DNA of 64,000 bases from the NCBI GenBank assembly GCA_965283875.1, contig CBDIQC010000001.1:810085-874084 (forward strand), in the 5' to 3' direction. This DNA comes from an uncultured Elusimicrobia bacterium (GTDB lineage Bacteria > Elusimicrobiota > Elusimicrobia > UBA1565 > UBA9628). Positions 1-64,000 of this stretch are shown piece after piece (positions within the stretch are counted from its first letter, which is position 1; the number at the start of each line of letters is the position of its first letter). The position numbers and the translations under genes were made by a program. Under the pieces are notes generated by a model. The model worked only from the letters and a program-made list of their open reading frames with translations. It had not been told where the DNA came from and did not search any database.

Positions 1-16
1 TCTTGATGCTGAGCAT
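1..16 (-). CDS. sufC: Fe-S cluster assembly ATPase SufC, first codons only (runs off the window)
   Basis: ATG at 16 on the minus strand, 10 nt after the sufB stop, reads MLSIK, a typical SufC N-terminus. Only 5 codons are visible. Confidence 0.35.
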
Positions 17-26
17 GTTGTTCCCT

Positions 27-1468
<1,442 letters not shown>

Positions 1469-1504
1469 GGTTCCTTAAATAGAGCGCTTTCGTCCGACAG
1501 CCAC

Positions 1505-1533
1505 AGTATATCATTCCTGACAAATTCAGTCAA
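1505..1533 (-). promoter_or_regulatory. Sigma70-like promoter upstream of sufB (TTGACT - 17 nt - TATACT)
   Basis: Minus strand reads cTTGACTgaatttgtcaggaatgaTATACTgtgg, about 37 nt upstream of the sufB ATG, followed by an aagga RBS. A TGAC-n7-GTCA palindrome overlaps the -35 element. Confidence 0.45.
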
Positions 1534-1566
1534 GAATGCGGCTTGACCGCCCCCCGGGCAAGCGTT

Positions 1567-2607
1567 ATGCTCTCGGCCATGCCGAGCCCGAACGCGAGGC
1601 GTTGGGCGTACGCCGCGGCCGCCTTCGTCGCGCTGCTGGCGACCGCGGAAGCCGTCGCCCGGCTGCGCCGCTCCGATTTCGGCCCCGTGCCGCGGCGCTG
1701 GCACGAGCGCCTGCCCCAGCCCTACACCATGTTCGGGCGCTGCGTGTCGCCCCCGGACGCCGGCCCCAAGCCGGCCGGCGAGTTCCGCATCGTGATGCTC
1801 GGCGGCTCGACCGTGGCCCTGGGCGAGCCCCCGGTGCCCGTCCTGCTCGAGTCGGCCCTGCGCCGCCGCGGCTACGGCCGCGCCCGGGTCTATAACTGCG
1901 GCGTCGTGTCGCAGAACACGAGCCAGCAGCTCGCCCGGCTGGTGTTCGAGGTCGCGGACTTCGCCCCCGACCTGGTCGTCGCCTACGACGGCGGCAACGA
2001 CGTCATGGACCCCTACGAATACGACCCGCGGCCGGGCTACCCGATGAACTTCCTCGCCTACGAGCGCAACCCGCTGTTCGTGCGCGACCCGGCCCATTAC
2101 CCGCTGCTGCCCCTGCTCCTGCTCGGCAGCCAGGCCTTGCGCGACCTGTTCCCCCGTTATTTCGCCGAGACCCTCGTGCGCCTGCCGCAGGCGCGCCGCG
2201 CCGCCGGCCACCTGAGCCCCGTCTGGCGCGAGGCCATCGCGCGCCGCTACGTCGAGAACCACCGTAAGGCGTCCCTCGTGGCGGGCGCCTTCGGCGCGGG
2301 CTACGCGGCTTTTTTCCAGCCCCTGTCGTTCTATCGCGAGGGCCGCGACGCCGTCGAGGGGCTGCGCTACGACGACGCGATGCGCGAACACGCCGTGGCG
2401 ACGCGCGCCGCGCTGCGCCGGGAGTTCGACGCCCTGCCCAAGACGGGCGGGCCGCGCCTCTTCGACCTCAGCGGCCTGTTCGCGGACCCGGCCGTACCGG
2501 TATATACCGATTTCATCCACACGCGCCAGGACGCGAAGGCCGTCGTCGCGGAAGCCATCGCGCAGCGGCTGTCGCTGACGCCGCTTCTCGGTCGCGCGCG
2601 CCGCTAA
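1567..2607 (+). CDS. SGNH/GDSL-type hydrolase family protein (putative)
   Basis: ORF 1543..2607, first ATG at 1567. N-terminal hydrophobic segment, then FRIVMLGGSTV and YDGGNDV motifs resembling SGNH blocks I and III. Confidence 0.6.
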   Translation: MLSAMPSPNARRWAYAAAAFVALLATAEAVARLRRSDFGPVPRRWHERLPQPYTMFGRCVSPPDAGPKPAGEFRIVMLGGSTVALGEPPVPVLLESALRRRGYGRARVYNCGVVSQNTSQQLARLVFEVADFAPDLVVAYDGGNDVMDPYEYDPRPGYPMNFLAYERNPLFVRDPAHYPLLPLLLLGSQALRDLFPRYFAETLVRLPQARRAAGHLSPVWREAIARRYVENHRKASLVAGAFGAGYAAFFQPLSFYREGRDAVEGLRYDDAMREHAVATRAALRREFDALPKTGGPRLFDLSGLFADPAVPVYTDFIHTRQDAKAVVAEAIAQRLSLTPLLGRARR

Positions 2608-4907
2608 TACGGCGGGGCGAGGTCCCAGCCCCGCGCCGGGGCGCACACGGTCGGATGAGACCAGGTCACCGTCGCTTCCTCGCCGCCGAGGCGACGCACG
2701 CTCAACGTGACCTTCCCGTCGGCTTCGACGCGGCGCACGGTCCAGTCCGCGCGGACATCCCCGGGCGCGGCGTGGCGGAACCATTTGCGCTCCAGGGCGC
2801 GCAGCATCGGAGACACCCGCTGGGACTGGTGGAATCCCTCGAAGGCGATGCTCTGCCCGTTGCGCAGCTCGGGCGCCAGTTTCTCATGGAAGAACCGCGC
2901 CGTCATACTCGTCTCCTTGCTCATCACCATCCCGTCGAAGGGAGGCAGCCCCGGGTCCTGCTGGCGGATATAAATCGCCTGCCCCGCGAACAGCGAGCCC
3001 ATCACCGCGAGGCAGGCGAGGAGCCCCGCGCGGCGGTCCAGGCGCGACGCCGCGCGCGCCAACGCGCTCGCCGCGACGCCGAAACAAAGGGCCAACGCGC
3101 CGCATGACAACGTCACGCGGTGGGCCCAGCCCCAGCTGAGGAAGCCGTGGATGAACAGGTACGGGACGATGCCCAGGACGAAACCGGCCGCGCCCAAGGC
3201 GACCAGGCCGGCCGCGCGTCGCGGGGACGGCGCCCGCGGCGCGGCGCGCACGAGCGACCACGCCGCCCAGCCCAATACCGCGCAGAACGCGGCTACCGCC
3301 AGCGCCCACGCCGCGGCTTCGGCGCGGCCATCGGCTCCCGGCGCCCACAGGCAGGGAAACGCGCCGCCCGCCGGGCGTCCGCGCAACGGGAGCACGAGCA
3401 GTTCCCAAGCCGCCCGATAGAAGTCGAGCAACCCTTGCGCGCCGGGCCAGCGCCAGGCGTAGTTGAGCCCCGGATTCGACGGGTCGCCCGGCAACAGGAA
3501 GAACCTCGCGCCGAGATAGGCCGCCGTCCAAGCCCCGTATAATCCCGCGCGCGCCGGCAGGCCCGACCGCGGTCCGACCAGCAGGGCCTGGGACAAAAGC
3601 GCGAACGCCGGGAACATGACGGCGCTGTCCTTGAAGAACACCGCGGCGGTCAGCAACGCCAGCGTCGTGCGCAGGCTTTCGCCGGGACGCAGGCTCACCC
3701 GCAGGAGCGTCCAGAAGAGGAGGTCCGAGACCGACTGCCCGACGTTGACGACGTTCCAGAGCGTGTCCCAGTGGATCCAGGACAACGCGTAAAACCCCGC
3801 CGCGAAATACGCCGTCCCTTCGTCCTCGGACGCGTCCCGCGCGAAGCGGAAAACGGCCACGGCCGCGGCGACGTGCAGGGCGAGCATGAACGCGCGCATG
3901 ACAAACGGGCTGTCGTCCGCGATGAAATGCCAGAGGAAAAACAGCGGGATGTTCAGCGGCCGGAAGTAGAACGGCAACGTGCAGCGCCGCACCATCAACT
4001 CGACGGCCTGCCACGTGCGCGACCAGGCGCCCCACTCCATGACCTCGGCCAGCATCTTGTTGATGCCGAGGATGTCGATATCGTCGAGGATGAGGGGCTG
4101 GTTGAGCGCGGGCCAGAGCAGGAACGTCGTGGCCAGCGCGAGCGCCGCCAAGGCGGCCCACCGGCCGCGCTCGGGCACGCCGAGCTCGAAGGCCAGGCGC
4201 AGCAGCCCGCGAGGTTGCGGCAGGCGATGGCCGGCACCCGCGCCGGCGTGAACACGCGCGTGGCGCCGCTCGCGCGCGGCCGGTGATGGATGGCCGTCTC
4301 GCGCAAACGCGCCCCGGCGGCGGCGGCGCGCGCCGCGTACTCCCACCAGAAGCCGTGCGGCAGGCGGCCGAAGGGGCCGGCCAGCAAGCGGTCGAGCAGG
4401 CCGCGCCGGACCGCGACGAACGGGCAGGACGGGTCGCGCAGCGGCGCCCCGAACAACGCGCGATGGACGAGGCCGAAGGCGCCCGACATCAGGCGCCTCG
4501 CCCACGGGTCGGCGCGCGGGCGGCGCACGCCCACGGCCAGGTCCGCGCCCTCCACGGCCGCGAGCAGGCGCGAGAGGTCGGCGGGGTCGCATTGCCCGTC
4601 GGAGTCGGCCACGACGACCACCTCGCCGCGCGAGGCGCGCAGGCCGTCGAGCACGGCCCGGGGGTAGCCTTTGCGCTCCGCGGAGCGCACGAGCAGGAGC
4701 GGCAGCTCGTTTTTGAGCGCCTCGAGCGCCGCGACGGTGCCGTCGGTCGAGCCCGTCCTCGCAGACCACGAAGCGCAGCGCGCGACCCTCCTCGACGGCC
4801 GCGCGCCGGTGGAACTCGCGCAAGGTGCCGGCGATGGTGCCGCCTTCGTTGTGGACGGGGAAGACGACGTCTATCGTCTCGGCCATGGAGGCGCCGTAAA
4901 TTATCAT
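2604..4907 (-). CDS. Family 2 glycosyltransferase (dolichyl-phosphate-sugar synthase-like) fused to a large multi-pass membrane domain; two compensating frameshifts
   Basis: N-terminus MAETIDVVFPVHNEGGTIAGTL..VVCEDG|STDGT. The middle part lies in ORF 3995..4690 (RSAERKGYPRAVLDGL..VVVVADSDGQCDP). The C-terminal ~520 aa hydrophobic domain lies in the frame of ORF 2604..5390. Frame switches at ~4750-4754 and ~4204-4209. Confidence 0.75.
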   Translation of the reverse strand: MIIYGASMAETIDVVFPVHNEGGTIAGTLREFHRRAAVEEGRALRFVVCEDGLDRRHRRGARGAQKRAAAPARALRGAQRLPPGRARRPARLARRGGRRGRLRRAMRPRRPLAPARGRGGRGPGRGRAPPARRPVGEAPDVGRLRPRPSRVVRGAAARPVLPVRRGPARPARPLAGRPLRPPAARLLVGVRGARRRRRGAFARDGHPSPAARERRHARVHAGAGAGHRLPQPRGLLRLAFELGVPERGRWAALAALALATTFLLWPALNQPLILDDIDILGINKMLAEVMEWGAWSRTWQAVELMVRRCTLPFYFRPLNIPLFFLWHFIADDSPFVMRAFMLALHVAAAVAVFRFARDASEDEGTAYFAAGFYALSWIHWDTLWNVVNVGQSVSDLLFWTLLRVSLRPGESLRTTLALLTAAVFFKDSAVMFPAFALLSQALLVGPRSGLPARAGLYGAWTAAYLGARFFLLPGDPSNPGLNYAWRWPGAQGLLDFYRAAWELLVLPLRGRPAGGAFPCLWAPGADGRAEAAAWALAVAAFCAVLGWAAWSLVRAAPRAPSPRRAAGLVALGAAGFVLGIVPYLFIHGFLSWGWAHRVTLSCGALALCFGVAASALARAASRLDRRAGLLACLAVMGSLFAGQAIYIRQQDPGLPPFDGMVMSKETSMTARFFHEKLAPELRNGQSIAFEGFHQSQRVSPMLRALERKWFRHAAPGDVRADWTVRRVEADGKVTLSVRRLGGEEATVTWSHPTVCAPARGWDLAPPY

Positions 4908-4936
4908 TTTGGGCCCCGGGCGGCGCGTATGGTAAC

Positions 4937-5793
4937 ATGGCGACGCGCATGAACGTCTTCTGCCGGGGCTGCCGCACGGGAAATCGACCTCAACGCCAGC
5001 AACTGCCCCATCTGCCTGCGCCCCCGGGACCGCTCCGAGATGCTCGAGGACGCCCGCCGGATGCGCGAGGCCGACGCGGCGGCGCGCAAGCGCCCCTGGC
5101 TGCTCCTCGGCGGGGCGCTCGCCCTGGCCGCGGGCGGCTACGCGGCGTGGACGTTCCGCGCGCCGGTGCTCGGCGCCCTCGGGGCGGAACAGCTCGACGG
5201 GCGGCGAACCCTTGGCGATCGTTTCGGCGTAGCGCGGTCGGCGTCTACGGCGCCTACGCGAACTGCTGATCAACGGCCTGCTCAAGCGCGGCGCCCGGCG
5301 CGAGCGCATGGAGGCCAAGATCTTCGGCGGCGGCAAGCTGTTCGACGGTCTTTCCGACGTGGGCGCCGGCAACCCGCCTCCCCCCCGCACGACTGGACCT
5401 TGCGGAGCCCGCCAACCAGGTCCCGGAGTACGCCATCCTCGTGCGCGGCTGGGTCTATGACCTGGTCACGGCCCGCCCCGTCCCCAACGCGACCTTCTCC
5501 TTCCAGGACCGCCTCAGCGGCGGACGCGTCCCGGTCTCGGCCGGCCCCAACGGCTACTACGAATCCATCGTATCTAAGGAAAACTCCGGGCTGGCCCCCG
5601 TGGCCTCCGTCGCCGGCTACCGCCGCGAGCCGCTCGAGAGAACGACCCGCCGTGGCACGACCGCAAGGCGGCGGCGCGCAAGGCCGCGGCCGCGCGCGAG
5701 CCCGGCGAGATGCTCCTCACCTTCACCTCTCGACAAGACGAAGCCGTCGTCAACATCGTCCTCATCCCCACGAAGCCCCCGGAGAACCGATGA
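4937..5793 (+). pseudogene. Mosaic, multiply frameshifted gene: zinc-ribbon + TM helix N-terminus and carboxypeptidase-regulatory-like C-terminal part
   Basis: MATRMNVFCRGCRT|EIDLNASNCPICLRPRDRSEMLEDARRMRE..WLLLGGALALAAGGYAAW (frame change ~4978-4980). Later ..[57 protein letters not shown]|ENDPPWHDRK..IPTKPPENR* (frame change ~5639). The stop TGA at 5791-5793 overlaps the next ATG. Confidence 0.5.
5243..5393 (+). pseudogene. CheD-like (chemoreceptor glutamine deamidase) internal fragment, about 50 codons, embedded in the mosaic gene
   Basis: Reads VYGAYA / [38 protein letters not shown]. This resembles the CheD core as I recall it from Thermotoga maritima (KYADTAV..L..MGAK.ERLEAKIAGGASMF....MNIGARN). 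There is no CheD N- or C-terminus and no other che gene in the window. Confidence 0.45.
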
Positions 5794-8707
5794 CCCGCGT
5801 GATCCTCGCCCTCGCCCTGAACCTCGTCTTGCTCCCGCCCGCGCTCGCGGCAAGGCGCCGAAGATGACGCCGCTGGCCCCCACGGTCCCCTCCGTGCTCG
5901 AGACGCCGCGCCCCGACGACGCGCTCGGCGTCACCATCCACCGGCTGCCCAACGGGCTCACCGTGTACCTCAGCCCCAACAAGGGCCTGCCGCGCGTCAC
6001 GGCCTGGATCTCGGTGCGCGCCGGCTCCAAACACGACCCGGCCGACAGCACGGGCATGGCGCATTACCTCGAGCACATGCTCTTCAAGGGCACCGACCGC
6101 CTGGGCACGCTCGACCACGCCAAGGAGCGCGTCCACCTGGAGCGCATCCGCGCCTTGTACGAGAAGCTGTTCAAGACCAAGGCCGAGGACGCCCGCAAGA
6201 AGGTTTATGCCGAGATCGACGCGGAGAACGTGAAGGCCGGCGCCTACGCCGTGCCCAACGAGATCGACAAGTTCTACCGCACCATCGGCGGCCGCGGCCT
6301 CAACGCCTTCACCTCCGACGAGCGCACCACCTACATCGTGGACCTGCCCTCCAACCGCCTCGAGGACTGGGCCATCGTCGAATCCGAGCGTTTCGCCGCG
6401 CCCGTGTTCCGGATGTTCCAGAGCGAGATCGAGGCCGTTTATGAGGAGAAGAACCGCGCGCTCGACAACGCGGAGTGGATCCTCAGCGAGGAGGTCGAGG
6501 CGCGGCTGTTCAAGGTCCACCCGTACGGCCAGCAGCCCACCATCGGCACCATCGAGCACCTGAAGAACCCCTCGCTCGAGAAGATGTACGCCTTCTACGA
6601 CCGCTGGTACGTGCCCAACAACATGGCCATCGCGCTGGCCGGCGACTTCGACCGCAAGGCCGCGCTCGAGCTCATCCGCAAGCGTTTCGGCGCCTGGCAG
6701 CCCAAGGAGCTCGAGCCCCTGCCCGACTGGGCGCTGCCCAAGCCCAAAGGCGTGGAGCGCTACGAGGTCAAATACGAGGCCGAGGAGAAGGTGGTCGTCG
6801 CCTGGCCCACGGTGGCGCACGCCCACGCGGACGCCGACGCGCTCTCCATGATGGACATGGTCATGGACAACTCGGCGGCGGGCCTCTTCAACCTGCGCCT
6901 CAACCAGGCGCTGAAGGTGAAAGGCTCCGGCTCCTACCCCTCGATGCGCAACGACGCGGGCGCCTGGTACGCCTGGGCTACGCCCAAGCAGGGCCAGACG
7001 CTCGAGCAGGCCGAGGCGCTGCTGCTGGAGACCGTCGAGGCCCTTAAAAACGGCGAGTTCTCCGAGGAGGACCTCGCCGCCATCATCACGAACTGGGAAT
7101 CCGGCGAGAAGGCCGGCCAGGAGACCAACGAATCGCGCGCCGGGCTGATGGCCGCCAACTTCGTCAGCCTCGAGCCCTGGGAGCGGACCGTCGGCCGCCT
7201 CGAGCGCATGCGCAAGGTGACCAAGGCCGACGTCGTGCGCGTGGCCAAGCTCTACCTCGGCGGCGACCGCATCGTCGTGTCGCGCCGGGCGGCCAAACCC
7301 GTCGTCCCCACGATGACCAAGCCCTCGTTCACCAAGCTGCCCATCGACCCGTCGCGCGAGTCCGAGCGCCTCAAGGCCCTGCTCGCGCGTTCGCCCGCGC
7401 CCATCGAGCCGCGCTGGCTCGTCTCCGGGCAGGACTACGACATCACGCCCATCGAGGGCGGCCGCCTCTACACCGCGAAGAACCCCTACAACGACCTGTT
7501 CGCCCTGTCGTTGCGCTTCGACCGCGGCTCGCGCGCGTCGCGCAAGCTGTGCTGGGCGCTCGACCTGCTCGACCTGGCCGGCGCCGGCCCGTATAAAGCC
7601 GAGGAGTTCAAGAAGAAGCTCTACGCGCTGGGCACGAGCATCAGCTACTACTGCGGCGAGGACGCCTCGGGCGTGAACATGACCGGGCTCGACCGCAACC
7701 TGTGGCCCTCGCTCGAGCTGCTGCAGCAGCGCTTCGACTGGCCCAACGTCGAGGCCGACGCGCTCGAGAAGCTCAAGGGCGTGGCGCAGGGCGCGCGCGA
7801 GGACGAGAAGAAGGACCCGGGCTCCGTGCATTACGCCCTCGGCCAGCTCGCCCAGCGCGGGCGCGAGAGCGAGGTGCTCTCCCGCCTCAGCGACGCCGAG
7901 CTCAAGGCCCTCAACGAAGGCGAGCTCAAGAGCCTCATCCGCGACTTCCCGAACTACGTCCGGCGCGCCGGCTACGTCGGCAACCGCCCGCCCCGCGAGG
8001 TCGCCAAGCTGCTCGGCACAGGCCGCCGCCACCGCGACGTCGGCGCGCGCGTGCCGCTGCGCCTGCTCAAGCCGGCCAAGCCGCGCGTGTTGTTCACGCA
8101 CCGCGACATGGTGCAGGCCCAGGTCGGCCTGTTCGCCGCCGACGGCGCCTACGACCCCGAGAAGGTCGTGGACTACCAGTTCTTGTCCAACTACCTCGGC
8201 GGCGGGATGAGCTCGCTGATCTTCCAGGAGGTGCGCGAGTCGCGCGCGCTCGCCTACTCCGCCGGCGGCGGGCACACCGTGACCGCCGACAAAGGCGACG
8301 ACACGCAGCTGTGGGGCAGCGTCGGCTGCCAGGCCGACAAGACCCCGGAGGCCGTCGAGCTCATGATGGAGCTGATGCGCCGCCCGCCCATCGCGGCGAA
8401 ACGTTTCCGTGAGACGGCCAAGGCCATCGAGGAAGGCTACCGCACCAACCCGGTCTCCTTCCGCAACATTCCCTACGCGGTGATGGACTGGGAGGACCAG
8501 GGGCTGTCCGGCGGCGACCCGCGCCCGGCGCGTTACCAGCGCGCGCTCGCCTACGCGCCCGAGACGCTGGAGGCGTTCGCCGCCCGGCTCAAGGACGCCC
8601 CGCTCACCATCTGGATCCTCGGGCACCAGGAGCGCGTGAACCTGGACAAGCTCAAGACGCTGGGCGAGTTCGAGGCCAAGGGCCTCGACGCCGTCTTCCC
8701 GTACTGA
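5790..8707 (+). CDS. M16 family (pitrilysin/insulinase-like) zinc peptidase, two-domain long form; frameshift in the signal peptide
   Basis: HYLEH (HxxEH) zinc motif, plus GLPRVTAWISVRAGSKHDPADSTGMAHYLEHMLFKGT. Signal peptide MTRVILALALNLVLLPPALAA is in another frame and joins at ~5850-5852 to KAPKMTPLAP. If the signal peptide is not real, the start is ATG 5864. Confidence 0.85.
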
Positions 8708-9457
8708 TTACTTCGCGGGAGCGGTCGTGACGGCCTGACGCAGCTTCTGGCGCATCTCCGCCTTCTGCTCGGGCGTGAGGTTGGACGCCTCGATGTTGCG
8801 TTCGGCCTCGGTCATCTGTTTGTCGGCGTGGCTCGAGAGCTCCGCGAGGCGCGAGCCCCCCGCGACCTGCCGTCCGGTGAAGTTGTACACCGGCCCGGCG
8901 GCTTTGCCCATCAGCTCGTTGCGGCTGGTCACGCCGTAATGCACGGCCGAGGCGATGGATCCGCGGGCCTGCGTCTTGTCGAGCGCGATGCGCGGCACCG
9001 CCTTGAAGGCGGGGGCGGCGGCCTCCTTCGGCTCGGGGGCGGCGGCCTTCGCGACCTCGGCCCGGGCGGAGGTGACGGACTCGCCTTTGCCCGCGAAACG
9101 CGGGTCGCCCATCGCGCCGAGCGCGGGGGCGGCGGACGCGGGAGCGGCGGCAGAGACGGAGGCGCCGGACGCGGCGTGCGTCGCCGCCGCGCCCGCGTCG
9201 CCGTGGCCGGGCACGACGTCGGCGACGGAGCCCACGAGGGGCGCGGGCGAAGACGACGGGCGCTCGCGCGACAACGCCTGGCGCGCGATGACGGGTTCGG
9301 GCGCGGATACGGCGGGAGCGGGGGCCGACGCGCGGCTGAGCACGGACCCGCGGCCGGAGTCGTGCGTGAGCACGAGGCCCGCGACGCCCACGACGGCGAT
9401 GAAGCCCATCACCCCGGCGCCGATCACCTGCATATTGCCCTTGGACTGGTCGCTCAT
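8708..9457 (-). CDS. Hypothetical membrane-anchored protein (Ala/Pro-rich linker)
   Basis: ORF with one N-terminal TM helix (VIGAGVMGFIAVVGVAGLVL) and a non-shadow-like C-terminal part. No recognisable family. Confidence 0.55.
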   Translation of the reverse strand: MSDQSKGNMQVIGAGVMGFIAVVGVAGLVLTHDSGRGSVLSRASAPAPAVSAPEPVIARQALSRERPSSSPAPLVGSVADVVPGHGDAGAAATHAASGASVSAAAPASAAPALGAMGDPRFAGKGESVTSARAEVAKAAAPEPKEAAAPAFKAVPRIALDKTQARGSIASAVHYGVTSRNELMGKAAGPVYNFTGRQVAGGSRLAELSSHADKQMTEAERNIEASNLTPEQKAEMRQKLRQAVTTAPAK

Positions 9458-9556
9458 GGCACGCTCCCTGCGTCTTCCCCAGTGTAAACCCGGGACGCCC
9501 GGGACGCAAGAGGGAAAACCGCGCTTTATCCGATTTTTACCTTCTTTACCGGCCTT

Positions 9557-10609
9557 TTACGCGGCCGGGGTCACGGGCGCGGCGCAGTCCTTGGCCATCT
9601 CGGCCAGGAGCGCGTCGCCCGGGAAACGCGCCAGGCCCGTGGCGGCGAGCTCGGCGGCCTCTTCGCGGCGGCCCAGGGCCAGCAAGGCCCGCACGCCGCT
9701 GACGTGGAAGCCGCGCTCGGCCGGGTAACGGGCCGCGCCCTCGCGGCACACCTGGGCGCAGTCCTCCATGCGGCCCGAACGCCCGTACACCGACGCCAGC
9801 GCCAGCCAAGCGAAGCTCTGGCGGCCGCGCTGCTCGAGCCACTCGCACAAGGCCTCGGCCTCGCCGTACATCTCGAAGGAGATGAGCGAGGCCACGACCG
9901 ACTCCATGTGGCCCTCAGCGCCGAGCCGTTTGAGGCGCGCCAGGATCTGCAGGAAGTGGCGGCACGGCGTCCACGCGTGGCGGCCCTCGGACAGCGGCAG
10001 GCGCACGAGCCGGCGCATGTCCTCGGGCGCGAAGCGGCCGGCCTCGGGCATGAACAGGAGCACGGGTTTCTCCTCGCCGGCCCACGGCGCGAGGCGGCCG
10101 AAAGACAGCTTCACGCCCGCCGGGATGACGAGGCGGTCGAGCGGCAGCTCGTAACGCGCGGCGACGTCGCCCGCGGCGCGTCCCTCGGCCAAGGCGCGGA
10201 CCTCGGGCCAGGGCACGGTCACCGACGTCTGCGGGTCGAGGAACAGCCGCACGCCGGCGAAGCGGTGCACGCTGCGCAGCAGCGAGAACACCTGGCCGGG
10301 CATGTGCCCCATCCAGAGGAACTCCTTGCCGCGCGGCGCCTTCAGGCCGCGCGCGCCGACGAAGTCGCGCACGCGGTCGCGCGCGGGGAACAGCGGCACC
10401 CAGATGCCGCCGAGCTCGACGTCTTTGTCGGCCCACACCGGGAAGGAGGAATCGGGCTTGGTCACGCGGCGCACCTCGCCGTCGGCCAGCGGCTGGTCGA
10501 GCGTGAGCAGGTAGGTCTCCGAGCGCAGCAGCTCCTTATAAAGGGCGGCGCGGGAGGCCAGTGGGCTGAGCGCCGCTCGCTTTATCAGGTGCTCCAGGTT
10601 CTCGACCAT
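9557..10609 (-). CDS. Hypothetical protein with C-terminal TPR-like repeats
   Basis: 350-aa ORF with normal amino-acid composition. The C-terminus (AWLALASVYGRSGRMEDCAQVCREGAARYP..ALLALGRREEAAELAATGLARFPGD) is TPR-like. Confidence 0.6.
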   Translation of the reverse strand: MVENLEHLIKRAALSPLASRAALYKELLRSETYLLTLDQPLADGEVRRVTKPDSSFPVWADKDVELGGIWVPLFPARDRVRDFVGARGLKAPRGKEFLWMGHMPGQVFSLLRSVHRFAGVRLFLDPQTSVTVPWPEVRALAEGRAAGDVAARYELPLDRLVIPAGVKLSFGRLAPWAGEEKPVLLFMPEAGRFAPEDMRRLVRLPLSEGRHAWTPCRHFLQILARLKRLGAEGHMESVVASLISFEMYGEAEALCEWLEQRGRQSFAWLALASVYGRSGRMEDCAQVCREGAARYPAERGFHVSGVRALLALGRREEAAELAATGLARFPGDALLAEMAKDCAAPVTPAA

Positions 10610-10687
10610 GGTCCCAGGTTAGCCCCGTCCCCGCGCGCGTCAAGGCCCAAAATCGCGGGCGGGCGCGACGTTTGCTAGAATCGGTTC

Positions 10688-11221
10688 ATGCTCGTCTCCC
10701 CCGGCATCCGCAAGGTCACCCAGATCGGCCATCCCGTCCTGCGCAAGGTGCTGCGCCGCCTCAAGCCCGACGAGGTCCGCAGCGTCGAGATCCAGCGCCT
10801 CGTCGAGACCATGGCGCACACCATGGACGAATACGACGGCGTCGGCATCGCCGGCAACCAGGTCGGCGAGGACCTCTCGGTGTTCGTCATGGGCCTGCCC
10901 AAAGGCGTCAAGCGCCACCCCGAGGGCATCGAGCTGACCGTGGTGTTCAACCCCGAGATCCGCTTCATCGGCTCCGCCATGGAGGAGGACTGGGAGGGCT
11001 GCCTGTCGGTGCCCGACCTGCGCGGCATGGTCAAGCGCCACGCCAAACTCGAGCTGTCCGGCCTCGGCCTCGACGGCAAACCCTTCAAGAAGATCTACGA
11101 GGGTTTCCCCGCCCGCGTCGTGCAGCACGAGACCGACCACCTCAACGGCCTCGTCTATCTCGACCGCATGGACGGCCTTAAGACCCTCTCGTACATGAGC
11201 GAGCTGGGCCGGCACGGCTGA
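10688..11221 (+). CDS. def: Peptide deformylase
   Basis: All three Def motifs are present: GIAGNQVG, EGCLSVP, HETDHLNG. Confidence 0.93.
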   Translation: MLVSPGIRKVTQIGHPVLRKVLRRLKPDEVRSVEIQRLVETMAHTMDEYDGVGIAGNQVGEDLSVFVMGLPKGVKRHPEGIELTVVFNPEIRFIGSAMEEDWEGCLSVPDLRGMVKRHAKLELSGLGLDGKPFKKIYEGFPARVVQHETDHLNGLVYLDRMDGLKTLSYMSELGRHG

Positions 11222-11223
11222 CC

Positions 11224-12201
11224 GTGTCCCTCGCCTTAGAAGCCAAAGGCCTCACCAAGGACTACCTCTCCCCCATCAAGGAGCCCGGCCTGCTCGGCGG
11301 GCTCAAGGGCCTGTTCACCCGCGAGTACAAGAGCACGCGCGCGGTGGACGGCGTGGACCTGAAGCTCGAGCGCGGCGAGCTCGTCGGCTTCCTCGGCGCC
11401 AACGGCGCGGGCAAAACCACCACGCTCAAGATGCTCTCCGGCCTGCTCACCCCGACGGGCGGCGAGGCGACCGTGCTCGGGCACGTGCCCTGGAAACGCG
11501 AGACCGCCTACCTCAAGCGCATCTCGCTGGTCATGGGACAGCGCTCCCAGCTGTGGTGGGAGATCCCCGCCTACGAGACCTTCCGGCTCAACCAGGCGGT
11601 CTATGGCATCCCCGAGCCCGCCTTCCGCCGCCATCTCGACGAGCTCGTGGACCTGCTCGAGCTCGGCCCGCACCTCTCGGTGCCGGTCAAGAAGCTCTCG
11701 CTGGGCGAACGCATGCGCGCCGAGCTGGCCGCGGCGCTGCTGCACCAGCCCGCGCTGCTGCTGCTCGATGAGCCCACCATCGGCCTCGACGTCGTGATGC
11801 AGAAGAAGGTGCGCGAGTTCGTGAAGTCCTACAACAAGCGCCACGCGGCCACCATCCTGCTCACCAGCCACAACATGGGCGACGTCGTCGAGCTGTGCAA
11901 ACGCGTCGTGGTCGTGGACCACGGCCGCCTGCTCTACGACGGCTCGCTCGAGAAGCTGGTCTCGCGTTACGCCGACCACAAGATCCTGCGCGCGCGTTTC
12001 TCCGCCACGGTGGACGCCGCCGACCTCAAATCCATCGGCACCTTGGTCTCGCTCGAGGACGACATCGCCGTCATCGAGATCCCGCGCAAGGACGTGGCGG
12101 CCGCCGCCGCCGCGCTGCTGCGCTCCTACCCCGTCGCCGACCTCGACGTCGGCGAGGTCGCCATCGACGACGTGGTGCGCCGGCTCTTCTCGCAGGAATG
12201 A
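11224..12201 (+). CDS. ABC transporter ATP-binding protein
   Basis: Walker A GANGAGKTT, signature LSLGERMR, Walker B LLLLDEPTIGLD. GTG start. Confidence 0.9.
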   Translation: MSLALEAKGLTKDYLSPIKEPGLLGGLKGLFTREYKSTRAVDGVDLKLERGELVGFLGANGAGKTTTLKMLSGLLTPTGGEATVLGHVPWKRETAYLKRISLVMGQRSQLWWEIPAYETFRLNQAVYGIPEPAFRRHLDELVDLLELGPHLSVPVKKLSLGERMRAELAAALLHQPALLLLDEPTIGLDVVMQKKVREFVKSYNKRHAATILLTSHNMGDVVELCKRVVVVDHGRLLYDGSLEKLVSRYADHKILRARFSATVDAADLKSIGTLVSLEDDIAVIEIPRKDVAAAAAALLRSYPVADLDVGEVAIDDVVRRLFSQE

Positions 12202-12989
12202 AAGCCTACGCGGTCGCGTACTCCATCGCGCTGCAGGAGACCCTGCAGCGGCGCTGGTCCTTCCTCATGGAGCGCGTGGGCTCCTTCGCGGTGGTCATCA
12301 GCCTGTATTCCTTCTGGACCGCGCTGCTCGGCGACAAGCAGGACTTCCTGGGCTACACGCGCCCGGAGATGCTGACCTACACCCTCGTGCTCAACTTCCT
12401 GATGTCCTTCGTCTTCACCGGGCGCGGCTGGCTGCTGGTGGGCGAGATCTCCTCGGGGCGCGTGTCCTCCTACCTCGTGCGCCCGGTCAGCTACCAGGGC
12501 TACTCGCTGGCGCTCGACTTCGCGCAGAAATCCGTGCACGCGGTGTCCGCGCTCATCGAGATCGGCCTGCTCACGCTCGTGGTCGGCGGCATCTTCCTGC
12601 CGCGCGACCCGGCCGCCTGGGCGCTGTTCGCGCTCTCCGCGCTCGCGGCGTCTTTGCTCTTCTTCTTCCTCGAGTTCTGCGTGAGCACGCTCGCCTTCTG
12701 GACGTCGGAGTCCGGCGGCCCGCTGTTCTGCTTCGAGCTGTTCGTGCAGTTCGCGGCCGGCGCGTTTTTCCCGCTCGACGTGCTGCCCGACGGCCTGCGC
12801 CGCCTGCTCGAGGCCACGCCTTTGCCCTACATGGCTTATTACCCGGCGCGCATCTTCCTGGGCAAGGTCCCCAACGACGAGGCCCTGCGCCTGGTCGGCC
12901 TCGAGCTGTTGTGGCTGGGCGGCGCGGTCCTGCTCGCGGCCTGGGCGTGGCGGCGCGGCGTGCGCTCCTACGCCGCGGAGGGCGGTTGA
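12198..12989 (+). CDS. ABC-2 type transporter permease
   Basis: ATGA overlap with the ATPase stop. Multi-pass hydrophobic protein starting MKAYAVAYSIALQETLQRRW. Confidence 0.7.
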   Translation: MKAYAVAYSIALQETLQRRWSFLMERVGSFAVVISLYSFWTALLGDKQDFLGYTRPEMLTYTLVLNFLMSFVFTGRGWLLVGEISSGRVSSYLVRPVSYQGYSLALDFAQKSVHAVSALIEIGLLTLVVGGIFLPRDPAAWALFALSALAASLLFFFLEFCVSTLAFWTSESGGPLFCFELFVQFAAGAFFPLDVLPDGLRRLLEATPLPYMAYYPARIFLGKVPNDEALRLVGLELLWLGGAVLLAAWAWRRGVRSYAAEGG

Positions 12990-13780
12990 AGGAAACCATC
13001 TTCAAATACGGCCGGATTTGGGTGCGCACCGCCTCCATGGCGATGCAGGCCCAGCTCACCTACCGCCTGGGCTCGTTGGGCTTCCTCATCGGCAAGACGC
13101 TGCGGCTCGCGTTGTTCTTCGCCTTCGTCGTGGCCATCTTCCGCCACGTCGATTCGGTGGCCGGCTACACGCTGGAGGAGACGGCGCTGTTTTTCCTGAC
13201 CTTCAACATCGTCGATATGTGCGCGATGATCTTCTTCCGCGGCGTCTATGGCGCGCGCCGCATCGTGGCCGACGGCGACTTCGACTTCTACCTGGTCCAG
13301 CCGTGTTCGCCGTTGTTCCGCATGGTGTTCTCCACCGTGGATTTCCTGGACATCCTGACCATCGTGCCGGTGCTGGTCATGACCGGCATGGTGTTCGCGC
13401 GCCTGCCGCCGGCGGACTGGCAGGCGTACGCGAGCTACGCGCTGCTGCTGGCCAACGGGGTCGTCTTGATGTTCTCGGTGCACCTGGCCGTCGCGGGGCT
13501 GGCGGTGCGCACGCAGGAGATGGACAACGCCATCTGGGTGTTCCGCAACGTGATGTTCATGGGGCGTTTTCCCGTCGATGTGTACGCGCGGCCCGTGCGC
13601 TGGGCGCTGACCGTCGTCGTGCCGGTGGCGGTGATGACCTCCTTCCCCGCGCAGGCCTTCTTGGGACGCCTGGCCTGGGCCTGGGCGGCCTTCGCCGTCG
13701 CGTTATCCGGCGCCTCCGTGGTTTTCGCCGTCTGGTTCTGGCGCGACTGCGTCGCCCGCTACACCTCCTCCTCCAGCTAG
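12986..13780 (+). CDS. ABC-2 type transporter permease (second subunit)
   Basis: TTG start overlapping the previous stop (TTGA). Multi-pass hydrophobic protein, paralogous in layout to the previous gene. Confidence 0.65.
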   Translation: MKETIFKYGRIWVRTASMAMQAQLTYRLGSLGFLIGKTLRLALFFAFVVAIFRHVDSVAGYTLEETALFFLTFNIVDMCAMIFFRGVYGARRIVADGDFDFYLVQPCSPLFRMVFSTVDFLDILTIVPVLVMTGMVFARLPPADWQAYASYALLLANGVVLMFSVHLAVAGLAVRTQEMDNAIWVFRNVMFMGRFPVDVYARPVRWALTVVVPVAVMTSFPAQAFLGRLAWAWAAFAVALSGASVVFAVWFWRDCVARYTSSSS

Positions 13781-13850
13781 GCCCTAAGGCCTACCCCCGC
13801 CCCTCCGAAAGCCCCTGACGCCGCCCCCGCCCCGGGGCCACACTATAGGT

Positions 13851-16331
13851 ATGAAGGCCTGGACCGTCATCGCGTCGCTCCTGCTCGCGGGCTTCCCGCA
13901 AGCCGCCTGGGCCGCCATCGGCAAGGTGACGCTGACCGTGCCCTCGGCCAACGCCGCCGGCGGCGCCTCGGGCGTGGCGGGCGCGGTGACGCTCCCGGGC
14001 GGCGCCCTCAGCCGGCCGGCGACCATGGTCGGCACCGCCCGCTTGACCTCGCAAATCCCCATCCCGCTCCTGCCCACGCCCGTGATGCTCGTCACCGGCG
14101 CCGCGCCGGCCGGGGCCCCGTCGAACGCTCTCGCCCAGCAGCTGGCCGTCGCCGGCCCCGCCGCCACGTTTATCCCCGCCCCGGCCGATGCGCCGAATCC
14201 GGCTGATTCGGCGGGCCCGGCAGGGCCCGCCGCGTCCGAAACGCCCGCGGACGTTGCTGACTCGGCCGAAACCGGTTCCGTTGGTAGCGCACCCATCGAA
14301 ACCGCCAAGTCCTCCTTGCCCCGCAACCTGCGCGACCTCGCGTCCTCCGTGCTCGCCGGCTGGACGCGCGGCAAGGCGCCCGTGGCCCCGCCGCTCGCCG
14401 CGCAGATGGGCGCCTTGCTCGACGGCCCGCTGTCGGTTTACCAGGCGCCCCGCGGCGCCTTCGGCCTGCGCGCCCGCCTGCCCCGCGCGGAGCGCGCCGC
14501 CCAGTTCGCCGCCTACCTCCAGACCTACGACGGCCTGCGCCAAACGGCCGCGGCCGAAGGCCCGTCGGCCCCGGCCGCCTTGCTCGCGGCGCGCGCCATC
14601 GCCCGTCCCGGCGCGGTGTCCGACCGCGAGCTGCGCGCCGCGGTGGGCGCCCCGCTCGCCCGTCAGCTGAAGGCCGTCGCGCGCGAGGCGTCCCACGTCA
14701 TCACCCGCGTCTGGCGCCACCCGACGCTCGACCCGATGGAGGTGCGCCTGGACGCGGCGCCGGCCCCCTCCGCCGCGACCGCTTTGCCCGCCGCCATGCA
14801 GGAGCTGCTCGCCGGCCCCCTCTCGGCGCTGCGCACGCGCGCCGAGCTGCGCGGGCTCGACAAAGCCGGCCGCACCGAGGCGTTCGTCGCGCACCTGCGC
14901 GCCTTCGACGCGCTCGCCGCCGAGGCCCGCGGCGAAGGCGCCCGCGCCGCCGCCGCGTCCGTCGCCGCCCACGTCTTGGCGCGCCCGAAGACCATGCCTT
15001 ACGAGGAGCTGCGTTACGCCCTCGGCCCCGAGACGGCGCACCGCCTGCTCGCGCTGGAGGCCGGCGCGCGCGCGCTGGGACGCGCCGTCGGGCAAGCCCC
15101 GTTGGAGCGCCTGCACGCGGCCGCGCCCCGCGCGCTCGAGAAGGCCGAACGCCGCGAGCTGCTGGGCGTGCCCGCCAAAGGCGCGCCGTTTCGGATGAGC
15201 TGGCGCCTCGTCGGCGTCATCGCGCTGCTCGCGCCCGGCAAATCCGCGCTCGTCGCCTACCTCGCCTCGTTGTTCATCCCGGGCTTCTCGCTCGACCCGT
15301 TCCTCGGCCCCCTGCTGGCCCTGCCCACCATGCTCGTCGCCGGCGCGCCGGTGTGGCTGTGGGGCGCCTTCGCCGCGGGCGTGGCCGCGTTGTTCACCCT
15401 CGACCTCAAGGTGTTCGGCAAGGCGGCCCTGACCACGCGCGCGGCGCTGTGGCAGAGCGCGATGTGGTTCGGCGCGGCGCTGGCCTTCGGCGCGGGCGTG
15501 TATCTCTTCGGCGGCCAGGCCCTGGGCGCGGAGTTCCTCGCGGCCTACATCCTCGAGAAGTCGCTGAGCGTCGATAACCTCGCCGTGTTCATCGCGCTGT
15601 TCGGCGCCGCGCAGTTCGCCGTGCCCGCCTCGGCCCAGTCCAAGCTGCTGAGTTGGGGCATCATCGGCGCCATCGTGCTGCGCCTGGCCATGATCGCGGG
15701 CGGCACCACCTTGATGGCGTCGTTCACCTGGATGCCCGCCGTGTTCGCCGGCGTGCTCCTGCTCGCGGCCTACAAGATGTTCAACGCCGGCGAGGAGAAG
15801 GAGACCGACCGCACCAACGGCCCGCTGCTGCGCCTGCTCAAGAAGGTCTTCCCCATCACCGACGAATACCGCGGCGACCGCTTCCGCGTCGTCGAGGAGA
15901 AACGCGAGGGCAAACATTACCCGGTGCTGAAGTCCCGGGCGCTTTACACCCGCCTCGCGCTGGCCCTGGTCGCGGTGATGTTCACCGACCTCGTCTTCGC
16001 GGTGGACTCCATCCCCGCCGTGCTCGCCATCACGCCCGACCCGTTCATCGTGGTCACCTCCAACATCGCGGCGCTGATGGGCCTGCGCGCGTTGTTTTTC
16101 CTCATCAAGGGCATGATGGAGCGTTTCCACCTGCTCAACAAAGGCCTGGCCCTCATCTTGTCCTTCGTCGCCTTCAAGATGACCGCGGCGATGTTGTTCC
16201 ACTTCCACCTGCCCATCGCGCTGTCGCTGGCCGTCATCGTGACCATCCTGGCCGCGACCATCGGCCTGTCCTTAGCCTTCCCCAAGAAAGACGCGCCGCC
16301 CATTAATAAGGACGAAACACCGGTCCCTTAA
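13851..16331 (+). CDS. TerC family integral membrane protein with a ~480-aa N-terminal exported extension containing an internal duplication
   Basis: C-terminal part is TerC-like (EFLAAYILEKSLSVDNLAVFIALF, FAVDSIPAVLAIT). N-terminal signal peptide MKAWTVIASLLLAGFPQAAWA. Two ~110-aa repeats lie at about nt 14373-15111. Confidence 0.75.
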   Translation: MKAWTVIASLLLAGFPQAAWAAIGKVTLTVPSANAAGGASGVAGAVTLPGGALSRPATMVGTARLTSQIPIPLLPTPVMLVTGAAPAGAPSNALAQQLAVAGPAATFIPAPADAPNPADSAGPAGPAASETPADVADSAETGSVGSAPIETAKSSLPRNLRDLASSVLAGWTRGKAPVAPPLAAQMGALLDGPLSVYQAPRGAFGLRARLPRAERAAQFAAYLQTYDGLRQTAAAEGPSAPAALLAARAIARPGAVSDRELRAAVGAPLARQLKAVAREASHVITRVWRHPTLDPMEVRLDAAPAPSAATALPAAMQELLAGPLSALRTRAELRGLDKAGRTEAFVAHLRAFDALAAEARGEGARAAAASVAAHVLARPKTMPYEELRYALGPETAHRLLALEAGARALGRAVGQAPLERLHAAAPRALEKAERRELLGVPAKGAPFRMSWRLVGVIALLAPGKSALVAYLASLFIPGFSLDPFLGPLLALPTMLVAGAPVWLWGAFAAGVAALFTLDLKVFGKAALTTRAALWQSAMWFGAALAFGAGVYLFGGQALGAEFLAAYILEKSLSVDNLAVFIALFGAAQFAVPASAQSKLLSWGIIGAIVLRLAMIAGGTTLMASFTWMPAVFAGVLLLAAYKMFNAGEEKETDRTNGPLLRLLKKVFPITDEYRGDRFRVVEEKREGKHYPVLKSRALYTRLALALVAVMFTDLVFAVDSIPAVLAITPDPFIVVTSNIAALMGLRALFFLIKGMMERFHLLNKGLALILSFVAFKMTAAMLFHFHLPIALSLAVIVTILAATIGLSLAFPKKDAPPINKDETPVP

Positions 16332-16341
16332 GCTGGGGGCG

Positions 16342-16731
16342 ATGTCCGACCTTTTCAAGCGAGCCCACGCCCGTTTCCCCTGCGACCTGCCGGTGACCGT
16401 GTTCACCGGCCCCACGGGCGGCATGAAGCTCGGCGCCGCGCGCGTGCTCGACCTGAGCCTCTCGGGCTGCTACGTCGTGTTCCAGGCCGAGCTCAAGATC
16501 GGCGGCGCCTACCGCCTGCGCTGCGAATGGGGCGGCGAGTTCCTGGACATGCCCGGCCGCGTCGTGCGCGAGGGCCCGCGTTCGCCCAAGGACCCGAAGG
16601 CCCGCCACTTCGGCATGGTGTTCACGCTGTCGCGCGACCAGGAGAAGGTGCTCCTGCGCGTCATCGACCAGGTCCGCCGCACGCCCGAGAAGCCGGGCGA
16701 AGACCACTTCCTGCGCAATTATTGGGGCTGA
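16342..16731 (+). CDS. PilZ domain protein (putative c-di-GMP receptor)
   Basis: RxxxR (RAHAR) near the N-terminus and DxSxxG (DLSLSG) about 30 residues later. Confidence 0.7.
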   Translation: MSDLFKRAHARFPCDLPVTVFTGPTGGMKLGAARVLDLSLSGCYVVFQAELKIGGAYRLRCEWGGEFLDMPGRVVREGPRSPKDPKARHFGMVFTLSRDQEKVLLRVIDQVRRTPEKPGEDHFLRNYWG

Positions 16732-16755
16732 CGCCGCGCCGAAGCCGGCGCTAGC

Positions 16756-17349
16756 TTAGGAGCCGGGGACGGCGCGGCAGATCGAGTAGGTCGAGACGTT
16801 TTCGCCGACCACCGTCGCCTGGACCAGCAGCACCCACGCGTTGCCCGGAGCCTGGCGCGCGAAACGGATGGTCTCGTCGGCGTAGGCGCGGCCCGAAGCG
16901 TCGAGCGCGGCGCCCACGTAGCCGTTGCCGGGCACGAAGGCGAACAAATTGGCGCCGGGCGACGGGTTGCCGTTGGCGCTCTGGCGGCGCACGCCGCGAT
17001 CGCGCGGGCTGAAGGTGTATTCGGTGGTCGTCACCGACATGCGGCGGTGCTCGCCGGGCGACACCAGGTCCACGACGCGGCGGCACGACCAGCGGCTGCC
17101 CGACAGGATGGGGAAGGCGATGCCCTCGTTGGTGAGGCGTTCGGCCTTGGCGAAGGCGTCGGCGAGCTGCTCGGGCGTCTCGTTGCCGGGGGTCGTCGCG
17201 ACCGGGGCGGGCGGGACCACGGCCGGGGCGCGGCCGCTGATCTGGATGAGAGGGAGGTGCAGGCCGCGCATCATGTAGGCGTCTTCCCAATTGGTGGCGG
17301 AGGCGGGAAGGGCGAGCAGGCACAAGGCGGCGGCCGAGGGGATCTTCAT
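16756..17349 (-). CDS. Hypothetical exported protein
   Basis: ORF 16756..17532. Start chosen at [18 protein letters not shown] (signal-peptide-like). Confidence 0.55.
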
Positions 17350-17457
17350 GCCTCTAGGATACCGCAAAGGCCGGCGCCCGCCGAGGGCCCAAAGGCCCCT
17401 CGCCGGGGCCAAAGGTCCCGCTTTCCGCCCGTCGAGGAAATCGGCTATCATCGGCCC

Positions 17458-18933
17458 ATGCCCCTTCCCCCTCTTCCCGTCGCCAAGAGCAAAACCGACG
17501 TCAACGTCCTGCCCGGCATGGCCAACCGCCACGGCCTGGTGGCCGGCGCCACCGGCACCGGCAAAACGGTGTCCCTCCAGTCCTTGGCCGAGTCCTTCTC
17601 GCGCATCGGCGTGCCCGTGTTTTTAGCCGACGTCAAAGGCGACCTGGCCGGCGTGGGCGCCGCCGGGGGCGGCAACCCCAAGGTGGACGCCCGCGTGGCC
17701 GAGCTCAAGCTCGCCGGCTGGGCCCCCGAGGCCGCGCCCGTGATGAATTGGGACGTGTTGGGCCAGAAAGGCCACCCCGTGCGCGCGACCGTGTCCGAGA
17801 TGGGACCGCTCCTGCTCGGCCGCCTGCTCAACCTCAACGAGACCCAGGCCGGCGTGTTGTCCGTGGTCTTCAAGATCGCCGACGAGCAGGGCCTGCTGCT
17901 GCTCGACCTCAAAGACCTGCGCGCGGCCCTGGGCTACGTCGCCGACAACGCCGCGCAGTTCAAGACCTCGCACGGCAACGTCTCGGCCGCCAGCGTCGGC
18001 GCCATACAGCGCGGCCTGCTGACCCTCTCCGAGCAAGGCGGCGACAAGCTGTTCGGCGAGCCCGCCTTGGACCTCGACGACCTGCTGCAGACCGACGCCA
18101 AGGGCCGCGGCGTCATCAACGTGCTCGCCGCCGACAAACTCATGGCCGCGCCCACGTTGTACGCGACGACCTTGCTGTGGCTGCTCACCGAGCTCTACGA
18201 GCGCCTGCCCGAGGTGGGCGACCTCGAGAAGCCCAAGCTCGTGTTCTTCTTCGACGAGGCCCACCTGCTGTTCTCCGACGCGCCCGCCGCCCTCGTCGAG
18301 AAGATCGAGCAGGTCGTGCGCCTGGTGCGCTCCAAAGGCGTGAGCGTGTGGTTCGTCACCCAGAACCCGCTCGACGTGCCCGAGAAGGTGCTCGGCCAGC
18401 TCGGCCACCGCGTCCAGCACGCCCTGCGCGCCTTCACCCCGCAGGACCAGAAGGCCGTGCGCGCCGCCGCGCAGACCTTCCGCGCCAACCCGGGCGTCGA
18501 TGTGGAAAAAGCCATCACCGAGCTCGCCGTGGGCGAGGCCCTGGTCTCCGTGCTCGACGAGCAGGGCCGCCCGACGCCCGTGGAGCGCGCGCTCGTCTTG
18601 CCGCCCCGCTCGCGCCTGGGCGCGCTGACCGACGGCGAACGCGCCGCCCTCATCGCGGCCTCGCCGCTGGCGGGCCACTACGAGCCTAGGCCCGCACCGA
18701 TCGCATTCGGCCCAAACGCGCCGAGCAGGCCCAGGCCGCCGCGGCCGCCGCCCCGCGGCGCCGTCGGCGCCGCCCGCCCCGCCGCGCCGACGCGTCGGCG
18801 ACGACGGCCTCGTCGCGCGGTGGTGACCAGCGCCGCGCGCGCCGCGGCCAGCCAGATCGGCCGCTCCCTGGTGCGGGGGCTGATGGGCTCCTTGCTCGGC
18901 GGCCGCGGCGGCTCGCGCCGTTCTTCCTGGTAG
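17458..18933 (+). CDS. HerA-like P-loop ATPase, YjgR/DUF853 family
   Basis: [53 protein letters not shown], and a YjgR-like C-terminal tail [18 protein letters not shown]. The frame within the low-complexity stretch ~18680-18800 is uncertain. Confidence 0.8.
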
Positions 18934-18936
18934 CGC

Positions 18937-20244
18937 CTAACGACCGGCGCTGAGCCGTTCGAGGCGCGCGATGCGCTTCTCGATGGGCGGGTGCGAGCCC
19001 CACAGCCGCGCGACGCGGCCCCAGGCGGCCGAGGACGCGCGCACGAACGCCTCGAGCCGCGTCTTCGACGGGCGCGCGGCCTCCTCGTCGTCGCGGCGCT
19101 TCATCTCGCGGAAGGCGGCGACCAAGGTCAGCCCCGTGCCCTCGCGGGCGGCGGCGTATTGGTCGGCGTGGTATTCGGCGCGTTTCTTGCTCTCGCCGAC
19201 GAGCGCCAGCCCGGCGATGAGCGCGGGCGCGGCCAGCGCGGCCAGCCAGTCGGCGTTCATGCCGCCCATCAGCGCGATGGACGCGGGCACGGCCGCGATG
19301 AAGAAGTTGGCCCCGGTCCAGGCGGAATCGTTGTGGCGCAGGTGGGCGACCTCGTGGCGCAAGATGGCGTCCTGCTGGCCGCGCGGCAGGTCGAGGATGC
19401 CGCCATAGACGCGCACCTGCTCGGGCGAGACCTGGGCGTTGAGCACGTCGGTCTCGACGACGACCAGGTCCTTGGGCGCCGTCTGGCCGCCTTCTTTGGC
19501 CAGCGCGACCACGCGTTCGCCCAGCTCGGCCTTCTCCGCCTCGGTCACGGGCCGCTCCCCGGGCCCGTCGCCGAAGCCCCAGCCGGGCTCGTTCTGCGCC
19601 GCGACCGCGTAGAAGGCCGCCATGAAGCCGGCGGCGACGCCCAGGCCGACGCCGAGAAACAACGGCGCCAGGCGGTCGAAGGGCAGGTGGGTCAACGAGG
19701 CCAGCAGGATCAGCGCCGACCACGCGGCGAACTGGCCGGCGCGGGCCAAACCCACGCGCGGCAGCGGGATGGCGCGGGCCGCGGCCGGGGCCGCGGGCGT
19801 CGCGGCCGAGAGCCCGGAAGGCGACGGGGCGTCGGCCGGGGCGGCGAGCACGGCGTCCGCATCCTCGCGGGGCTCGGCGGCGTTCGCGGCGTCCCAGCGT
19901 TTGAGACCTTCGTCGCGTTCGGCGGCGGCCGAGGCGCCGGGCGCGGCGGCGGGCTCGGCGACGGCGGCGAGCTGGGGCAAAGCCGCGGCCGGGGCGGGCG
20001 CCGGGGCGTCCTGCGGCGCGACGAACGTCGGCGCCGTGGGCGAAAGCAGGACCGGGCCGGAAGCGGTGCGCAACGCGGCGGGGGTCAACGTCAGGGCGGC
20101 GGGCGCCAGCCGCGCCGCGCCCGCGACGCCGGACGCAGAAGCCCCGCCCGTCGCCGGGACGGCCCGCACGACGGTGACCGCCCAGGAGACGTCTCCCAGG
20201 GCTAAGACGAGGGCTAAGGCGGCGGCGAGGGGACGGCCGTTCAT
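18937..20244 (-). CDS. M48 family (HtpX-like) zinc metalloprotease with a long Ala/Pro-rich N-terminal region
   Basis: HEVAH (HExxH) and C-terminal SHPPIEKRIARLE. Start chosen at the MNGRPLAAALALVLALG signal peptide. Confidence 0.75.
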   Translation of the reverse strand: MNGRPLAAALALVLALGDVSWAVTVVRAVPATGGASASGVAGAARLAPAALTLTPAALRTASGPVLLSPTAPTFVAPQDAPAPAPAAALPQLAAVAEPAAAPGASAAAERDEGLKRWDAANAAEPREDADAVLAAPADAPSPSGLSAATPAAPAAARAIPLPRVGLARAGQFAAWSALILLASLTHLPFDRLAPLFLGVGLGVAAGFMAAFYAVAAQNEPGWGFGDGPGERPVTEAEKAELGERVVALAKEGGQTAPKDLVVVETDVLNAQVSPEQVRVYGGILDLPRGQQDAILRHEVAHLRHNDSAWTGANFFIAAVPASIALMGGMNADWLAALAAPALIAGLALVGESKKRAEYHADQYAAAREGTGLTLVAAFREMKRRDDEEAARPSKTRLEAFVRASSAAWGRVARLWGSHPPIEKRIARLERLSAGR

Positions 20245-20322
20245 ACAGGAAGGATAGGCCGGGGCGGCTGAGGCCGGGAGGGCCCTAAGGCCCCCTGGAC
20301 AGGGGCCAAGTGGCATGCTACT

Positions 20323-20341
20323 ATTGAGATAGGATTTCAAT
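20323..20341. promoter_or_regulatory. AT-rich 19-bp imperfect palindrome ATTGAGATAGGATTTCAAT directly upstream of bfd (candidate operator)
   Basis: The outer 5 bp of each arm are perfectly complementary (ATTGA/TCAAT). It ends 4 nt before the bfd ATG and overlaps the agga RBS. Confidence 0.3.
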
Positions 20342-20345
20342 AAGC

Positions 20346-20609
20346 ATGGGCCCCCGCAAGAACCACGCCAAAGTCGTCTGCGAATGCCTCGGCATCACCG
20401 AAGGCGAGGTGGTGGCCGCCATCCGGGCCGAAGGCCTGACCACCGTGAAGCAGGTCACCGCCTGCACCGACGCGGGCGGCGGCTGCACCGCCTGCCACCC
20501 CGCCATCCGGGCCCTGCTGGAACGCCGCGCCAAAGAGCGCGCGATGTCCGACGCCGCGTCGGGCCCGTCCTACTTGGCGTCGTCGGCGCCCATCTTCTCG
20601 GCCAAGTAG
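20346..20609 (+). CDS. bfd: Bacterioferritin-associated ferredoxin (2Fe-2S)
   Basis: VCECLGITEGEVVAAI .. CTDAGGGCTACHPAI: the four-Cys BFD pattern. Adjacent to bfr. Confidence 0.8.
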   Translation: MGPRKNHAKVVCECLGITEGEVVAAIRAEGLTTVKQVTACTDAGGGCTACHPAIRALLERRAKERAMSDAASGPSYLASSAPIFSAK

Positions 20610-21052
20610 TTCTGCAGGCCGACGGACTTCACCAGCGAGAGCTGGGTCTCCAGCCAATCGACGTGCTCCTCGCTCGACACCAGGATGCTCTCGAAGAGCT
20701 CGCGCGTCCCGTTGTCCTTGGCCTTGGTCGCCAGCTCGATGCCCTCGTTGTAGGCCTTCACGCCGGCGGTCTCGAGCTTGAGGTCGTTCTCGAACTGCTC
20801 CGAGACGTCGGTGCCCACGCGGATGACGTCGTAACGCGCGATGTTGGGCGTGCCTTCGAGGAACAGGATGCGCTCGATGAGCTTGTCGGCGTGTTTCATC
20901 TCGCCCATGGACTCCTCCCACATCTTCTTGGCGAGCGTGAGGTAGCCCCAGTTCTTGAGCATCTTGGCCTGGATGAAATACTGGTTGATGGCCGTGAGCT
21001 CGAGGGTGAGGGACTTGTTGAGCGCTTCGATGACCTTCGCGTCGCCTTTCAT
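20570..21052 (-). CDS. bfr: Bacterioferritin
   Basis: [79 protein letters not shown]. Collinear with my recollection of E. coli Bfr. Confidence 0.95.
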
Positions 21053-21103
21053 GGGAGGACTCCTGTCGTTTTAATCGCCGTCGGAACCACTATAACTTTT
21101 TTC

Positions 21104-22452
21104 TCACGCCGCCACGTCGAGCGCGCCCACCCGGAAGGTGGGGCAGCCGTAGGACCCGTGGAACTCGAGGTCCGAGGCCACGGCATCGACGCGGGCGAGC
21201 AGATCCATCAGGTTGCCCGAGAGCATGGCGCCTTTGAACGGCTTGCCCGCCGCGCCTCCATCCACGCGCAGGCCGGACACGCCGACCGAGAACTCGCCCG
21301 ACACCGGGTCCACCATGTGCATGCCGAGCACGTCGAGCACCAGCAGCGCGCCCGGGGCGCCCGCGAGCAGGCTCTCGGGCGCGTCTTTGCCGGGCGCGAG
21401 CAGGAGGTTGGACGGCCCGGCGGACGGGCCGTCCTCGTAGGAGCCCCGGAAGGCGCAGGCGTTGGACGCCACGCCCCCGCGCGCGGCCGTGAGCGTGTCG
21501 TAGAACAGCTCGCGCAGGACCCCGGCCTCGAACATGGCCTTGTCGCGGGTGGGCAGGCCCTCGTCGTCGAAGGCGCAGGAGGAGGGCCCGCCGTAGCGGC
21601 GCGGCTCGTCGCGCAAGGTCACGGCGGCCGACGCGGCTTTTTTGCCGAGGCGCCCGGCGAGCAAAGAGCGCCCGGCCTGGACCTCCTCGGCCGACAGCAG
21701 GCCCCCGATGAGCTCCAAAAATTCGGCGCCCACGCGCGGCGAGAACACGACCGGCCGGCGCCCGCCCGGGGCGCGGCCCGCGCCCAGCAGGGCCGCGGCG
21801 CGTCGTCCGGCCTCGCGGCCCACGGCGACCGGATCGAGCTCCGCGGCGCGGCGGCGCGAGGCGTAGGCGTCGCCCACGTGGGTCTCGGCGCCGGCTTCGG
21901 CCGCGGCGGTGACCGAGAGATAGGCCGAGCCTCCGCGCTCGCGCGCGAGCAGCCCCCGGCTGTTGGCCACGACGACCTCGCCGCGGCTCTCGCCGTAGTC
22001 GGCGGCCAGGATGCGCCGCACGCGGCCTTCGGCGCGGCAGGCGGCCTCCGCCTCGGCCAGGCGCGCCTCCACCTCGGCCCACGGGCGCGTGAACAAGGTC
22101 TCGTCCCACAGGCTGGCGTCGAAGGCGCGGTCGTCCATCTGCGAACGGGGCTCGGGCAGCGCGCGGCCGGGCTCGGCCTCGGACAACGCCAGAAGGCCGC
22201 GCGCCCGCTCGAACAACGCGTCGAGCGCGGCCGGCTCCAGCGCGCCCGCCGCCGCGAAGCCCGCGCGCCCGCCGGCGACCACGCGCACGGCCGCGCCCAC
22301 GGTTTCGCCGGCCTCCACGGCGTCGAGCGCGCCGTCGCGCCGCGACAAGGAGCGCTCCTCGGTGCGCGAGAGATACACCTCGGCCTCGGCGCCGTCGGCG
22401 CGGGCGCGGAAGCGGTCCAGGGCCTCGCGGCCGAGGACGGCGAGGTCGGTCA
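21104..22452 (-). CDS. pmbA: TldD/PmbA family metalloprotease-like protein (PmbA/TldE-like)
   Basis: MTDLAVLGREALDRF..AEVYLSRTEERSLSRRDGALDAVE..GMHMVDPVSGEFSVGVSGLRVDGG. No HExxxH motif was seen, so it is closer to PmbA than to TldD. Confidence 0.8.
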
Positions 22453-22671
22453 TCGGCGCATGAGGGCCGTCAGCGCCATGTAGAGGAACAGGAAGCCGAC
22501 GAGCAGGAAAAACGCGCCCCACTTCTTGCGCTCGAGGGCGATGTAGGCGTCGTTGAACACGGTCTCGCGCAGCACCGCGTTGATACGCTCGATGATGTCG
22601 GGGCGGTACAGGTAGCCCAGCCCCACCAAGGTCGCGCCCAGCCCGAGGAACAGCTTCAGCCAGAGCCCCAT
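22450..22671 (-). CDS. Small two-TM membrane protein, unknown function
   Basis: 73-aa ORF with two hydrophobic helices, tightly packed between pth and pmbA. Its 3' end overlaps the pmbA start by 3 nt. Confidence 0.5.
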   Translation of the reverse strand: MGLWLKLFLGLGATLVGLGYLYRPDIIERINAVLRETVFNDAYIALERKKWGAFFLLVGFLFLYMALTALMRR

Positions 22672-22672
22672 A

Positions 22673-23230
22673 TCAGGCGGGATTATAGCGGTTCATCGCT
22701 AAGTCGACGCCGTTCTCGCGCACGACCCCCACGGCCTCGGCCGCGGAAGCGAGAACGGCGTCCAACTCGGCTTCTTGCGCTTTGGTGAAGCGGCCTAACA
22801 CGTAGTCCGCGGAGTCCATCTTCTCCGGCTGAGGTCCGATGCCGATGCGCAGTCGAGGCACTTCTTCGGTGCCCAGGTGCCGGATGATGGACAACATGCC
22901 CTTCTGTCCGCCGGCGGAACCCTTCGAACGCACGCGCAGCTTGCCCAACGGGATGGCGATCTCATCGTAAACGACGAGGACGTCGGGCACCGCGATTTTA
23001 TGGAAATCGGCGAAGGCGCGCACGAACTGGCCGGACTCGTTCATGTACGTCATCGGCTTGGCGAACCAGAGGTCGCCCGCCTTGGCCACCACGCCCAGCC
23101 CGGAAAAGTCCTTCCAAAAAGCGTTCGCCTCGTCGACCATGCGGTCGACGAGGCGAAAACCAACGTTGTGGCGCGTCCGCTCGTACTCCTGCCCCGGGTT
23201 CCCGAGGCCGACGACGAGCTTAAGCGCCAC
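22673..23230 (-). CDS. pth: Peptidyl-tRNA hydrolase
   Basis: LVVGLGNPGQEYERTRHNVGF signature. Confidence 0.95.
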   Translation of the reverse strand: MALKLVVGLGNPGQEYERTRHNVGFRLVDRMVDEANAFWKDFSGLGVVAKAGDLWFAKPMTYMNESGQFVRAFADFHKIAVPDVLVVYDEIAIPLGKLRVRSKGSAGGQKGMLSIIRHLGTEEVPRLRIGIGPQPEKMDSADYVLGRFTKAQEAELDAVLASAAEAVGVVRENGVDLAMNRYNPA

Positions 23231-23242
23231 GGCCGGAAAGGC

Positions 23243-23983
23243 TTACTTTCCTTCCTTCTTGGCCGGCTCCTTCTTCGCGCCGGCCGCGGGGGCGGCCGCA
23301 GGGGCCGTCTCCTTGACCAGCTTGCCGTCCTCGTCCTTCTTGCCCTTGGTGTTCGAGCTCTCGGGCTCCACAGCGGCGGCGGCGCCTTCGGCACCGGGGA
23401 CGGCCGCGACGGGCGCGGCGACCTCGATCTCCTTGGCGACGGCGATGCGGACGATGACGTTGTCGGCGGGCTCCAGCACGTCGATGCCCGCGGCCAGCTT
23501 GAGGTCCTTGACGGTGAGCATCTGGTGCAGCTCGAGCGCGGAGATGTCCACGTCGATGTGCTGCGGGATGGCCGTCGGCAGCGCCTTGATGCGCAGCTCG
23601 CGCAGCTCATGGTTGACCATGCCGCCGCCGATCTTGACGCCGATGGACTCGCCGACGAGGACGAGGGGCACCTTGGCGTCGATCTTCTGGGTCAGCGAGA
23701 TGCGCTGGAAGTCCGCGTGCACGGGCCGGTCGGTGACCGGGTGGCGCTGGAGCTCCTTGACGACGACGGTCTCCGTGCCTTTGGCGTGTTTGAGGTGGAG
23801 GATGGCGTTGGCGCCGCCCTTCTTGCGCGCGGCCATCAGGTCCTTCTCGGACAGCGCGATGTTGACGGGGCCCGACTCGCCCCCGTAGACCACCGCGGGG
23901 ATGGTGGAGGCGGCGCGCATCGTGCTCAGCTCCTTCTTGCTCCCCTTGGCGGCGCGGACTTCGACGTTAAGCGTGATTTCCAT
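23243..23983 (-). CDS. rplY: 50S ribosomal protein L25 / general stress protein Ctc
   Basis: MEITLNVEVRAAKGSKKELSTMRAASTIPAVVYGG. Long Ctc-type form with a charged C-terminal tail. Confidence 0.9.
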   Translation of the reverse strand: MEITLNVEVRAAKGSKKELSTMRAASTIPAVVYGGESGPVNIALSEKDLMAARKKGGANAILHLKHAKGTETVVVKELQRHPVTDRPVHADFQRISLTQKIDAKVPLVLVGESIGVKIGGGMVNHELRELRIKALPTAIPQHIDVDISALELHQMLTVKDLKLAAGIDVLEPADNVIVRIAVAKEIEVAAPVAAVPGAEGAAAAVEPESSNTKGKKDEDGKLVKETAPAAAPAAGAKKEPAKKEGK

Positions 23984-24013
23984 GACTCGGTACTCTCCAG
24001 TTGTTAAGCTAAA

Positions 24014-25048
24014 TCAGACGAACAGCGCGCTGATGGACTTCCCCTGATGGTTGCGGGCGATCGCTTCGCCCATGAGGGGCGCGATCGACAGGACCGTCAG
24101 CTTCCCCCCGGCCAACGAATGGACCGGGATCGAATCGGTGAGGATCATCTCCTCGAGGGACGACTTGGCGATGAGGTCGTGGGCGGCGCCGGACAACACG
24201 CCGTGCACGCACGCGGCATAAACCTTCCTGGCCCCGCGCTCGCGGATCTTGTCGGCGACCTTGCAGAGCGTGCCGCCGGTGTCCACCATGTCGTCGAGGA
24301 TGATGCAGGTCTTCCCCTCGACGTCGCCGATGATGTTATAGACCGACGCCTCGTTGGGGCGCGGGCGGCGCTTGTCGATGATGACGAGCTGGGCGTTGAG
24401 GCGCTTGGCGAAGGCGCGCGCGCGCTCGACGCCGCCGACGTCCGGGCTGACCACGACGAGGTCCTTGAGGTTCTTCTTCTTGACGTAGTCGAGGATGATG
24501 GGCGCGGCGTAGAGGTGGTCCACCGGGATGTCGAAGAAACCCTGGATCTGCGCGGCGTGCAGGTCCATCGTGATGACGCGCTGGGCGCCGGAGGTCACGA
24601 TGAGGTTGGCGACGAGCTTGGAGCTGATGGGCACGCGCGGCGCGGTCTTGCGGTCGGCGCGCGCGTAGCCGAAGTAGGGCACCACCGCGGTGATGCGCGC
24701 GGCCGAGGCGCGGCGCAGCGCGTCCACCATGATGAGCAGCTCCATCAGGTTCTCGTTGGTGGGGCGGCACGTGGGCTGGACGACGTAGCAGTCCTGGCCG
24801 CGGACGTTCTCCTCGATCTGGACGTTGATTTCGCCGTCGGCGAAGCGGCCCACGTGGGACTTGCCCAGCGGGATGCCGAGGTACTTGCAGATGTCCTCGG
24901 TGAGCGGGCGGTTCGCGTTGCCCGAGAAGACCTTCAGCCCGCGCAGGGCCTTGAGGCCCTCCGTGGGGAGCGGCTGCGACGCCGTCTTACCGCCGCCCCT
25001 GGGGCTGGCCATGCGCGTCTCCGGTTTCTCGAGGGTAGTTCGGCTCAT
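24014..25048 (-). CDS. prs: Ribose-phosphate pyrophosphokinase
   Basis: LKVFSGNANRPLTEDICKYLGIPLGKSHVGRFADGEINVQIEENVRG..DLHAAQIQGFF..VSPDVGGVERA. The start could instead be the M at 25012. Confidence 0.93.
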   Translation of the reverse strand: MSRTTLEKPETRMASPRGGGKTASQPLPTEGLKALRGLKVFSGNANRPLTEDICKYLGIPLGKSHVGRFADGEINVQIEENVRGQDCYVVQPTCRPTNENLMELLIMVDALRRASAARITAVVPYFGYARADRKTAPRVPISSKLVANLIVTSGAQRVITMDLHAAQIQGFFDIPVDHLYAAPIILDYVKKKNLKDLVVVSPDVGGVERARAFAKRLNAQLVIIDKRRPRPNEASVYNIIGDVEGKTCIILDDMVDTGGTLCKVADKIRERGARKVYAACVHGVLSGAAHDLIAKSSLEEMILTDSIPVHSLAGGKLTVLSIAPLMGEAIARNHQGKSISALFV

Positions 25049-25049
25049 G

Positions 25050-26441
25050 TCAGGTTTTGTTCACCTGGCGCGCCCGCGCGATGGCGAGCGCCTCTTCAGG
25101 CACGTCCTCGGTCACGGTCGAGCCGGCGGCCACCTTGGCGCCGCGGCCGATCTTCACGGGCGCGATGAGGTTCACGTTGGAGCCGATGAAGGCTTTGGCG
25201 CCGATGGTCGTCTTGTGTTTTTCCTTCCCATCGTAGTTGCAGGTGATGGTGCCCGCGCCGATGTTGACGTCCTCGGCGATGTCGGCGTCGCCGATGTAGG
25301 ACAGATGGTTGACCTTGGAGCCGAAGCCGATCTTCGACGCCTTGACCTCGGTGAAGTTGCCGATGCGCGCGCGCGGGCCGATGCAGGACTCGGGGCGGAT
25401 GTGCGCGAAGGGGCCGACCGAGGTCTTCTCGAGCAGGCGGGCCTGGAGCACGTAGGAGAAGCGCACCTCGCACTCGTTGCCGATGACGGTGTCCTCGATG
25501 TGCGTGAACGGCCCGATGCGGCAGTGGTGGCCGATCTTCGTATGGCCGCGCAGGATGGTGCCGGGATAAATCACGGTGTCGGAGCCGATCTCGACGTCGG
25601 CATCGACGTGCGTCGATTGCGGGTCGCGGATGGTCACGCCGGAGAGCATCAGGCGCTCGAGCATGCGCTTGTTGAGGACGCGCTCGGCGATGGAAAGCTG
25701 CGCGCGGTTGTTGACGCCCTGGATCTCCTCCGCGTTGGTCGAGGCGTAGGCGTGGATGCGGCCGCCTTTGCCGCGGATGACTTCCATCACGTCGGTGAGG
25801 AAGTGCTCCTTCTTCGGGCCCTTGGCGCCGATTTCCTTGAGGCCCTGCTGCAAGGCGTCGAGCTCGAAGACGTAGGCGCCGGAGTTGACCTCGGAGATGC
25901 CGAGCTCCTTGGGCGAGGCGACCGACTCCTCGACGATGCGCTGGACCTCGCCGAGGGCGCCGCGCACGATGCGGCCGTAGCCCTTGGGATTGGGGATCTT
26001 GGCGGTGAGCAAGGTGGCCTGGCCCTTGAGCTGGTCGTGGGTCAGCGCGAGGTTGTAGATGGATTCGTAGGTCAGCAGCGGGGTGTCGCCGCACATGACC
26101 ATGCCCGTCTTGAATTTTTTGAGGAACGGGAGCGATTCGAGCACCGCGTTGCCCGAGCCCATGGCCTTCTTCTGGGTGATGAACTGGATGGGGCGGGTGA
26201 TGCCGATGGACTTGGCCATCTCGAGGGTGCGAGCCTTGACCTCGTCGGCCTCGTGGCCGATGACGACGCCGATGGCGCCGGGCTTGAGCGCGTTGGCGAT
26301 GCGCAGGATGTAGAAGAGCATGGGGCGGCCGCCCACATGATGGAGGACCTTGGGGATGGACGACTCCATGCGCGTCCCCTGGCCGGCGGCCAGGATGAGG
26401 ACGCACAGCTTGTCTTGTCCCTTCTTCCCGTTCGAGCTCAT
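25050..26441 (-). CDS. glmU: Bifunctional UDP-N-acetylglucosamine diphosphorylase / glucosamine-1-phosphate N-acetyltransferase
   Basis: VLILAAGQGTRMESSIPKVLH N-terminus and C-terminal hexapeptide-repeat region. Confidence 0.95.
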   Translation of the reverse strand: MSSNGKKGQDKLCVLILAAGQGTRMESSIPKVLHHVGGRPMLFYILRIANALKPGAIGVVIGHEADEVKARTLEMAKSIGITRPIQFITQKKAMGSGNAVLESLPFLKKFKTGMVMCGDTPLLTYESIYNLALTHDQLKGQATLLTAKIPNPKGYGRIVRGALGEVQRIVEESVASPKELGISEVNSGAYVFELDALQQGLKEIGAKGPKKEHFLTDVMEVIRGKGGRIHAYASTNAEEIQGVNNRAQLSIAERVLNKRMLERLMLSGVTIRDPQSTHVDADVEIGSDTVIYPGTILRGHTKIGHHCRIGPFTHIEDTVIGNECEVRFSYVLQARLLEKTSVGPFAHIRPESCIGPRARIGNFTEVKASKIGFGSKVNHLSYIGDADIAEDVNIGAGTITCNYDGKEKHKTTIGAKAFIGSNVNLIAPVKIGRGAKVAAGSTVTEDVPEEALAIARARQVNKT

Positions 26442-26462
26442 TTCATCTCCCTTCTAAATCCG

Positions 26463-26536
26463 TGGTTCCCAGGCGTGGATTCGAACCACGAATAACGGCT
26501 TCAAAGGCCGCTGTGTTACCATTACACCACCTGGGA
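26463..26536 (-). tRNA. tRNA-Gln (anticodon UUG), CCA encoded
   Basis: Hand-folded cloverleaf. Acceptor TCCCAGG/CCTGGGA, D arm GTGT-AATGGTA-ACAC, anticodon arm GCGGC-CTTTGAA-GCCGT, T arm CGTGG-TTCGAAT-CCACG, then ACCA. Confidence 0.9.
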
Positions 26537-26818
26537 GTCTGCGCCTGCCCCGGCGGGTTTGGCCTTGCGGACCTCCGCCTCGTAGCAGGCGAACACGGCC
26601 TTCTCCAGCTCCGACCGGAACTCGACGGTGATGGGGTGGGCGACGTCTTTATAAGCCCCATCCGGCATCTTTCTCGACGGCATGCACAAGATGAGGCCCT
26701 TATCGCTTACGATCACCTTCATGTTCCGCACGACAAAACAGTGGTCGAACGTGACCGTGGCGAAGGCCTTGAGCTTATCCTCGTTGCGAAGGTGGACGCG
26801 GACTTCCGTGATCTGCAA
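26522..26818 (-). CDS. spoVG: Septation/regulatory protein SpoVG
   Basis: MQITEVRVHLRNEDKLKAFATVTFDHCFVVRNMKVI..GLILCMPSRKMPDG.YKDVAHPI. The last 5 codons run into the tRNA-Gln gene. Confidence 0.9.
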   Translation of the reverse strand: MQITEVRVHLRNEDKLKAFATVTFDHCFVVRNMKVIVSDKGLILCMPSRKMPDGAYKDVAHPITVEFRSELEKAVFACYEAEVRKAKPAGAGADSQVV

Positions 26819-26824
26819 GGGCGT

Positions 26825-27719
26825 TCAACCGAGACAGCTGGTCAGATAAACTTTCCAGGGATAGCCCTTGAGCCGTCCCACGACGCGTTCACCCTCGGCA
26901 TGCGACGAGACGAAACCGAACACCGATGAGCCCGACCCGGACATCCTGACGCCTTTGGCCCCCGCGGCGGCTAAAATGCGGCGGGCCTGGGCGACTTCCT
27001 CCACCAACACCGGCACCTGCGCTTCTTCCAATCGGTTGAACAGCAGCCCCCCATTCCTCGACGGGGCGGCCCCTCTTCAACTGAGTAAGCAGTTTATTAA
27101 GTTGGGCCTTCCGTGTCAATAAGTCGGCCTTGGTGCGGGGCGGCAAGGCGGTATAAACCGGCCCGGTCGGGGACCCGACCCCGGGCCAAGCCAGCACCAT
27201 GTAAGGCAAGGATTTCTCAATCTTTATCGGCTTTAATCGGTCCCCGATGCCCGCTCCCAGGCAAAAATTGGCCGGGTGCAGGAAAAACGGGACGTCAGCA
27301 CCCAATTTCTTCGCGATTTTCCTCAGCTTTTCCATACGCGCCCCGGTAGGCGCCATGTCGTAGAGCTTGAGCAGCCCCAGCAAGGTCCCGGCCGCGTCCG
27401 AAGACCCCCCGCCCAGGCCGGCGCCCATGGGGATGCGTTTGATGAGGCGGATCTTCACGCCTTGGCCGATGCGGAAGGCGCGGAAAAAAGCCGTGGCCGC
27501 CTTCAACACGAGATTGTCAGGGCCGGCGGACAACGTCTCAAACCCCAGCTCATCGGCGATCTCGAGCTCGGGGCGGCCGGACATGTTGGCCTCCATCTCG
27601 AGCACGTCGTAAATATTAATCTTGGCGAACAACGTGGCCAGCGTGTGATAGCCGTCTTTGCGTTTTCCGGTCACTTCCAGGAAAAGATTAATCTTGGCCG
27701 GGCACTGGACCTTGATCAC
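26825..27719 (-). CDS. ispE: 4-diphosphocytidyl-2-C-methyl-D-erythritol kinase, frame broken in a C6 run at 27047-27052
   Basis: VIKVQCPAKINLFLEVTGKRKDGYH..IPMGAGLGGGSSDAA in ORF 26889..27761, continuing as ..EEWG|LLFNRLEEAQVPVLVEEV..GVRMSGSGSSVFGF in ORF 26825..27031. The GTG start overlaps the upstream stop (GTGA). Confidence 0.9.
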
Positions 27720-29845
27720 GGCGCCTCCGCCGCTTCGAACTCGACCTTGGGCTCGGGGCACACGATGGCCAGCTCCCAGAAGCGGCCTTCGACGGCCATC
27801 ACCCGCGGCGCGCGCCGCCCGCCCTGCCGCACGAAGTCCGACAGCGAAACCTCGAGGCCGTTTTCGGCCTGGATGGCCTTAGCCAAAGCGTTTTCGCCCA
27901 GGTCGGCGCGCCAGCCGTCGCGCTCGAGCGAGCGCCGGCCCCAGCCGCGCGTGAACTTCGCCGCGCCCGGGGCGAACGCCGCGCCCGACAACGCGCTCGA
28001 CACCGCCGCGAACACGCCGTGCGCGGCTTCCTCGGTCTGCGCGTCGCTCACGCCTTCGACGGGCAGGCGGTCCATGGCGAAGCCGCCCGCGTCCAGCCGC
28101 GCGCGCCACGCCGTCGAGAAAAGCGGTCCCAGCAGCTCGAAGGACGCCTCGCCCGGCGCGCGCCAGGTGAACAACGCCTTGTGGCTGACGCCGTGCCCCG
28201 CGATGCTGCCCCTGAGCTCGCACAAACCGGTCAGCCGCTTAAGGCCGCCCTGCGCGTAGGCCAGGTGTTTGCGCCACAACTCGCCCACCGACGCCGCGTC
28301 CCAGCCCTTCTGCAGCGCGTCGGCCTTCTCGCCGGCCTTCGTCGCGCCGTTGCTCTGCGCCAGGCGCCACGCGCGCCACGCGCCCGTCTCGTCGCCGGCG
28401 GCCTTGCGCGCCTCGGCGAGGTGGTCGAGCAAGGTGGGGTCGTCGGCCAGGGACTTAACCGCCGTCTCGAGCTGGGCCACGGCCTCCGTCGAGCGACCCT
28501 GCTTGTGCAGCACCCAGCCCAACGAGTCGCGGAAGGCGGCGCTGTAGGGCTCGAGCGCCACCGCGCGGCGGATGAGCGCCTCGGCCTCGACGAGCTTCAG
28601 GCCGCGGTCGGCCAACGCGTAGCCGAGGTAGTTGAGCGCGGTCGCGTCGTCGGGACGTTCGTCGATGAGGCGCAGGAACTCGGGCTCGGCCTCGTTGATG
28701 CGCCCGAGCTTCTCTAAAATCGTCGCCAGCTGCCAGCGCGCGTCGCGGTCCTCGGGTTTGACCACGAGCACCTCACGCAGCAACGCGACGGCTTTTTCGT
28801 GCTCGCCCAGGTCGTCGTGGCCGAGCGCGAGGTAATAACCGATGCGGTCGTCCTTGGGCCAGCGCGCGCGCGCCGCCGTCAGCGCCTTCATGGCTTCTTT
28901 GATGCCGCCCGACTGCAGCAGGTAATGCCCCAGCCGCAGGTGCAAAGTCGCGTCGTCCTTAAGCGCCGAGCTGTCCTTGAGCAGCGCCGCCGCCGCCGCG
29001 AAATCGCCGGCCTTCTCCGCGTCGGAGGCGAGCCACGAGCAGGCCGCGGGGTCGTCCGGGCGTTTTTCCTTCAGGCGCTGGAACGTGTCGCGCGCTGTCT
29101 CGATATCGCCCGCCAGCGCTTCGAGCTCGCCGATGCGCGCCCACAGCTCGTATTCCTCGGGCTCGACGGACAACACCCAGCGGTATTCGACGATGGCCGC
29201 GCGCGTGTCGCGCAAGACTTCATAAACCTGGCCCAATACCAGCCGCGCCGCCGCCGACTCGCTGTCGTCGAGCGCGATGGCCTTGCGCAGCTTCACGGCC
29301 GCGTCTTTGTATTTCTCTTCCTGCGCGTCGAGTTTGCCCAGCTCGAGCCAGGTCTGCGCCGCCTGCTCGGGGTCGTCCTTGAGGAACTTCTCGAGCACCG
29401 CGCGCGCGCGATTAGGATCCTTGGCGGCGACGAGCTCCACGAGCCCGAAAACGGTATCGGCGTTTTTCGGGTCGAGCTTCAGCGCCTCTTCGAGGGATTT
29501 CTCGGCCTCGGGAATGCGCCCCTTGGCCCAGAACACCCGGCCGAGCGCGAGCTGCGACTTGGCGTCTTTGGGCGCGAGCTCGAGCCGCCGTCGCGCCCAC
29601 TTCTCCGCGCGGTCCCAATCCTCGACCTCGAGCGCCAGTTCGGCCGCTTCCCCGGCGAGAAACGCCGACTGCGGGTCGAGCGACAACGCCGTCTCGAACT
29701 CGGCGAGCGCCTCCGCGTACGCCCCGCGCCGTTCTAAAAGGGTCGCGCGCAGATAATGTTTCTGCGCCTCCTGCCCCCCCGCCGCCTCGGTAGGCGCACA
29801 AAGAGCCGGAGCCGCCAGCAGCACAGCAAGTAGCGCGGAGAACAA
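27716..29845 (-). CDS. TPR-repeat protein with signal peptide and a C-terminal LolB/DUF4292-like domain
   Basis: N-terminus MFSALLAVLLAAPALCAP, about 450 aa of TPR-like repeats, then a ~200-aa non-TPR C-terminus. TTG start. Confidence 0.8.
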   Translation of the reverse strand: MFSALLAVLLAAPALCAPTEAAGGQEAQKHYLRATLLERRGAYAEALAEFETALSLDPQSAFLAGEAAELALEVEDWDRAEKWARRRLELAPKDAKSQLALGRVFWAKGRIPEAEKSLEEALKLDPKNADTVFGLVELVAAKDPNRARAVLEKFLKDDPEQAAQTWLELGKLDAQEEKYKDAAVKLRKAIALDDSESAAARLVLGQVYEVLRDTRAAIVEYRWVLSVEPEEYELWARIGELEALAGDIETARDTFQRLKEKRPDDPAACSWLASDAEKAGDFAAAAALLKDSSALKDDATLHLRLGHYLLQSGGIKEAMKALTAARARWPKDDRIGYYLALGHDDLGEHEKAVALLREVLVVKPEDRDARWQLATILEKLGRINEAEPEFLRLIDERPDDATALNYLGYALADRGLKLVEAEALIRRAVALEPYSAAFRDSLGWVLHKQGRSTEAVAQLETAVKSLADDPTLLDHLAEARKAAGDETGAWRAWRLAQSNGATKAGEKADALQKGWDAASVGELWRKHLAYAQGGLKRLTGLCELRGSIAGHGVSHKALFTWRAPGEASFELLGPLFSTAWRARLDAGGFAMDRLPVEGVSDAQTEEAAHGVFAAVSSALSGAAFAPGAAKFTRGWGRRSLERDGWRADLGENALAKAIQAENGLEVSLSDFVRQGGRRAPRVMAVEGRFWELAIVCPEPKVEFEAAEAP

Positions 29846-29862
29846 GACGCCGATTATAGAAA

Positions 29863-29907
29863 GTTAAGCTGGGGGACAGTCCCCCCGCTTAACAGGGGAC
29901 AGTCCCC
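29863..29907 (-). terminator. GC-rich hairpin cluster downstream of rimI (15-bp stem GTTAAGCTGGGGGAC/GTCCCCCCGCTTAAC, then palindrome GGGGACAGTCCCC)
   Basis: The first stem has one mismatch and is followed on the minus strand by TTTCTATAAT. The second copy of the GGGGAC-A-GTCCCC palindrome is at 29895-29907. Confidence 0.4.
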
Positions 29908-29942
29908 TTAAGCTGTGGGACTTTCCTGCGCCGGCGCAACAT

Positions 29943-29987
29943 GATTATCGTTAGTAACTGCGCCAGAGCAAAGATTATCGTTAGTAA
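29943..29987. repeat. Two perfect 15-nt direct repeats GATTATCGTTAGTAA with a 30-bp period
   Basis: Copies at 29943-29957 and 29973-29987, immediately after the rimI stop. They are strikingly AT-rich for this genome. Confidence 0.8.
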
Positions 29988-29988
29988 G

Positions 29989-30444
29989 TCAGGCGTCCGG
30001 CGTCGGCGCGGTCAAATCGTAATCCATCAGCACCGCCGCCGCCCCGTCGGGGTAAAACTTCGGCCGCCATCCGACTTCCTTGGCGCCCGCGGCGATGTAG
30101 AAGTTCCAGGCACGCCGGTTTTTCTCCGACACTTCGAAGTTGAGGACCGTCGCGCCGCGCGCGCGCGCTTCCTCGACGAGAAAACCCCACAAGGCGCGCC
30201 CCAGGCCCAGGCCGTCTTCGGCCACCACGATGTCGAGCAGGCGGCATTCCTTCTCGACGAACCGCGCCACCGCGTAACCCGCCACGCCGTCGTCGTCGGT
30301 GGCGACCGCGAAAAGTGCGTCACCCCGCTCCAGCTCGGCCGCCAGCTTGCGCCGCGTCCAGGCGGTCAACGACCGCACCGCCGCCAGGCCGCCGGCCGCA
30401 TCGACGTCCTCGGCCGTCGCCCGCCTAGCGCCGATTTTTTTCAT
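29989..30444 (-). CDS. rimI: GNAT family N-acetyltransferase, RimI-like
   Basis: GNAT fold pattern (LLDIVVAEDGLGLGRALWGFLVEEARARGA..NRRAWNFY) and position downstream of tsaB-tsaE. Confidence 0.8.
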   Translation of the reverse strand: MKKIGARRATAEDVDAAGGLAAVRSLTAWTRRKLAAELERGDALFAVATDDDGVAGYAVARFVEKECRLLDIVVAEDGLGLGRALWGFLVEEARARGATVLNFEVSEKNRRAWNFYIAAGAKEVGWRPKFYPDGAAAVLMDYDLTAPTPDA

Positions 30445-30997
30445 ACCCGGCCGGCTTGAGGTAAAAAGGCTCGAGCGGCGGATGTTTCTTGGCCTTGAGA
30501 TACCGCCGCGCCGCCGGCAGCAGCTCGGCCGCCCCGGTGTCCTTCAACTCTTTCGCGCCGGTCCACGCCTCCGGCGCCGTCCACTCGGCCTTGCCCAGCG
30601 CCTTCAAGGCGCCGTTTTTGGCCCGTCGAAACCGTTGATGGTAAACTTCGCCTTTCCAACCGGGCAACACGCCCGTCACCTCGTCGCCCGCGACCCGATC
30701 GGCCGCCGCTTCCAGCCGGCTGATGCCCAGCGCTGGGATCTTAAACGCGAACGACGCCGCCGCGGCGAACGACAGCCCGATGCGGATGCCCGTGAACCGC
30801 CCCGGCCCCGACGCCGCCGCCACCGCGTCTAAATCCTCAAAGCGCAGTTTCGCCTTCTTTAAAGCGGCGTCGATGGCCGGCCACAAATCGTCGTCGTGAG
30901 AGTTCTGTCCGCGCCGCGAGGCGCGAAAAAGTCTGCCGTCCCTCTCGACGGCGATGGTCAGCTCGTCGGTCGTCGCGTCCACCGCGAGAATGTTCAC
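30425..30997 (-). CDS. tsaB: tRNA t6A37 biosynthesis protein TsaB
   Basis: MNILAVDATTDELTIAV..GPGRFTGIRIGLSFA. Confidence 0.85.
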   Translation of the reverse strand: MNILAVDATTDELTIAVERDGRLFRASRRGQNSHDDDLWPAIDAALKKAKLRFEDLDAVAAASGPGRFTGIRIGLSFAAAASFAFKIPALGISRLEAAADRVAGDEVTGVLPGWKGEVYHQRFRRAKNGALKALGKAEWTAPEAWTGAKELKDTGAAELLPAARRYLKAKKHPPLEPFYLKPAGYEKNRR

Positions 30998-31440
30998 TTC
31001 AGCCGCCCCAAAATGGCCCGCGCCCGCACCCCGCGCGCCTTAAACGCCAGGCGCCGCCCGGACTTAACATGCGACAGCTTCACCTCGAGCCGTTCCTTCG
31101 GCCAACCCGCGCCGAACGCCCCCGGCCACTCGACGATGACCGCGGCCCTCTCGTCGCGCAGCAGGTCTTCGAGCCCCACCTCGCTGGGGTCCCCGTCGGC
31201 CAGTCGGTACATATCAAGGTGGTGCAAGGTGAGCCGTTTGCCGCGATAGACGTGCGCGAGCGCGAACGTCGGACTCGACACGCGCCCGCGGAAACCCGCG
31301 CCGCGCGCCACGCCGCGCGTGAAGGTGGTTTTGCCCGCCCCGAGCTCGCCTTCGAGCAGTACCAGGTCGCCGGGCGCGAGCAGGCGGCCCAAACGCGCGC
31401 CGACGGCTTCGGTGTCCGACGCGGTGGCGGTCGCGATCAT
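30994..31440 (-). CDS. tsaE: tRNA t6A37 biosynthesis ATPase TsaE
   Basis: GDLVLLEGELGAGKTTFTRGVARG..SPTFALAHVY. Start chosen at MIATATASD, 4 nt after the upstream stop. Confidence 0.88.
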   Translation of the reverse strand: MIATATASDTEAVGARLGRLLAPGDLVLLEGELGAGKTTFTRGVARGAGFRGRVSSPTFALAHVYRGKRLTLHHLDMYRLADGDPSEVGLEDLLRDERAAVIVEWPGAFGAGWPKERLEVKLSHVKSGRRLAFKARGVRARAILGRLK

Positions 31441-31444
31441 CGCC

Positions 31445-32359
31445 TTACAACGCGGCGAAGGCGCGCGGCAGGTAGTCCACGAGGTCGGTGGAGGTGACGG
31501 CATAGGCCGTCAGCTCTTTTTCCGCCGCCTCGCCCGCCGCGCCGTGCAGCCACGCGCCCAACGCCGCCGCGCGGAAGGCCAGGTCGCCCGACACGCGCCC
31601 GGACTGGAGGGTCTGCGCCCACAGGCCCGCGATAAGTCCGGTCAACACGTCTCCGGACCCCGCCTTGGCCAGCGCCGCCGTGCCCGACATGTTGACCGCG
31701 GTGCGTGCGCCCGTTGAAATCAAGGTCCGGTTGCCTTTAAGCAGCACGACGCCGCCCCAGTCGCGGGCCAGGCGCTCCACGCTTTTGGTGCGCGCGCTTT
31801 CGCCCTCCGCCTTCGACGAGCGCAGGATGCGCGACATCTCTTTAGGATGCGGGGTGAACACGCACGCCTGTTTGCGGGACTTGAGCATCTGGATGACGCC
31901 TTCGGGCTCCTGGCTCGCTAACACGTTCAACGCGTCGGCATCAACGACGGCGGGCACGGTCACGCCGGATAAAGTGTGCAGCACGAAACGCGCCGCGTCG
32001 GAATGCGTGGTCAGGCCCGGGCCGATGGCGATGACGGTGACCTTGTTGTCCGTGGCGTAACGTTTCAGCTTTTCAACGCCGTCGGCTCTGAATACGCCCG
32101 ACGCGTTTTCCGGGAGAGCGAGGGTCATGGCCGACGGCACGGCCCCGGCCACGACATGGGCCGCGCTGATGGGCGAAGCGATGGTGACCAGGCCGGCGCC
32201 GGAGCGCAACGCCGCTCGGCCCGCGAGAATCGCCGCGCCGGCCATGCCGCGCGACCCGGCCGCAATCAGGACGTGGCCATAGACGCCTTTGTGGTCCTCG
32301 GGCAGCCGCTCGACGAGTCCTTCCTTCAGCTCGCTGCGCGAAAGGGGCTTGGCGCTCAT
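31445..32359 (-). CDS. nnrD: ADP-dependent NAD(P)H-hydrate dehydratase (YjeF C-terminal type)
   Basis: HKGVYGHVLIAAGSRGMAGAAILAGRAALRSGAGLVT..GSGDVLTG. Classical adjacency to tsaE. Confidence 0.88.
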   Translation of the reverse strand: MSAKPLSRSELKEGLVERLPEDHKGVYGHVLIAAGSRGMAGAAILAGRAALRSGAGLVTIASPISAAHVVAGAVPSAMTLALPENASGVFRADGVEKLKRYATDNKVTVIAIGPGLTTHSDAARFVLHTLSGVTVPAVVDADALNVLASQEPEGVIQMLKSRKQACVFTPHPKEMSRILRSSKAEGESARTKSVERLARDWGGVVLLKGNRTLISTGARTAVNMSGTAALAKAGSGDVLTGLIAGLWAQTLQSGRVSGDLAFRAAALGAWLHGAAGEAAEKELTAYAVTSTDLVDYLPRAFAAL

Positions 32360-32376
32360 GCGGCGATGATACTCCT

Positions 32377-32955
32377 TTAAGCCGTCTCGATGGCGAGCAG
32401 CTTCTTCCAGCTCGGCGGGATGTGCTGGCGCGGGTGCGGCACGAGGCTGCCCATCAGCGACCACCGCGGCTTGGCCGGCATGGTGCGCAGCGGCATGCCG
32501 GCCTCGTCGGGAAGTTTGTCGGCCTTCCTCAAATTGCACACGCGGCAGGAGGTGACGACGTTGGTCCACTCGTGCGGGCCGCCGCGCGAACGCGGCAGGA
32601 CGTGGTCCAAGTCCAGCTCGTCGGTGGCCTTGCGTTTGCCGCAGTACGAGCACTTGTGCTGGTCGCGCGCGAACACGTTGTGCCGCGTGAACGCCACCTC
32701 GCGGTGCGGGACGCGGTCGTACCTCGTCAGGCGCACGACCTCGGGCACGGCGATCCTCAAATTGGGCGAATGGATGAACCCGCCGGAGAACTCGACCCAG
32801 TTGGACGAGGCTTCCACCCAGCGCTCGAAGTCGTAGCCGATGAGCTCGTCGTCCAAGGCCTCGGCCAAACCCCTATAAACGAGCGCCACCGCGCGTTGCC
32901 AGTCGGCGACCGCGATGGCCCTAAACGAGCGATTGAGGATAAGGGTCCGAGTCAT
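32377..32955 (-). CDS. HNH endonuclease family protein (high-GC, core-genome type)
   Basis: CSYCGKR..LDLDHVLPRSRGGPHEWTNVVTSCRVCNLRK. Start at MTRTLILNRSF. Confidence 0.85.
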   Translation of the reverse strand: MTRTLILNRSFRAIAVADWQRAVALVYRGLAEALDDELIGYDFERWVEASSNWVEFSGGFIHSPNLRIAVPEVVRLTRYDRVPHREVAFTRHNVFARDQHKCSYCGKRKATDELDLDHVLPRSRGGPHEWTNVVTSCRVCNLRKADKLPDEAGMPLRTMPAKPRWSLMGSLVPHPRQHIPPSWKKLLAIETA

Positions 32956-32994
32956 CCCCTCTAGGTTAACAGGCGAAAAGCCGAAAATCAACGG

Positions 32995-33012
32995 GGCAGG
33001 GGCCCCCCTGCC
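32995..33012. terminator. Short GC hairpin GGCAGGGG-CC-CCCCTGCC with T/A-rich flanks
   Basis: Lies between the small ORF ending at 33049 and the HNH start. On the minus strand it is followed by a T-rich tract (ttgattttcggcttttc). Confidence 0.35.
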
Positions 33013-33048
33013 GGGCTTATTTAGGGAAGGGGGTAGGCCGGTCGTCCG

Positions 33049-33204
33049 CTACTCTTGGGAGCCGCCGATAACGCTGCTCTGGGTGCCCATAAAAAACGTC
33101 CGCATCAAATACCCCGCCAGCGCCAGGAACACGACCCCGGCGATGATGATGATCAGCGCCGTTTGGCCTTCGCCGGCGCCGCGCCGCGATTTAAGCGGGT
33201 TCAT
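33049..33204 (-). CDS. Small single-TM protein (51 aa)
   Basis: MNPLKSRRGAGEGQTALIIIIAGVVFLALAGYLMRTFF. Its ATG overlaps the stop of the upstream gene (TGATG), suggesting translational coupling. Confidence 0.45.
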   Translation of the reverse strand: MNPLKSRRGAGEGQTALIIIIAGVVFLALAGYLMRTFFMGTQSSVIGGSQE

Positions 33205-33563
33205 CAGGCTCCTTTGATTTCCACGAGGTATGAGGTCAGCTTGCGGATCTTCCCGCCCCGCATCTCGAACACGTCGCAGAAAGCCAGGTTCACGACCGTC
33301 CCGCCTTTCAAATGGGTCAACACGGTGCCTTCGGCCACCACGACGTCCCCCTCCTCGGTTAGGCGGGACACCTTTATATCGGGTTTGCCCTCGAAGCAGC
33401 CGTCGCCTTCGATTTCCTTGTCGAACTCGGCTTTTCCTCGCTTCACGAAAGCGCCGGGCAGCACCCATTCGATGTCCTCGGTCAGGCAGCCCAAGACGCC
33501 CGCGTGGTCGAACACGCGGTAGGCGGCCATATACGCCGTGACGGTCTTCTTGTTCTCGGACAT
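33204..33563 (-). CDS. SnoaL-like / NTF2-fold protein
   Basis: MSENKKTVTAYMAAYRVFDHAGVLGCLTEDIEWVLPG...CDVFEMRGGKIRKLTSYLVE: a typical ketosteroid-isomerase-like pattern. Confidence 0.65.
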   Translation of the reverse strand: MSENKKTVTAYMAAYRVFDHAGVLGCLTEDIEWVLPGAFVKRGKAEFDKEIEGDGCFEGKPDIKVSRLTEEGDVVVAEGTVLTHLKGGTVVNLAFCDVFEMRGGKIRKLTSYLVEIKGA

Positions 33564-33565
33564 GT

Positions 33566-34753
33566 CTATTCCTTGGGGGCGAAGTTCTTGCGGAAATACG
33601 AATGCATGAAATCGCTGTGCTCGCGGTGCTTCATCCGCACGTACGAGTCGGTGCCGCGGTAATCGTTGATATACGTCCCCATGCGGCAGTTGTCGGGCGC
33701 TTGCATACACCAGGCCTGCTGCGCTTCCTTCATCTGCCGTAGAATCAACGAGAAGTTGCCGAACGCGGCCTTGGCCTTGGCTTCCTCGTCGGCCTTATTC
33801 TGGTAGTAGGCCTTGTCCTCCTCGGACCTCTTGACGAAATTGTAGACGTGCGTCAGGCGCGCGGTATCGCGCCCGATAGCCTTGGCTTCCTGGATGGCCC
33901 CTTCGAGGTCGGCCGACGACGCGTTGAGGTCCTTCTCCAGCCAGGCGTACCAATCCTCCCCGCCCAGCTCGCGCGCGCAGTTGCGCTCCTTAATCGACGC
34001 CCAGGTGCTCGACGTTCGGACGCAGTCGCGCAGCAGGCTGCGCTGGGATTCGGCCTCCGTCTTCAGGCGTTTCTCCCACCGCTCGCGCAAAGCGGCGTTT
34101 TCGGCGTCGCTCATGGACACCGTTTTAGACGCGGCGAGGTAGTCCTCGGACGGCACCTGGTCCGTGGACAGCAGGAACTCCACCCACGCTCGCCCGCCCA
34201 GGCGTTTGAAACACAGCGCCGTGTTGGTCGTCCCCAGATTCGCGCACGGGGATTTATCCGCGACCGGGGCCGCCCCCTTCAGCGCCGCGATGGTCGCCGC
34301 CACGACGGTCGCCGACGACCGGCTCGGCGCGACTTCGGGCTTTAGGACCTCCCAGCCCGCTCCGGGGTTGCCCACGCGTACCTCGAGCAGGCGCCAGAGG
34401 CCTTCGGCGTCCTTCCAAACGACCGCGTTGTGTTTGGCGTCGTGCAGCGGGGCGTAGTCCATGTCCACGCTACCGTAGATCCAGCCGGGGTTGGCCACCT
34501 CGTTGTAATGCGGCGCCGAGTAGGTCACACGCCCGCCGCCGGCGTTCCAAGCCGTGACGAACAGCTTCCCGCGCACCTCCTGGCCGAGCGCGCTTGGCGG
34601 CAGCTTATACGCCGCCTTCTTGCTCGCGTCGTAGAACTGGTACCGCTTGCCGTCGGCCGTCGGTACCACCAGCAAACCGTTGACCTTCTTGGGCTCGGCC
34701 GCAAAAGCCCCGCCCGCCGTCAGCAGTAGCGCCGCCAGCAGGCCCTTCCTCAC
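33566..34753 (-). CDS. Hypothetical exported protein
   Basis: Signal peptide MRKGLLAALLLTAGGAFA. 395 aa with several Cys. No recognised family. Confidence 0.6.
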   Translation of the reverse strand: MRKGLLAALLLTAGGAFAAEPKKVNGLLVVPTADGKRYQFYDASKKAAYKLPPSALGQEVRGKLFVTAWNAGGGRVTYSAPHYNEVANPGWIYGSVDMDYAPLHDAKHNAVVWKDAEGLWRLLEVRVGNPGAGWEVLKPEVAPSRSSATVVAATIAALKGAAPVADKSPCANLGTTNTALCFKRLGGRAWVEFLLSTDQVPSEDYLAASKTVSMSDAENAALRERWEKRLKTEAESQRSLLRDCVRTSSTWASIKERNCARELGGEDWYAWLEKDLNASSADLEGAIQEAKAIGRDTARLTHVYNFVKRSEEDKAYYQNKADEEAKAKAAFGNFSLILRQMKEAQQAWCMQAPDNCRMGTYINDYRGTDSYVRMKHREHSDFMHSYFRKNFAPKE

Positions 34754-35040
34754 TTCTGCCCTTCCGCGAGGCCCGATATCATCACCAGCAGCCCCACGAC
34801 CAGCAACGCGATGAGCGGGTAATCAATCCATTGGTGCGGCAGCCCGGGCGCCAGCTTCACCGCCGCCATCGTCAGCAGCAGCTTCAACACGCCCGCCAAC
34901 GCGCACAACCCCACGCCCCGCGCGGCGTTAGGCATGTTCGACTCGTTGGCCTTGAACAGGCAGATGTAGATGAACGCGAGCACGGCCGCGAGCAGCGCGA
35001 GCGAGCCGAGGACGAGCCCGATGGTTTTAATCAGCTCCAT
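34750..35040 (-). CDS. Small three-TM membrane protein
   Basis: 96-aa hydrophobic ORF with a 4-nt overlap with the downstream gene. Confidence 0.5.
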   Translation of the reverse strand: MELIKTIGLVLGSLALLAAVLAFIYICLFKANESNMPNAARGVGLCALAGVLKLLLTMAAVKLAPGLPHQWIDYPLIALLVVGLLVMISGLAEGQK

Positions 35041-35075
35041 ATCGCCTCTCTAGGTATCAAAATTGGCGGGCCGCG

Positions 35076-35567
35076 TCACCACTGCGGATATTCGACCGAG
35101 GCGTACACCCGCTGCTCCTTCGGCCCATACACCACGAACACCCTTCGATACCCCAGCTCACCTTCCACCGCCGTCGGCACGTCCGCCACCCACGCCGGCC
35201 AGCCTTGCGGCAGCTCCTGGCGCTCGAGAATCCGTCCCGGCTTCTCCGTCAACTTAGAAAACCTCGCCGCGAACCGCGCGTTATAGTCGGCCGGCGCGAT
35301 CTTAAACGTGATGAAGTGCCCGTCCATGGACCGCGGCTTGGTGACCACGATGTCGGACGCGACCACCCGATTCTCCTTCCCGAAACACAACGCGAACTCC
35401 GCCTCCGCGTCCGGCACCTTCCCCGCCCCCACAAACCAATAAACCAGCAACGCCGCACACGGCACGCCGATCAAGACGAACGACCACCTGCGCTTCAACA
35501 AGCCGACGACGAGCAGACCGACGCCGGCGATGGCCAGGAGCGCGATGAAGGTGATTATCGGGGACAT
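35076..35567 (-). CDS. Hypothetical membrane-anchored protein
   Basis: Two N-terminal TM helices followed by a soluble ~100-aa domain. Confidence 0.55.
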   Translation of the reverse strand: MSPIITFIALLAIAGVGLLVVGLLKRRWSFVLIGVPCAALLVYWFVGAGKVPDAEAEFALCFGKENRVVASDIVVTKPRSMDGHFITFKIAPADYNARFAARFSKLTEKPGRILERQELPQGWPAWVADVPTAVEGELGYRRVFVVYGPKEQRVYASVEYPQW

Positions 35568-35614
35568 GAGTTTATCCCGCCAACGCAGCGGGCCTGTGGC
35601 GCAGACTTTTCTAT

Positions 35615-35917
35615 CTAGTCCCGATCGACTTCAAAGCTATTCAAAATAAGGGAATCCGCGTTGTCTCCGGCGAAAGTAAAAGTCGCTCTTTGATAAGGGA
35701 ACTTGCCGTATTCCCAAGTCGTACAGGTCCACGTATGATCCGTAGCTCCGCCACAAACCGATTGGCTCACGTTTTTCGGGTTTCCGAACATTTTCAGGAC
35801 CTCCTTAGAACTCATGCCCTGATGAATCTTCATAATGTTCTTGGTCGTGAATGAAAATGGCAAAGTGGAACAAGCCGACAGCAACCCACACGCCAAGACA
35901 ACCGATAACAGCCTCAT
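35615..35917 (-). CDS. Lipoprotein with BamE/SmpA-OmlA-like domain (island gene 6)
   Basis: MRLLSVVLACGLLSAC lipobox, then IHQGMSSKEVLKMFGNP. Strong SD (GGAGGAGG) before the ATG at 35917. Low GC. Confidence 0.7.
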   Translation of the reverse strand: MRLLSVVLACGLLSACSTLPFSFTTKNIMKIHQGMSSKEVLKMFGNPKNVSQSVCGGATDHTWTCTTWEYGKFPYQRATFTFAGDNADSLILNSFEVDRD

Positions 35918-35974
35918 ATCGCCTCCTCCTCGAAGCGCTAACATAAGCCATCTCACCGCGGTGTTTAGTGAAGT

Positions 35975-37060
35975 TTAGCGCGAAGAGCTCATCTCATCCA
36001 AACGCCATTCCGGGGCCATCGCCAAAAGCGCATCCTCCGCTCCGTGACAACCGTAAATCGGGTAATCGTGCCTGAGGCGCGCAAGGTTCAGATATGCATA
36101 AAGCTGGAAGTTGCCGAGTTTCCTCCGCACGTACACCCCATAACGCAGGCCATCCGTGACAATTAGCCGATGGCACGCGGATTTACCTTCCGCATACGAT
36201 TGGGCCTGCGATACTGCCGTTAGGCAGGAATCACCCATACGTTTCGCCTCAACGACGACACGCAAAGATCCATCACTCCGAGGCAACTGCTCGAATAGGG
36301 CGACATCTACGTGCTTCCATTCCACGGCCATCTTTTGAGGAGTCCATCCGAGGGCTCGTAGCAGCGGAACTACAAGATACGCGACCGTCTCGTGTTCCGA
36401 TGGTTTGTCTGATTCCTCGCCGGAGCGCGCATACCACTTGGCGATACGAGTCAACTCGCCAATCTCCTTTAGCAGGTTGGTGATTGACCCGCTCGCGACG
36501 CCGTGGTCAAAGAGGAATTCGGATACCCGCTCAACGGAGATTTCGCTGCTGGCATCAACCGAAGGCAGCTTAGGCAAGGCTTCACGCGCGGCCGTCTTCG
36601 GTACTTGCAGCTCGGAAAGCCACTTCATGACAGGCCCGTCATTGAGCCGCTGCGTAGTGTCTCCGAGCTTCATTGCGTATGTGCCGAACGTCTTCGGCGC
36701 TGGACGTCCGTCCCAAAACCAGCGGACGCGTCGGATATGCTGCAAGTCCCAGCCGTCAATATCTCCAAATTGATCGGCCCACTCGTAGTCGCCCACAACC
36801 TCACCGACACCGAGCACTTTCGCGGTGCCCAGCCTGAGCACCACAATGTCCCCAGGCTTCATTTCGACGGCAAACCGCTCTAGACCGGTCATTTTTCTTT
36901 GCGTCCAGTCGTCATCCAGCAAGGGCTTCTTGCAGGCAGGCCATGGACCTGCGTATCCTGGGCCATTAAGAATGACCCCCCACTTGAGACAAATATCAGC
37001 GTAATCGCGGTCGGTATCACCGGCCGCCTGCTGCCAAATCGTCTTGCCAGATATATTCAT
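35975..37060 (-). CDS. Two-domain nuclease-fold protein: unassigned N-terminal ~200 aa + C-terminal HsdR-N/Mrr-like PD-(D/E)xK domain (island gene 5)
   Basis: C-terminus SEHETVAYLVVPLLRALGW..WKHVDVALF..LRVVVEAKRMG..AVSQAQSYA = E224, D252, E271-x-K273, QxxxY. The N-terminus (GDIVVLRLGTAKVLGVGEVVGDYEW) is unassigned. Confidence 0.7.
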   Translation of the reverse strand: MNISGKTIWQQAAGDTDRDYADICLKWGVILNGPGYAGPWPACKKPLLDDDWTQRKMTGLERFAVEMKPGDIVVLRLGTAKVLGVGEVVGDYEWADQFGDIDGWDLQHIRRVRWFWDGRPAPKTFGTYAMKLGDTTQRLNDGPVMKWLSELQVPKTAAREALPKLPSVDASSEISVERVSEFLFDHGVASGSITNLLKEIGELTRIAKWYARSGEESDKPSEHETVAYLVVPLLRALGWTPQKMAVEWKHVDVALFEQLPRSDGSLRVVVEAKRMGDSCLTAVSQAQSYAEGKSACHRLIVTDGLRYGVYVRRKLGNFQLYAYLNLARLRHDYPIYGCHGAEDALLAMAPEWRLDEMSSSR

Positions 37061-37116
37061 GCTTTAGTTAGTCCGATTACGCGGTAGCGGCGCATGCTGC
37101 GCGGCGCCAAGCTGTC

Positions 37117-37617
37117 TTATTCGACCTTTCCTCTGAGATGGGTCAAGATCTGAAGAAAACGAAAAGCCGGGTTGCCTGTATCACGCGTAGTCTTCTTTGC
37201 CTCAGCCTTGAGTTGCCGTATTCGTGAAGTGTATTCCGTGTTGATTATGAGCTCAAGTCCCGCAATCTTCCGGAGAGCGTTGGTTATCGCGCCTTCGCGA
37301 ACGATGGGCGACCACAACATGAAATGAATGTCATCGAAATCCTTGAGATGCAGTCGGGCATATAGCTTTTGCCGTTCATGCTTCTCGCGCACTTTCGAGA
37401 TGGTTGTCGCGTAGCTCCCGTACTGAAGCCCATCTAGATGCGTCGTGACTTCGCACAGATACGCAGCCTTATCTCGGTGTCGCAGCCCCACCACGTCTAA
37501 CTCCGCAAGCCCGTCCAATCCGCTGACGCGGGGGCGAATGTTATAGCCGACAAAGTCACAATCGAGATGCTGGCTCAAATAGGCTCCCACCAGATACTCG
37601 CCAAGTTCAGTTTTCAT
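37117..37617 (-). CDS. Small PD-(D/E)xK-like (YraN/Hjc-like) nuclease-fold protein (island gene 4)
   Basis: LAELDVVGLRHRDKAAYLCEVTTH = D41 ... E56-V-T58, so the canonical Lys is not in place. 166 aa. Assignment is by motif only. Confidence 0.5.
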   Translation of the reverse strand: MKTELGEYLVGAYLSQHLDCDFVGYNIRPRVSGLDGLAELDVVGLRHRDKAAYLCEVTTHLDGLQYGSYATTISKVREKHERQKLYARLHLKDFDDIHFMLWSPIVREGAITNALRKIAGLELIINTEYTSRIRQLKAEAKKTTRDTGNPAFRFLQILTHLRGKVE

Positions 37618-37651
37618 CTATTGTTCTCAATGCGCGACTACCACCGAGGCT

Positions 37652-37700
37652 CAGCCGCCGCGACTTTCAGCAGACCACCCGAACGAGGTTGCGGCGGCTG
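37652..37700 (-). repeat. GC-rich hairpin repeat, copy 1 (CAGCCGCCGC - 29 nt - GCGGCGGCTG), directly after the stop of island gene 3
   Basis: Perfect 10-bp stem. Shares the 15-mer GGCTCAGCCGCCGCG (37648-37662) with copy 2. No U-tract. Confidence 0.7.
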
Positions 37701-37706
37701 AAGCTG

Positions 37707-39098
37707 TTAGTCGGACGATTCATCATCGCCAAGCATCCGATCTAGAAATTTCCGAAACATTACTTGGGACACCACGCCGTCTGCAGCACAGCGATGCATA
37801 TCCCCATGGATTAGATGGTTTTCAACACCTGCCTGGCTGGCGTGCGCATAGTCTAGGGATGTGACATCTAAGAACAAATCGCGAATAAATCCGGTCGGCC
37901 GTACATCGAAATTGTGGCAACAGACATCTTCAATTATTTGACTTTGATATTCATCCCAGTTCATGAAGCCGCTATCTGTATCAAGGGAGCCCTTTTCAGT
38001 ACTTAGTGTCACTGAGTCAATCACGCTCTTCCCGATTCGAAAGAGTTGCGAGTCCCAAACACTCCGCAGATCATCGAGATAATCCATGGCCCCAAACTGC
38101 CCCCGGTCGCTCTTTTCGAGCCCTGGGATTACTTGCAGTAGCCCGACTCCTTCGGGAGAATGATTCTTCCCCTCGCTCTGACTCGCAGCATTGATGGAAC
38201 TCCCAAGCGAAAACGGATTAACCCCGACCATTACCAGGGAATTCGAATACGGGAGCGCTTCGCGCAATTCGGACCACGCTTGGGAGCTGTAAACAAAACC
38301 ATGAATCCCCGCCGCCTCCATTTTTTGTGCGGCTAGCGCGGAAGCAGTATTTAGGCGTTTGATCTGATCTGGTGAGGGCTGTTTCTGAAGGTCAGGATTC
38401 CATGACTCTGCGCAGTATTTCCAAACAACCTTACACACGCTCAGGCTGCTTTTACGGAACGCTGATGAAGTAAGCAAGCTAACGTCTTTTCGTGCCGGAG
38501 CCCATGGAACGAGTTTGAGTGACTTTAGATCATTGGGGTCGCTCAGCTTTGGAATCAGCGCAATAACATTTCGATGGTCCAGAGTGAGACTTTGAACAAA
38601 TGCCTCGCGCGTTATTCTCGTTTCCATTGGAGCTATGAGAATGTAGACGACATCCTCGCGACTCATTCCCGGGAAAAGCAGGGACAAGTGATTTGCATAT
38701 GCCAGCAACTCCGTGAAGGACTGTCTTTCAGTTTGTGCGCTCTTCTTCAACTCAACAATTGCGACCCCTGTGTCACCAGGAAATGAACCCAAGAAGTCAG
38801 CGCGAATTGTCGAGGTTGAAGCACGCTCGAGTGGGACCTCACACCCAAAGAGTTCCAGCGATAACAACTTCTGATGAAGACTTTCGAGGCGATCAATCAA
38901 CTTGTTCCATAGAAGGTCTTCTGGCCGAACACTATCCACAGAACACTGGCTTCGAACCAGGATCTCCGAAGGCGCTAACAAATTGGAGAATTCTTCTCGC
39001 TTACTCCAGATATACTCCTGTATCTGTTTTTCAGAGAATGGCATGTCGCATTTAGATTCGTCTAGCGCCACGCTCTGCGGCGCGCGCTGTAAAGACAT
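37707..39098 (-). CDS. N-terminal NucS/DUF91-like PD-(D/E)xK nuclease domain + ~300-aa unassigned C-terminal domain (island gene 3)
   Basis: GCEVPLERASTSTIRADFLGSFPGDTGVAIVELKKS = E87, D101, E116-L-K118. The rest has no motif I recognise. Alternative start at M19. Confidence 0.65.
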   Translation of the reverse strand: MSLQRAPQSVALDESKCDMPFSEKQIQEYIWSKREEFSNLLAPSEILVRSQCSVDSVRPEDLLWNKLIDRLESLHQKLLSLELFGCEVPLERASTSTIRADFLGSFPGDTGVAIVELKKSAQTERQSFTELLAYANHLSLLFPGMSREDVVYILIAPMETRITREAFVQSLTLDHRNVIALIPKLSDPNDLKSLKLVPWAPARKDVSLLTSSAFRKSSLSVCKVVWKYCAESWNPDLQKQPSPDQIKRLNTASALAAQKMEAAGIHGFVYSSQAWSELREALPYSNSLVMVGVNPFSLGSSINAASQSEGKNHSPEGVGLLQVIPGLEKSDRGQFGAMDYLDDLRSVWDSQLFRIGKSVIDSVTLSTEKGSLDTDSGFMNWDEYQSQIIEDVCCHNFDVRPTGFIRDLFLDVTSLDYAHASQAGVENHLIHGDMHRCAADGVVSQVMFRKFLDRMLGDDESSD

Positions 39099-39132
39099 TC
39101 CTCAATGGGCGCGCGTCGGCAGAAGCGCATGG

Positions 39133-40041
39133 CTAGCAATCTCCTCCGTAGAACGCTTCCATCAAAGGATTGGAGGGCATCCCGATTACGAAAGGCGTTA
39201 CGCCCAGAATATCTGCGCCAGCATCGTGACTATTTATAAAGCCAAGTCCGGCGAACCGATTTCTTCCACTACTAGGACGAAAATGGCACAGCGCGGTGCT
39301 GGTCGTAATCCAGCGGTGATCGATATTCATAACTACTTTGCAGTCGCCCAGCTTGCAACAAATATGCGGATCTTTTTTTAAATTGCCAGAGAAGATGGCT
39401 TCGGAATAGGGATTCGATTCGGGGATGTTTATATTTTTCGTTCGGAACTGTTCGTTGAAACTTACGACCATGCCGCAGGGGTCCTGAGAGCGAACCGCTA
39501 ATTCAAGAGGAACGGCCCTCATTTGAGTTTTTTGCAAGACCCTATTAAAGTCTGCCATCAATCCACTGAGCTCTCGACCCATATTGCGCAATGACATAAG
39601 GGGTCCATATGCTGATGTGTCTAAGATGATTCCTTGTTGCGCTGTAAGCAAAGAGAGTCGGGGAATATTGATGTAGTAGAGCTGGAAGAGTTTGGTGTCC
39701 CACGCAGGCTGGTTTGAGAGGTTTGCTGTAACCCACTTGGCATGTTCCGATTTAGTTTTCTGAAGCTTCTCTACTGGGTAACTCACCGGATCGTCATCAA
39801 TTATCTTGTGATGTTTCAAACAGAGCAGCATGAGGTTTGGTTCCGCGTTTCGCTCTTCTAGAGATAGTGAGGATTGCCCGCGTGGGCCATCTCTTTCTTC
39901 CGCGACGATATGGGCAACCTCTCCGATGAGGTGTGTGAAGGCAGGAATGCATCCCTTTTCGTATAGGACATCGCGGCAAATGGCACAGCGCCCACCCCCT
40001 TGCACCCAAATCACTCTTTTAACCTTCTCTGTCGGTGGCAT
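39133..40041 (-). CDS. HNH endonuclease (CCCH zinc-finger type) + ~200-aa unassigned C-terminal domain (island gene 2)
   Basis: GGGRCAICRD..GEVAHIVAEE..NAEPNLMLLCLKHHKIID = C19xxC22, H44, N69, C74xxH77-H78. Confidence 0.75.
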   Translation of the reverse strand: MPPTEKVKRVIWVQGGGRCAICRDVLYEKGCIPAFTHLIGEVAHIVAEERDGPRGQSSLSLEERNAEPNLMLLCLKHHKIIDDDPVSYPVEKLQKTKSEHAKWVTANLSNQPAWDTKLFQLYYINIPRLSLLTAQQGIILDTSAYGPLMSLRNMGRELSGLMADFNRVLQKTQMRAVPLELAVRSQDPCGMVVSFNEQFRTKNINIPESNPYSEAIFSGNLKKDPHICCKLGDCKVVMNIDHRWITTSTALCHFRPSSGRNRFAGLGFINSHDAGADILGVTPFVIGMPSNPLMEAFYGGDC

Positions 40042-40072
40042 GATTTGTTTTGAGATTTCTAACGCTGCGGCT

Positions 40073-40122
40073 CAGCCGCCGCGCCTATTGGGATTCTACC
40101 CGCACGCGGGCGCGGGCGGCTG
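40073..40122 (-). repeat. GC-rich hairpin repeat, copy 2 (CAGCCGCC - 34 nt with nested CCCGC/GCGGG stem - GGCGGCTG), after the stop of island gene 1
   Basis: Shares GGCTCAGCCGCCGCG (40069-40083) with copy 1. Same position relative to a gene end. Confidence 0.65.
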
Positions 40123-40150
40123 TAGCCAATGGTTAGGTGGAAATTGTCGT

Positions 40151-40879
40151 TCAAGGTATCTTCCCTTCCGTAAACTGCCCCATTAGTTCCGTCCAGTGCT
40201 TTGATTTGAATCTGTCCACTGGAAACTTCGTTAGGCGATTCGGATGATTCCAAACCCACACTTCCTTGAGGCTTCCGATATCGTAAAACGCACCGTCTTC
40301 ACTATCAGCCTGTATGCGCTGGCCAGTGACAATTGCTGCTTTCTGGCCATCCTCGGAAATTCCGATTGGCATGGCAACAAGTGCTGGAATCGACTGGACG
40401 ATTGGGAATTCAAAAACAATCTCGCCCTCTATCGATACGACTGCGCAGAATTGATCAAGCCCCTTCTTAGACTTTGAAGTGCCCTCATAATTAGGGTCGC
40501 GAAGCGACTTGTCCCGGACATGCGTGGAGCATGTGATGAATGGCGCTGAGCGAGGGAATTTAAGCCCCATAGGCAATGTTAAGTGACTATGTAGCAGATG
40601 GATTGTCTTGAATGGCTTCAAGACCTTGAGTGGAACTATCGCGGTTCCACTGCAGACCCGTGCCTTAGCGCCTTTATTCGGAGATGGGCAAAGTTCCATG
40701 TCACCAGGAAGGCGGATAAAATCGAATCGGTGCGGATACTCCGCGACGATGTTTTTCTTGGTGCCGAATAGAACGCTTAGATCGTCCTCGCCACGTTTTC
40801 CGGCTAAAGCCTGTATGGCGACGAGCACTCCGATGGCCATCAGAATAATTCGCATATGCTTTGGCTGCTCGATTTCCAC
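40151..40879 (-). CDS. Hypothetical exported protein (island gene 1)
   Basis: Signal-peptide-like MRIILMAIGVLVAIQALA (start at 40879 GTG or 40855 ATG). Low GC. No recognised family. Confidence 0.6.
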   Translation of the reverse strand: MEIEQPKHMRIILMAIGVLVAIQALAGKRGEDDLSVLFGTKKNIVAEYPHRFDFIRLPGDMELCPSPNKGAKARVCSGTAIVPLKVLKPFKTIHLLHSHLTLPMGLKFPRSAPFITCSTHVRDKSLRDPNYEGTSKSKKGLDQFCAVVSIEGEIVFEFPIVQSIPALVAMPIGISEDGQKAAIVTGQRIQADSEDGAFYDIGSLKEVWVWNHPNRLTKFPVDRFKSKHWTELMGQFTEGKIP

Positions 40880-40887
40880 CTAACTTG

Positions 40888-41020
40888 TAATTAGGCCGGG
40901 CGGTATAATTAGGCTAGTGAAGTTACAACTACCGCGGATTATAGAGTGAAAACCGGTCTTTCGCCATGGGCGTTGGCGAAATATTGGAATTGAAAACACT
41001 GCGGCTATGTCAGCCTAATT
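40888..41020. repeat. AT-rich island junction with TAATTAGGC x2 (direct) and a 9-bp inverted partner AGCCTAATT
   Basis: TAATTAGGC at 40888-40896 and 40906-40914. AGCCTAATT at 41012-41020 is the exact complement of AATTAGGCT at 40907-40915. Inner hairpin TCGCCA-n7-TGGCGA. Confidence 0.6.
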
Positions 41021-41042
41021 CCGCGGCAGGAGCGGAGAGTCG

Positions 41043-41375
41043 CTAGAGGCGGATGGCGACGGCGACCGCGTGTTCGCGGCCGTGGGAGAGCGACAGCTTG
41101 AGGTTTTTGGCGGGTTTGCCCTTGATGGTGACGAGAGGGCGGCCTTTTTTGTCGCGGGACACCGAGATGGCGGTGAGCGGGACTTCCGCGCGGCCAAGCG
41201 CCTTATAGATGGCTTCTTTGGCGGCGAAACGCACGGCGAAGTGCGGCCACGGGTCTTTTTTGGAGCGGCAGTAGGCGATTTCGGCTTTCGAGAAGACGCG
41301 GGGCAGGAACTTCTTGTTGCGGCTCGCCAAAGATTTGATGCGAGGAATCTCGACGAGATCGACGCCGAGTTCCAT
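41043..41375 (-). CDS. acpS: Holo-[acyl-carrier-protein] synthase
   Basis: MELGVDLVEIPRI..FSKAEIAYC......FAAKEAIYKAL...LSLSHGREHAVAVAI. Confidence 0.9.
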   Translation of the reverse strand: MELGVDLVEIPRIKSLASRNKKFLPRVFSKAEIAYCRSKKDPWPHFAVRFAAKEAIYKALGRAEVPLTAISVSRDKKGRPLVTIKGKPAKNLKLSLSHGREHAVAVAIRL

Positions 41376-41878
41376 CAGGGGTGGGCGAGGAAGGACAGGT
41401 GCACGCCGAGCGTGGCCGACTTCTCGATGCGCGCCAAGGTGGGCTTACACACGCCCATACGACCGGTAGGGACGGCTTCGATGTTGCCGCCGTCCATCTT
41501 CACGATCCAGCTCAGGTTGCCGTTGACCACGGGGTCGGCCGCGCCCATTTGTTTGACCAGGCACCACAACACGGGTTTGCCGACGTATTTGACGGGGTCG
41601 GACACGACCGTGTCGTAGTCCAGCGCGAGCGTTTTGGCCTCGGCGAGGACGGCGGGGTCGTAGGAGTAGGACGGGCGCTCGGAAGACAACGCGTAGCCGA
41701 CCTCCCGCCAGTTCACGCTGTAGGCCCAACCCGCGGCGAACAACACGGCCGCGGCGCACAACAGGCCGGCCTTGCCGGCGAGCGCGTTGCGCACGACGAC
41801 GTTGGCCCGTTTGAGCGCGGTTTGCCCGAGGGTTTTCGGACCGGGGAAGGCGTCTTCGGGAGGCAGCTCGCTCGTCAT
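41375..41878 (-). CDS. Hypothetical membrane-anchored protein
   Basis: One TM helix (GLLCAAAVLFAAGWAY). Overlaps glmS (4 nt) and acpS (1 nt). Confidence 0.6.
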   Translation of the reverse strand: MTSELPPEDAFPGPKTLGQTALKRANVVVRNALAGKAGLLCAAAVLFAAGWAYSVNWREVGYALSSERPSYSYDPAVLAEAKTLALDYDTVVSDPVKYVGKPVLWCLVKQMGAADPVVNGNLSWIVKMDGGNIEAVPTGRMGVCKPTLARIEKSATLGVHLSFLAHP

Positions 41879-43743
41879 TCGACGGTGACGGACTTGGCCA
41901 GGTTGCGGGGCTGATCGACGTCGCAGCCGCGCAGGTCGGCGATGTGGTAGGCCAGCAGCTGGAGAGGGATGATGTTGACGATGGGCGTCATCAGCTCGGG
42001 CATGGGCGGCAGGCGCAGCACCGCTTCGCAGTCGCGGAACTCGCCCACGCCTTCGGTGGCGATGGCGATGATGCGCGCGCCGCGGGCTTTGACCTCTTCC
42101 ATGGAGGAGAGGGTCTTTTCGAGGACCTTGGACTGCGTCGCGATGACCACGACGGGCATCTCGCTGTCGATGAGCGCGATGGGGCCGTGTTTGAGCTCGC
42201 CGGCGGCGTAACCTTCGGCGTGGATGTAGGAGATTTCTTTGAGCTTGAGCGCGGCTTCGAGCGCGATGGGGAAGTTCGCGTGGCGGCCGATGAAGAGGAA
42301 GTGTTCGGCCTTCGAGAACTTCCGCGCGACCGCCAGGATGTCCTTGTCGAGCTTGAGCGCCGTGCGGATCCAGCCCGGGACCTTCACCAGGTCATCGACG
42401 AAGGCGCGGCCCTGGGTCTCGTTCATCGAGCCGCGGCCCATGGCCGCGTGCAAAACGATGACCGCGAGCGCGGTGAGCTGGCCGATGAAGGCCTTGGTCG
42501 ATGCCACGCCCAATTCCATGCCGCAATGAGTGTAGAGCGTCCAATCCGAGGCGCGGGTGAGCGCGGAGCCGACCGTGTTGCAGATGGAAAGGACCTTCGC
42601 GCCTTTTTCCTTGGCGAGTTTGACCGCGGCCAAGGTGTCGGCGGTTTCGCCGGACTGGGACACCGCGATGAACAGGTCGCCGGGGCCGACGGTGGTGGCG
42701 CGGTAGCGGAACTCGGAAGCGGTTTCCACGTGGACGGGGATGCCCACGAGCTCCTCGAGCCAGTATTTAGCGACGAGGCAGGCGTGGTAGGCCGTGCCGC
42801 ACGCGGTCATGTGGATGGCGCGCGTGGTTTTGAGGATGTCGGTGTTCATCCCGCATTCGCGCTCGAGCACGCCTTTGAGAGGGAAGAAGCGGCCGCGCAT
42901 GGTGTCTTCGGAGGACGCGGGCTGCTCGTGAATCTCCTTGAGCATGAAGTGCCGGTAGCCGGCCTTCTCGGCCATCGTGCGGTCCCAGGAGATGTTGGTG
43001 GGCGTCTTTTCCAGGCGTTTGCCGGCGAGGTTGAAGAAGGTGACCCCGTCTTTCTTGAGGACGGCCATCTCGCCGTCTTCCATGAAGACGGCTTTACGCG
43101 TGTGCGCGAGGAAGGCCGGCACGTCGGAGGCGAGGAAGGTTTCCCCCTCCCCGAGCCCGATGATGAGCGGCGAGGCGGTTTTGGCGGCCACGATGACGCC
43201 GGGGGCCTTGGACCAGAGCACGGCCAGCGCGTAGGCGCCGCGCACGTCCGCCAGGGCGCGTCGGACGGCTTCAAAGAGGAGCGGCTCGTTGAGATCGGGC
43301 TTCGGCGAGGTGCCGGGCGGGGCGATCAGCGCGATCTTCTCGGCCACGAGGTGGGCCAGAATCTCGGTATCGGTTTCGGACTCGAACTTCACGCCTTTGG
43401 CGGTGAGCCGGTCCTTGATCTCGAGCCAGTTCTCGATGATGCCGTTGTGGATGACGGCGACCGTGCCGGTGCCGTCGGTGTGGGGATGGGCGTTTTCTTC
43501 GGACGGTTTGCCGTGGGTGGCCCAACGCGTGTGGCCGAGGGCGACGGTGCCGGCCAAGGGGGCGTCTTTAAGGACCTTTTCGAGGTTGGTGAGTTTGCCC
43601 GGGGCGCGACGCCGTTCGATGCCGCCGTCTAAGATGGCCGCCAGGCCCGCGGAGTCATAACCGCGGTATTCGAGCTTCTTGAGCCCGTCCATGAGCAGCG
43701 GGACGGCCTGTTTGGGACCGACATAACCCACGATTCCGCACAT
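41875..43743 (-). CDS. glmS: Glutamine--fructose-6-phosphate aminotransferase
   Basis: MCGIVGYVG..LEYRGYDSAG N-terminus, two SIS domains, C-terminal DQPRNLAKSVTVE. Confidence 0.96.
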   Translation of the reverse strand: MCGIVGYVGPKQAVPLLMDGLKKLEYRGYDSAGLAAILDGGIERRRAPGKLTNLEKVLKDAPLAGTVALGHTRWATHGKPSEENAHPHTDGTGTVAVIHNGIIENWLEIKDRLTAKGVKFESETDTEILAHLVAEKIALIAPPGTSPKPDLNEPLLFEAVRRALADVRGAYALAVLWSKAPGVIVAAKTASPLIIGLGEGETFLASDVPAFLAHTRKAVFMEDGEMAVLKKDGVTFFNLAGKRLEKTPTNISWDRTMAEKAGYRHFMLKEIHEQPASSEDTMRGRFFPLKGVLERECGMNTDILKTTRAIHMTACGTAYHACLVAKYWLEELVGIPVHVETASEFRYRATTVGPGDLFIAVSQSGETADTLAAVKLAKEKGAKVLSICNTVGSALTRASDWTLYTHCGMELGVASTKAFIGQLTALAVIVLHAAMGRGSMNETQGRAFVDDLVKVPGWIRTALKLDKDILAVARKFSKAEHFLFIGRHANFPIALEAALKLKEISYIHAEGYAAGELKHGPIALIDSEMPVVVIATQSKVLEKTLSSMEEVKARGARIIAIATEGVGEFRDCEAVLRLPPMPELMTPIVNIIPLQLLAYHIADLRGCDVDQPRNLAKSVTVE

Positions 43744-43760
43744 GGGCCGATTATACCGCT

Positions 43761-44438
43761 TTAGCGACGGCGGCGAGAGGGGCGCTTCTCCTGGAAATGC
43801 AGCTCCCCGCCCGGGGGCAGCAGGAGCAAGGCGCCCTCGTAGGACTCGAGCAGGACGGCGGCCTGGGGGTCGTCGGCCGACAGCTCCTCCTCCCGGGCCG
43901 GCTGTTTGCCCCGTTTGCGCCATAACCGGTAGCCGACCACCTCCCGGTCCCCCCCGGCGCGGGCCTTGGTGAGCGCGAAAAGGGCTTCGGTGCCGTCCGC
44001 GTTGGCCCCGACGGGCCGGCGCAAGACCCCTTCTTCCTCCTGCGAGCGCAAAACCGCCAGCTCCTCGCCATCGAGGCCCAACACCCCGCAAAAGGCCTCC
44101 GGGGACGTCGAACACACGGAGATGGCCTGCGCGGCCGCGACGCGTTGCGGCGGTGGCTGCAGGCCGCCCGGGAAGGCCTTCACCATGGGTTTGAGCTCGA
44201 CCACGCGGCCGCGGCTATCGAGGAACGCGGGGGTCCCGCGCACGGAGGCGCCGGGCACCAACGGCCGGGCGGCATGGTCGGGTCGCGTCACGCCGGGGGT
44301 GAGGCGGCCGTAGCGGTAGAACTCGACGCGGTTGGCGTAAACGGCGGCTAATCTTCCGTCCGACCAGTACAGCTGGGCGTCATCGGCGGGGTCTTGGGCG
44401 GCTACGGCCGCGACTAACAACAAGATGAGAACGCTCAC
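43761..44438 (-). CDS. Hypothetical exported protein
   Basis: Signal-like MSVLILLLVAAVAAQD. 225 aa. Confidence 0.55.
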   Translation of the reverse strand: MSVLILLLVAAVAAQDPADDAQLYWSDGRLAAVYANRVEFYRYGRLTPGVTRPDHAARPLVPGASVRGTPAFLDSRGRVVELKPMVKAFPGGLQPPPQRVAAAQAISVCSTSPEAFCGVLGLDGEELAVLRSQEEEGVLRRPVGANADGTEALFALTKARAGGDREVVGYRLWRKRGKQPAREEELSADDPQAAVLLESYEGALLLLPPGGELHFQEKRPSRRRR

Positions 44439-44477
44439 GCCGCCAGTATAACCCCCGAATGCGGCTTAAGCCACGGA

Positions 44478-44538
44478 CGGTTACGGGGATAACCGGGTTC
44501 TGCGCCGGCGCAGACGGCGGTTACGGGAAGAGCCGGGT
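44478..44538. repeat. Two 21-nt direct repeats (CGGTTACGGGnnnnnCCGGGT, 18/21 identical) flanking the 14-bp perfect palindrome CTGCGCCGGCGCAG
   Basis: Copies at 44478-44498 and 44518-44538, palindrome at 44500-44513. Lies in the 207-bp gap upstream of the 43761..44438 gene. Confidence 0.6.
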
Positions 44539-44554
44539 AACGGATAAAAAAGAG

Positions 44555-44579
44555 AGGGCCCGTCGTTTTGACGGGCCCT
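44555..44579 (-). terminator. Intrinsic terminator downstream of pdxJ (bidirectional-looking)
   Basis: AGGGCCCGTC-gtttt-GACGGGCCCT, a perfect 10-bp stem. It is followed by T runs on both strands (ctcttttttatcc on minus, gtcttttgc on plus). Confidence 0.7.
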
Positions 44580-44645
44580 GTCTTTTGCACGGCGATTCAG
44601 TGTGCGTCGCGGCTACGCCGCGCCGCGATCAGCCGCGATTAGCGA

Positions 44646-45371
44646 CTAATCGATCAATCTCCGCATCTCGGTCACGGCGGTTTTGAAGCCGACGAAGATG
44701 GAGCGGGCGACGATGGAGAAGCCGATGTTCAGGGCGGCCAGGTGCGGGATGCGGGCGACCGCGCGGACGTTGTGGTAGTCCAGGCCGTGGCCGGCGTGGA
44801 CGACCAAGCCCATCTCCCAGGCCATATAAACGGCCAGCTCGAGGCGCTCGAGCTCGGCTTTGACCTGGGTCTTGTTCTTGGCGGCCACATAGTCCGACGT
44901 GTCGAACTCGACGACGTCGGCGCCCATGTTGCGGGCGGCGCGCACGGAGAAAGGCTCGGGGGCGATGAAGAGGCTGACCTCGATGCCCGCCTTCTTGAGC
45001 TTGGCGACGGCGCGGGCCAGGCTCTTGTAGTTCTTCTTGGTGTCGAGCCCGCCTTCGGTCGAAACCTCGCCGGGGCGCTCGGGGACGAGGCACACGGACG
45101 CGGGTTTAGCCTTGATGACGAGGGCCAGCATCTTCGCGTCGTCGGCGACCTCGACGTGGGTGTCGCCCTTCATGCGGCAGATCTTCACCAAATCGGCGTC
45201 GGAGATGTGGCGGCGGTCGCGGCGCAGGTGGCAGACGATCATGTCCGCGCCGGCCTGGCGCGCGACGAGGGCGGCGGCCACGGGATCGGGGTCGATGTCG
45301 CGGCGCGCTTGGCGCAACGTCGCCACGTGGTCGATGTTCACGCCGAGCTTCACCGTCTGGTCCTTCGTCAT
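44646..45371 (-). CDS. pdxJ: Pyridoxine 5'-phosphate synthase
   Basis: KLGVNIDHVATLRQAR..CHLRRDRRHI..FSIVARSIFVG. Confidence 0.93.
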   Translation of the reverse strand: MTKDQTVKLGVNIDHVATLRQARRDIDPDPVAAALVARQAGADMIVCHLRRDRRHISDADLVKICRMKGDTHVEVADDAKMLALVIKAKPASVCLVPERPGEVSTEGGLDTKKNYKSLARAVAKLKKAGIEVSLFIAPEPFSVRAARNMGADVVEFDTSDYVAAKNKTQVKAELERLELAVYMAWEMGLVVHAGHGLDYHNVRAVARIPHLAALNIGFSIVARSIFVGFKTAVTEMRRLID

Positions 45372-45372
45372 C

Positions 45373-46737
45373 TTAAGCCTCCTTCTGGCCCGTCTCGAAA
45401 AGATAGGTTTTGACGATGAAATCCGCAAGCCGTCTGTTTTCGCCCTGCTTGGGTCCCTCGACGAGAACGCGTATCGCCGGCTCGGTCCCCGAATAGCGCA
45501 CGAACACGCGGCCGCGGCCCTTGAGCTGGCGGGCGACCTTACCGATGGTCTCCTGGGTCTCCTCCAGTTTCTCCAGCGGCGGCTTGCGCGCGATGTGCAC
45601 GTTGCGCAGCACCTGCGGGGTCGGGGCGTAGAGGCCCTTAAGCGCGGACATCGGCGCGCCCGACTCGCGCCAGGCGGCGAGGGTCTGCAAAGCGGTCAAG
45701 ATGCCGTCGCCCGTCGGCGCGAAGTCGCGGAACACGACGTGGCCGCTGTTTTCCCCGCCGAGGCTGAGGCCTTCGCGCTCGATGGCGTCGGTGACGTGTT
45801 TGTCGCCCACCGGCGTCGTGACCACGGCGATGCCGCGGTTGGACAGGAACCGGATGAGGCCGAAGTTCGACATCACGGTCAGCGCGACCTTGGCGCCTTT
45901 AAGCGAGCCGCGCCCCTGCAGGCGCACGGCCGCCGCGCCGATGACGGCGTCGCCGTCTAAGACCGCGCCGGTCTCGTCGCACACCAAGGCGCGGTCGGCG
46001 TCGCCGTCGAAGGCCACGCCCGCATGCGCCTTGCGGCGGCGGACTTCCTTGGACATCGCCTCGGGATGAGTCGCGCCGCAGGCGTCGTTGATGTTTTTGC
46101 CGTTGGGTTTGCAGCCCACGGGGAACACCTCGGCGCCCAGGCGCGTGAGCAAGGCGGGCGCGTAGGCGGCCGCCGCGCCGTGGGCGCAGTCCACGACGAG
46201 CTTCACGCCGGTCAGGTCGAGGGTGGCCGGGAAGGCGCTGAGCAGGAAATCCCGGTACAGCTCCTCATTTCCCATACCGTCGCGCGTCACGGCCTTGGCG
46301 GCGGGGACCTGGCGCTGCAGGCGCAGGCGGCGCTCGATCTCCGCTTCGGCTTCCGGGGAGAGCTTGAAGCCGGCGGCGGTGAAGAACTTGATGCCGTTGA
46401 ACTCGGCGGGGTTGTGCGATGCGGAGATGACCGCGCCCGCGAGCGCGTCCAGGCGCGGGGCCAGGTACGACACGCCCGGCGTGGGGATGACGCCCAGGTC
46501 CAACGTCGTCACGCCGGCGGCGGCGAAACCTTCGGCGAGCGCGGCTTGGAGCGCCGGACCCGAGCGGCGCGTGTCGCGGCCGACGATGATGAAGGGGTTC
46601 TCGGGGGCGCGGTCGCCCGCCTGCTGGAGGAACAGTTTGGCGGCGTGGTAACCCAGCGCCGCGACGGTGGCGGGCGTCAGGGGCTCCTTGCCGGGGATGC
46701 CGCGCACGCCGTCGGTGCCGAACAAACGCTCGCTCAA
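45373..46737 (-). CDS. glmM: Phosphoglucosamine mutase
   Basis: LFGTDGVRG, ISASHNPAEFNGIKF, GDADR. TTG start overlapping the folP stop (TTGA). Confidence 0.93.
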   Translation of the reverse strand: MSERLFGTDGVRGIPGKEPLTPATVAALGYHAAKLFLQQAGDRAPENPFIIVGRDTRRSGPALQAALAEGFAAAGVTTLDLGVIPTPGVSYLAPRLDALAGAVISASHNPAEFNGIKFFTAAGFKLSPEAEAEIERRLRLQRQVPAAKAVTRDGMGNEELYRDFLLSAFPATLDLTGVKLVVDCAHGAAAAYAPALLTRLGAEVFPVGCKPNGKNINDACGATHPEAMSKEVRRRKAHAGVAFDGDADRALVCDETGAVLDGDAVIGAAAVRLQGRGSLKGAKVALTVMSNFGLIRFLSNRGIAVVTTPVGDKHVTDAIEREGLSLGGENSGHVVFRDFAPTGDGILTALQTLAAWRESGAPMSALKGLYAPTPQVLRNVHIARKPPLEKLEETQETIGKVARQLKGRGRVFVRYSGTEPAIRVLVEGPKQGENRRLADFIVKTYLFETGQKEA

Positions 46738-47522
46738 ACGGCCTCCTCGACGGCTTTCAACGTCTCGATGAGCTTCTTGGTCTCGAGCACGTCGTGCACG
46801 CGCAAAACGGAGACGGAGGCGTAACACGCCCAGGCGGCGACCGCCAACGAACCGGACAGGCGGTCCTGCGGACCGGTATCGGGATGAAGTTTGCCGAACA
46901 TGGATTTGCGCGACACGCCGAGCACGACAGGCGCCACCGTTGCCAACGAGGACACGTGTTTAATCAATGACAAGTTATGATCAAGCTCTTTTCCAAAACC
47001 AATACCAGGATCCACCATCAGCTGGTCGAACTTGCCGCCGGCCTCGAAGAAGGCGGCGCCGCGTTCGCGCAGGAAGGCGGCGACCTCGGCGGGGGCGTCG
47101 CGGTAACGCGGCGCGGCCTGCATGGTCTTCGATGAGTCGCCCAGGCGGTGCATGAGCACGACCTTCTCGTATTTCGCGGCGACCTTGGCCATCTGCGGGT
47201 CGCGGCGCAGGGCGGAGACGTCGTTGAGGAACTTCGCGCCGGCGTCGAGCGCCTGGCGGGCGACCTCGGCCTTGTCGGTATCGACGGACAGATAAACGTG
47301 GGACGGCAGCTGTTTGGCGAGGCGTTTGAGGGCGGGGATGACGCGGTCGAGCTCGATGTCCAGGCCGACTTCTTCAGAACCGGGCCGGGTGGACTGGCCG
47401 CCAAGGTCGATGATGCGGGCGCCTTGTTCGGCCAGGAGCACGGCTTTCTCGACGACGGCGTCGAGGGTCTTCGCGCGGGAGTCCGGATAGAAAGAATCCG
47501 GAGTCGCGTTAACGACTCCCAT
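46734..47522 (-). CDS. folP: Dihydropteroate synthase
   Basis: MGVVNATPDSF..IIDLGGQSTRPG..VDPGIGFGK. A GTG about 48 nt upstream is an alternative start. Confidence 0.9.
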   Translation of the reverse strand: MGVVNATPDSFYPDSRAKTLDAVVEKAVLLAEQGARIIDLGGQSTRPGSEEVGLDIELDRVIPALKRLAKQLPSHVYLSVDTDKAEVARQALDAGAKFLNDVSALRRDPQMAKVAAKYEKVVLMHRLGDSSKTMQAAPRYRDAPAEVAAFLRERGAAFFEAGGKFDQLMVDPGIGFGKELDHNLSLIKHVSSLATVAPVVLGVSRKSMFGKLHPDTGPQDRLSGSLAVAAWACYASVSVLRVHDVLETKKLIETLKAVEEAV

Positions 47523-47571
47523 CAATTCGGGAGCGCGGAACGCGCGCGGCGGTTTCGCCGCCGCCTTCACG

Positions 47572-49373
<1,802 letters not shown>

Positions 49374-49374
<1 letters not shown>

Positions 49375-49940
49375 CAGGGCGTCCTCGCGGCGTCCGACTT
49401 GAGCACCCCGACGTAGGGGAGCTGGCGGTATTTCTCGTCGTAATCGAGCCCGAAGCCGACGACGAACTCGTTCGGGATGGGGAAGCCGACGTATTTCGGC
49501 GTGAAAGGGGTCTTGCGGCACATGGGTTTGTCGAGCAAGGTGCACACCTCGAGGCTGCGCGGGCGGTGCGCGCGCAAGGTCTCGGTCAGCGAGGTGAGGG
49601 TCAGCCCGGTATCGACGATGTCCTCGACGAGCAGGACGTCTTTGCCTTCGGGGCTCTGGCGCAAGTCGAGCAGCATGCGCACCGCGCCGGTCGATGACTT
49701 GCCCGCGTAGGACGAAGCGGCCACGAAATCCACCTCGATGTCGGCCTCGGGCCCGAGGGCCCGCAGCAGGTCGGCCAGGAACAACACCGAGCCCTTGAGC
49801 ACGCCCACCACCATCAGCCGGCGGCCTTTGTAGTCGCGGGCGATCTGGGCGCCGAGCTCGGCGATGCGGGCCTTGAGGGCGGCCTCGTCCAACAGGACCT
49901 TGGCGATATCGGCGTGAAGGGGGGCGGCGTGGGCGGTCAT
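49374..49940 (-). CDS. hpt: Hypoxanthine phosphoribosyltransferase
   Basis: VLLVEDIVDTGLTL PRPP motif. Classical hpt-ftsH adjacency. Confidence 0.93.
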
Positions 49941-50033
49941 CAGAGGGTCAGGATAGCTTTTCAGACCTCGCTATATCAAGGAAGGGGCCCCGGCCTTGTC
50001 GGGACCCTGAAAGCCTGCTACAATCGTCGCGCC

Positions 50034-51575
50034 ATGCCACCGCCCGAAGTCATGTTCCGCATCCTCGTCGTGGACGACGAGCGCGACAACCGCGAGCTGC
50101 TGAAGTCCCAGCTCGAGGACCTGCCGGGCGTGAAGCTGTCGGTCCAGACGGCCGAGGACGGGGACAAGGCCCTCGACGCCCTCAAGCTCGACCTGTACGA
50201 CCTCGTTTTCCTGGATTACCGCCTCCCCCCCACCGACGGCCTGGAAATCCTCGACCGCATCCGTCAGCTCCATCCCAAAACCGCCGTGGTCATGATGACC
50301 GCCGCGGGCAGCGAGCAGATCGCCGTCTCGGCGATGAAGAAGGGCGAGATGGACTACCTGACGCACAAGGACCTGCGCCAGGTCGATCTGGCCCAATTGC
50401 TGCGCCGTGTCGTGGAGATCCGCGCCCTGGTCAACCAGAACATGGAGCTGCGCCAGGTCAACCAGATGAAGAACGAGTTCATCGCGAACGTCTCGCATGA
50501 GCTGCGCACCCCGTTGACGGTCGTCATCGGCTACGCCAACACCATGCGCGACGGCAGCCTCGGCGCGATGCTCGAGCCGCAGAAGAAGGCGCTGACCGCC
50601 ATCATCGAGCGCTCCGAAGGCCTGCTCGCCACCCTCAACAACATCCTGCGCATCCGCGAGGTGCACGAAGGCGTGCCCCAGCTGATGCTCAAACCCGTCG
50701 AGTTCAAATCCCTCGTCGAGCGGCGCCTGGAGAAGGCCGGCAAGGAGCTGCGGCGCAAGGAGCTGGCCCTCGAAACCGTCCTGCCCAAGTCCCCGGTCTG
50801 GGTCATGGCCGACGAGGACAAACTCGGCGACGTGGTCGATAACCTGCTCTCCAACGCGGCCAAGTTCAGCCCCCAGAAGGGCTCGCTCGTCGTCGAGCTT
50901 CACGTGCGCGGCCAGCTCGCCGCCCTGTCGGTGGCCGACCGCGGCCCCGGCGTGGCCCCCGAGATCATGCCGCACGTCTTCGACGCCTTCTTCGCCGCGG
51001 GCCAGGGCCCGACGCGCGAATACCCCGGCCTGGGCCTGGGCCTGCCGCTGTCCAAACAGATCGTCGAACGCCTCAGCGGCCGCATCTGGCTCGAAAGCGC
51101 CGGGTCCGGCCGCGGCGCCACCGCGCGCCTGGAGCTGCCGCTGTCGGCCCCCGACGCCAACCCCGTCGTCGTCGAGGGCAACGAGCCCCTGCGCAAGAAA
51201 ACCGTGCTCATCGTCGAGGACAACCCCGACCTCGTCGAGGTCCTCATGCTTTTCCTCTCGAGCGTGAGCCGCAACCTCACGATAGTGACCGCAAAATCCG
51301 GCTTCGAGGCGCTCGACCGCGTGCAGGAAGGCATCCCCGACCTCATCATTCTCGACGTCATGATGCCGGGCATGGACGGCTTCGAGGTGCTCTCGCGCCT
51401 CAAACGCCTGCCCGACGGCGGCCGCATCCCCGTCATGGTGCTCACCGGCTACTCCGACGCGGTGTCGCGCGCGCGCGAGGCCGGGGCGCGCGAGGTGCTG
51501 CTCAAGCCCTTCGAGAAAAACGTCTTCGTGCGCAAGGTGCTCCAGCTCCTGCAGGGCGCCCAAGCGCCGGTCTAA
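50034..51575 (+). CDS. Hybrid sensor histidine kinase (REC - HisKA - HATPase - REC), no visible sensor or TM region
   Basis: ILVVDDERDN..DLVFLDYRLP (REC). SHELRTPL H-box. GLGLGLPLSKQIVE (G2). VLIVEDNPD..ILDVMMPGMDG (REC). Confidence 0.9.
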   Translation: MPPPEVMFRILVVDDERDNRELLKSQLEDLPGVKLSVQTAEDGDKALDALKLDLYDLVFLDYRLPPTDGLEILDRIRQLHPKTAVVMMTAAGSEQIAVSAMKKGEMDYLTHKDLRQVDLAQLLRRVVEIRALVNQNMELRQVNQMKNEFIANVSHELRTPLTVVIGYANTMRDGSLGAMLEPQKKALTAIIERSEGLLATLNNILRIREVHEGVPQLMLKPVEFKSLVERRLEKAGKELRRKELALETVLPKSPVWVMADEDKLGDVVDNLLSNAAKFSPQKGSLVVELHVRGQLAALSVADRGPGVAPEIMPHVFDAFFAAGQGPTREYPGLGLGLPLSKQIVERLSGRIWLESAGSGRGATARLELPLSAPDANPVVVEGNEPLRKKTVLIVEDNPDLVEVLMLFLSSVSRNLTIVTAKSGFEALDRVQEGIPDLIILDVMMPGMDGFEVLSRLKRLPDGGRIPVMVLTGYSDAVSRAREAGAREVLLKPFEKNVFVRKVLQLLQGAQAPV

Positions 51576-51943
51576 TGGCCCGCATCCTCATCGCCGACGA
51601 CGAGGAGTCCATCCGCGACCTCGTCAAGGAAGTCCTCTCCGCCGAGAAACACGAGTTCCTCCTCGCCGAAAACGGCGCCCAGGCCCTCGAGCTGCTGCGC
51701 GCCAAAGGCGCGGACCTGGCCATCATCGACCGCAACATGCCCGGGCTCTCGGGCATCGACGTCGTGAAGGTCATCCGCTCCAACCCCAAACTCGACAAGG
51801 TCAAGATCCTGATGTGCACCGCCGCCAGCGTCACGTCCGAGATCGACGAGGCGTTCGCCGCGGGCGCCAACGACTACGTGCTCAAACCCCTCAACTTCGC
51901 CGCGCTGCTGGCCAAGGTGGCCAAGGCGCTGGCCCTGCCGTGA
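51575..51943 (+). CDS. Single-domain response regulator (CheY-like receiver only)
   Basis: MARILIADDEESIRDL..DLAIIDRNMPGLSG..YVLKP. TAATG overlap with the upstream gene. Confidence 0.9.
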   Translation: MARILIADDEESIRDLVKEVLSAEKHEFLLAENGAQALELLRAKGADLAIIDRNMPGLSGIDVVKVIRSNPKLDKVKILMCTAASVTSEIDEAFAAGANDYVLKPLNFAALLAKVAKALALP

Positions 51944-53041
51944 AGAAGCCCGTCGTCGTCGTGTTGTGCGGCGGCCGGTCCGCGGAGCGGCTCGTCTCGC
52001 TCGTGTCGGCGCGCTGCGTGGTGACGAACCTCTCCCCCGCCAAGTTCGACGTCCGGCTCGTCCACGTCGGCGTGGACAACAGCTGGGTCGAGGTCCCGCC
52101 CAAACGCCTCGCCGCCGCCGAGCCCAAGGCGCTGCTCGCCGGGCGGCGACGCCGAGCGCCGCCTGCGCGCGGGCGGCAAGAAGCTCGACCCGTGGAAACT
52201 GCTCACGTCCCTGGGCCGTCGCGACGCGGTGTTTCCCGTCATCCACGGCCCCTTCGGCGAGGACGGCACCCTCCAAGGCCTGCTCGAGCTGACCGGCGTC
52301 GCCTACGTCGGCTGCGGCGTGTTCGGCTCGTCGGCGGGCATGGACAAGGAATACACCAAACGCCTGGCCGCCGACGCGGGGCTGCCCCAGGTCCCGTGGG
52401 CCGTCGCGCGCTCCCTGCCCGAGGCGTCCGCCGCCGCCAAACGCCTCGGCTACCCCGTCTTCGTCAAACCCTCGCGTATGGGCTCCTCGGTCGGCGTGGC
52501 CAAGGCGCGTAACCCGCGCGAGCTGGGCCCCGCGCTCAAGGACGCCCTGCGTTACGACGACAAAGCCATCCTCGAGAAGGGCATCCCCGCCCGCGAGATC
52601 GAGACCGCCGTGTTCGGCGACCCGTGGGCGCCCAAAGGCGACCGCTTCGCCTTGAAGGCGTCCATCGTCGGCGAGATCGCGCCCAACGCCGAGTTCTACG
52701 ACTACAACGCGAAATACATCGACCCCGACGGCGCCCGTCTGCTGATGCCCGCGCCCATCACCAAGGCCCAGGCCGCGCGCGTGCGCGAGCTGGCGCTGGC
52801 GGCCTTCCGCGCCATGGACCTGTTCGGCCTGGCGCGCGTGGATTTCTTCATGCACAAGCGGACCGGCGCCATCTATTTCAACGAGCCGAACACCTTGCCC
52901 GGCTTCACGCCCGTGAGCATGTACCCGATGTTGTGGCGCGAAAGCGGCGTGAGCACGCCGAAGCTCGTCGGCGACCTCGTCGCGCTCGCCTTGCGCCGCG
53001 CCGCCCTGCGCCGCCGTCTCTCGACGACGCCCGGCCGCTGA
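51940..53041 (+). CDS. ddl: D-alanine--D-alanine ligase, frame broken near 52141-52144
   Basis: VKKPVVVVLCGGRSAE in ORF 51814..52512, then ..LLAG|GDAERRLRAGGKKLDPWKLL..AVFPVIHGPFGEDGTLQGLLE..PVFVKPSRMGSSVGV.. in ORF 52229..53041. The GTG start overlaps the upstream stop. Confidence 0.9.
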
Positions 53042-53110
53042 GCGCCCCCCGAAATACGAAGGCTCCGCCTCTCGACGGAGCCTATCCTCTGACGACCGAC
53101 GTCTAACGGC

Positions 53111-53308
53111 TTACGCGCAGCGGCGGGGCCACACGCAGACTTCGAACTGGGCGCGGGGCGCCTCGACGCAGGTGTTGGGCCACACGCACGGCTGGATCTG
53201 AGCGACCTCGACGGTGCGGCAGGTGTTGGGCCACACGCAGGGCTGGATCTGAGCGGTGGTGCCGACCGCCGGCTCCATCAGCGACAACGCCAGGATTAGG
53301 CTGATCAT
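53111..53308 (-). CDS. 65-aa exported peptide with three 17-aa repeats carrying CVWPxxC
   Basis: MISLILALSLMEPAVGTT-AQIQPCVWPNTCRTVEV-AQIQPCVWPNTCVEAPR-AQFEVCVWPRRCA. 51-nt DNA period (36-nt copies at 53169 and 53220 differ at 1 position). AAGGAGG SD 4 nt before the ATG. Confidence 0.7.
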   Translation of the reverse strand: MISLILALSLMEPAVGTTAQIQPCVWPNTCRTVEVAQIQPCVWPNTCVEAPRAQFEVCVWPRRCA

Positions 53309-53446
53309 AAGTCCTCCTTTTTCTGCACCTACACCTTAGCGCCGTTGGGGGCGCCCGCCGGATGAGCGGGGTCATGCGGGCGGCGTGATACGGGTCAATT
53401 GAGGCCCGTCAACCGGCGGGGCCGCGACTTATGGGAGAATGTCGGC

Positions 53447-54795
53447 GTGACCGACGCGTTTCTCGTCGCCGCCTGGCTCGCCGCGGGGTTCGTCCTCGCG
53501 TGGCGCGCGCGCCGTCGCGACGGGCTCGAGGACTACGTGCTGGCCTCGCGCGCGCTGACCTTGCCCGCCTTCGTGGCCACCCTCGTGCCCACCTTCTACG
53601 GCGGCGTGTTGGGCATCGGCGAGTTCACCTGGCTGGGCGGTCTGTCCAACTGGACCGTGATGGCCGCGCCGTATTACGTGTTCGCGGCGTTGTACGCCCT
53701 TTTCCTGGCCGGACGCGTGCGCGCCGAGCCCGGCCTGACCATCCCCGACCACCTCGAGCCGGCCTACGGACGGCCGATGGCCTTGCTCGGCGCCGGGTTG
53801 GTGTTCCTCCTGGCCTGCCCCGCCGACGAGGTGCTGATGGCGGGGACTGTGCTCTCGCACCTGACCGGCCTATCCGCGGGCGTCGCCGCGCTGCTCGCCG
53901 TCGCGCTCGCCGTCGCCTCGGTGTGGCGCGGCGGGCTGCCCTCCGACGTGGCGGCCAACCGCCTCCAGCTCGTCGGCATGTACGCCGGCTTCGCCCTCGT
54001 CCTGCCGTTCTGCTTCCTCAAGCTCGGCGGGCCCGCCGCCGTCGCCGCGGCGCTGCCGGCGGGGCACCTGTCCTGGACGGGCGGGCTCGGCTTCTGGAAG
54101 CTGCTGGGCTGGTGGCTCATCGCGGTGTGGACCATCGTGGACCCGGCGTTCCATCAGCGCTGCGCCGCGGCCGAAAGCCCGGCCACCGCGCGGCGCGGCA
54201 TCTTCGTCTCCATCGGGTTCTGGATGGTCTTCGATTTGATGACGACGGCGGCCGGCCTCTACGCCCGCGTCGCGCTGCCTTCGCTGGAGGCGCCCACGCT
54301 CGCCTTCCCCCGCCTGGCCGACGCCGTGCTGCCGCCGGTGGCGCGCGGCCTGTTCTTCGCGGGCCTGTCGTCCTCGGTGTTCGCGGCCCTGCAGGCCACG
54401 ACCTTGCTGTCGGCCGCGAGCCTGGGCAAAGACGGCGCGGCGCGCGCCTTAGGCCTCGGCGAGGACGCGGGCCGGCGCCTGACCCGGCTGGCCTTGCCCG
54501 CGACCGCGCTGCTGTCGCTCGCGCTCGCGCGGCTCGTGCCGTCGGTGGCGGGCCTGTGGTACGCAGTCGGCTCGGCCTGCATCCCGGGCCTGCTGCTGCC
54601 CGTGCTCGGCGTGTATTACCCGCGCGTGCGCGCGCCCGGCGGCTGGGCCGCGGCGTCGTCGGCCGCGGGCTTCGGCCTGTCCTTGGCCTGGGTGGTCGCC
54701 GCGCAGCGCGCGGGCGCCGCGCCGCTGGGCCTGGAGCCGCTGTTTCCGGGCTTAGCGGTCGCCGCCGCGTTGTGGGCCGTCGGCCTGTCGCGGCG

Positions 54796-54799
<4 letters not shown>
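53447..54799 (+). CDS. Sodium:solute symporter (SSS) family transporter
   Basis: Multi-pass hydrophobic protein: DYVLASRALTLPAFVATLVPTFYGGVLGIGEF. GTG start with GGGAGA RBS. Confidence 0.75.
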
Positions 54800-56040
<1,241 letters not shown>

Positions 56041-56054
56041 GGAGGCCGGCGCGC

Positions 56055-56441
56055 TCAGGCCGGCTCCCGTCCGTCGCGGAGCGCGCGCTCCAGGACGTCG
56101 AGGAGGTCGTTCATCTCGTACGGCTTGGCCAGGTAGTTGAACGCCCCGAGCATCTTGGACTTGGCCGCGGTCTGGGCCGTCGCGTAGCCCGTGGCCATGA
56201 TGACGCGCATCTTCGGCGAGATGGCGCGCAGGCGCTCCAGCGTCTTGACCCCGTCGAGGCCGGGCATCATCACGTCGCAGATGGCCGCGTCGTACGGGTC
56301 CTTGGCCGCCGCCGCCAACGCCTCGCCGCCGCCGGCCACCGCCGTGACGCGGTAGCCGCACGTCTCCAGCGCGAAAACCAGCATGTTCCGCTGGTTTTTG
56401 TCGTCGTCCACGACGAGAATCCGCGCGACCTGGGCGCCCAT
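56055..56441 (-). CDS. Single-domain response regulator (receiver only)
   Basis: ARILVVDDDKNQRNML..DAAICDVMMPGLDG..YLAKP. Confidence 0.9.
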   Translation of the reverse strand: MGAQVARILVVDDDKNQRNMLVFALETCGYRVTAVAGGGEALAAAAKDPYDAAICDVMMPGLDGVKTLERLRAISPKMRVIMATGYATAQTAAKSKMLGAFNYLAKPYEMNDLLDVLERALRDGREPA

Positions 56442-56563
56442 GCCCCTTGAGTATAAGCCCGCCTCCGCCCCATTTCAAGGTGCGGCTCTAGGCATGTCGG
56501 CCTTGGTCGGGGTGGGCCTTAGGGCCCTTCCTCCTATAGGCGGTTACGGGTCATACTGTCACC

Positions 56564-57124
56564 ATGCTCGCCCTTCCATTGGCCCTGCTCGCCGCCGCCT
56601 TGCCGACGTTCGCCGCGGAGATCCCTTCCGCGCGCCTGCGCCCCGACGCCCCGGCGCATATCACCGTCGATGACGCGGCCATGGCCGGGCTGCGCGAGGC
56701 CATGCCGCAAAGCCGCTCCTACGAATACGGCGGCGCCGTCCTGGAATCGGCCGGGCGTTATTACGCCACCGCGCCGGTCACCAACCGCCGGACCGCGAAC
56801 ATCGATTTCTCCGTCGTGGTGCCCGCCGGCCACCGCATCGCCGCCATCTACCACACCCACCCGAGCGGCGAGCCCCAGTCCGACCTGTTCTCCCCCAACG
56901 ACGTGCGCCAGGCCAAGGCGCTCAACGTCGTGTCCTACATCGGCGTGATGGCCGACCGCACCATCCGCCTCTACGACCCCAACACCATGCGCGCCCGCCG
57001 CCACTCGCGTCCGGGAACCATGGTCGGCGGCGGCGAGATCGCCGACGGCCGCATCATCGCCTACGACGTCGCGCTCACCGTCGCGGCCGAAGAGCCCGTC
57101 GCCTGCCGCGCCGCCAGCTGCTAG
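56564..57124 (+). CDS. Exported protein, DUF4329-like
   Basis: Signal peptide MLALPLALLAAALPTFAA. YEYGGAVLESAGRYYATAPVT..AIYHTHP pattern. Family assignment is from memory of the motif only. Confidence 0.55.
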   Translation: MLALPLALLAAALPTFAAEIPSARLRPDAPAHITVDDAAMAGLREAMPQSRSYEYGGAVLESAGRYYATAPVTNRRTANIDFSVVVPAGHRIAAIYHTHPSGEPQSDLFSPNDVRQAKALNVVSYIGVMADRTIRLYDPNTMRARRHSRPGTMVGGGEIADGRIIAYDVALTVAAEEPVACRAASC

Positions 57125-57957
57125 GACGTTAGGCCGAGCTGCTCGTCGGCGCGGGCGGCCCAGGTGGCGCCGAGGAGCACGCCCCAGGCCGCGCAGTAGG
57201 CCCAGCCCAGGATGGCGAGCGCGGAGCTCAGCGCGCCGTGGAACAGGCTCACGCGCCACACGCGCGGCAGAAGATAGGCGAACAACGCGCAGGTGCCCAG
57301 CCACCAGAACGTGGCGAGCAGCGCCCCGGTGAAGGCCGCGACGCGGCTGACGCGGCGCTCCGGGACGAACACCAAGGTCACCCAGAAGGCGACGAACAAC
57401 ATGGCGCCGGCCGCGGGGTAGTTCAAACCCGCGCCGAGCAGGCTCGCCAGGCGCGCGGCCCCGATGCGGGTCAGCTCGCTTTGCGCCAGCGGCAGCAGCA
57501 CGAGAAACAACGCCGCCGCGACGATGGCCAGCACCCACACCGCGAGCAGGACGAAGGACTTGAGCCAGCGCGCCCAGCCGCCGGTGTGCGGCCGCTCCGG
57601 GTCGGAGAACACGTAATGGACGGCGCGCCCCATCTCGTTGAGGCCGCTGGTGCCCGTCCAGATGGCGGCCAAGGTGCTCGTGGGGCCCAGGCCCCAGCCC
57701 GAGCCCGCGGCGACGGATTCGACGATGGCGTCGGGGCGCAGCTGGCTCTCGGGCGGCAGGACCTGGCGCAGCAGCGCGACGATCTCGGGGGTCAGGTTCG
57801 CGGAGAACAGCCACGCCACGGCCTTGGTGAAGACCACGAGGAAGGGCACGAGCGAGACCAGGAAGTAGAACGCCATGGCGGCCGCGAAGCTCGGGAGCAT
57901 CCCGAACTTGTTGGCGATCCGCGCGCCGATGAGGTCCTTCAGGAAGTCCGTGCGCAT
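57121..57957 (-). CDS. YihY/BrkB (ribonuclease BN-like) family membrane protein
   Basis: GMLPSFAAAMAFYFLVSLVPFLVVF and six predicted helices. Confidence 0.8.
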   Translation of the reverse strand: MRTDFLKDLIGARIANKFGMLPSFAAAMAFYFLVSLVPFLVVFTKAVAWLFSANLTPEIVALLRQVLPPESQLRPDAIVESVAAGSGWGLGPTSTLAAIWTGTSGLNEMGRAVHYVFSDPERPHTGGWARWLKSFVLLAVWVLAIVAAALFLVLLPLAQSELTRIGAARLASLLGAGLNYPAAGAMLFVAFWVTLVFVPERRVSRVAAFTGALLATFWWLGTCALFAYLLPRVWRVSLFHGALSSALAILGWAYCAAWGVLLGATWAARADEQLGLTS

Positions 57958-57997
57958 GCGCCGCAGTCTAGCAAACCCCGCCGGGGGCCGCCGGGCT

Positions 57998-58840
57998 CTA
58001 GTAGAGGAAGTAGAGCGAGACCACGAACTTGATGTCGGCGTCGTCGAGCGGGGTCACGCGCTCGGCCACGATGGTGCGGCCCTGGCCGACCAGGAAGGCG
58101 CGGCGCTCGGCGAGTTTGGTCGCCGCGGCGGCCTCGTCTTTGGCGGCGATGTGCACGACGCCCGCCTCGGGGCCGACGTACACCATCATCCAGGGCTTGG
58201 GCACCTGCACGACGCGCACGGCGGGGCGGAACAGGTCGAAGTCGGACTCGTCGCGGGCGACCAGGAGGCGCAGGCGCGTCTCGCGGCGGGGCTCCGTGAC
58301 CGGGTCGGTCATATAAAGGAGAGAGTAGGTGGGCAGGAGGAACTCGAGGTTCAGCACGTTGGCCGAGACCAACGGCATGCCCGCGTCGGCGAGGGCGGCC
58401 ACCGCGAGCGCCATGTTGGCGCGCAGGCCCGCGTCGTCTTTGGGCGGGAACTGGCGGGGGTCGGCCATGAAGCCGCGGATGACCTTGCCGCCCGGCGCCG
58501 TATAAGGGAGGACCCACATGCCCGAGGTCAACGACGGCGTGCCCGCGGTCGCGCCGGCGGCGCGCAGCGCGTTCGTCCAATGCGCGACGGCCTCGGCGTA
58601 TTGCTCGGGCGTGTCGGCGTAGCCGAACAAGGCCTCGCGGCCGGCCTGCGCGTGGAGGTGGCGCGCGGTGACGACGTCGGTGGCGCGGCCTTCGAGGGCC
58701 GGGGCCTGCGGCGCCTGCGCGGAGGCGAGGCGCAGCGCGGCGGCGCCGGTGTACGTGAAAGCGGGCAGACCGTCCGAGGCGACGGCGGGGAGAACGGCGA
58801 GCAAGGTCGCGGCGGCGAGGGCGAGGGTGGTCGGGTTCAT
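57998..58840 (-). CDS. Hypothetical exported protein
   Basis: Signal peptide MNPTTLALAAATLLAVLPAVA. 280 aa. Confidence 0.6.
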   Translation of the reverse strand: MNPTTLALAAATLLAVLPAVASDGLPAFTYTGAAALRLASAQAPQAPALEGRATDVVTARHLHAQAGREALFGYADTPEQYAEAVAHWTNALRAAGATAGTPSLTSGMWVLPYTAPGGKVIRGFMADPRQFPPKDDAGLRANMALAVAALADAGMPLVSANVLNLEFLLPTYSLLYMTDPVTEPRRETRLRLLVARDESDFDLFRPAVRVVQVPKPWMMVYVGPEAGVVHIAAKDEAAAATKLAERRAFLVGQGRTIVAERVTPLDDADIKFVVSLYFLY

Positions 58841-58964
58841 AGCCCGGAGATTATCATATTGACACGCGCCAGTGCGAAATATGTACCATTGGGCCTACGT
58901 GGCTGATAGGTCTTTCGGCCCACGGCTCCGGAGGGGTCCGGAGGACGCACACCTGGGGGTGTCC

Positions 58965-59930
58965 ATGAAAAAGTCCGTCATCGTCGCCGCGGTGCTCGCG
59001 GCGGTCGGGTCGTCGGTGTTCGCGTACCAGCGCTTCGCGCCCGTGACGTTGTGCGAAGGATTCCTGCCGCCTAACAACCTCAGCATTCCCGTGGGCGACG
59101 TCCGCGCCCGCGGCATCGACGAGGCCATGTTCAACTCCGTGCTCGACCGCGTGCAGGCCGCTTACACGCCCATCATCGCCGCCAAGGGCGGGCGCCTCTC
59201 GGTCAACCGGAAGTGGACCGATCCGACGGTCAACGCGTCGGCCCAGCAGATGGGCAACGTGTGGCACATCAACATGTACGGCGGGCTCGCGCGCCACGCG
59301 GCCGTCACCGAGGAGGGCTTCGCGCTCGTGGCCTGCCACGAGATCGGCCACCACATCGGCGGCTACCCGAAGTCCAGCTGGGCCACCAACGAGGGCGGCT
59401 CCGACTACTTCGCGACGCTCAAGTGCATGCGCCTGCTCTACGGCGAAAACGCGCCGCTGGGCGACGTGGACCCCGTGGCCGAGGCCGGCTGCTCGGGCCA
59501 GTTCGAAGGCGAAGGCGCGCGCAACGGCTGCCGCAACGGCGTGCGCGGCGGGCAGTCCGTGGCCTTCCTCTTCCAGGCCCTGCGCAACAGCCCGACGCCG
59601 CCCAAGTTCGACACGCCCAACACCACGGTCGTGGACCAGATGTACAACCGGCACCCGGAGACGCAGTGCCGCCTGGACACGTATTACCAGGGCGCGTTGT
59701 GCGGCGCCAGCCAGGGCACGGACGTGAGCAACTCCGACCCGAACGCCGGCGCGTGCACGGCCCGCAACGGCCAGCGCGTGGGCCTGCGCCCTCGCTGCTG
59801 GTACAAGCCGCCGGTGGACGAGCCCGCGCTTGAGCCCGAGTTCGTCGGCCGGTCCATGAACCTCGACGCGAAATCGGTGGCCGAGAAGCTCGAAGCCATC
59901 CGCGCGTCGCTGAGCGGCCGTGGGATCTAA
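58965..59930 (+). CDS. Secreted zinc metalloprotease (HExxH), family unassigned
   Basis: MKKSVIVAAVLAAVGSSVFA signal peptide. LVACHEIGHHIGG zinc motif. Multiple Cys. Confidence 0.65.
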   Translation: MKKSVIVAAVLAAVGSSVFAYQRFAPVTLCEGFLPPNNLSIPVGDVRARGIDEAMFNSVLDRVQAAYTPIIAAKGGRLSVNRKWTDPTVNASAQQMGNVWHINMYGGLARHAAVTEEGFALVACHEIGHHIGGYPKSSWATNEGGSDYFATLKCMRLLYGENAPLGDVDPVAEAGCSGQFEGEGARNGCRNGVRGGQSVAFLFQALRNSPTPPKFDTPNTTVVDQMYNRHPETQCRLDTYYQGALCGASQGTDVSNSDPNAGACTARNGQRVGLRPRCWYKPPVDEPALEPEFVGRSMNLDAKSVAEKLEAIRASLSGRGI

Positions 59931-61216
59931 GACGAAGACCGTCGTGGCGGCCGCCGGGAGCCTCGCGCTCCTGCGCGGCCGTCGCCGCGGCGGCCGGGTT
60001 CTCCGGCTTCGACGCGGGCGTGTCGGTGCGCCCTCTCCTCGACGAGGCCAAGGCCGCGGCCGGCACGGGCGAGGTGTGGATTTCCGTGGGCAAAGACGAC
60101 CTGGGGCGCCTCTCGGCGTCCGAGACGCCGATGCTCGGCCGCCCGGTCTCGACGAGCTCGCGCGCGTCCGTGTTCCGCGTGCTCGAGGACGACCTCGGGC
60201 GCATCGCGACCTTGATGCACGACCGCTTCCATAAGTGCGGCGGCTTCTTCGCCCACTCCACGCGCGAGGAGGCCGAAGCCGACCTCTCCGCGCCGGCCGT
60301 GTCGCCCGCGGCCCTCGCCTACACCGTGGACCAGGGGGCCGTCGTGCGCCCGCTGGCCGCGGCCGCGCGCGAGGACAGCCTGCGCGCGACCATCGACGGC
60401 CTGACGTCCTACCACAACCGCTATTACCAGTCCGACTCCGGCACGCAGGCCGCCCAATGGCTCGCGGGCCGCTGGCGCGACCTGGCGATGGGCCTGCCCG
60501 GCGCGACCGTGCGCACGCACACGCACGGCGGCTGGAAGCAGCCCTCGGTCGTGCTCACCATCCCCGGCGCCGAGCTGCCCGACGAGATCGTCGTGCTCGG
60601 CGGCCACCTCGACTCCATCGGCGGCATGTGGGGCGGCGGCACGGCCAAGGCGCCCGGCGCCGACGACAACGCCTCGGGCATCGCGGTGCTCACCGAAGCG
60701 GTGCGCATCCTGGGCGAGGCCGGCTTCCGCCCGAAGCGCACCATCCAGTTCATGGGTTACGCGGCCGAAGAGGTCGGCCTGCGCGGCTCGGCCGACATCG
60801 CCAAGCAGTACCGGGCGGCCGGCACCAACGTCGTCGGGGTCGTGCAGTTCGACATGACCAACTTCCCCGGCTCGGGCGCGGGCATCTACGTGCTCACCGA
60901 CAACGTGGACCCGGCGCTGAGCGCGCACCTGCGCCGGCTGGTGGACGCCTACAGCGGCGTGCCGTCGGCGACGACGGCGTGCGGCTACGGCTGCTCCGAC
61001 CACGCGTCGTGGACGCGTTCGGGCTACCCGGCCTCGGCGGCCTTCGAGTCGGCGTTCGACACGATGAACCGCAACATCCACACCGACCGCGACACCATCC
61101 AGAACTCGGGGGGCTCCGCGCAGCATTCGGTGCCTTTCGCGCGGCTGGCCGTCGCGTTCGCCGTGGAGACCGCCAAACCCGCGGGCGCCGCGGGCGTGAC
61201 CACGGCCGCGCGTTAA
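59920..61216 (+). CDS. M28 family aminopeptidase (bacterial leucyl aminopeptidase-like), frameshift in the signal peptide
   Basis: LGGHLDS, GADDNASGIAVLTE, GYAAEEVGLRGS, CSDH. Signal peptide VGSKTKTVVAAAGSLAL in another frame joins at ~59968-59972 to CAAVAAAAGFSGFDAGVSVRPLL. Otherwise the start is 60020. Confidence 0.85.
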
Positions 61217-61807
61217 CTAACGCCGACGGCGGCGGGCGGCGGCGATGCGGCTCAGCGCGACGGGCGTGATGCCCAGGTAGGAGGCGACGAGCCTCTGGGG
61301 CAGGCGCGCGGCCAGGGACGGGCTTTCTTTCAAGAAAGCCTCCCAGCGCTCGGTCGCGCTGTCCATGAGCAGCTGCTGCTCGCGCCGCTCGCGCTGGCGG
61401 TAGTGCTCCTCGGCGATGACGCGGCCGAGCTCCTGCCAGCAGGCGTGTTCGCGGTACAACGCGGTCACGCGGTCGTGGCGGACCACGAGCAGCTCCGCGT
61501 CCTCCACCGCCTCGATGGTCGTGCGCGACGGGCGGCCGTCGAGCAGCTCGGCGTAGGCGGCGACGAGCTCGCCCGGGCCGCGGAAGGCCTTCGTCGCCTC
61601 GCGCCCGTCGGCGTCCACGTAATAGAACCGCATCAGCCCGGAGACGACGATGCCGGCCTCGCGCGACGGCTCGCCCGGCGCGATGAAGCGCTCGCCTTTG
61701 GCGTAGCGCCGCGGGCGCAGGTGCGGCTCCAGCCGCGCCCATTGCGCGGGCGGCACGGGGGCCAGGCGGCGGACCGCCGCGTAAACGCCGGGGTAACGCG
61801 TTAACAT
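61217..61807 (-). CDS. Crp/Fnr family transcriptional regulator
   Basis: cNMP-binding beta-roll pattern (GERFIAPGEPSREAGIVVSGLMRFYYVD.DGRE) and C-terminal HTH (LVASYLGITPVALSRI). Confidence 0.8.
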   Translation of the reverse strand: MLTRYPGVYAAVRRLAPVPPAQWARLEPHLRPRRYAKGERFIAPGEPSREAGIVVSGLMRFYYVDADGREATKAFRGPGELVAAYAELLDGRPSRTTIEAVEDAELLVVRHDRVTALYREHACWQELGRVIAEEHYRQRERREQQLLMDSATERWEAFLKESPSLAARLPQRLVASYLGITPVALSRIAAARRRRR

Positions 61808-61848
61808 AGGTTAACGACGGGGCCGCCCGCCGGGGGTTATCCTAAGGC

Positions 61849-62949
61849 ATGGACATCAACGCCTACGCCGTCGCGACCCCCGTCGTGCTCGCCGTCGTGG
61901 CCGCCGAGGCGGCCTGGTGTTTATACCAGAAAAACGACTGCTACCGATTCGACGACGCGCTCGCCAACTTCGGCACCGCCATCGGGCATCAGGCGACCAA
62001 CGTCGCCGTCGCGGCCCTCGTGTTCGCCGCGTTTTCGGCCCTGCGCGTACGCTGCGCGCTGGCCGACTGGGGCGCCACGCCGCTGAGCTTCGCGGCCCTG
62101 TACCTCGCGGTGGACTTCCTGTTCTACTGGTTCCACCGCGCGGGGCATCGCATCAACGTCTTCTGGGCCGCGCACGCCCCGCACCATTCGAGCGAGGAGC
62201 TCAACTACACCGTCGGCCTGCGCGCGAGCGTCACCCAGCGCCTGGCCTCGTTCTTCTTCTACTGGCCGCTCGTGCTCGTCGCGCGCCCGGAGGTGGCGCT
62301 GCCGCTGGTCGGGCTGCACCTGCTCATCCAGCTGCTCCCCCACACCCGCGTCGTGCGCCGCCTGCCGTCCTGGATCGAATCCTGGCTCAACAGCCCCGCG
62401 CACCACCGGGTGCACCACGGCATCAACCCGCGCTACCTCGACAAGAACTTCGGCGGGACCTTCATCGTCTGGGACAAACTTTTCGGCACCTACGCCGAGG
62501 AGGTCGAGGAGCCGGTGTACGGCGTGTTGCGCCCCCTCGACACGTGGTCGCCCATCGCCATCAACCTCCAGTATTGGCGGCTGTTGTGGCGCGACGCGGT
62601 CGCGGCCCCGCGCTGGTCCGACAAGGTCAAGCTCTGGTTCATGCCCAACGGCTGGCGCCCCGACGGCGCGCCGCCGCGCGAGGCGCCGCCGCCCGTCTTC
62701 GGGCGCGTCAAGCTCCAGGCGCGTCCCTCCCCGGGCCTGCGCGCCGCCCTGCTCGTCCAGCTGCCGCTGCTGCTCGGCGCCATGGCCTTGGTCACCCGCG
62801 AGGAAAGCCCGCTTTCGACCGGCGGCAAGGTCGTCGTCGGCTTGTTGATCTGGGTCGTCGTGTACGGCTGGGGCGCGGCGCTGGATTCCGCCACCGGACG
62901 TGCTAGGTCCGGCGGGTATTCCTTAATAGGCCATCTGCCGACCCCATAA
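61849..62949 (+). CDS. Fatty acid hydroxylase / sterol desaturase superfamily membrane protein
   Basis: Three His boxes: HRAGH, HAPHH, HHRVHH. FGGTFIVWDKLFGTY. Confidence 0.85.
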   Translation: MDINAYAVATPVVLAVVAAEAAWCLYQKNDCYRFDDALANFGTAIGHQATNVAVAALVFAAFSALRVRCALADWGATPLSFAALYLAVDFLFYWFHRAGHRINVFWAAHAPHHSSEELNYTVGLRASVTQRLASFFFYWPLVLVARPEVALPLVGLHLLIQLLPHTRVVRRLPSWIESWLNSPAHHRVHHGINPRYLDKNFGGTFIVWDKLFGTYAEEVEEPVYGVLRPLDTWSPIAINLQYWRLLWRDAVAAPRWSDKVKLWFMPNGWRPDGAPPREAPPPVFGRVKLQARPSPGLRAALLVQLPLLLGAMALVTREESPLSTGGKVVVGLLIWVVVYGWGAALDSATGRARSGGYSLIGHLPTP

Positions 62950-63002
62950 GGGGACCTTCGTCTCTCGGTGATTCGGACGGGTTGTCGTAGCATCTGGCTA
63001 CC

Positions 63003-64000
63003 ATGAACCGCCCTCTTCGCCGTCTCCTCGCGACCATCCTCTCCGCCGCCGTCCTGGTGACGTCACCGGGCCTGCCCGCCGCGCGCGCCGTCGCCGCGGG
63101 CTTCGTCGCGCCGCGCTCGGCCGCGGCCGCGCCGCGGCTGCGGACCGTGGTGGGCGGCATGGACATGGGGGCGTACGCGGGCCGTTCGTTGGCCGGAGTC
63201 GATCTTCACGGCGCGCTCAGCGCCCTGCGCGCCGCCGACCTCGCCACCCCGGCCGGCCTGCGCCTGGCCGCGCCCGTGCTCGCGCGCCTGCCCGAAGGCC
63301 GCCCGGCCGACGAGCCCGCGGTCGTGTCCGCCGTGCTCGCGGCCGCCTCCGAGCTGGAAGCCCGCGCGCTCGCGCTGGCGGCCGAGGCCCCGAAGGCGAT
63401 CGGCAGCGGCGAAGGCCTGATCGCGCTCGACCGCCGCCTGGCCGAGCTCGACGGGTTCGACGCGTTCCTCTCCCCGACGACGCGTATCACGTTGGCCGGC
63501 GCCCGCGGCTCCGTCGCCTCGGCCGCGGCGGAACTGAAGGCCGAAGCCGCGCGCGGCGTGGTCCGCCGCGAGACCGCGGGCTGGCGCGAACGCCGCGATG
63601 AAGCCGCCGCCGTCGCGGGCCGCGAACGTATCGCCGCGTCCGGGCTGACGCGCCGCGCCATCGTCGCCGCCGTCGAGGCGCGCGAGCGCGACCGCGCCGC
63701 CGCGCGCCGCTTCATCGACGACGCCGTCGCCGGCCGCCGCCGCGCGGATTCCACCCCGCGCCGGGAGACCTTCCTCGGCAAAGCCGCCTGGCCGCTCGCG
63801 CTGGGCATGACCGCGGTCATCGGCTGGGGCCTGGCGTCGGCCTCGCTCGGCGCGACCGCCGTGCTCGCCACCGCGGGCCTGCTCGCCGCCTCCGTGCTCG
63901 CCCACGAGTGGGCGCACCTGCTCGTGTTGCGCGGCCTGGGCGACGACACCGCGCGCCTGCACGGCGTGGGCCTGAACCCGTTCAAGCAGATGGACCCGTG
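63003..64000 (+). CDS. Exported/membrane protein with HExxH (possible M50 site-2-protease-like), 3' end beyond the window
   Basis: I translated an open frame by hand from ATG 63003 to the window end. It is absent from the ORF track, apparently because it has no stop. MNRPLRRLLATILSAAVLVTSPGLPAARA ... two TM helices ... LAHEWAHLLVLRGLG. Confidence 0.45.
   Translation, partial: MNRPLRRLLATILSAAVLVTSPGLPAARAVAAGFVAPRSAAAAPRLRTVVGGMDMGAYAGRSLAGVDLHGALSALRAADLATPAGLRLAAPVLARLPEGRPADEPAVVSAVLAAASELEARALALAAEAPKAIGSGEGLIALDRRLAELDGFDAFLSPTTRITLAGARGSVASAAAELKAEAARGVVRRETAGWRERRDEAAAVAGRERIAASGLTRRAIVAAVEARERDRAAARRFIDDAVAGRRRADSTPRRETFLGKAAWPLALGMTAVIGWGLASASLGATAVLATAGLLAASVLAHEWAHLLVLRGLGDDTARLHGVGLNPFKQMDP

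Follow-up and report, generated by a model that had tools for sequence, protein, structure and literature searches.

Phage-defence systems are encoded in integron cassettes, which serve as defence islands at low cost (bioRxiv 10.1101/2024.07.02.601719). Among described systems, integron arrays, CALINs (attC clusters that lack an integrase) and bacteriophage-resistance integron cassettes (BRiCs) are among the closest to the locus reported here (bioRxiv 10.1101/2024.07.02.601719). Two further groups bear on its proteins. Fusions of EVE or YTH domains with PD-(D/E)xK nucleases are predicted type IV restriction enzymes, and a PUA-type reader joined to a nuclease is regarded as a type IV restriction hallmark (PMC7641849, PMC6765204). 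In CBASS Cap5 and SPARHA, an HNH clade serves as the oligomerisation-activated effector (PMC12738770). We analyzed a 64-kb stretch of DNA, referred to as the window, and concluded that a low-GC island within it is probably a foreign, integron-like array, partly decayed and CALIN-like, that carries independent and probably defensive single-gene nucleases. Such an island fits the recently described role of integron cassettes as defence libraries.

The island occupies positions 35568..41042 (minus strand), directly 3' of acpS. Its mean GC content was 0.515 versus 0.691 in the remainder of the 64-kb window; in sliding windows, GC was 0.47–0.58 at approximately 35.5–41.0 kb and 0.62–0.74 to either side, and GC3 was 0.51–0.63 for the island genes versus 0.80–0.91 for acpS and three downstream host genes. 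The sharp composition drop reported in a first-pass annotation is real, and the six co-oriented minus-strand genes that it listed, designated here g1 to g6 in order from acpS, are present as open reading frames where it placed them. It had also set the island between core genes, which holds for the acpS side, where acpS and glmS adjoin the island immediately upstream, but not for the other flank, which encodes uncharacterised membrane and exported proteins. Similarly, its weak Shine–Dalgarno sequences were found, by direct reading, to be weak or absent for g1 to g5, whereas g6 has a strong one (GGAGGAGG). A promoter scan of the minus strand from 35584 to 41900 detected no sigma-70-like promoter; the sole minus-strand match, at 35583-35554, lies at the lower edge of the island, just 5' of a gene encoding a 163-aa host protein. 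Island expression may be read-through from the acpS operon.

We identified one canonical and one degenerate attC site in the island. The first (82 nt, 40057..40138, minus strand) stands 3' of g1 and has the R'' box ACCTAAC, the R' box GTTAGAA and a GC-rich L''/L' stem with one bulged base; its architecture is that of a genuine class 1 attC in boxes, spacers, bulged base and 3' sequence, the 3' end reading GGCGGCTGAGCCGCAGCGTTAGAA compared with GGCGGCTGAACTTCGGCGTTAGAT in the blaVIM-2 attC. It is the best TAAC...GTTA hairpin in the 64 kb (−25.2 kcal/mol versus −12.1 for the runner-up). The second (77 nt, 37636..37712, minus strand), recognised from the direct repeat D2, its fold and its alignment to the first, follows g3 and has homologous stems; its R'' box, GACTAAC, holds the TAA stop codon of g3, and its R' box has decayed to GGTAGTC, with GGT in place of GTT at the crossover point. 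A stop codon within R'' also occurs in aacA4, aac(6')-29 and two g3 homologues (loci L044 and L047). Other junctions were less clear. A 51-nt segment just before g1 (40878..40928, minus strand) ends in GTTAGGT, a perfect GTTRRRY, and may be an upstream cassette junction; this assignment is tentative because the segment is just 51 nt and pairs weakly. The g4–g5 spacer (37067..37116, minus strand) partly resembles the left half of the second site, reading GACAGCTTGGCGCCGC...GACTAAC, and is only tentatively an attC remnant because its fold is no better than that of shuffles (z = +0.5). The other island spacers are attC remnants at best, with z-scores near 0. Since g2 has no attC of its own, g2 and g3 would be in one cassette.

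The island thus resembles integrons and CALINs in that its reading frames are co-oriented, promoterless, functionally unrelated and foreign in composition, its cargo looks defensive, and a canonical R''/L''/L'/R' attC follows g1 and a decayed homologue g3. In contrast to complete integrons, IntI, attI and a Pc promoter are all absent within the 64 kb. It also differs from intact arrays in having a single functional-looking attC, in the junctions of g4, g5 and g6 being remnants at best, and in g2 having no site of its own. A different reading takes the segment for a generic genomic or defence island of other origin, for example what is left of an ICE, a prophage or a transposon; its hairpins would then be repeats or transcription terminators, and its genes would still be independent. 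The absence of a detectable integrase from the window agrees with this, as do the presence of only one canonical hairpin, the moderate fold z-scores of the two hairpins (−2.0 to −2.4, the canonical site giving −2.4), a shuffled-window control in which one of ten shuffles reached −22.8 kcal/mol, almost as stable as the canonical site, and the carriage of g3 homologues by prophages. However, the hairpins match genuine attC sites in their RYYYAAC and GTTRRRY ends, spacers and bulged base, and no T-run follows either of them when the sequence is read directly. Moreover, profile scans of the six proteins found no phage, conjugation or transposase genes in the island, and three of its families are demonstrably cassettes elsewhere, with an integrase in two of those arrays. 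We consider a generic island unlikely and favor the integron-like array.

The cassette arrangement was also examined in homologous loci. A g3 homologue is the first cassette after an IntI-like gene (40% identical to IntI1) and is followed by attC (L016), and another lies in an array with 12 or more attC repeats (L041); three more have attC-like sites (L044, L047 and L056). In both L094 and L102, attC-like sites border the g2 homologue, and a second IntI-like gene (52% identical) precedes an attC and an HNH relative in L141. An attC array including a g4 homologue was found in L068. Our attC detector was home-made and was compared with seven genuine attC sites; a stricter cut-off of −14 kcal/mol was reached by just two of the seven, and the enrichment test used −11 kcal/mol, which six of the seven reached. 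At this cut-off, 8 attC-like hairpins were observed within 300 nt of the anchor genes compared with 1.9 expected. Many g3 and g4 homologues sit outside integrons, and no attC site was seen next to g5 homologues in the g5 loci examined.

The first-pass annotation had proposed one undescribed multi-gene defence locus, in which the nucleases of five or six genes cooperate. The genes are indeed co-oriented and tightly packed, with spacers of 34 nt between g2 and g3 and 56–110 nt elsewhere, and a second Logan contig carries g3, g4 and g5 side by side, although that contig is 100% identical. Nevertheless, no other island gene occurred within 10 kb of g3 homologues in 62 genomes, near full-length g2 homologues in 32 metagenome loci, or at the g5 (n = 4) and g4 (n = 5) loci. 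Neither g3, g2 nor g5 had a conserved neighbor; the g5 contexts varied and g5 was solitary, and the neighbors of g4 varied, any recurrence being limited to duplicate contigs of one element. Each family was found alone, whether flanked by housekeeping genes, carried on a prophage or placed in an integron array. The annotation had itself named a failure of the genes to co-occur elsewhere as evidence against its proposal, and this is what was found in all loci sampled. It had overlooked a structural explanation, namely the attC recombination sites that stand between genes. The island genes are independent and do not constitute one system; the multi-gene reading is largely refuted, and we regard it as highly improbable. 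As an integron-like array, the 5.4-kb segment would be a horizontally acquired set of cassettes without an integrase, located just 3' of acpS in the high-GC chromosome of a probable Elusimicrobiota member, in which unrelated, individually mobile modules, rather than a co-evolved operon, would have been stacked by site-specific cassette insertion.

Four of these modules, g2 to g5, would encode stand-alone nuclease-type proteins, most likely separate single-protein defences against foreign DNA. The first-pass annotation counted four nuclease folds, of which three (g2, g3 and g5) were confirmed and that of g4 was not; its picture of foreign DNA with many stand-alone nucleases that carry additional sensor-sized domains is supported. 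Consistent with its inventory, profile searches of the six proteins detected no methyltransferase, ATPase, cyclase, reverse transcriptase or integrase. No island protein gave a full-length match to an experimentally validated defence family, and the PADLOC matches reflect shared domains only. We infer a defensive function for the island proteins, as well as the triggers suggested below.

The g2 protein (39133..40041, minus strand) has an HNH domain of the Cap5/SPARHA clade at residues 1–117 and a family-specific C-terminal domain at about 120–300 without an assigned fold. The HNH prediction of the annotation was borne out by matches to the PADLOC SAVED-HNH model (7.8e-31, residues 4–117) and, in the PDB, to 9om4 (8.8e-19) and Cap5 entries. 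H44, N69 and H78 are invariant in the family together with C19, C22 and C74; i.e., g2 keeps the catalytic His/Asn/His and the Zn-binding cysteines of Cap5 (SAVED-HNH) and SPARHA HNH-APAZ (7rwm, 7rwk, 8fm1 and 9om4). In those systems, the HNH domain is a collateral DNase turned on by oligomerisation. Unlike them, g2 is self-contained at approximately 300 aa: the 180 residues at its C-terminus are not a SAVED or an APAZ domain, with no match past residue 120, and no CD-NTase or Argonaute gene lies near g2 or in the 32 homologous loci. The C-terminal domain of g2 presumably keeps the HNH domain inactive, and a trigger would permit oligomerisation and consequent DNA degradation.

The g3 protein (463 aa, 37707..39098, minus strand) has a PD-(D/E)xK nuclease domain at its N-terminus, followed by a large and conserved C-terminal region. 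The PD-(D/E)xK assignment made earlier was upheld by D101/E116/K118, invariant across 23 diverse homologues, by weak HSDR_N matches in 17 of these 23, and by Foldseek matches to XisH, EndoMS/NucS and Nt.BspD6I at probabilities of 0.96–0.99, yet with E just about 1e-2. Its N-terminal domain has the same restriction-endonuclease-like fold as NucS/EndoMS, XisH and HsdR-N/Mrr, but g3 differs from these nucleases in domain order and size. The C-terminal region, about 300 conserved residues, found no counterpart in the PDB or BFVD; g3 would be a PD-(D/E)xK nuclease in which this large, uncharacterised region serves regulation or recognition. In E. coli and Vibrio, prophages carry g3 homologues as cargo, and the neighborhoods of g3 homologues are defence-rich: 101 flanking ORFs included AriA-like ATPases (7), AbiLi (4), PDC-S06 (3), PtuA, MkoC and type IIG RM (PADLOC, E ≤ 1e-10), besides DDE and rve transposases (Pfam, E ≤ 1e-5).

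The g5 protein (35975..37060, minus strand) is a candidate type IV modification-dependent endonuclease. Its structure model (pLDDT 84.7), alignment and profiles indicate a YTH/EVE-like PUA-fold reader at residues 1 to about 150, a helical linker of ~70 residues and a C-terminal PD-(D/E)xK domain. In the model, the N-terminal domain matches YTH and EVE domains; it has seven invariant tryptophans and matches PADLOC PDC-S02 (2.9e-7). The nuclease domain, also recognised in the first-pass annotation, has invariant D252/E271/K273 and a weak HSDR_N match (0.0014). The suggestion of a type IV-like modification-dependent enzyme is likewise supported by this predicted reader–nuclease combination (PMC7641849). 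The protein resembles type IV enzymes in which a PUA-superfamily reader (EVE, YTH or SRA) is joined to a PD-(D/E)xK or HNH nuclease (Lutz et al. 2019, PMC6765204; Bell et al. 2020, PMC7641849) in its YTH/EVE-fold N-terminus, its invariant D...ExK, its single gene and the lack of a methyltransferase partner. Unlike characterised type IV enzymes, it has no sequence-level match to them or to Pfam EVE/YTH, and its family is catalogued solely as DUF8426 (PF28530). The YTH/EVE pocket would read a modified base, and the PD-(D/E)xK domain would cut the modified DNA.

These nucleases might instead be non-defensive, acting in housekeeping or repair (NucS-like mismatch repair or an Hjc/YraN-like resolvase) or as selfish toxin or addiction genes that stabilise the array. 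The weak similarity of g3 to EndoMS/NucS and XisH, one g3 homologue named DUF91, and the unusual conservation of the g5 family (64–74% identity over more than 100 listed relatives) point in this direction. However, the families are patchy, cross-phylum and foreign in composition, and they turn up in accessory regions of prophages, in integron arrays and among defence genes. Furthermore, g3 has no Pfam NucS/DUF91 match and places its nuclease domain first in a 463-aa protein, and g5 pairs a predicted PUA-type reader with a nuclease, as noted above for type IV restriction. We judge a non-defensive role to be improbable and retain defence as the likely function.

The remaining proteins are small or exported. 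A PD-(D/E)xK-like fold is suspected in g4 (166 aa, from a family of ~163 aa; 37117..37617, minus strand), which had no Pfam, PDB or profile match. The earlier YraN/Hjc-like label is unconfirmed, its sole support being the conserved pattern E7...D41...E56 and one JGI name, 'Holliday junction resolvase-like'. We propose g4 as a small, putatively nuclease-type protein. One homologue is solitary in Paenibacillus, and another, 82% identical, lies in the attC-bearing array of L068/L069, which also holds a BrnT/A pair and a DUF4365 nuclease. The g1 gene (40151..40855, minus strand) encodes an exported or membrane-anchored protein of unassigned function, with no match in Pfam, NCBIfam, PADLOC or PHROGs. 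Its likely start is the ATG at 40855 (234 aa), the GTG at 40879 giving 242 aa, and the gene call is also present on the identical Logan contig. Finally, g6 (35615..35917, minus strand; likely start, the ATG at 35917), the last low-GC gene (GC3 0.58), had been called BamE-like, for which all matches were sub-threshold; it encodes a small lipoprotein of unassigned function with the lipobox LSAC and a match to phrog_3135 (3e-7).

GC content in a sliding window was 0.47–0.58 at ~35.5–41.0 kb and 0.62–0.74 outside; mean GC was 0.515 in this low-GC segment (the island, 35568..41042, minus strand) and 0.691 in the remaining window. GC3 of the six island genes was 0.51–0.63, compared with 0.80–0.91 for acpS and three downstream host genes. 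The sharp composition drop claimed by the first-pass annotation was therefore confirmed, and ORFs were found at the coordinates it had listed for six minus-strand genes: g1 (40151..40855), g2 (39133..40041), g3 (37707..39098), g4 (37117..37617), g5 (35975..37060) and g6 (35615..35917). The upstream side of the island carries acpS (Pfam ACPS, 2.3e-20) and a glmS-like ORF; the AcpS protein falls in a cluster with that of an Elusimicrobiota MAG. A scan for sigma-70-like promoters found none on the coding strand inside the array, and the sole minus-strand match lay at the lower island edge, where it precedes the adjacent host gene. Two Logan contigs (L001 and L151) were 100% identical to portions of the island and therefore provided no independent information. 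A second, milder GC dip (0.59–0.62) was observed at 32750–33750, ~2 kb past the island, overlapping small ORFs. The window's only tRNA gene, tRNA-Gln (TTG), is located at 26463–26536, 9 kb away and not at the island border.

The genes had initially been read as a candidate undescribed defence locus of four nuclease folds without partner enzymes. We surveyed GTDB representative genomes and obtained 62 loci with g3 relatives. At these 62 loci, g1, g2, g4, g5 and g6 gave no tblastn match within 10 kb of the g3 relative, and no conserved neighbour emerged after clustering of all flanking ORFs. A metagenome scan with a 9-sequence alignment as the query yielded 32 full-length g2 loci, which contained neither other island genes nor a conserved neighbour. 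The g5 homologues were solitary, adjoining recA, type II secretion genes or HTH genes; those of g4 were solitary in Paenibacillus and elsewhere sat among other small variable genes. That is, co-occurrence across genomes was absent in the sampled g2, g3, g4 and g5 loci. The first-pass annotation had itself named genes that never co-occur elsewhere as evidence against a single locus, and we therefore abandoned that idea. A novel five-gene system was attractive but wrong; it is superseded by a testable structural reading, in which cassettes would have been stacked via attC recombination. The island genes are very likely independent of one another.

Integron attC sites form an imperfect hairpin with an R'' box (RYYYAAC), an R' box (GTTRRRY), L''/L' stems, an unpaired spacer and extrahelical bases. 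On the coding (minus) strand after g1, at 40057–40138, we found ACCTAAC-CATTG-GCTACAGCCGCC...GGCGGCTGAGC-CGCAGC-GTTAGAA (attC no. 1), with ACCTAAC as R'' and GTTAGAA as R'. RYYYAAC and GTTRRRY boxes, an unpaired spacer and a GC-rich stem with a single bulged base are all present, and this anatomy is that of an integron attC site. As references we used seven class 1 integron sites from a plasmid collection, located with the IntI1 sequence and taken downstream of aac(6')-29a/b, blaVIM-2, arr-3, aacA4, dfrA5 and dfrA27. The dot-bracket fold of attC no. 1 showed the architecture of the blaVIM-2 and aacA4 attC sites, with the bulge at nt 16 in common, and its 3' end was nearly identical to that of the blaVIM-2 attC. 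Our detector was a duplex-energy ranking calibrated on the seven genuine sites. Among TAAC...GTTA pairs on both window strands, attC no. 1 ranked first by arm-pairing energy (-25.2 kcal/mol; runner-up -12.1); genuine attC sites scored -6.6 to -16.9 kcal/mol in the same ranking, and one of ten shuffles in the control reached -22.8 kcal/mol. Two stricter home-made detectors, requiring at least 6/7 R-box complementarity or exact MFE pairing, missed attC no. 1 and gave chance-level matches. When the seven genuine sites were aligned with MAFFT, the L boxes showed no consistent register.

A direct repeat (D2) at 37636–37712, also on the coding (minus) strand, is homologous to attC no. 1 and was designated attC no. 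2. Its R'' (GACTAAC) holds the g3 stop codon, a position typical of cassettes according to the genuine attC sites compared, and its R' has decayed to GGTAGTC. IntegronFinder defines a CALIN as at least two attC sites in the same orientation within about 4 kb; the putative site attC no. 2, whose R' reads GGTAGTC, is co-oriented with attC no. 1 and 2.4 kb from it. A perfect GTTAGGT sits before g1, and the remaining island spacers are attC remnants at best. A complete integron consists of IntI with an adjacent attI and a Pc promoter. Across the whole 64-kb window there was no tblastn match of IntI1 at E <= 1e-3; the identical search did detect IntI-like genes at two loci with homologues of island genes (L016 and L141). 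We consider it likely that the island genes are of cassette origin, and we know of no described integrons in Elusimicrobiota.

The g2, g3 and g4 families repeatedly circulate as cassettes elsewhere; cassette status was not seen for g5 homologues. On the Malaciobacter canalis chromosome NZ_CP085223.1 (L016, 8769–12875), a g3 homologue forms the first cassette, with an IntI-like gene (40% identity to IntI1) lying divergently beside it and identical 63-nt attC sites at 11341 and 12813. This locus is probably a complete integron. The chromosome OZ223236.1 of a Ca. Ozemobacteraceae MAG (L041, 9300–21116) carries a g3 homologue within a series of at least 12 attC repeats, all in one orientation, 75–130 nt long and ~1 kb apart (TAACAAGTGCGTCGAC...GGTCACGAC..GCGTTA). 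Its cassettes mostly hold one ORF each, and the g3 cassette holds two; this is a textbook sedentary chromosomal integron array. Three further g3 homologues are abutted by attC-like sites (L044, L047 and L056), with the stop codon within R'' in L044 and L047. Homologues of g2 carry attC-like sites at L094 and L102, an HNH relative is accompanied by an attC and an IntI-like gene (52% identical) at L141, and at L111 a g2/HNH relative occurs with two attC-like sites and a fragment of IntI. For g4, an 82% identical homologue belongs to a small cassette-like array (L068/L069; 5475–7844 in L068), in which it is accompanied by a DUF4365 nuclease, a 222-aa unknown protein and a BrnT/BrnA pair, the last with a 61-nt attC behind it. 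In L068, the start of the 222-aa protein overlaps the stop codon of the g4 homologue, and the boxes of the attC (GTTCAAGCC...GCTTAGC) are those usual in class 1 cassettes. Overall, eight attC-like hairpins were observed on the gene strand within 300 nt of the homologues, and 1.9 were expected from their density over 1.56 Mb.

Other carriers were also found. In E. coli EC28 (NZ_CP049101.1; L074, 8879–13353), the g3 homologue is a lambdoid prophage accessory gene between the replication genes and Q, with a SMEK-domain protein, a class I SAM methyltransferase and an ORF6N protein as neighbours. We rejected a location of Vibrio g3 homologues in superintegrons: the V. parahaemolyticus gene is cargo of a filamentous phage (Rep_trans, Zot) that has integrated, and lies at its end (L075/L076, 4300–12114). 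A PLDc_2-like protein comes after the g3 homologue, and the two genes may constitute a two-gene moron. Searching plasmids with g2 and g3 by tblastn returned domain-only or distant matches. In the Elusimicrobia MAG JAQTNG010000003.1 (L070, 4933–7811), a g4 homologue with 77% identity has as its neighbours two unknown proteins, of 326 and 194 aa, and a pP_pnuc_2 gene (pPIWI-associated nuclease family).

We then considered whether the cargo is defensive. Next to g3 homologues, PADLOC models were run on the 101 largest neighbouring ORFs and matched AriA-like ATPases (7), AbiLi (4) and PDC-S06 (3), together with PtuA, MkoC, type IIG RM and ZorD- or BrxH-like helicases; Pfam identified transposases and integrases among them too. 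Experiments have shown that many compact systems of phage defence are encoded on integron cassettes and that the cassettes act as low-cost defence islands; their homologues and pseudo-attC sites occur outside integrons too (bioRxiv 10.1101/2024.07.02.601719). From such associations, together with the g2 HNH clade and the g5 architecture described below, the chance that the island cargo is defensive appears slightly better than even. On the best explanation, the island would be an integron-type cassette array (CALIN-like) that lacks an integrase, has partly decayed and has accumulated independent single-gene nuclease modules, probably defensive. As a whole, this composite is reasonably likely, and it would extend the recently reported role of integron cassettes, as libraries of compact defence genes, to an environmental case from outside the Proteobacteria.

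The g2 product was claimed to be an HNH protein, and this assignment held. Residues 4–117 matched PADLOC SAVED-HNH (7.8e-31), PDB 9om4 (8.8e-19) and several Cap5 entries, and H44, N69 and H78 are invariant in the family, which is ~300 aa in full length and has Zn-binding C19/C22/C74 and a conserved C-terminal domain. No PADLOC or PDB match extended past residue 120. The structure 9om4 comes from the SPARHA study, in which this HNH clade, found in Cap5 and SPARHA, is a collateral DNase activated by oligomerisation (PMC12738770). The HNH domain is thus shared with CBASS Cap5; however, g2 has no SAVED match and no adjacent CD-NTase, and no cyclase was found in the island or beside the 32 g2 homologues. 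Likewise, the match to SPARHA covers the HNH only, whereas g2 lacks APAZ, and no pAgo-like neighbour was found in the island or beside the same 32 homologues.

The g3 family (~450 aa) spans Proteobacteria, Cyanobacteria, Bacteroidota, Firmicutes and other phyla and has no Pfam or PADLOC model. E87, D101, E116 and K118 are invariant, and 17 of 23 family members gave weak HSDR_N matches. The AF2 model (pLDDT 85.5) weakly matched XisH, EndoMS/NucS, Nt.BspD6I and PaqCI (E ~1e-2, probability 0.96–0.99), as well as viral PD-(D/E)xK proteins; its ~300 C-terminal residues had no structural match. The first-pass description as a NucS-like PD-(D/E)xK protein therefore stands for the nuclease, with D101/E116/K118 invariant and a weak core match, but not for the NucS family profile or two-domain layout. 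Neither g3 nor its 23 homologues matched Pfam NucS, and the likeness to NucS/EndoMS (DUF91) is a weak structural match of the nuclease core alone (5gke, E 1.8e-2). Because the defining features of CBASS, SPARHA, the NucS family and a complete integron were tested and are lacking, the island is none of these.

The g4 family (~163 aa) is well conserved, and E7, D41 and E56 are invariant; E-V-T occupies the place where ExK is expected in the E...D...ExK motif of YraN/Hjc-type PD-(D/E)xK proteins. No profile or PDB match indicated a nuclease fold, no consistent Pfam family appeared among 27 homologues, and hhalign showed no relation of the g4 profile to those of g3 and g5. PDB sequence and profile searches with g3, g4 and g5 returned nothing useful, and the exported protein g1 and the lipoprotein g6 had no informative match. 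Looking up the exact sequences of g1, g2 and g6 gave no result either, owing to different start calls. We tentatively propose, at somewhat less than even odds, that the g2 and g3 families are each a new single-protein anti-phage system, with g4 possibly a third, spread as cassettes and prophage morons and stacked in a decaying Elusimicrobiota array. What would be new is g3, absent from Pfam and PADLOC, and g2 as a Cap5/SPARHA-type HNH joined to a putative new sensor domain of ~180 aa.

The remaining nuclease, g5, belongs to a large family labelled PF28530/DUF8426 (new in Pfam). As initially claimed, it contains a PD-(D/E)xK domain: D252, E271 and K273 do not vary across 27 sequences, nor do seven N-domain tryptophans, and the AF2 model (pLDDT 84.7, pTM 0.84) has a C-terminal alpha-beta-beta-beta-alpha-beta core. 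The HSDR_N match (0.0014) was under the Pfam cut-off. Using Foldseek, the N-terminal ~150 residues matched YTHDF2 (4rdo, 3e-4) and the EVE proteins PH1033 (1wmm) and Atu2648 (1zce) with probability 0.93–1.0, so the modelled N-domain is a PUA-superfamily YTH/EVE-like putative modified-base reader. Endonucleases predicted to be of type IV, and thus modification-dependent, are known to have a PUA-type reader fused to PD-(D/E)xK (PMC7641849, PMC6765204). With a predicted reader and an intact PD-(D/E)xK motif in both, the modelled g5 fits this class at the level of architecture. The importance of the island lies in the g2, g3 and g4 families and DUF8426 rather than in a new multi-gene system; the analysis singles out three uncharacterised, widespread single-gene families and a predicted YTH/EVE-PD-(D/E)xK fusion. 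The g2–g5 genes are individually clonable by size and have clear catalytic mutants, and are therefore good candidates for defence screens; their families are a possible source of new modification-dependent nucleases. DUF8426 gave >1000 matches, the best 120 of which (P0121–P0240) were all 64–74% identical over the full length, an unusually high conservation for a putative defence gene. Its homologues occurred in many metagenomes, often as single insertions between housekeeping genes.

Follow-up and report, generated by a model that had tools for sequence, protein, structure and literature searches.

The stretch of DNA that we analyzed (the window) covers 64 kb of a 3.1-Mb contig and contains a low-GC block of five genes, as seen in Table 1. 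All five are on one strand and encode, in order, a 242-aa protein, HNH302, PD463, a 166-aa protein, and a 361-aa protein. The edges of the block carry the 10-bp direct repeat AACTTCACTA, which was found exactly twice compared to an expectation of 0.02 occurrences. Housekeeping genes flank the block, acpS, glmS, glmM, folP, ftsH, and pdxJ among them. The block was most likely acquired horizontally. HNH302 and PD463 had been singled out by a sequence-only reading of this DNA, and both of the open reading frames that it described were present.

Table 1. Features of the low-GC block and of its two nuclease genes, in window positions
Feature	Position	Strand	Description
Low-GC block	35966..40924	-	GC ~50% compared to 68-70% in the flanks; ~5 kb
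attC-like hairpin 1	40057..40138	-	Upstream of the HNH302 gene, after the 242-aa gene; R boxes canonical, ACCTAAC...GTTAGAA
HNH302 gene, 302 aa	39133..40041	-	ORF; single-gene cassette; at least 90 full-length relatives
HNH302 nuclease domain, residues 1-114	39700..40041	-	Cap5/SPARHA-type HNH (His-Me finger)
HNH302 C-terminal domain, residues 115-302	39136..39699	-	~190 aa; candidate sensor/regulator module
attC-like hairpin 2	39060..39136	-	Between HNH302 and PD463; R boxes CTAGC...GCTAGAC
PD463 maximal ORF, 463 aa	37707..39098	-	ORF; single-gene cassette; >200 relatives of ~450 aa
PD463 PD-(D/E)xK nuclease core, residues ~80-176	38571..38861	-	E87, D101, E116, K118
PD463 C-terminal region, residues 177-463	37710..38570	-	Conserved alpha/beta + helical; pLDDT mostly >90
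attC-like hairpin 3	37636..37712	-	After PD463; R boxes CTAAC...GGTAGTC

The two genes were reported to lie between two hairpin repeats, and this was borne out by a 57-nt repeat with 72% identity at 37638-37694 and 40059-40115, both copies of which fold as hairpins. Only these two flanking hairpins had been considered, and a third member of the same repeat family, hairpin 2, was missed between the genes. An attC site was defined as a sequence downstream of an ORF with the order R''(RYYYAAC)-L''...L'-R'(GTTRRRY) that folds into a bulged hairpin. Hairpin 1, with bulged bases on one arm, agrees fully with this definition and was the only full RYYYAAC...GTTRRR hairpin found in the island by a pattern-plus-fold scan. 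Hairpins 2 and 3 agree with it in degenerate form, with GCTAG and GGTAG in place of GTTAG in the R' boxes of these two of the three sites. The R boxes of hairpin 2 preserve their pairing, its DNA fold has an energy of -23.4 kcal/mol (z = -3.0; 0/200 shuffles were equally good), and its sequence can be aligned to those of the other attC-like sites. It overlaps the HNH302 stop codon and 18 non-conserved codons of the maximal PD463 ORF. In hairpin 3 (fold z = -2.2), R'' overlaps the PD463 stop codon. None of the hairpins has a T tail or is an intrinsic terminator. Intrinsic terminators, promoters, and Rfam RNAs were each considered as an account of the hairpins and none was detected.

Homologues of both genes were found next to attC sites elsewhere. 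In locus L050, a PD463 homologue with 86% identity is alone in its own cassette, with GTTAGGC/GTTAGAC upstream and a ParE toxin-antitoxin cassette following downstream. The attC between them is homologous to hairpin 3 and has the canonical GTTAG. Canonical attC sites are on both sides of the PD463 homologues in L117 and L118 and downstream in L125, and a VCR-type attC is upstream of the HNH302 homologue of V. fluvialis.

The spacing of the two genes was also reconsidered. The gap of 34 nt given by the sequence-only reading is correct between the maximal ORFs, but the probable true start of PD463 is M19 at 39044, which results in a protein of 445 aa. The start of every PD463 homologue corresponds to M19 (consensus xxFTEKEIQxYIW; query coverage of 95%), residues 1-11 have a pLDDT below 50, and homology with the gene in L050 begins at position 39064. 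Since the conserved start is M19, the gap is likely 88 nt (39045-39132). Because hairpin 2 is located in the gap, the two genes were assigned to adjacent single-gene cassettes of the integron type, and it is highly probable that they are independent of each other and not a pair. An integron integrase was not seen in the window with a crude tyrosine-recombinase motif scan. This and the degenerate R' boxes suggest that the array may be a decayed remnant. The genes may also be transcribed together. A CALIN-type cluster is compatible with the arrangement. Compared to the defense cassettes of sedentary and mobile integrons, the host here is high in GC and the window showed no integrase. As a general observation, adjacency and flanking hairpins do not constitute evidence of an operon within a cassette array.

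HNH302 and PD463 had been proposed to be a two-component effector pair, meaning a single co-transcribed system whose products act jointly. The two are neighbors on one strand with similar hairpins on either side, no promoter-like or terminator-like site is found between them, and the identical arrangement is seen again in the metagenome contig L049. Two-gene cassettes also exist, such as Toutatis in the accessible part of its published description. Against a joint system, the likely 88-nt gap that separates the genes contains a third attC-like hairpin, and the nearest relative of PD463, at 86% identity, is a lone cassette. The contig L049 has 100% identity along 3,017 nt and is thus the same element, not an independent occurrence. 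Co-occurrence in other genomes had been put forward as a check on the pair, and the partner gene was found in 0/87 loci with a full-length PD463 homologue (53 of which have at least 1.5 kb of upstream sequence) and in 0/13 loci with a full-length HNH302 homologue. L049 was the sole co-occurrence. We consider a two-component system very improbable, and the claim of a new one should be dropped, while the co-occurrence data would be compatible with a lineage-specific functional interaction of both proteins in this genome. No recurrent neighbor gene was found for the PD463 family, nor for the HNH302 family in 11 homologous loci. The search of plasmid records found no useful full-length annotated relatives.

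The start of HNH302 at M1 agrees with the family consensus MPxSEKxK, and its AlphaFold2 model has a pLDDT of 89.1. The catalytic motif described for HNH302 was confirmed with an alignment of 75 family members, in which H44, N69, C74, and H78 do not vary and conservation is 90% or higher at C19, C22, and H77. The predicted Zn ligands are C19, C22, C74, and H77, and the predicted catalytic residues are H44, N69, and H78. E41, an acidic and conserved residue three positions before H44, is a candidate "bridge" acidic residue. The resemblance to Cap5 had been called architectural only. This was an understatement, as profile comparisons show true homology (E 1e-22 to 1e-32) between the nuclease domain and the HNH of both Cap5 and SPARHA. 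The PADLOC SAVED_HNH profile matched residues 4-117 (E 8e-31), with PADLOC matches ending at residue ~117, and the PADLOC SduA profile matched the HNH domain with an E value of 2e-12. In a PDB profile search, the best solved-structure match was SPARHA (9om4, residues 1-114, E 4e-32), and the Cap5 entries 7rwm, 8fm1, and 7rwk had E values of 4e-22 to 6e-19. Foldseek with the whole-chain model gave Cap5 for all of the top 23 matches. The counterparts of N69 and H78 in AcaSPARHA are N71 and H80, the mutation of which abolishes activity, and residue equivalences were also read for H53 and E50 of MllaSPARHA (PDB profile alignment and PMC12738770). The HNH clade of Cap5 and SPARHA is activated by oligomerization, and the HNH clade of SPARHA was found fused to many immune modules (PMC12738770).

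Comparison with Cap5 of CBASS (7rwk, 7rwm, 8fm1, 8fmf, and 9dif; E 1e-19 to 1e-31 for the N-terminal HNH) shows that both proteins have the Zn finger and catalytic residues, an N-terminal helix, and an acidic residue at -3 from the catalytic His. They also have a common layout, in which an N-terminal effector is followed by a C-terminal regulatory domain, putative in HNH302. In contrast to Cap5, HNH302 has a C-domain that is not SAVED and no CD-NTase nearby, has a chain that is shorter by ~80 residues, and is mobile as a single gene. The HNH-APAZ effector of SPARHA (9om4; PMC12738770) has an HNH of the same clade, but the C-domain of HNH302 shows no APAZ similarity and no short Argonaute is adjacent. 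The C-domain had no sequence match in Pfam, NCBIfam, PADLOC, or the PDB. SAVED was rejected with hhalign against a Cap5 alignment (probability 2%), and PF18145 was found neither in the protein nor in the 75 family members. APAZ was rejected against a verified HNH-APAZ alignment (probability 0.1%). A search for SAVED or CARF in the C-termini, which the sequence-only reading had suggested, gave nothing outside the nuclease cores of either protein, both with Pfam, PADLOC, and NCBIfam and with whole-chain Foldseek.

These results bear on whether HNH302 is a second-messenger effector like Cap5, with a C-domain whose ligand would be a cyclic nucleotide or a different small signal, produced by an enzyme with its gene at another place in the genome. 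The homology of the nuclease domain to the Cap5 HNH is in line with this. In the 75-sequence alignment, N125, R128, R200, T201, K202, T246, and T249 of the C-domain are invariant polar residues that could suit phosphate binding, and HNH, TIR, and Cap4-like nuclease effectors also occur on SAVED in CBASS. However, the C-domain is not SAVED, and the 23 flanking ORFs within ~20 kb include no gene that resembles a cyclase or matches another PADLOC signal synthase, as the sequence-only reading had stated for nucleotide cyclases. In addition, there are 0 conserved neighbors in 11 loci, CD-NTase is absent from the loci homologous to HNH302 (as is an Argonaute gene from every locus), and movement as a single-gene cassette fits a self-contained system better. 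A second-messenger role is, therefore, quite doubtful.

The C-domain is carried by 263 representative clusters in which the N-terminal effectors are swapped, and 143 classified representatives comprised 77 with HNH and the C-domain, 14 with another N-terminus, and 52 that were C-only or short. Fusion partners elsewhere are a dCMP/cytidine deaminase, TIR (ThsB-like), SEFIR (bSEFIR-like), an LmuA-like (lipase-like) hydrolase, SMEK, and a Cap4-like endonuclease. Such swapping of effectors would be expected of a sensor or regulator module. The conserved motifs of the domain are YYxNxPRL, FRTKN, DPHIY, RWxTTxTAF, FAGxG, and TPxxxGxP. Residues 192-289 have the order b-b-b-a-b-b in the AlphaFold2 model, and OB-fold-like Foldseek matches were weak (E 0.01-0.03), the C-domain being compared only within the whole chain. 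The strand order and these weak matches suggest that the core of the modeled domain is possibly OB-like. We tentatively propose, at somewhat less than even odds, that residues 115-302 are an undescribed sensor module and that HNH302 belongs to a self-contained immune family with interchangeable killing domains, which would sense a phage cue directly and be activated by oligomerization.

For PD463, the catalytic motif was likewise confirmed, with E87, D101, E116, and K118 invariant in an alignment of 80 sequences, and the AlphaFold2 model has a pLDDT of 90.6. No match was found in Pfam, PADLOC, or NCBIfam at E values up to 1, and the PDB profile search with PD463 was empty. Foldseek matches were weak and to the core only (XisH-like 2okf, EndoMS 5gke, PaqCI, Nt.BspD6I, McrC, and Can2), and a viral structure library gave only weak matches to the PD-(D/E)xK core of viral proteins. 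The closest structural matches to the core, NucS/EndoMS (DUF91; 5gke) and XisH-like (2okf), are themselves weak (E ~2e-3, TM 0.16-0.18 on the query, and ~130 residues only). One homologue is named "DUF91 domain-containing protein" by one database source, but PD463 has no Pfam DUF91 match and its 290-residue C-terminal region is unrelated to these nucleases. The C-terminal ~290 residues had no sequence or structure match in the PDB profile search, Foldseek, or the viral structure library. An internal PD-(D/E)xK duplication was considered, and hhalign among three segments was negative. The profile search confined the C-terminal region to one ~450-aa architecture with no effector swapping. Both proteins had been likened to effectors in which a nuclease is followed by a sensor. 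Effector swapping supports this layout for HNH302, but since the PD463 C-terminus has no matches and a single architecture, a sensor role for it is neither shown nor excluded.

PD463 was also compared to other nucleases of defense systems. Compared to Cap4 of CBASS, it has no DUF4297/Cap4 or SAVED match, and the Foldseek matches to Can2 are restricted to the nuclease core. Shedu (SduA, DUF4263) is a single-protein nuclease defense that is likewise frequent in integron cassettes, according to the accessible text on these cassettes. DefensePredictor lists a remote HHblits match of the E. coli PD463 homologue to SduA DUF4263 (probability 94.7, 22% coverage). In contrast, PD463 itself had no DUF4263 match with Pfam or PADLOC (E up to 1) and no Shedu among the top 50 Foldseek matches, and its nuclease is N-terminal while that of SduA is C-terminal.

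It is unlikely, in our view, that both proteins are solitary restriction-type endonucleases (type IV/modification-dependent or type II-like), which would recognize DNA with their C-termini and cut foreign DNA directly. Neither nuclease has a consistently adjacent methyltransferase. Scans with Pfam, PADLOC, and NCBIfam found no methyltransferase gene in the island, and methylases adjoin only a few PD463 homologues, one of which is beside a Dcm-type methylase that would suit this explanation. The only structural relatives of the PD463 core are restriction and repair nucleases (PaqCI, Nt.BspD6I, EndoMS, and McrC), and the OB-fold-like matches of HNH302, though weak, point the same way. For HNH302, the C-domain is also fused to TIR, SEFIR, deaminase, and lipase-like hydrolase domains, none of which needs DNA targeting, and its HNH is of the oligomerization-activated clade, not the clade linked to McrA, SRA, and EVE. 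Nothing strong speaks against a restriction-type function for PD463, and there it is a live alternative.

We also considered whether the genes are selfish or toxic cargo with no immune role, such as homing endonucleases or toxin-antitoxin toxins that stabilize the array. Toxin-antitoxin cassettes are numerous in integron arrays, ParE is beside the L050 homologue, and HicAB and ParDE flank the V. splendidus homologue. Homing endonucleases are also commonly HNH. However, neither family has a conserved small antitoxin-like neighbor, an intron or intein context is absent, and both the HNH clade and the set of swapped domains are ones that belong to immune effectors. Selfish cargo is, therefore, a very unlikely explanation.

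Overall, the interpretation that we favor, with reasonable though limited confidence in it as a whole, is that HNH302 and PD463 are independent cassettes of a small integron-type array in an acquired block and that each encodes a stand-alone anti-phage nuclease. The array would consist of three attC-like sites with the two genes as neighboring single-gene cassettes. HNH302 would be a sensor and effector in one polypeptide. Its nuclease is of the kind that, in Cap5 and SPARHA, is inactive before oligomerization, after which two HNH dimers build a composite active site for non-specific dsDNA cleavage. The C-domain, as the constant module, probably recognizes an infection cue directly and drives oligomerization, which would lead to DNA degradation and abortive infection. 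PD463 would act as a solitary PD-(D/E)xK endonuclease, with the C-terminal region presumably targeting or regulating the nuclease, and would be mobile in prophage accessory regions, integrons, and integrative elements.

While the data show the homologies, the domain architectures, the cassette structure, and that the two families do not co-occur, the role in defense, the sensing of a trigger, and activation through oligomerization are inferred. The homology of one domain, the genomic context, and a machine-learning score together point to a defense role. The score is that of the E. coli PD463 homologue, WP_097478788.1, which is a predicted novel defense gene with a mean log-odds of 8.15 (DefensePredictor Table S10). 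Integron cassettes are reservoirs of single-gene nuclease defenses, as described in the accessible text of a recent preprint (bioRxiv 10.1101/2024.07.02.601686). In the accessible descriptions, Sirona, Nemetona, Epona, Divona, and BRiCs are small attC-bounded single-gene cassettes that encode a nuclease and an unknown domain, as here, and they likewise occur in prophages and other mobile elements. The same descriptions set Sirona and Nemetona apart, with an HNH that is NinG-like or type II-like in contrast to the Cap5-like HNH of HNH302. In the accessible published text on Sirona, Nemetona, and the DefensePredictor validated set, no sequence or accession match to either family was found, and we found no experimental test of any family member in the literature.

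Seven or more kinds of immune effector domains are found together with the C-domain of HNH302, for which Pfam, NCBIfam, PADLOC, and the PDB have no entry. Should this domain be a sensor, the oligomerization-gated HNH of the Cap5/SPARHA type would gain a new input device, and the clade would have a third regulatory platform in addition to SAVED and APAZ/Argonaute. HNH302 would then be a self-contained system of 300 aa that is easily studied. The 450-aa PD-(D/E)xK family is widespread, being found in Gammaproteobacteria, Cyanobacteria, Bacteroidota, and Bacillota, and is a defense family by machine-learning prediction, seen here to move both as an integron cassette and as prophage cargo. Its members are located in prophages, integrons, and integrative elements, and other neighbors include integrases, HipA, and AAA ATPases. 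The E. coli homologue belongs to a lambdoid prophage, where it is flanked by the replication genes and Q.

The sequence-only reading had proposed that HNH302 (the 302-aa HNH protein) and PD463 (the PD-(D/E)xK protein next to it) form a two-component effector pair. Loci of both families were gathered from isolate genomes, metagenomes, viral contigs and E. coli, many of the metagenome contigs being short, and all 169 were searched with the island's proteins. A full-length PD homologue was found in 87/169 loci, 53 of which include ≥1.5 kb of upstream sequence, the expected place of the HNH gene, and a full-length HNH homologue in 13/169. The families were seen together only in contig L049; its 3,017 nt match the window at 100% identity, so that it represents the same element. 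Beyond it, the partner was present in none of the 87 PD loci and none of the 13 HNH loci, which speaks against the proposed pair. Clustering of neighbouring ORFs over the collected loci gave no recurrent partner for either family. In contig L050, which carries the closest PD relative (86% identity), GTTAGGC/GTTAGAC core sites lie ahead of the gene; behind it come a homologous attC (integron cassette recombination site) and then a ParE toxin-antitoxin cassette. More distant PD homologues (L117/L118) have textbook attC on both flanks, and the V. fluvialis HNH homologue lies within a superintegron-like array with VCR-type repeats. Since the families do not co-occur, have no recurrent neighbours and have relatives in separate attC-flanked cassettes, HNH302 and PD463 are very probably independent cassettes and not a pair, and their adjacency is an accident of array order. 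This setting fits recent reports in which integron cassettes are described as stockpiles of streamlined single-gene nuclease defences (among them bioRxiv 10.1101/2024.07.02.601686).

The repeat thought to bracket both genes was confirmed as 57-nt copies at 37638-37694 and 40059-40115, each with a hairpin fold. A third hairpin was found in the gap between the two genes (39060-39136, -23.4 kcal/mol; 0/200 shuffles as stable), and it can be aligned with the two hairpins on either side as well as with the one that follows the L050 homologue. All four are built alike: a CTAAC-like box leads into an arm reading GCTxCAGCCGCC, with one or two bases extra, and after the loop come the complementary arm and a GTTAG-like box. 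Integron attC sites have this R''-L''...L'-R' organisation. Of the three window sites, one is canonical, as seen in the table, and the R' boxes of the remaining two, GCTAG and GGTAG, are degenerate. Intrinsic terminators were ruled out, and the hairpins matched no Rfam family. In the 39060-39136 site, the R boxes read CTAGC/GCTAG in place of CTAAC/GTTAG, with both arms altered and pairing intact, and the conserved GTT recombination triplet is gone. Because of this loss, the site may be inactive and the HNH302 and PD463 cassettes fused in practice. The 34-nt gap described earlier holds only between the maximal ORFs. Every PD463 relative begins at the position that corresponds to M19, codons 1-18 of the maximal ORF are non-conserved and modelled with pLDDT <50, and nucleotide homology of L050 to the window starts just 20 nt upstream of the M19 start; the gap is, therefore, most likely 88 nt.

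Genes of the low-GC block and the canonical attC-like site
Feature	Position	Strand	Remark
242-aa ORF	40151-40879	-	block gene
HNH302, 302 aa	39133-40041	-	block gene
PD-(D/E)xK protein, 463 aa	37707-39098	-	block gene
166-aa ORF	37117-37617	-	block gene
361-aa ORF	35975-37060	-	block gene
Canonical attC-like site	40057-40138	-	ACCTAAC...GTTAGAA

By composition, the 5-kb block has about 50% GC compared to 68-70% for the genome. It holds five genes, all on one strand, and is flanked on either side by housekeeping genes, acpS, glmS, glmM, folP, ftsH and pdxJ among them. A crude motif scan of the window revealed no integron integrase. Exactly two copies of the 10-bp sequence AACTTCACTA are present in the 64-kb window, against 0.02 expected; these lie at 40915-40924 and 35966-35975 on the minus strand, on either side of the block, whose insertion may have left them as a target-site duplication or att remnant. 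The 242-aa and 166-aa ORFs gave no matches. At 40853-40884, a GTTAGGT core site coincides in part with the GTG predicted as start codon of the 242-aa ORF. Translation probably begins instead at the ATG at 40855, with a hydrophobic N-terminus after it; upstream of this ORF there was no convincing attC. The 361-aa protein matched PADLOC PDC-S02 (residues 58-116, E 3e-7) and, weakly, Pfam HSDR_N, the type I R-subunit N-terminal nuclease (residues 250-294), and looks like a further solitary nuclease-like protein. L049, a public metagenome contig (Logan SRR24472965), covers window positions 36309-39325, so that sample contains the same organism or island. One flanking ORF, >8 kb from the island, gave a weak PADLOC SduA/DUF4263 match (E 3e-6), and a HerA-like NTPase (PF05872, E 1e-206) lies at 17047-18930.

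The PD-(D/E)xK motifs read from the sequence proved real and under selection, with E87, D101, E116 and K118 invariant in 80 relatives. The PD463 model (pLDDT 90.6) had weak structural relatives, in the nuclease core only: XisH-like 2okf, EndoMS, PaqCI, Nt.BspD6I, Can2 and viral PD-(D/E)xK proteins. The C-terminal ~290 residues are strongly conserved, in a single ~450-aa architecture; a duplicated nuclease fold was ruled out for this region. The family ranges over Vibrio, Aeromonas, Pectobacterium, E. coli (5/5,426 complete genomes), Nostoc/Calothrix, Bacteroidota and Priestia, matched one PHROG of unknown function, and consists of accessory genes. In E. coli EC28 (L171), the homologue lies within a lambdoid prophage between replication genes and the Q antiterminator, with a SMEK-domain protein of 299 aa, encoded on the other strand, and a class I SAM methyltransferase as neighbours (6575-10353). 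This grouping recurs in the lambdoid prophage accessory region of L055, L132 and L133; SMEK is also among the N-terminal domains fused to the HNH302-type C-domain. Neighbours elsewhere include integrases, excisionases, HipA, AAA ATPases and toxin-antitoxin pairs. The E. coli homologue WP_097478788.1 is a predicted novel defence gene in DefensePredictor Table S10 (mean log-odds 8.15), with a remote match to Shedu DUF4263 (probability 94.7, 22% of the protein), and is absent from the DefensePredictor tables of tested and validated systems. PD463 is a solitary predicted nuclease of probable defensive or inter-element conflict function; alternatively, it may act in a restriction-like (type IV) manner. 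On present evidence, neither PD463 nor HNH302 can be assigned to Shedu.

The HNH motifs were likewise upheld: H44, N69, C74 and H78 are invariant in 75 relatives, with ≥90% conservation of C19, C22 and H77. HNH302 matched PADLOC SAVED_HNH (E 8e-31) and, in the PDB, 9om4 (E 4e-32) and Cap5 entries (4e-22 to 6e-19), and every top Foldseek match of its whole-chain model was Cap5. CBASS Cap5 and the SPARHA HNH-APAZ effector both have an HNH homologous to residues 1-114. The resemblance to Cap5 had been called architectural only; it goes beyond layout in the HNH domain, and there is no SAVED in the C-domain (residues 115-302). AcaSPARHA N71/H80, mutation of which abolishes activity, align with N69/H78, and the catalytic His and 'bridge' Glu of MllaSPARHA correspond to H44 and E41 (PMC12738770). 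Tetramerisation switches on this type of HNH in both characterised systems, Cap5 and SPARHA, and many different immune modules are attached to this HNH clade (PMC12738770). By analogy, HNH302 probably acts as they do and would be an oligomerisation-gated, non-specific DNase of the same HNH type, but with an undescribed input domain.

Residues 115-302 had no match in Pfam, NCBIfam or PADLOC and no sequence relative in the PDB, and Pfam left the region unmatched in all 75 relatives. SAVED (hhalign probability 2%) and APAZ (0.1% against a verified APAZ alignment) were rejected. HNH302 and PD463 were also rejected as Cap5, Cap4 or SPARHA, since searches for the regulatory domains and partner genes that define these systems were negative. 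An exhaustive search with the C-domain alone as profile query gave 263 representative clusters, and architectures were classified for 143 of the listed representatives. HNH precedes the C-domain in 77; 52 have the C-domain only or a short N-terminus, partly fragments and partly apparently genuine stand-alone proteins. The other 14 carry a different N-terminal domain, including dCMP/cytidine deaminase, ThsB-like TIR, bSEFIR-like SEFIR, LmuA-like alpha/beta-hydrolase, SMEK, CBASS Cap4-like endonuclease, classical HNH and a weak Mrr-like nuclease. A fixed C-domain with interchangeable toxic N-termini is the signature of an immune-protein sensor or regulator domain. Effector swapping thus supports the suggested nuclease N-terminus and sensor C-terminus for HNH302, with a sensor other than SAVED and no cyclase. 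What merits further attention is this undescribed C-terminal module together with its swapped effectors.

The model strand order over residues 192-289 is b-b-b-a-b-b, and the sole non-HNH Foldseek matches, with whole-chain models compared, were OB-fold proteins (lysyl-tRNA synthetase N-domain and CST subunits, E 0.01-0.03). This modelled resemblance is only a lead towards possible nucleic-acid sensing. P0246 (L172:4001-4576, 191 aa) is a stand-alone C-domain adjoining a SIR2_2 protein, a GIY-YIG/RAMA protein and a HigBA pair, suggesting split versions of the module in defence islands. A sub-family of HNH302 relatives, P0057-P0086 (~390-420 aa), from Vibrio, Enterobacter, Serratia and Achromobacter, continues beyond the C-domain with a further Cys-rich stretch of ~100 aa (CDLC...WACMC..CF...GxGQLY), which looks like a zinc ribbon.
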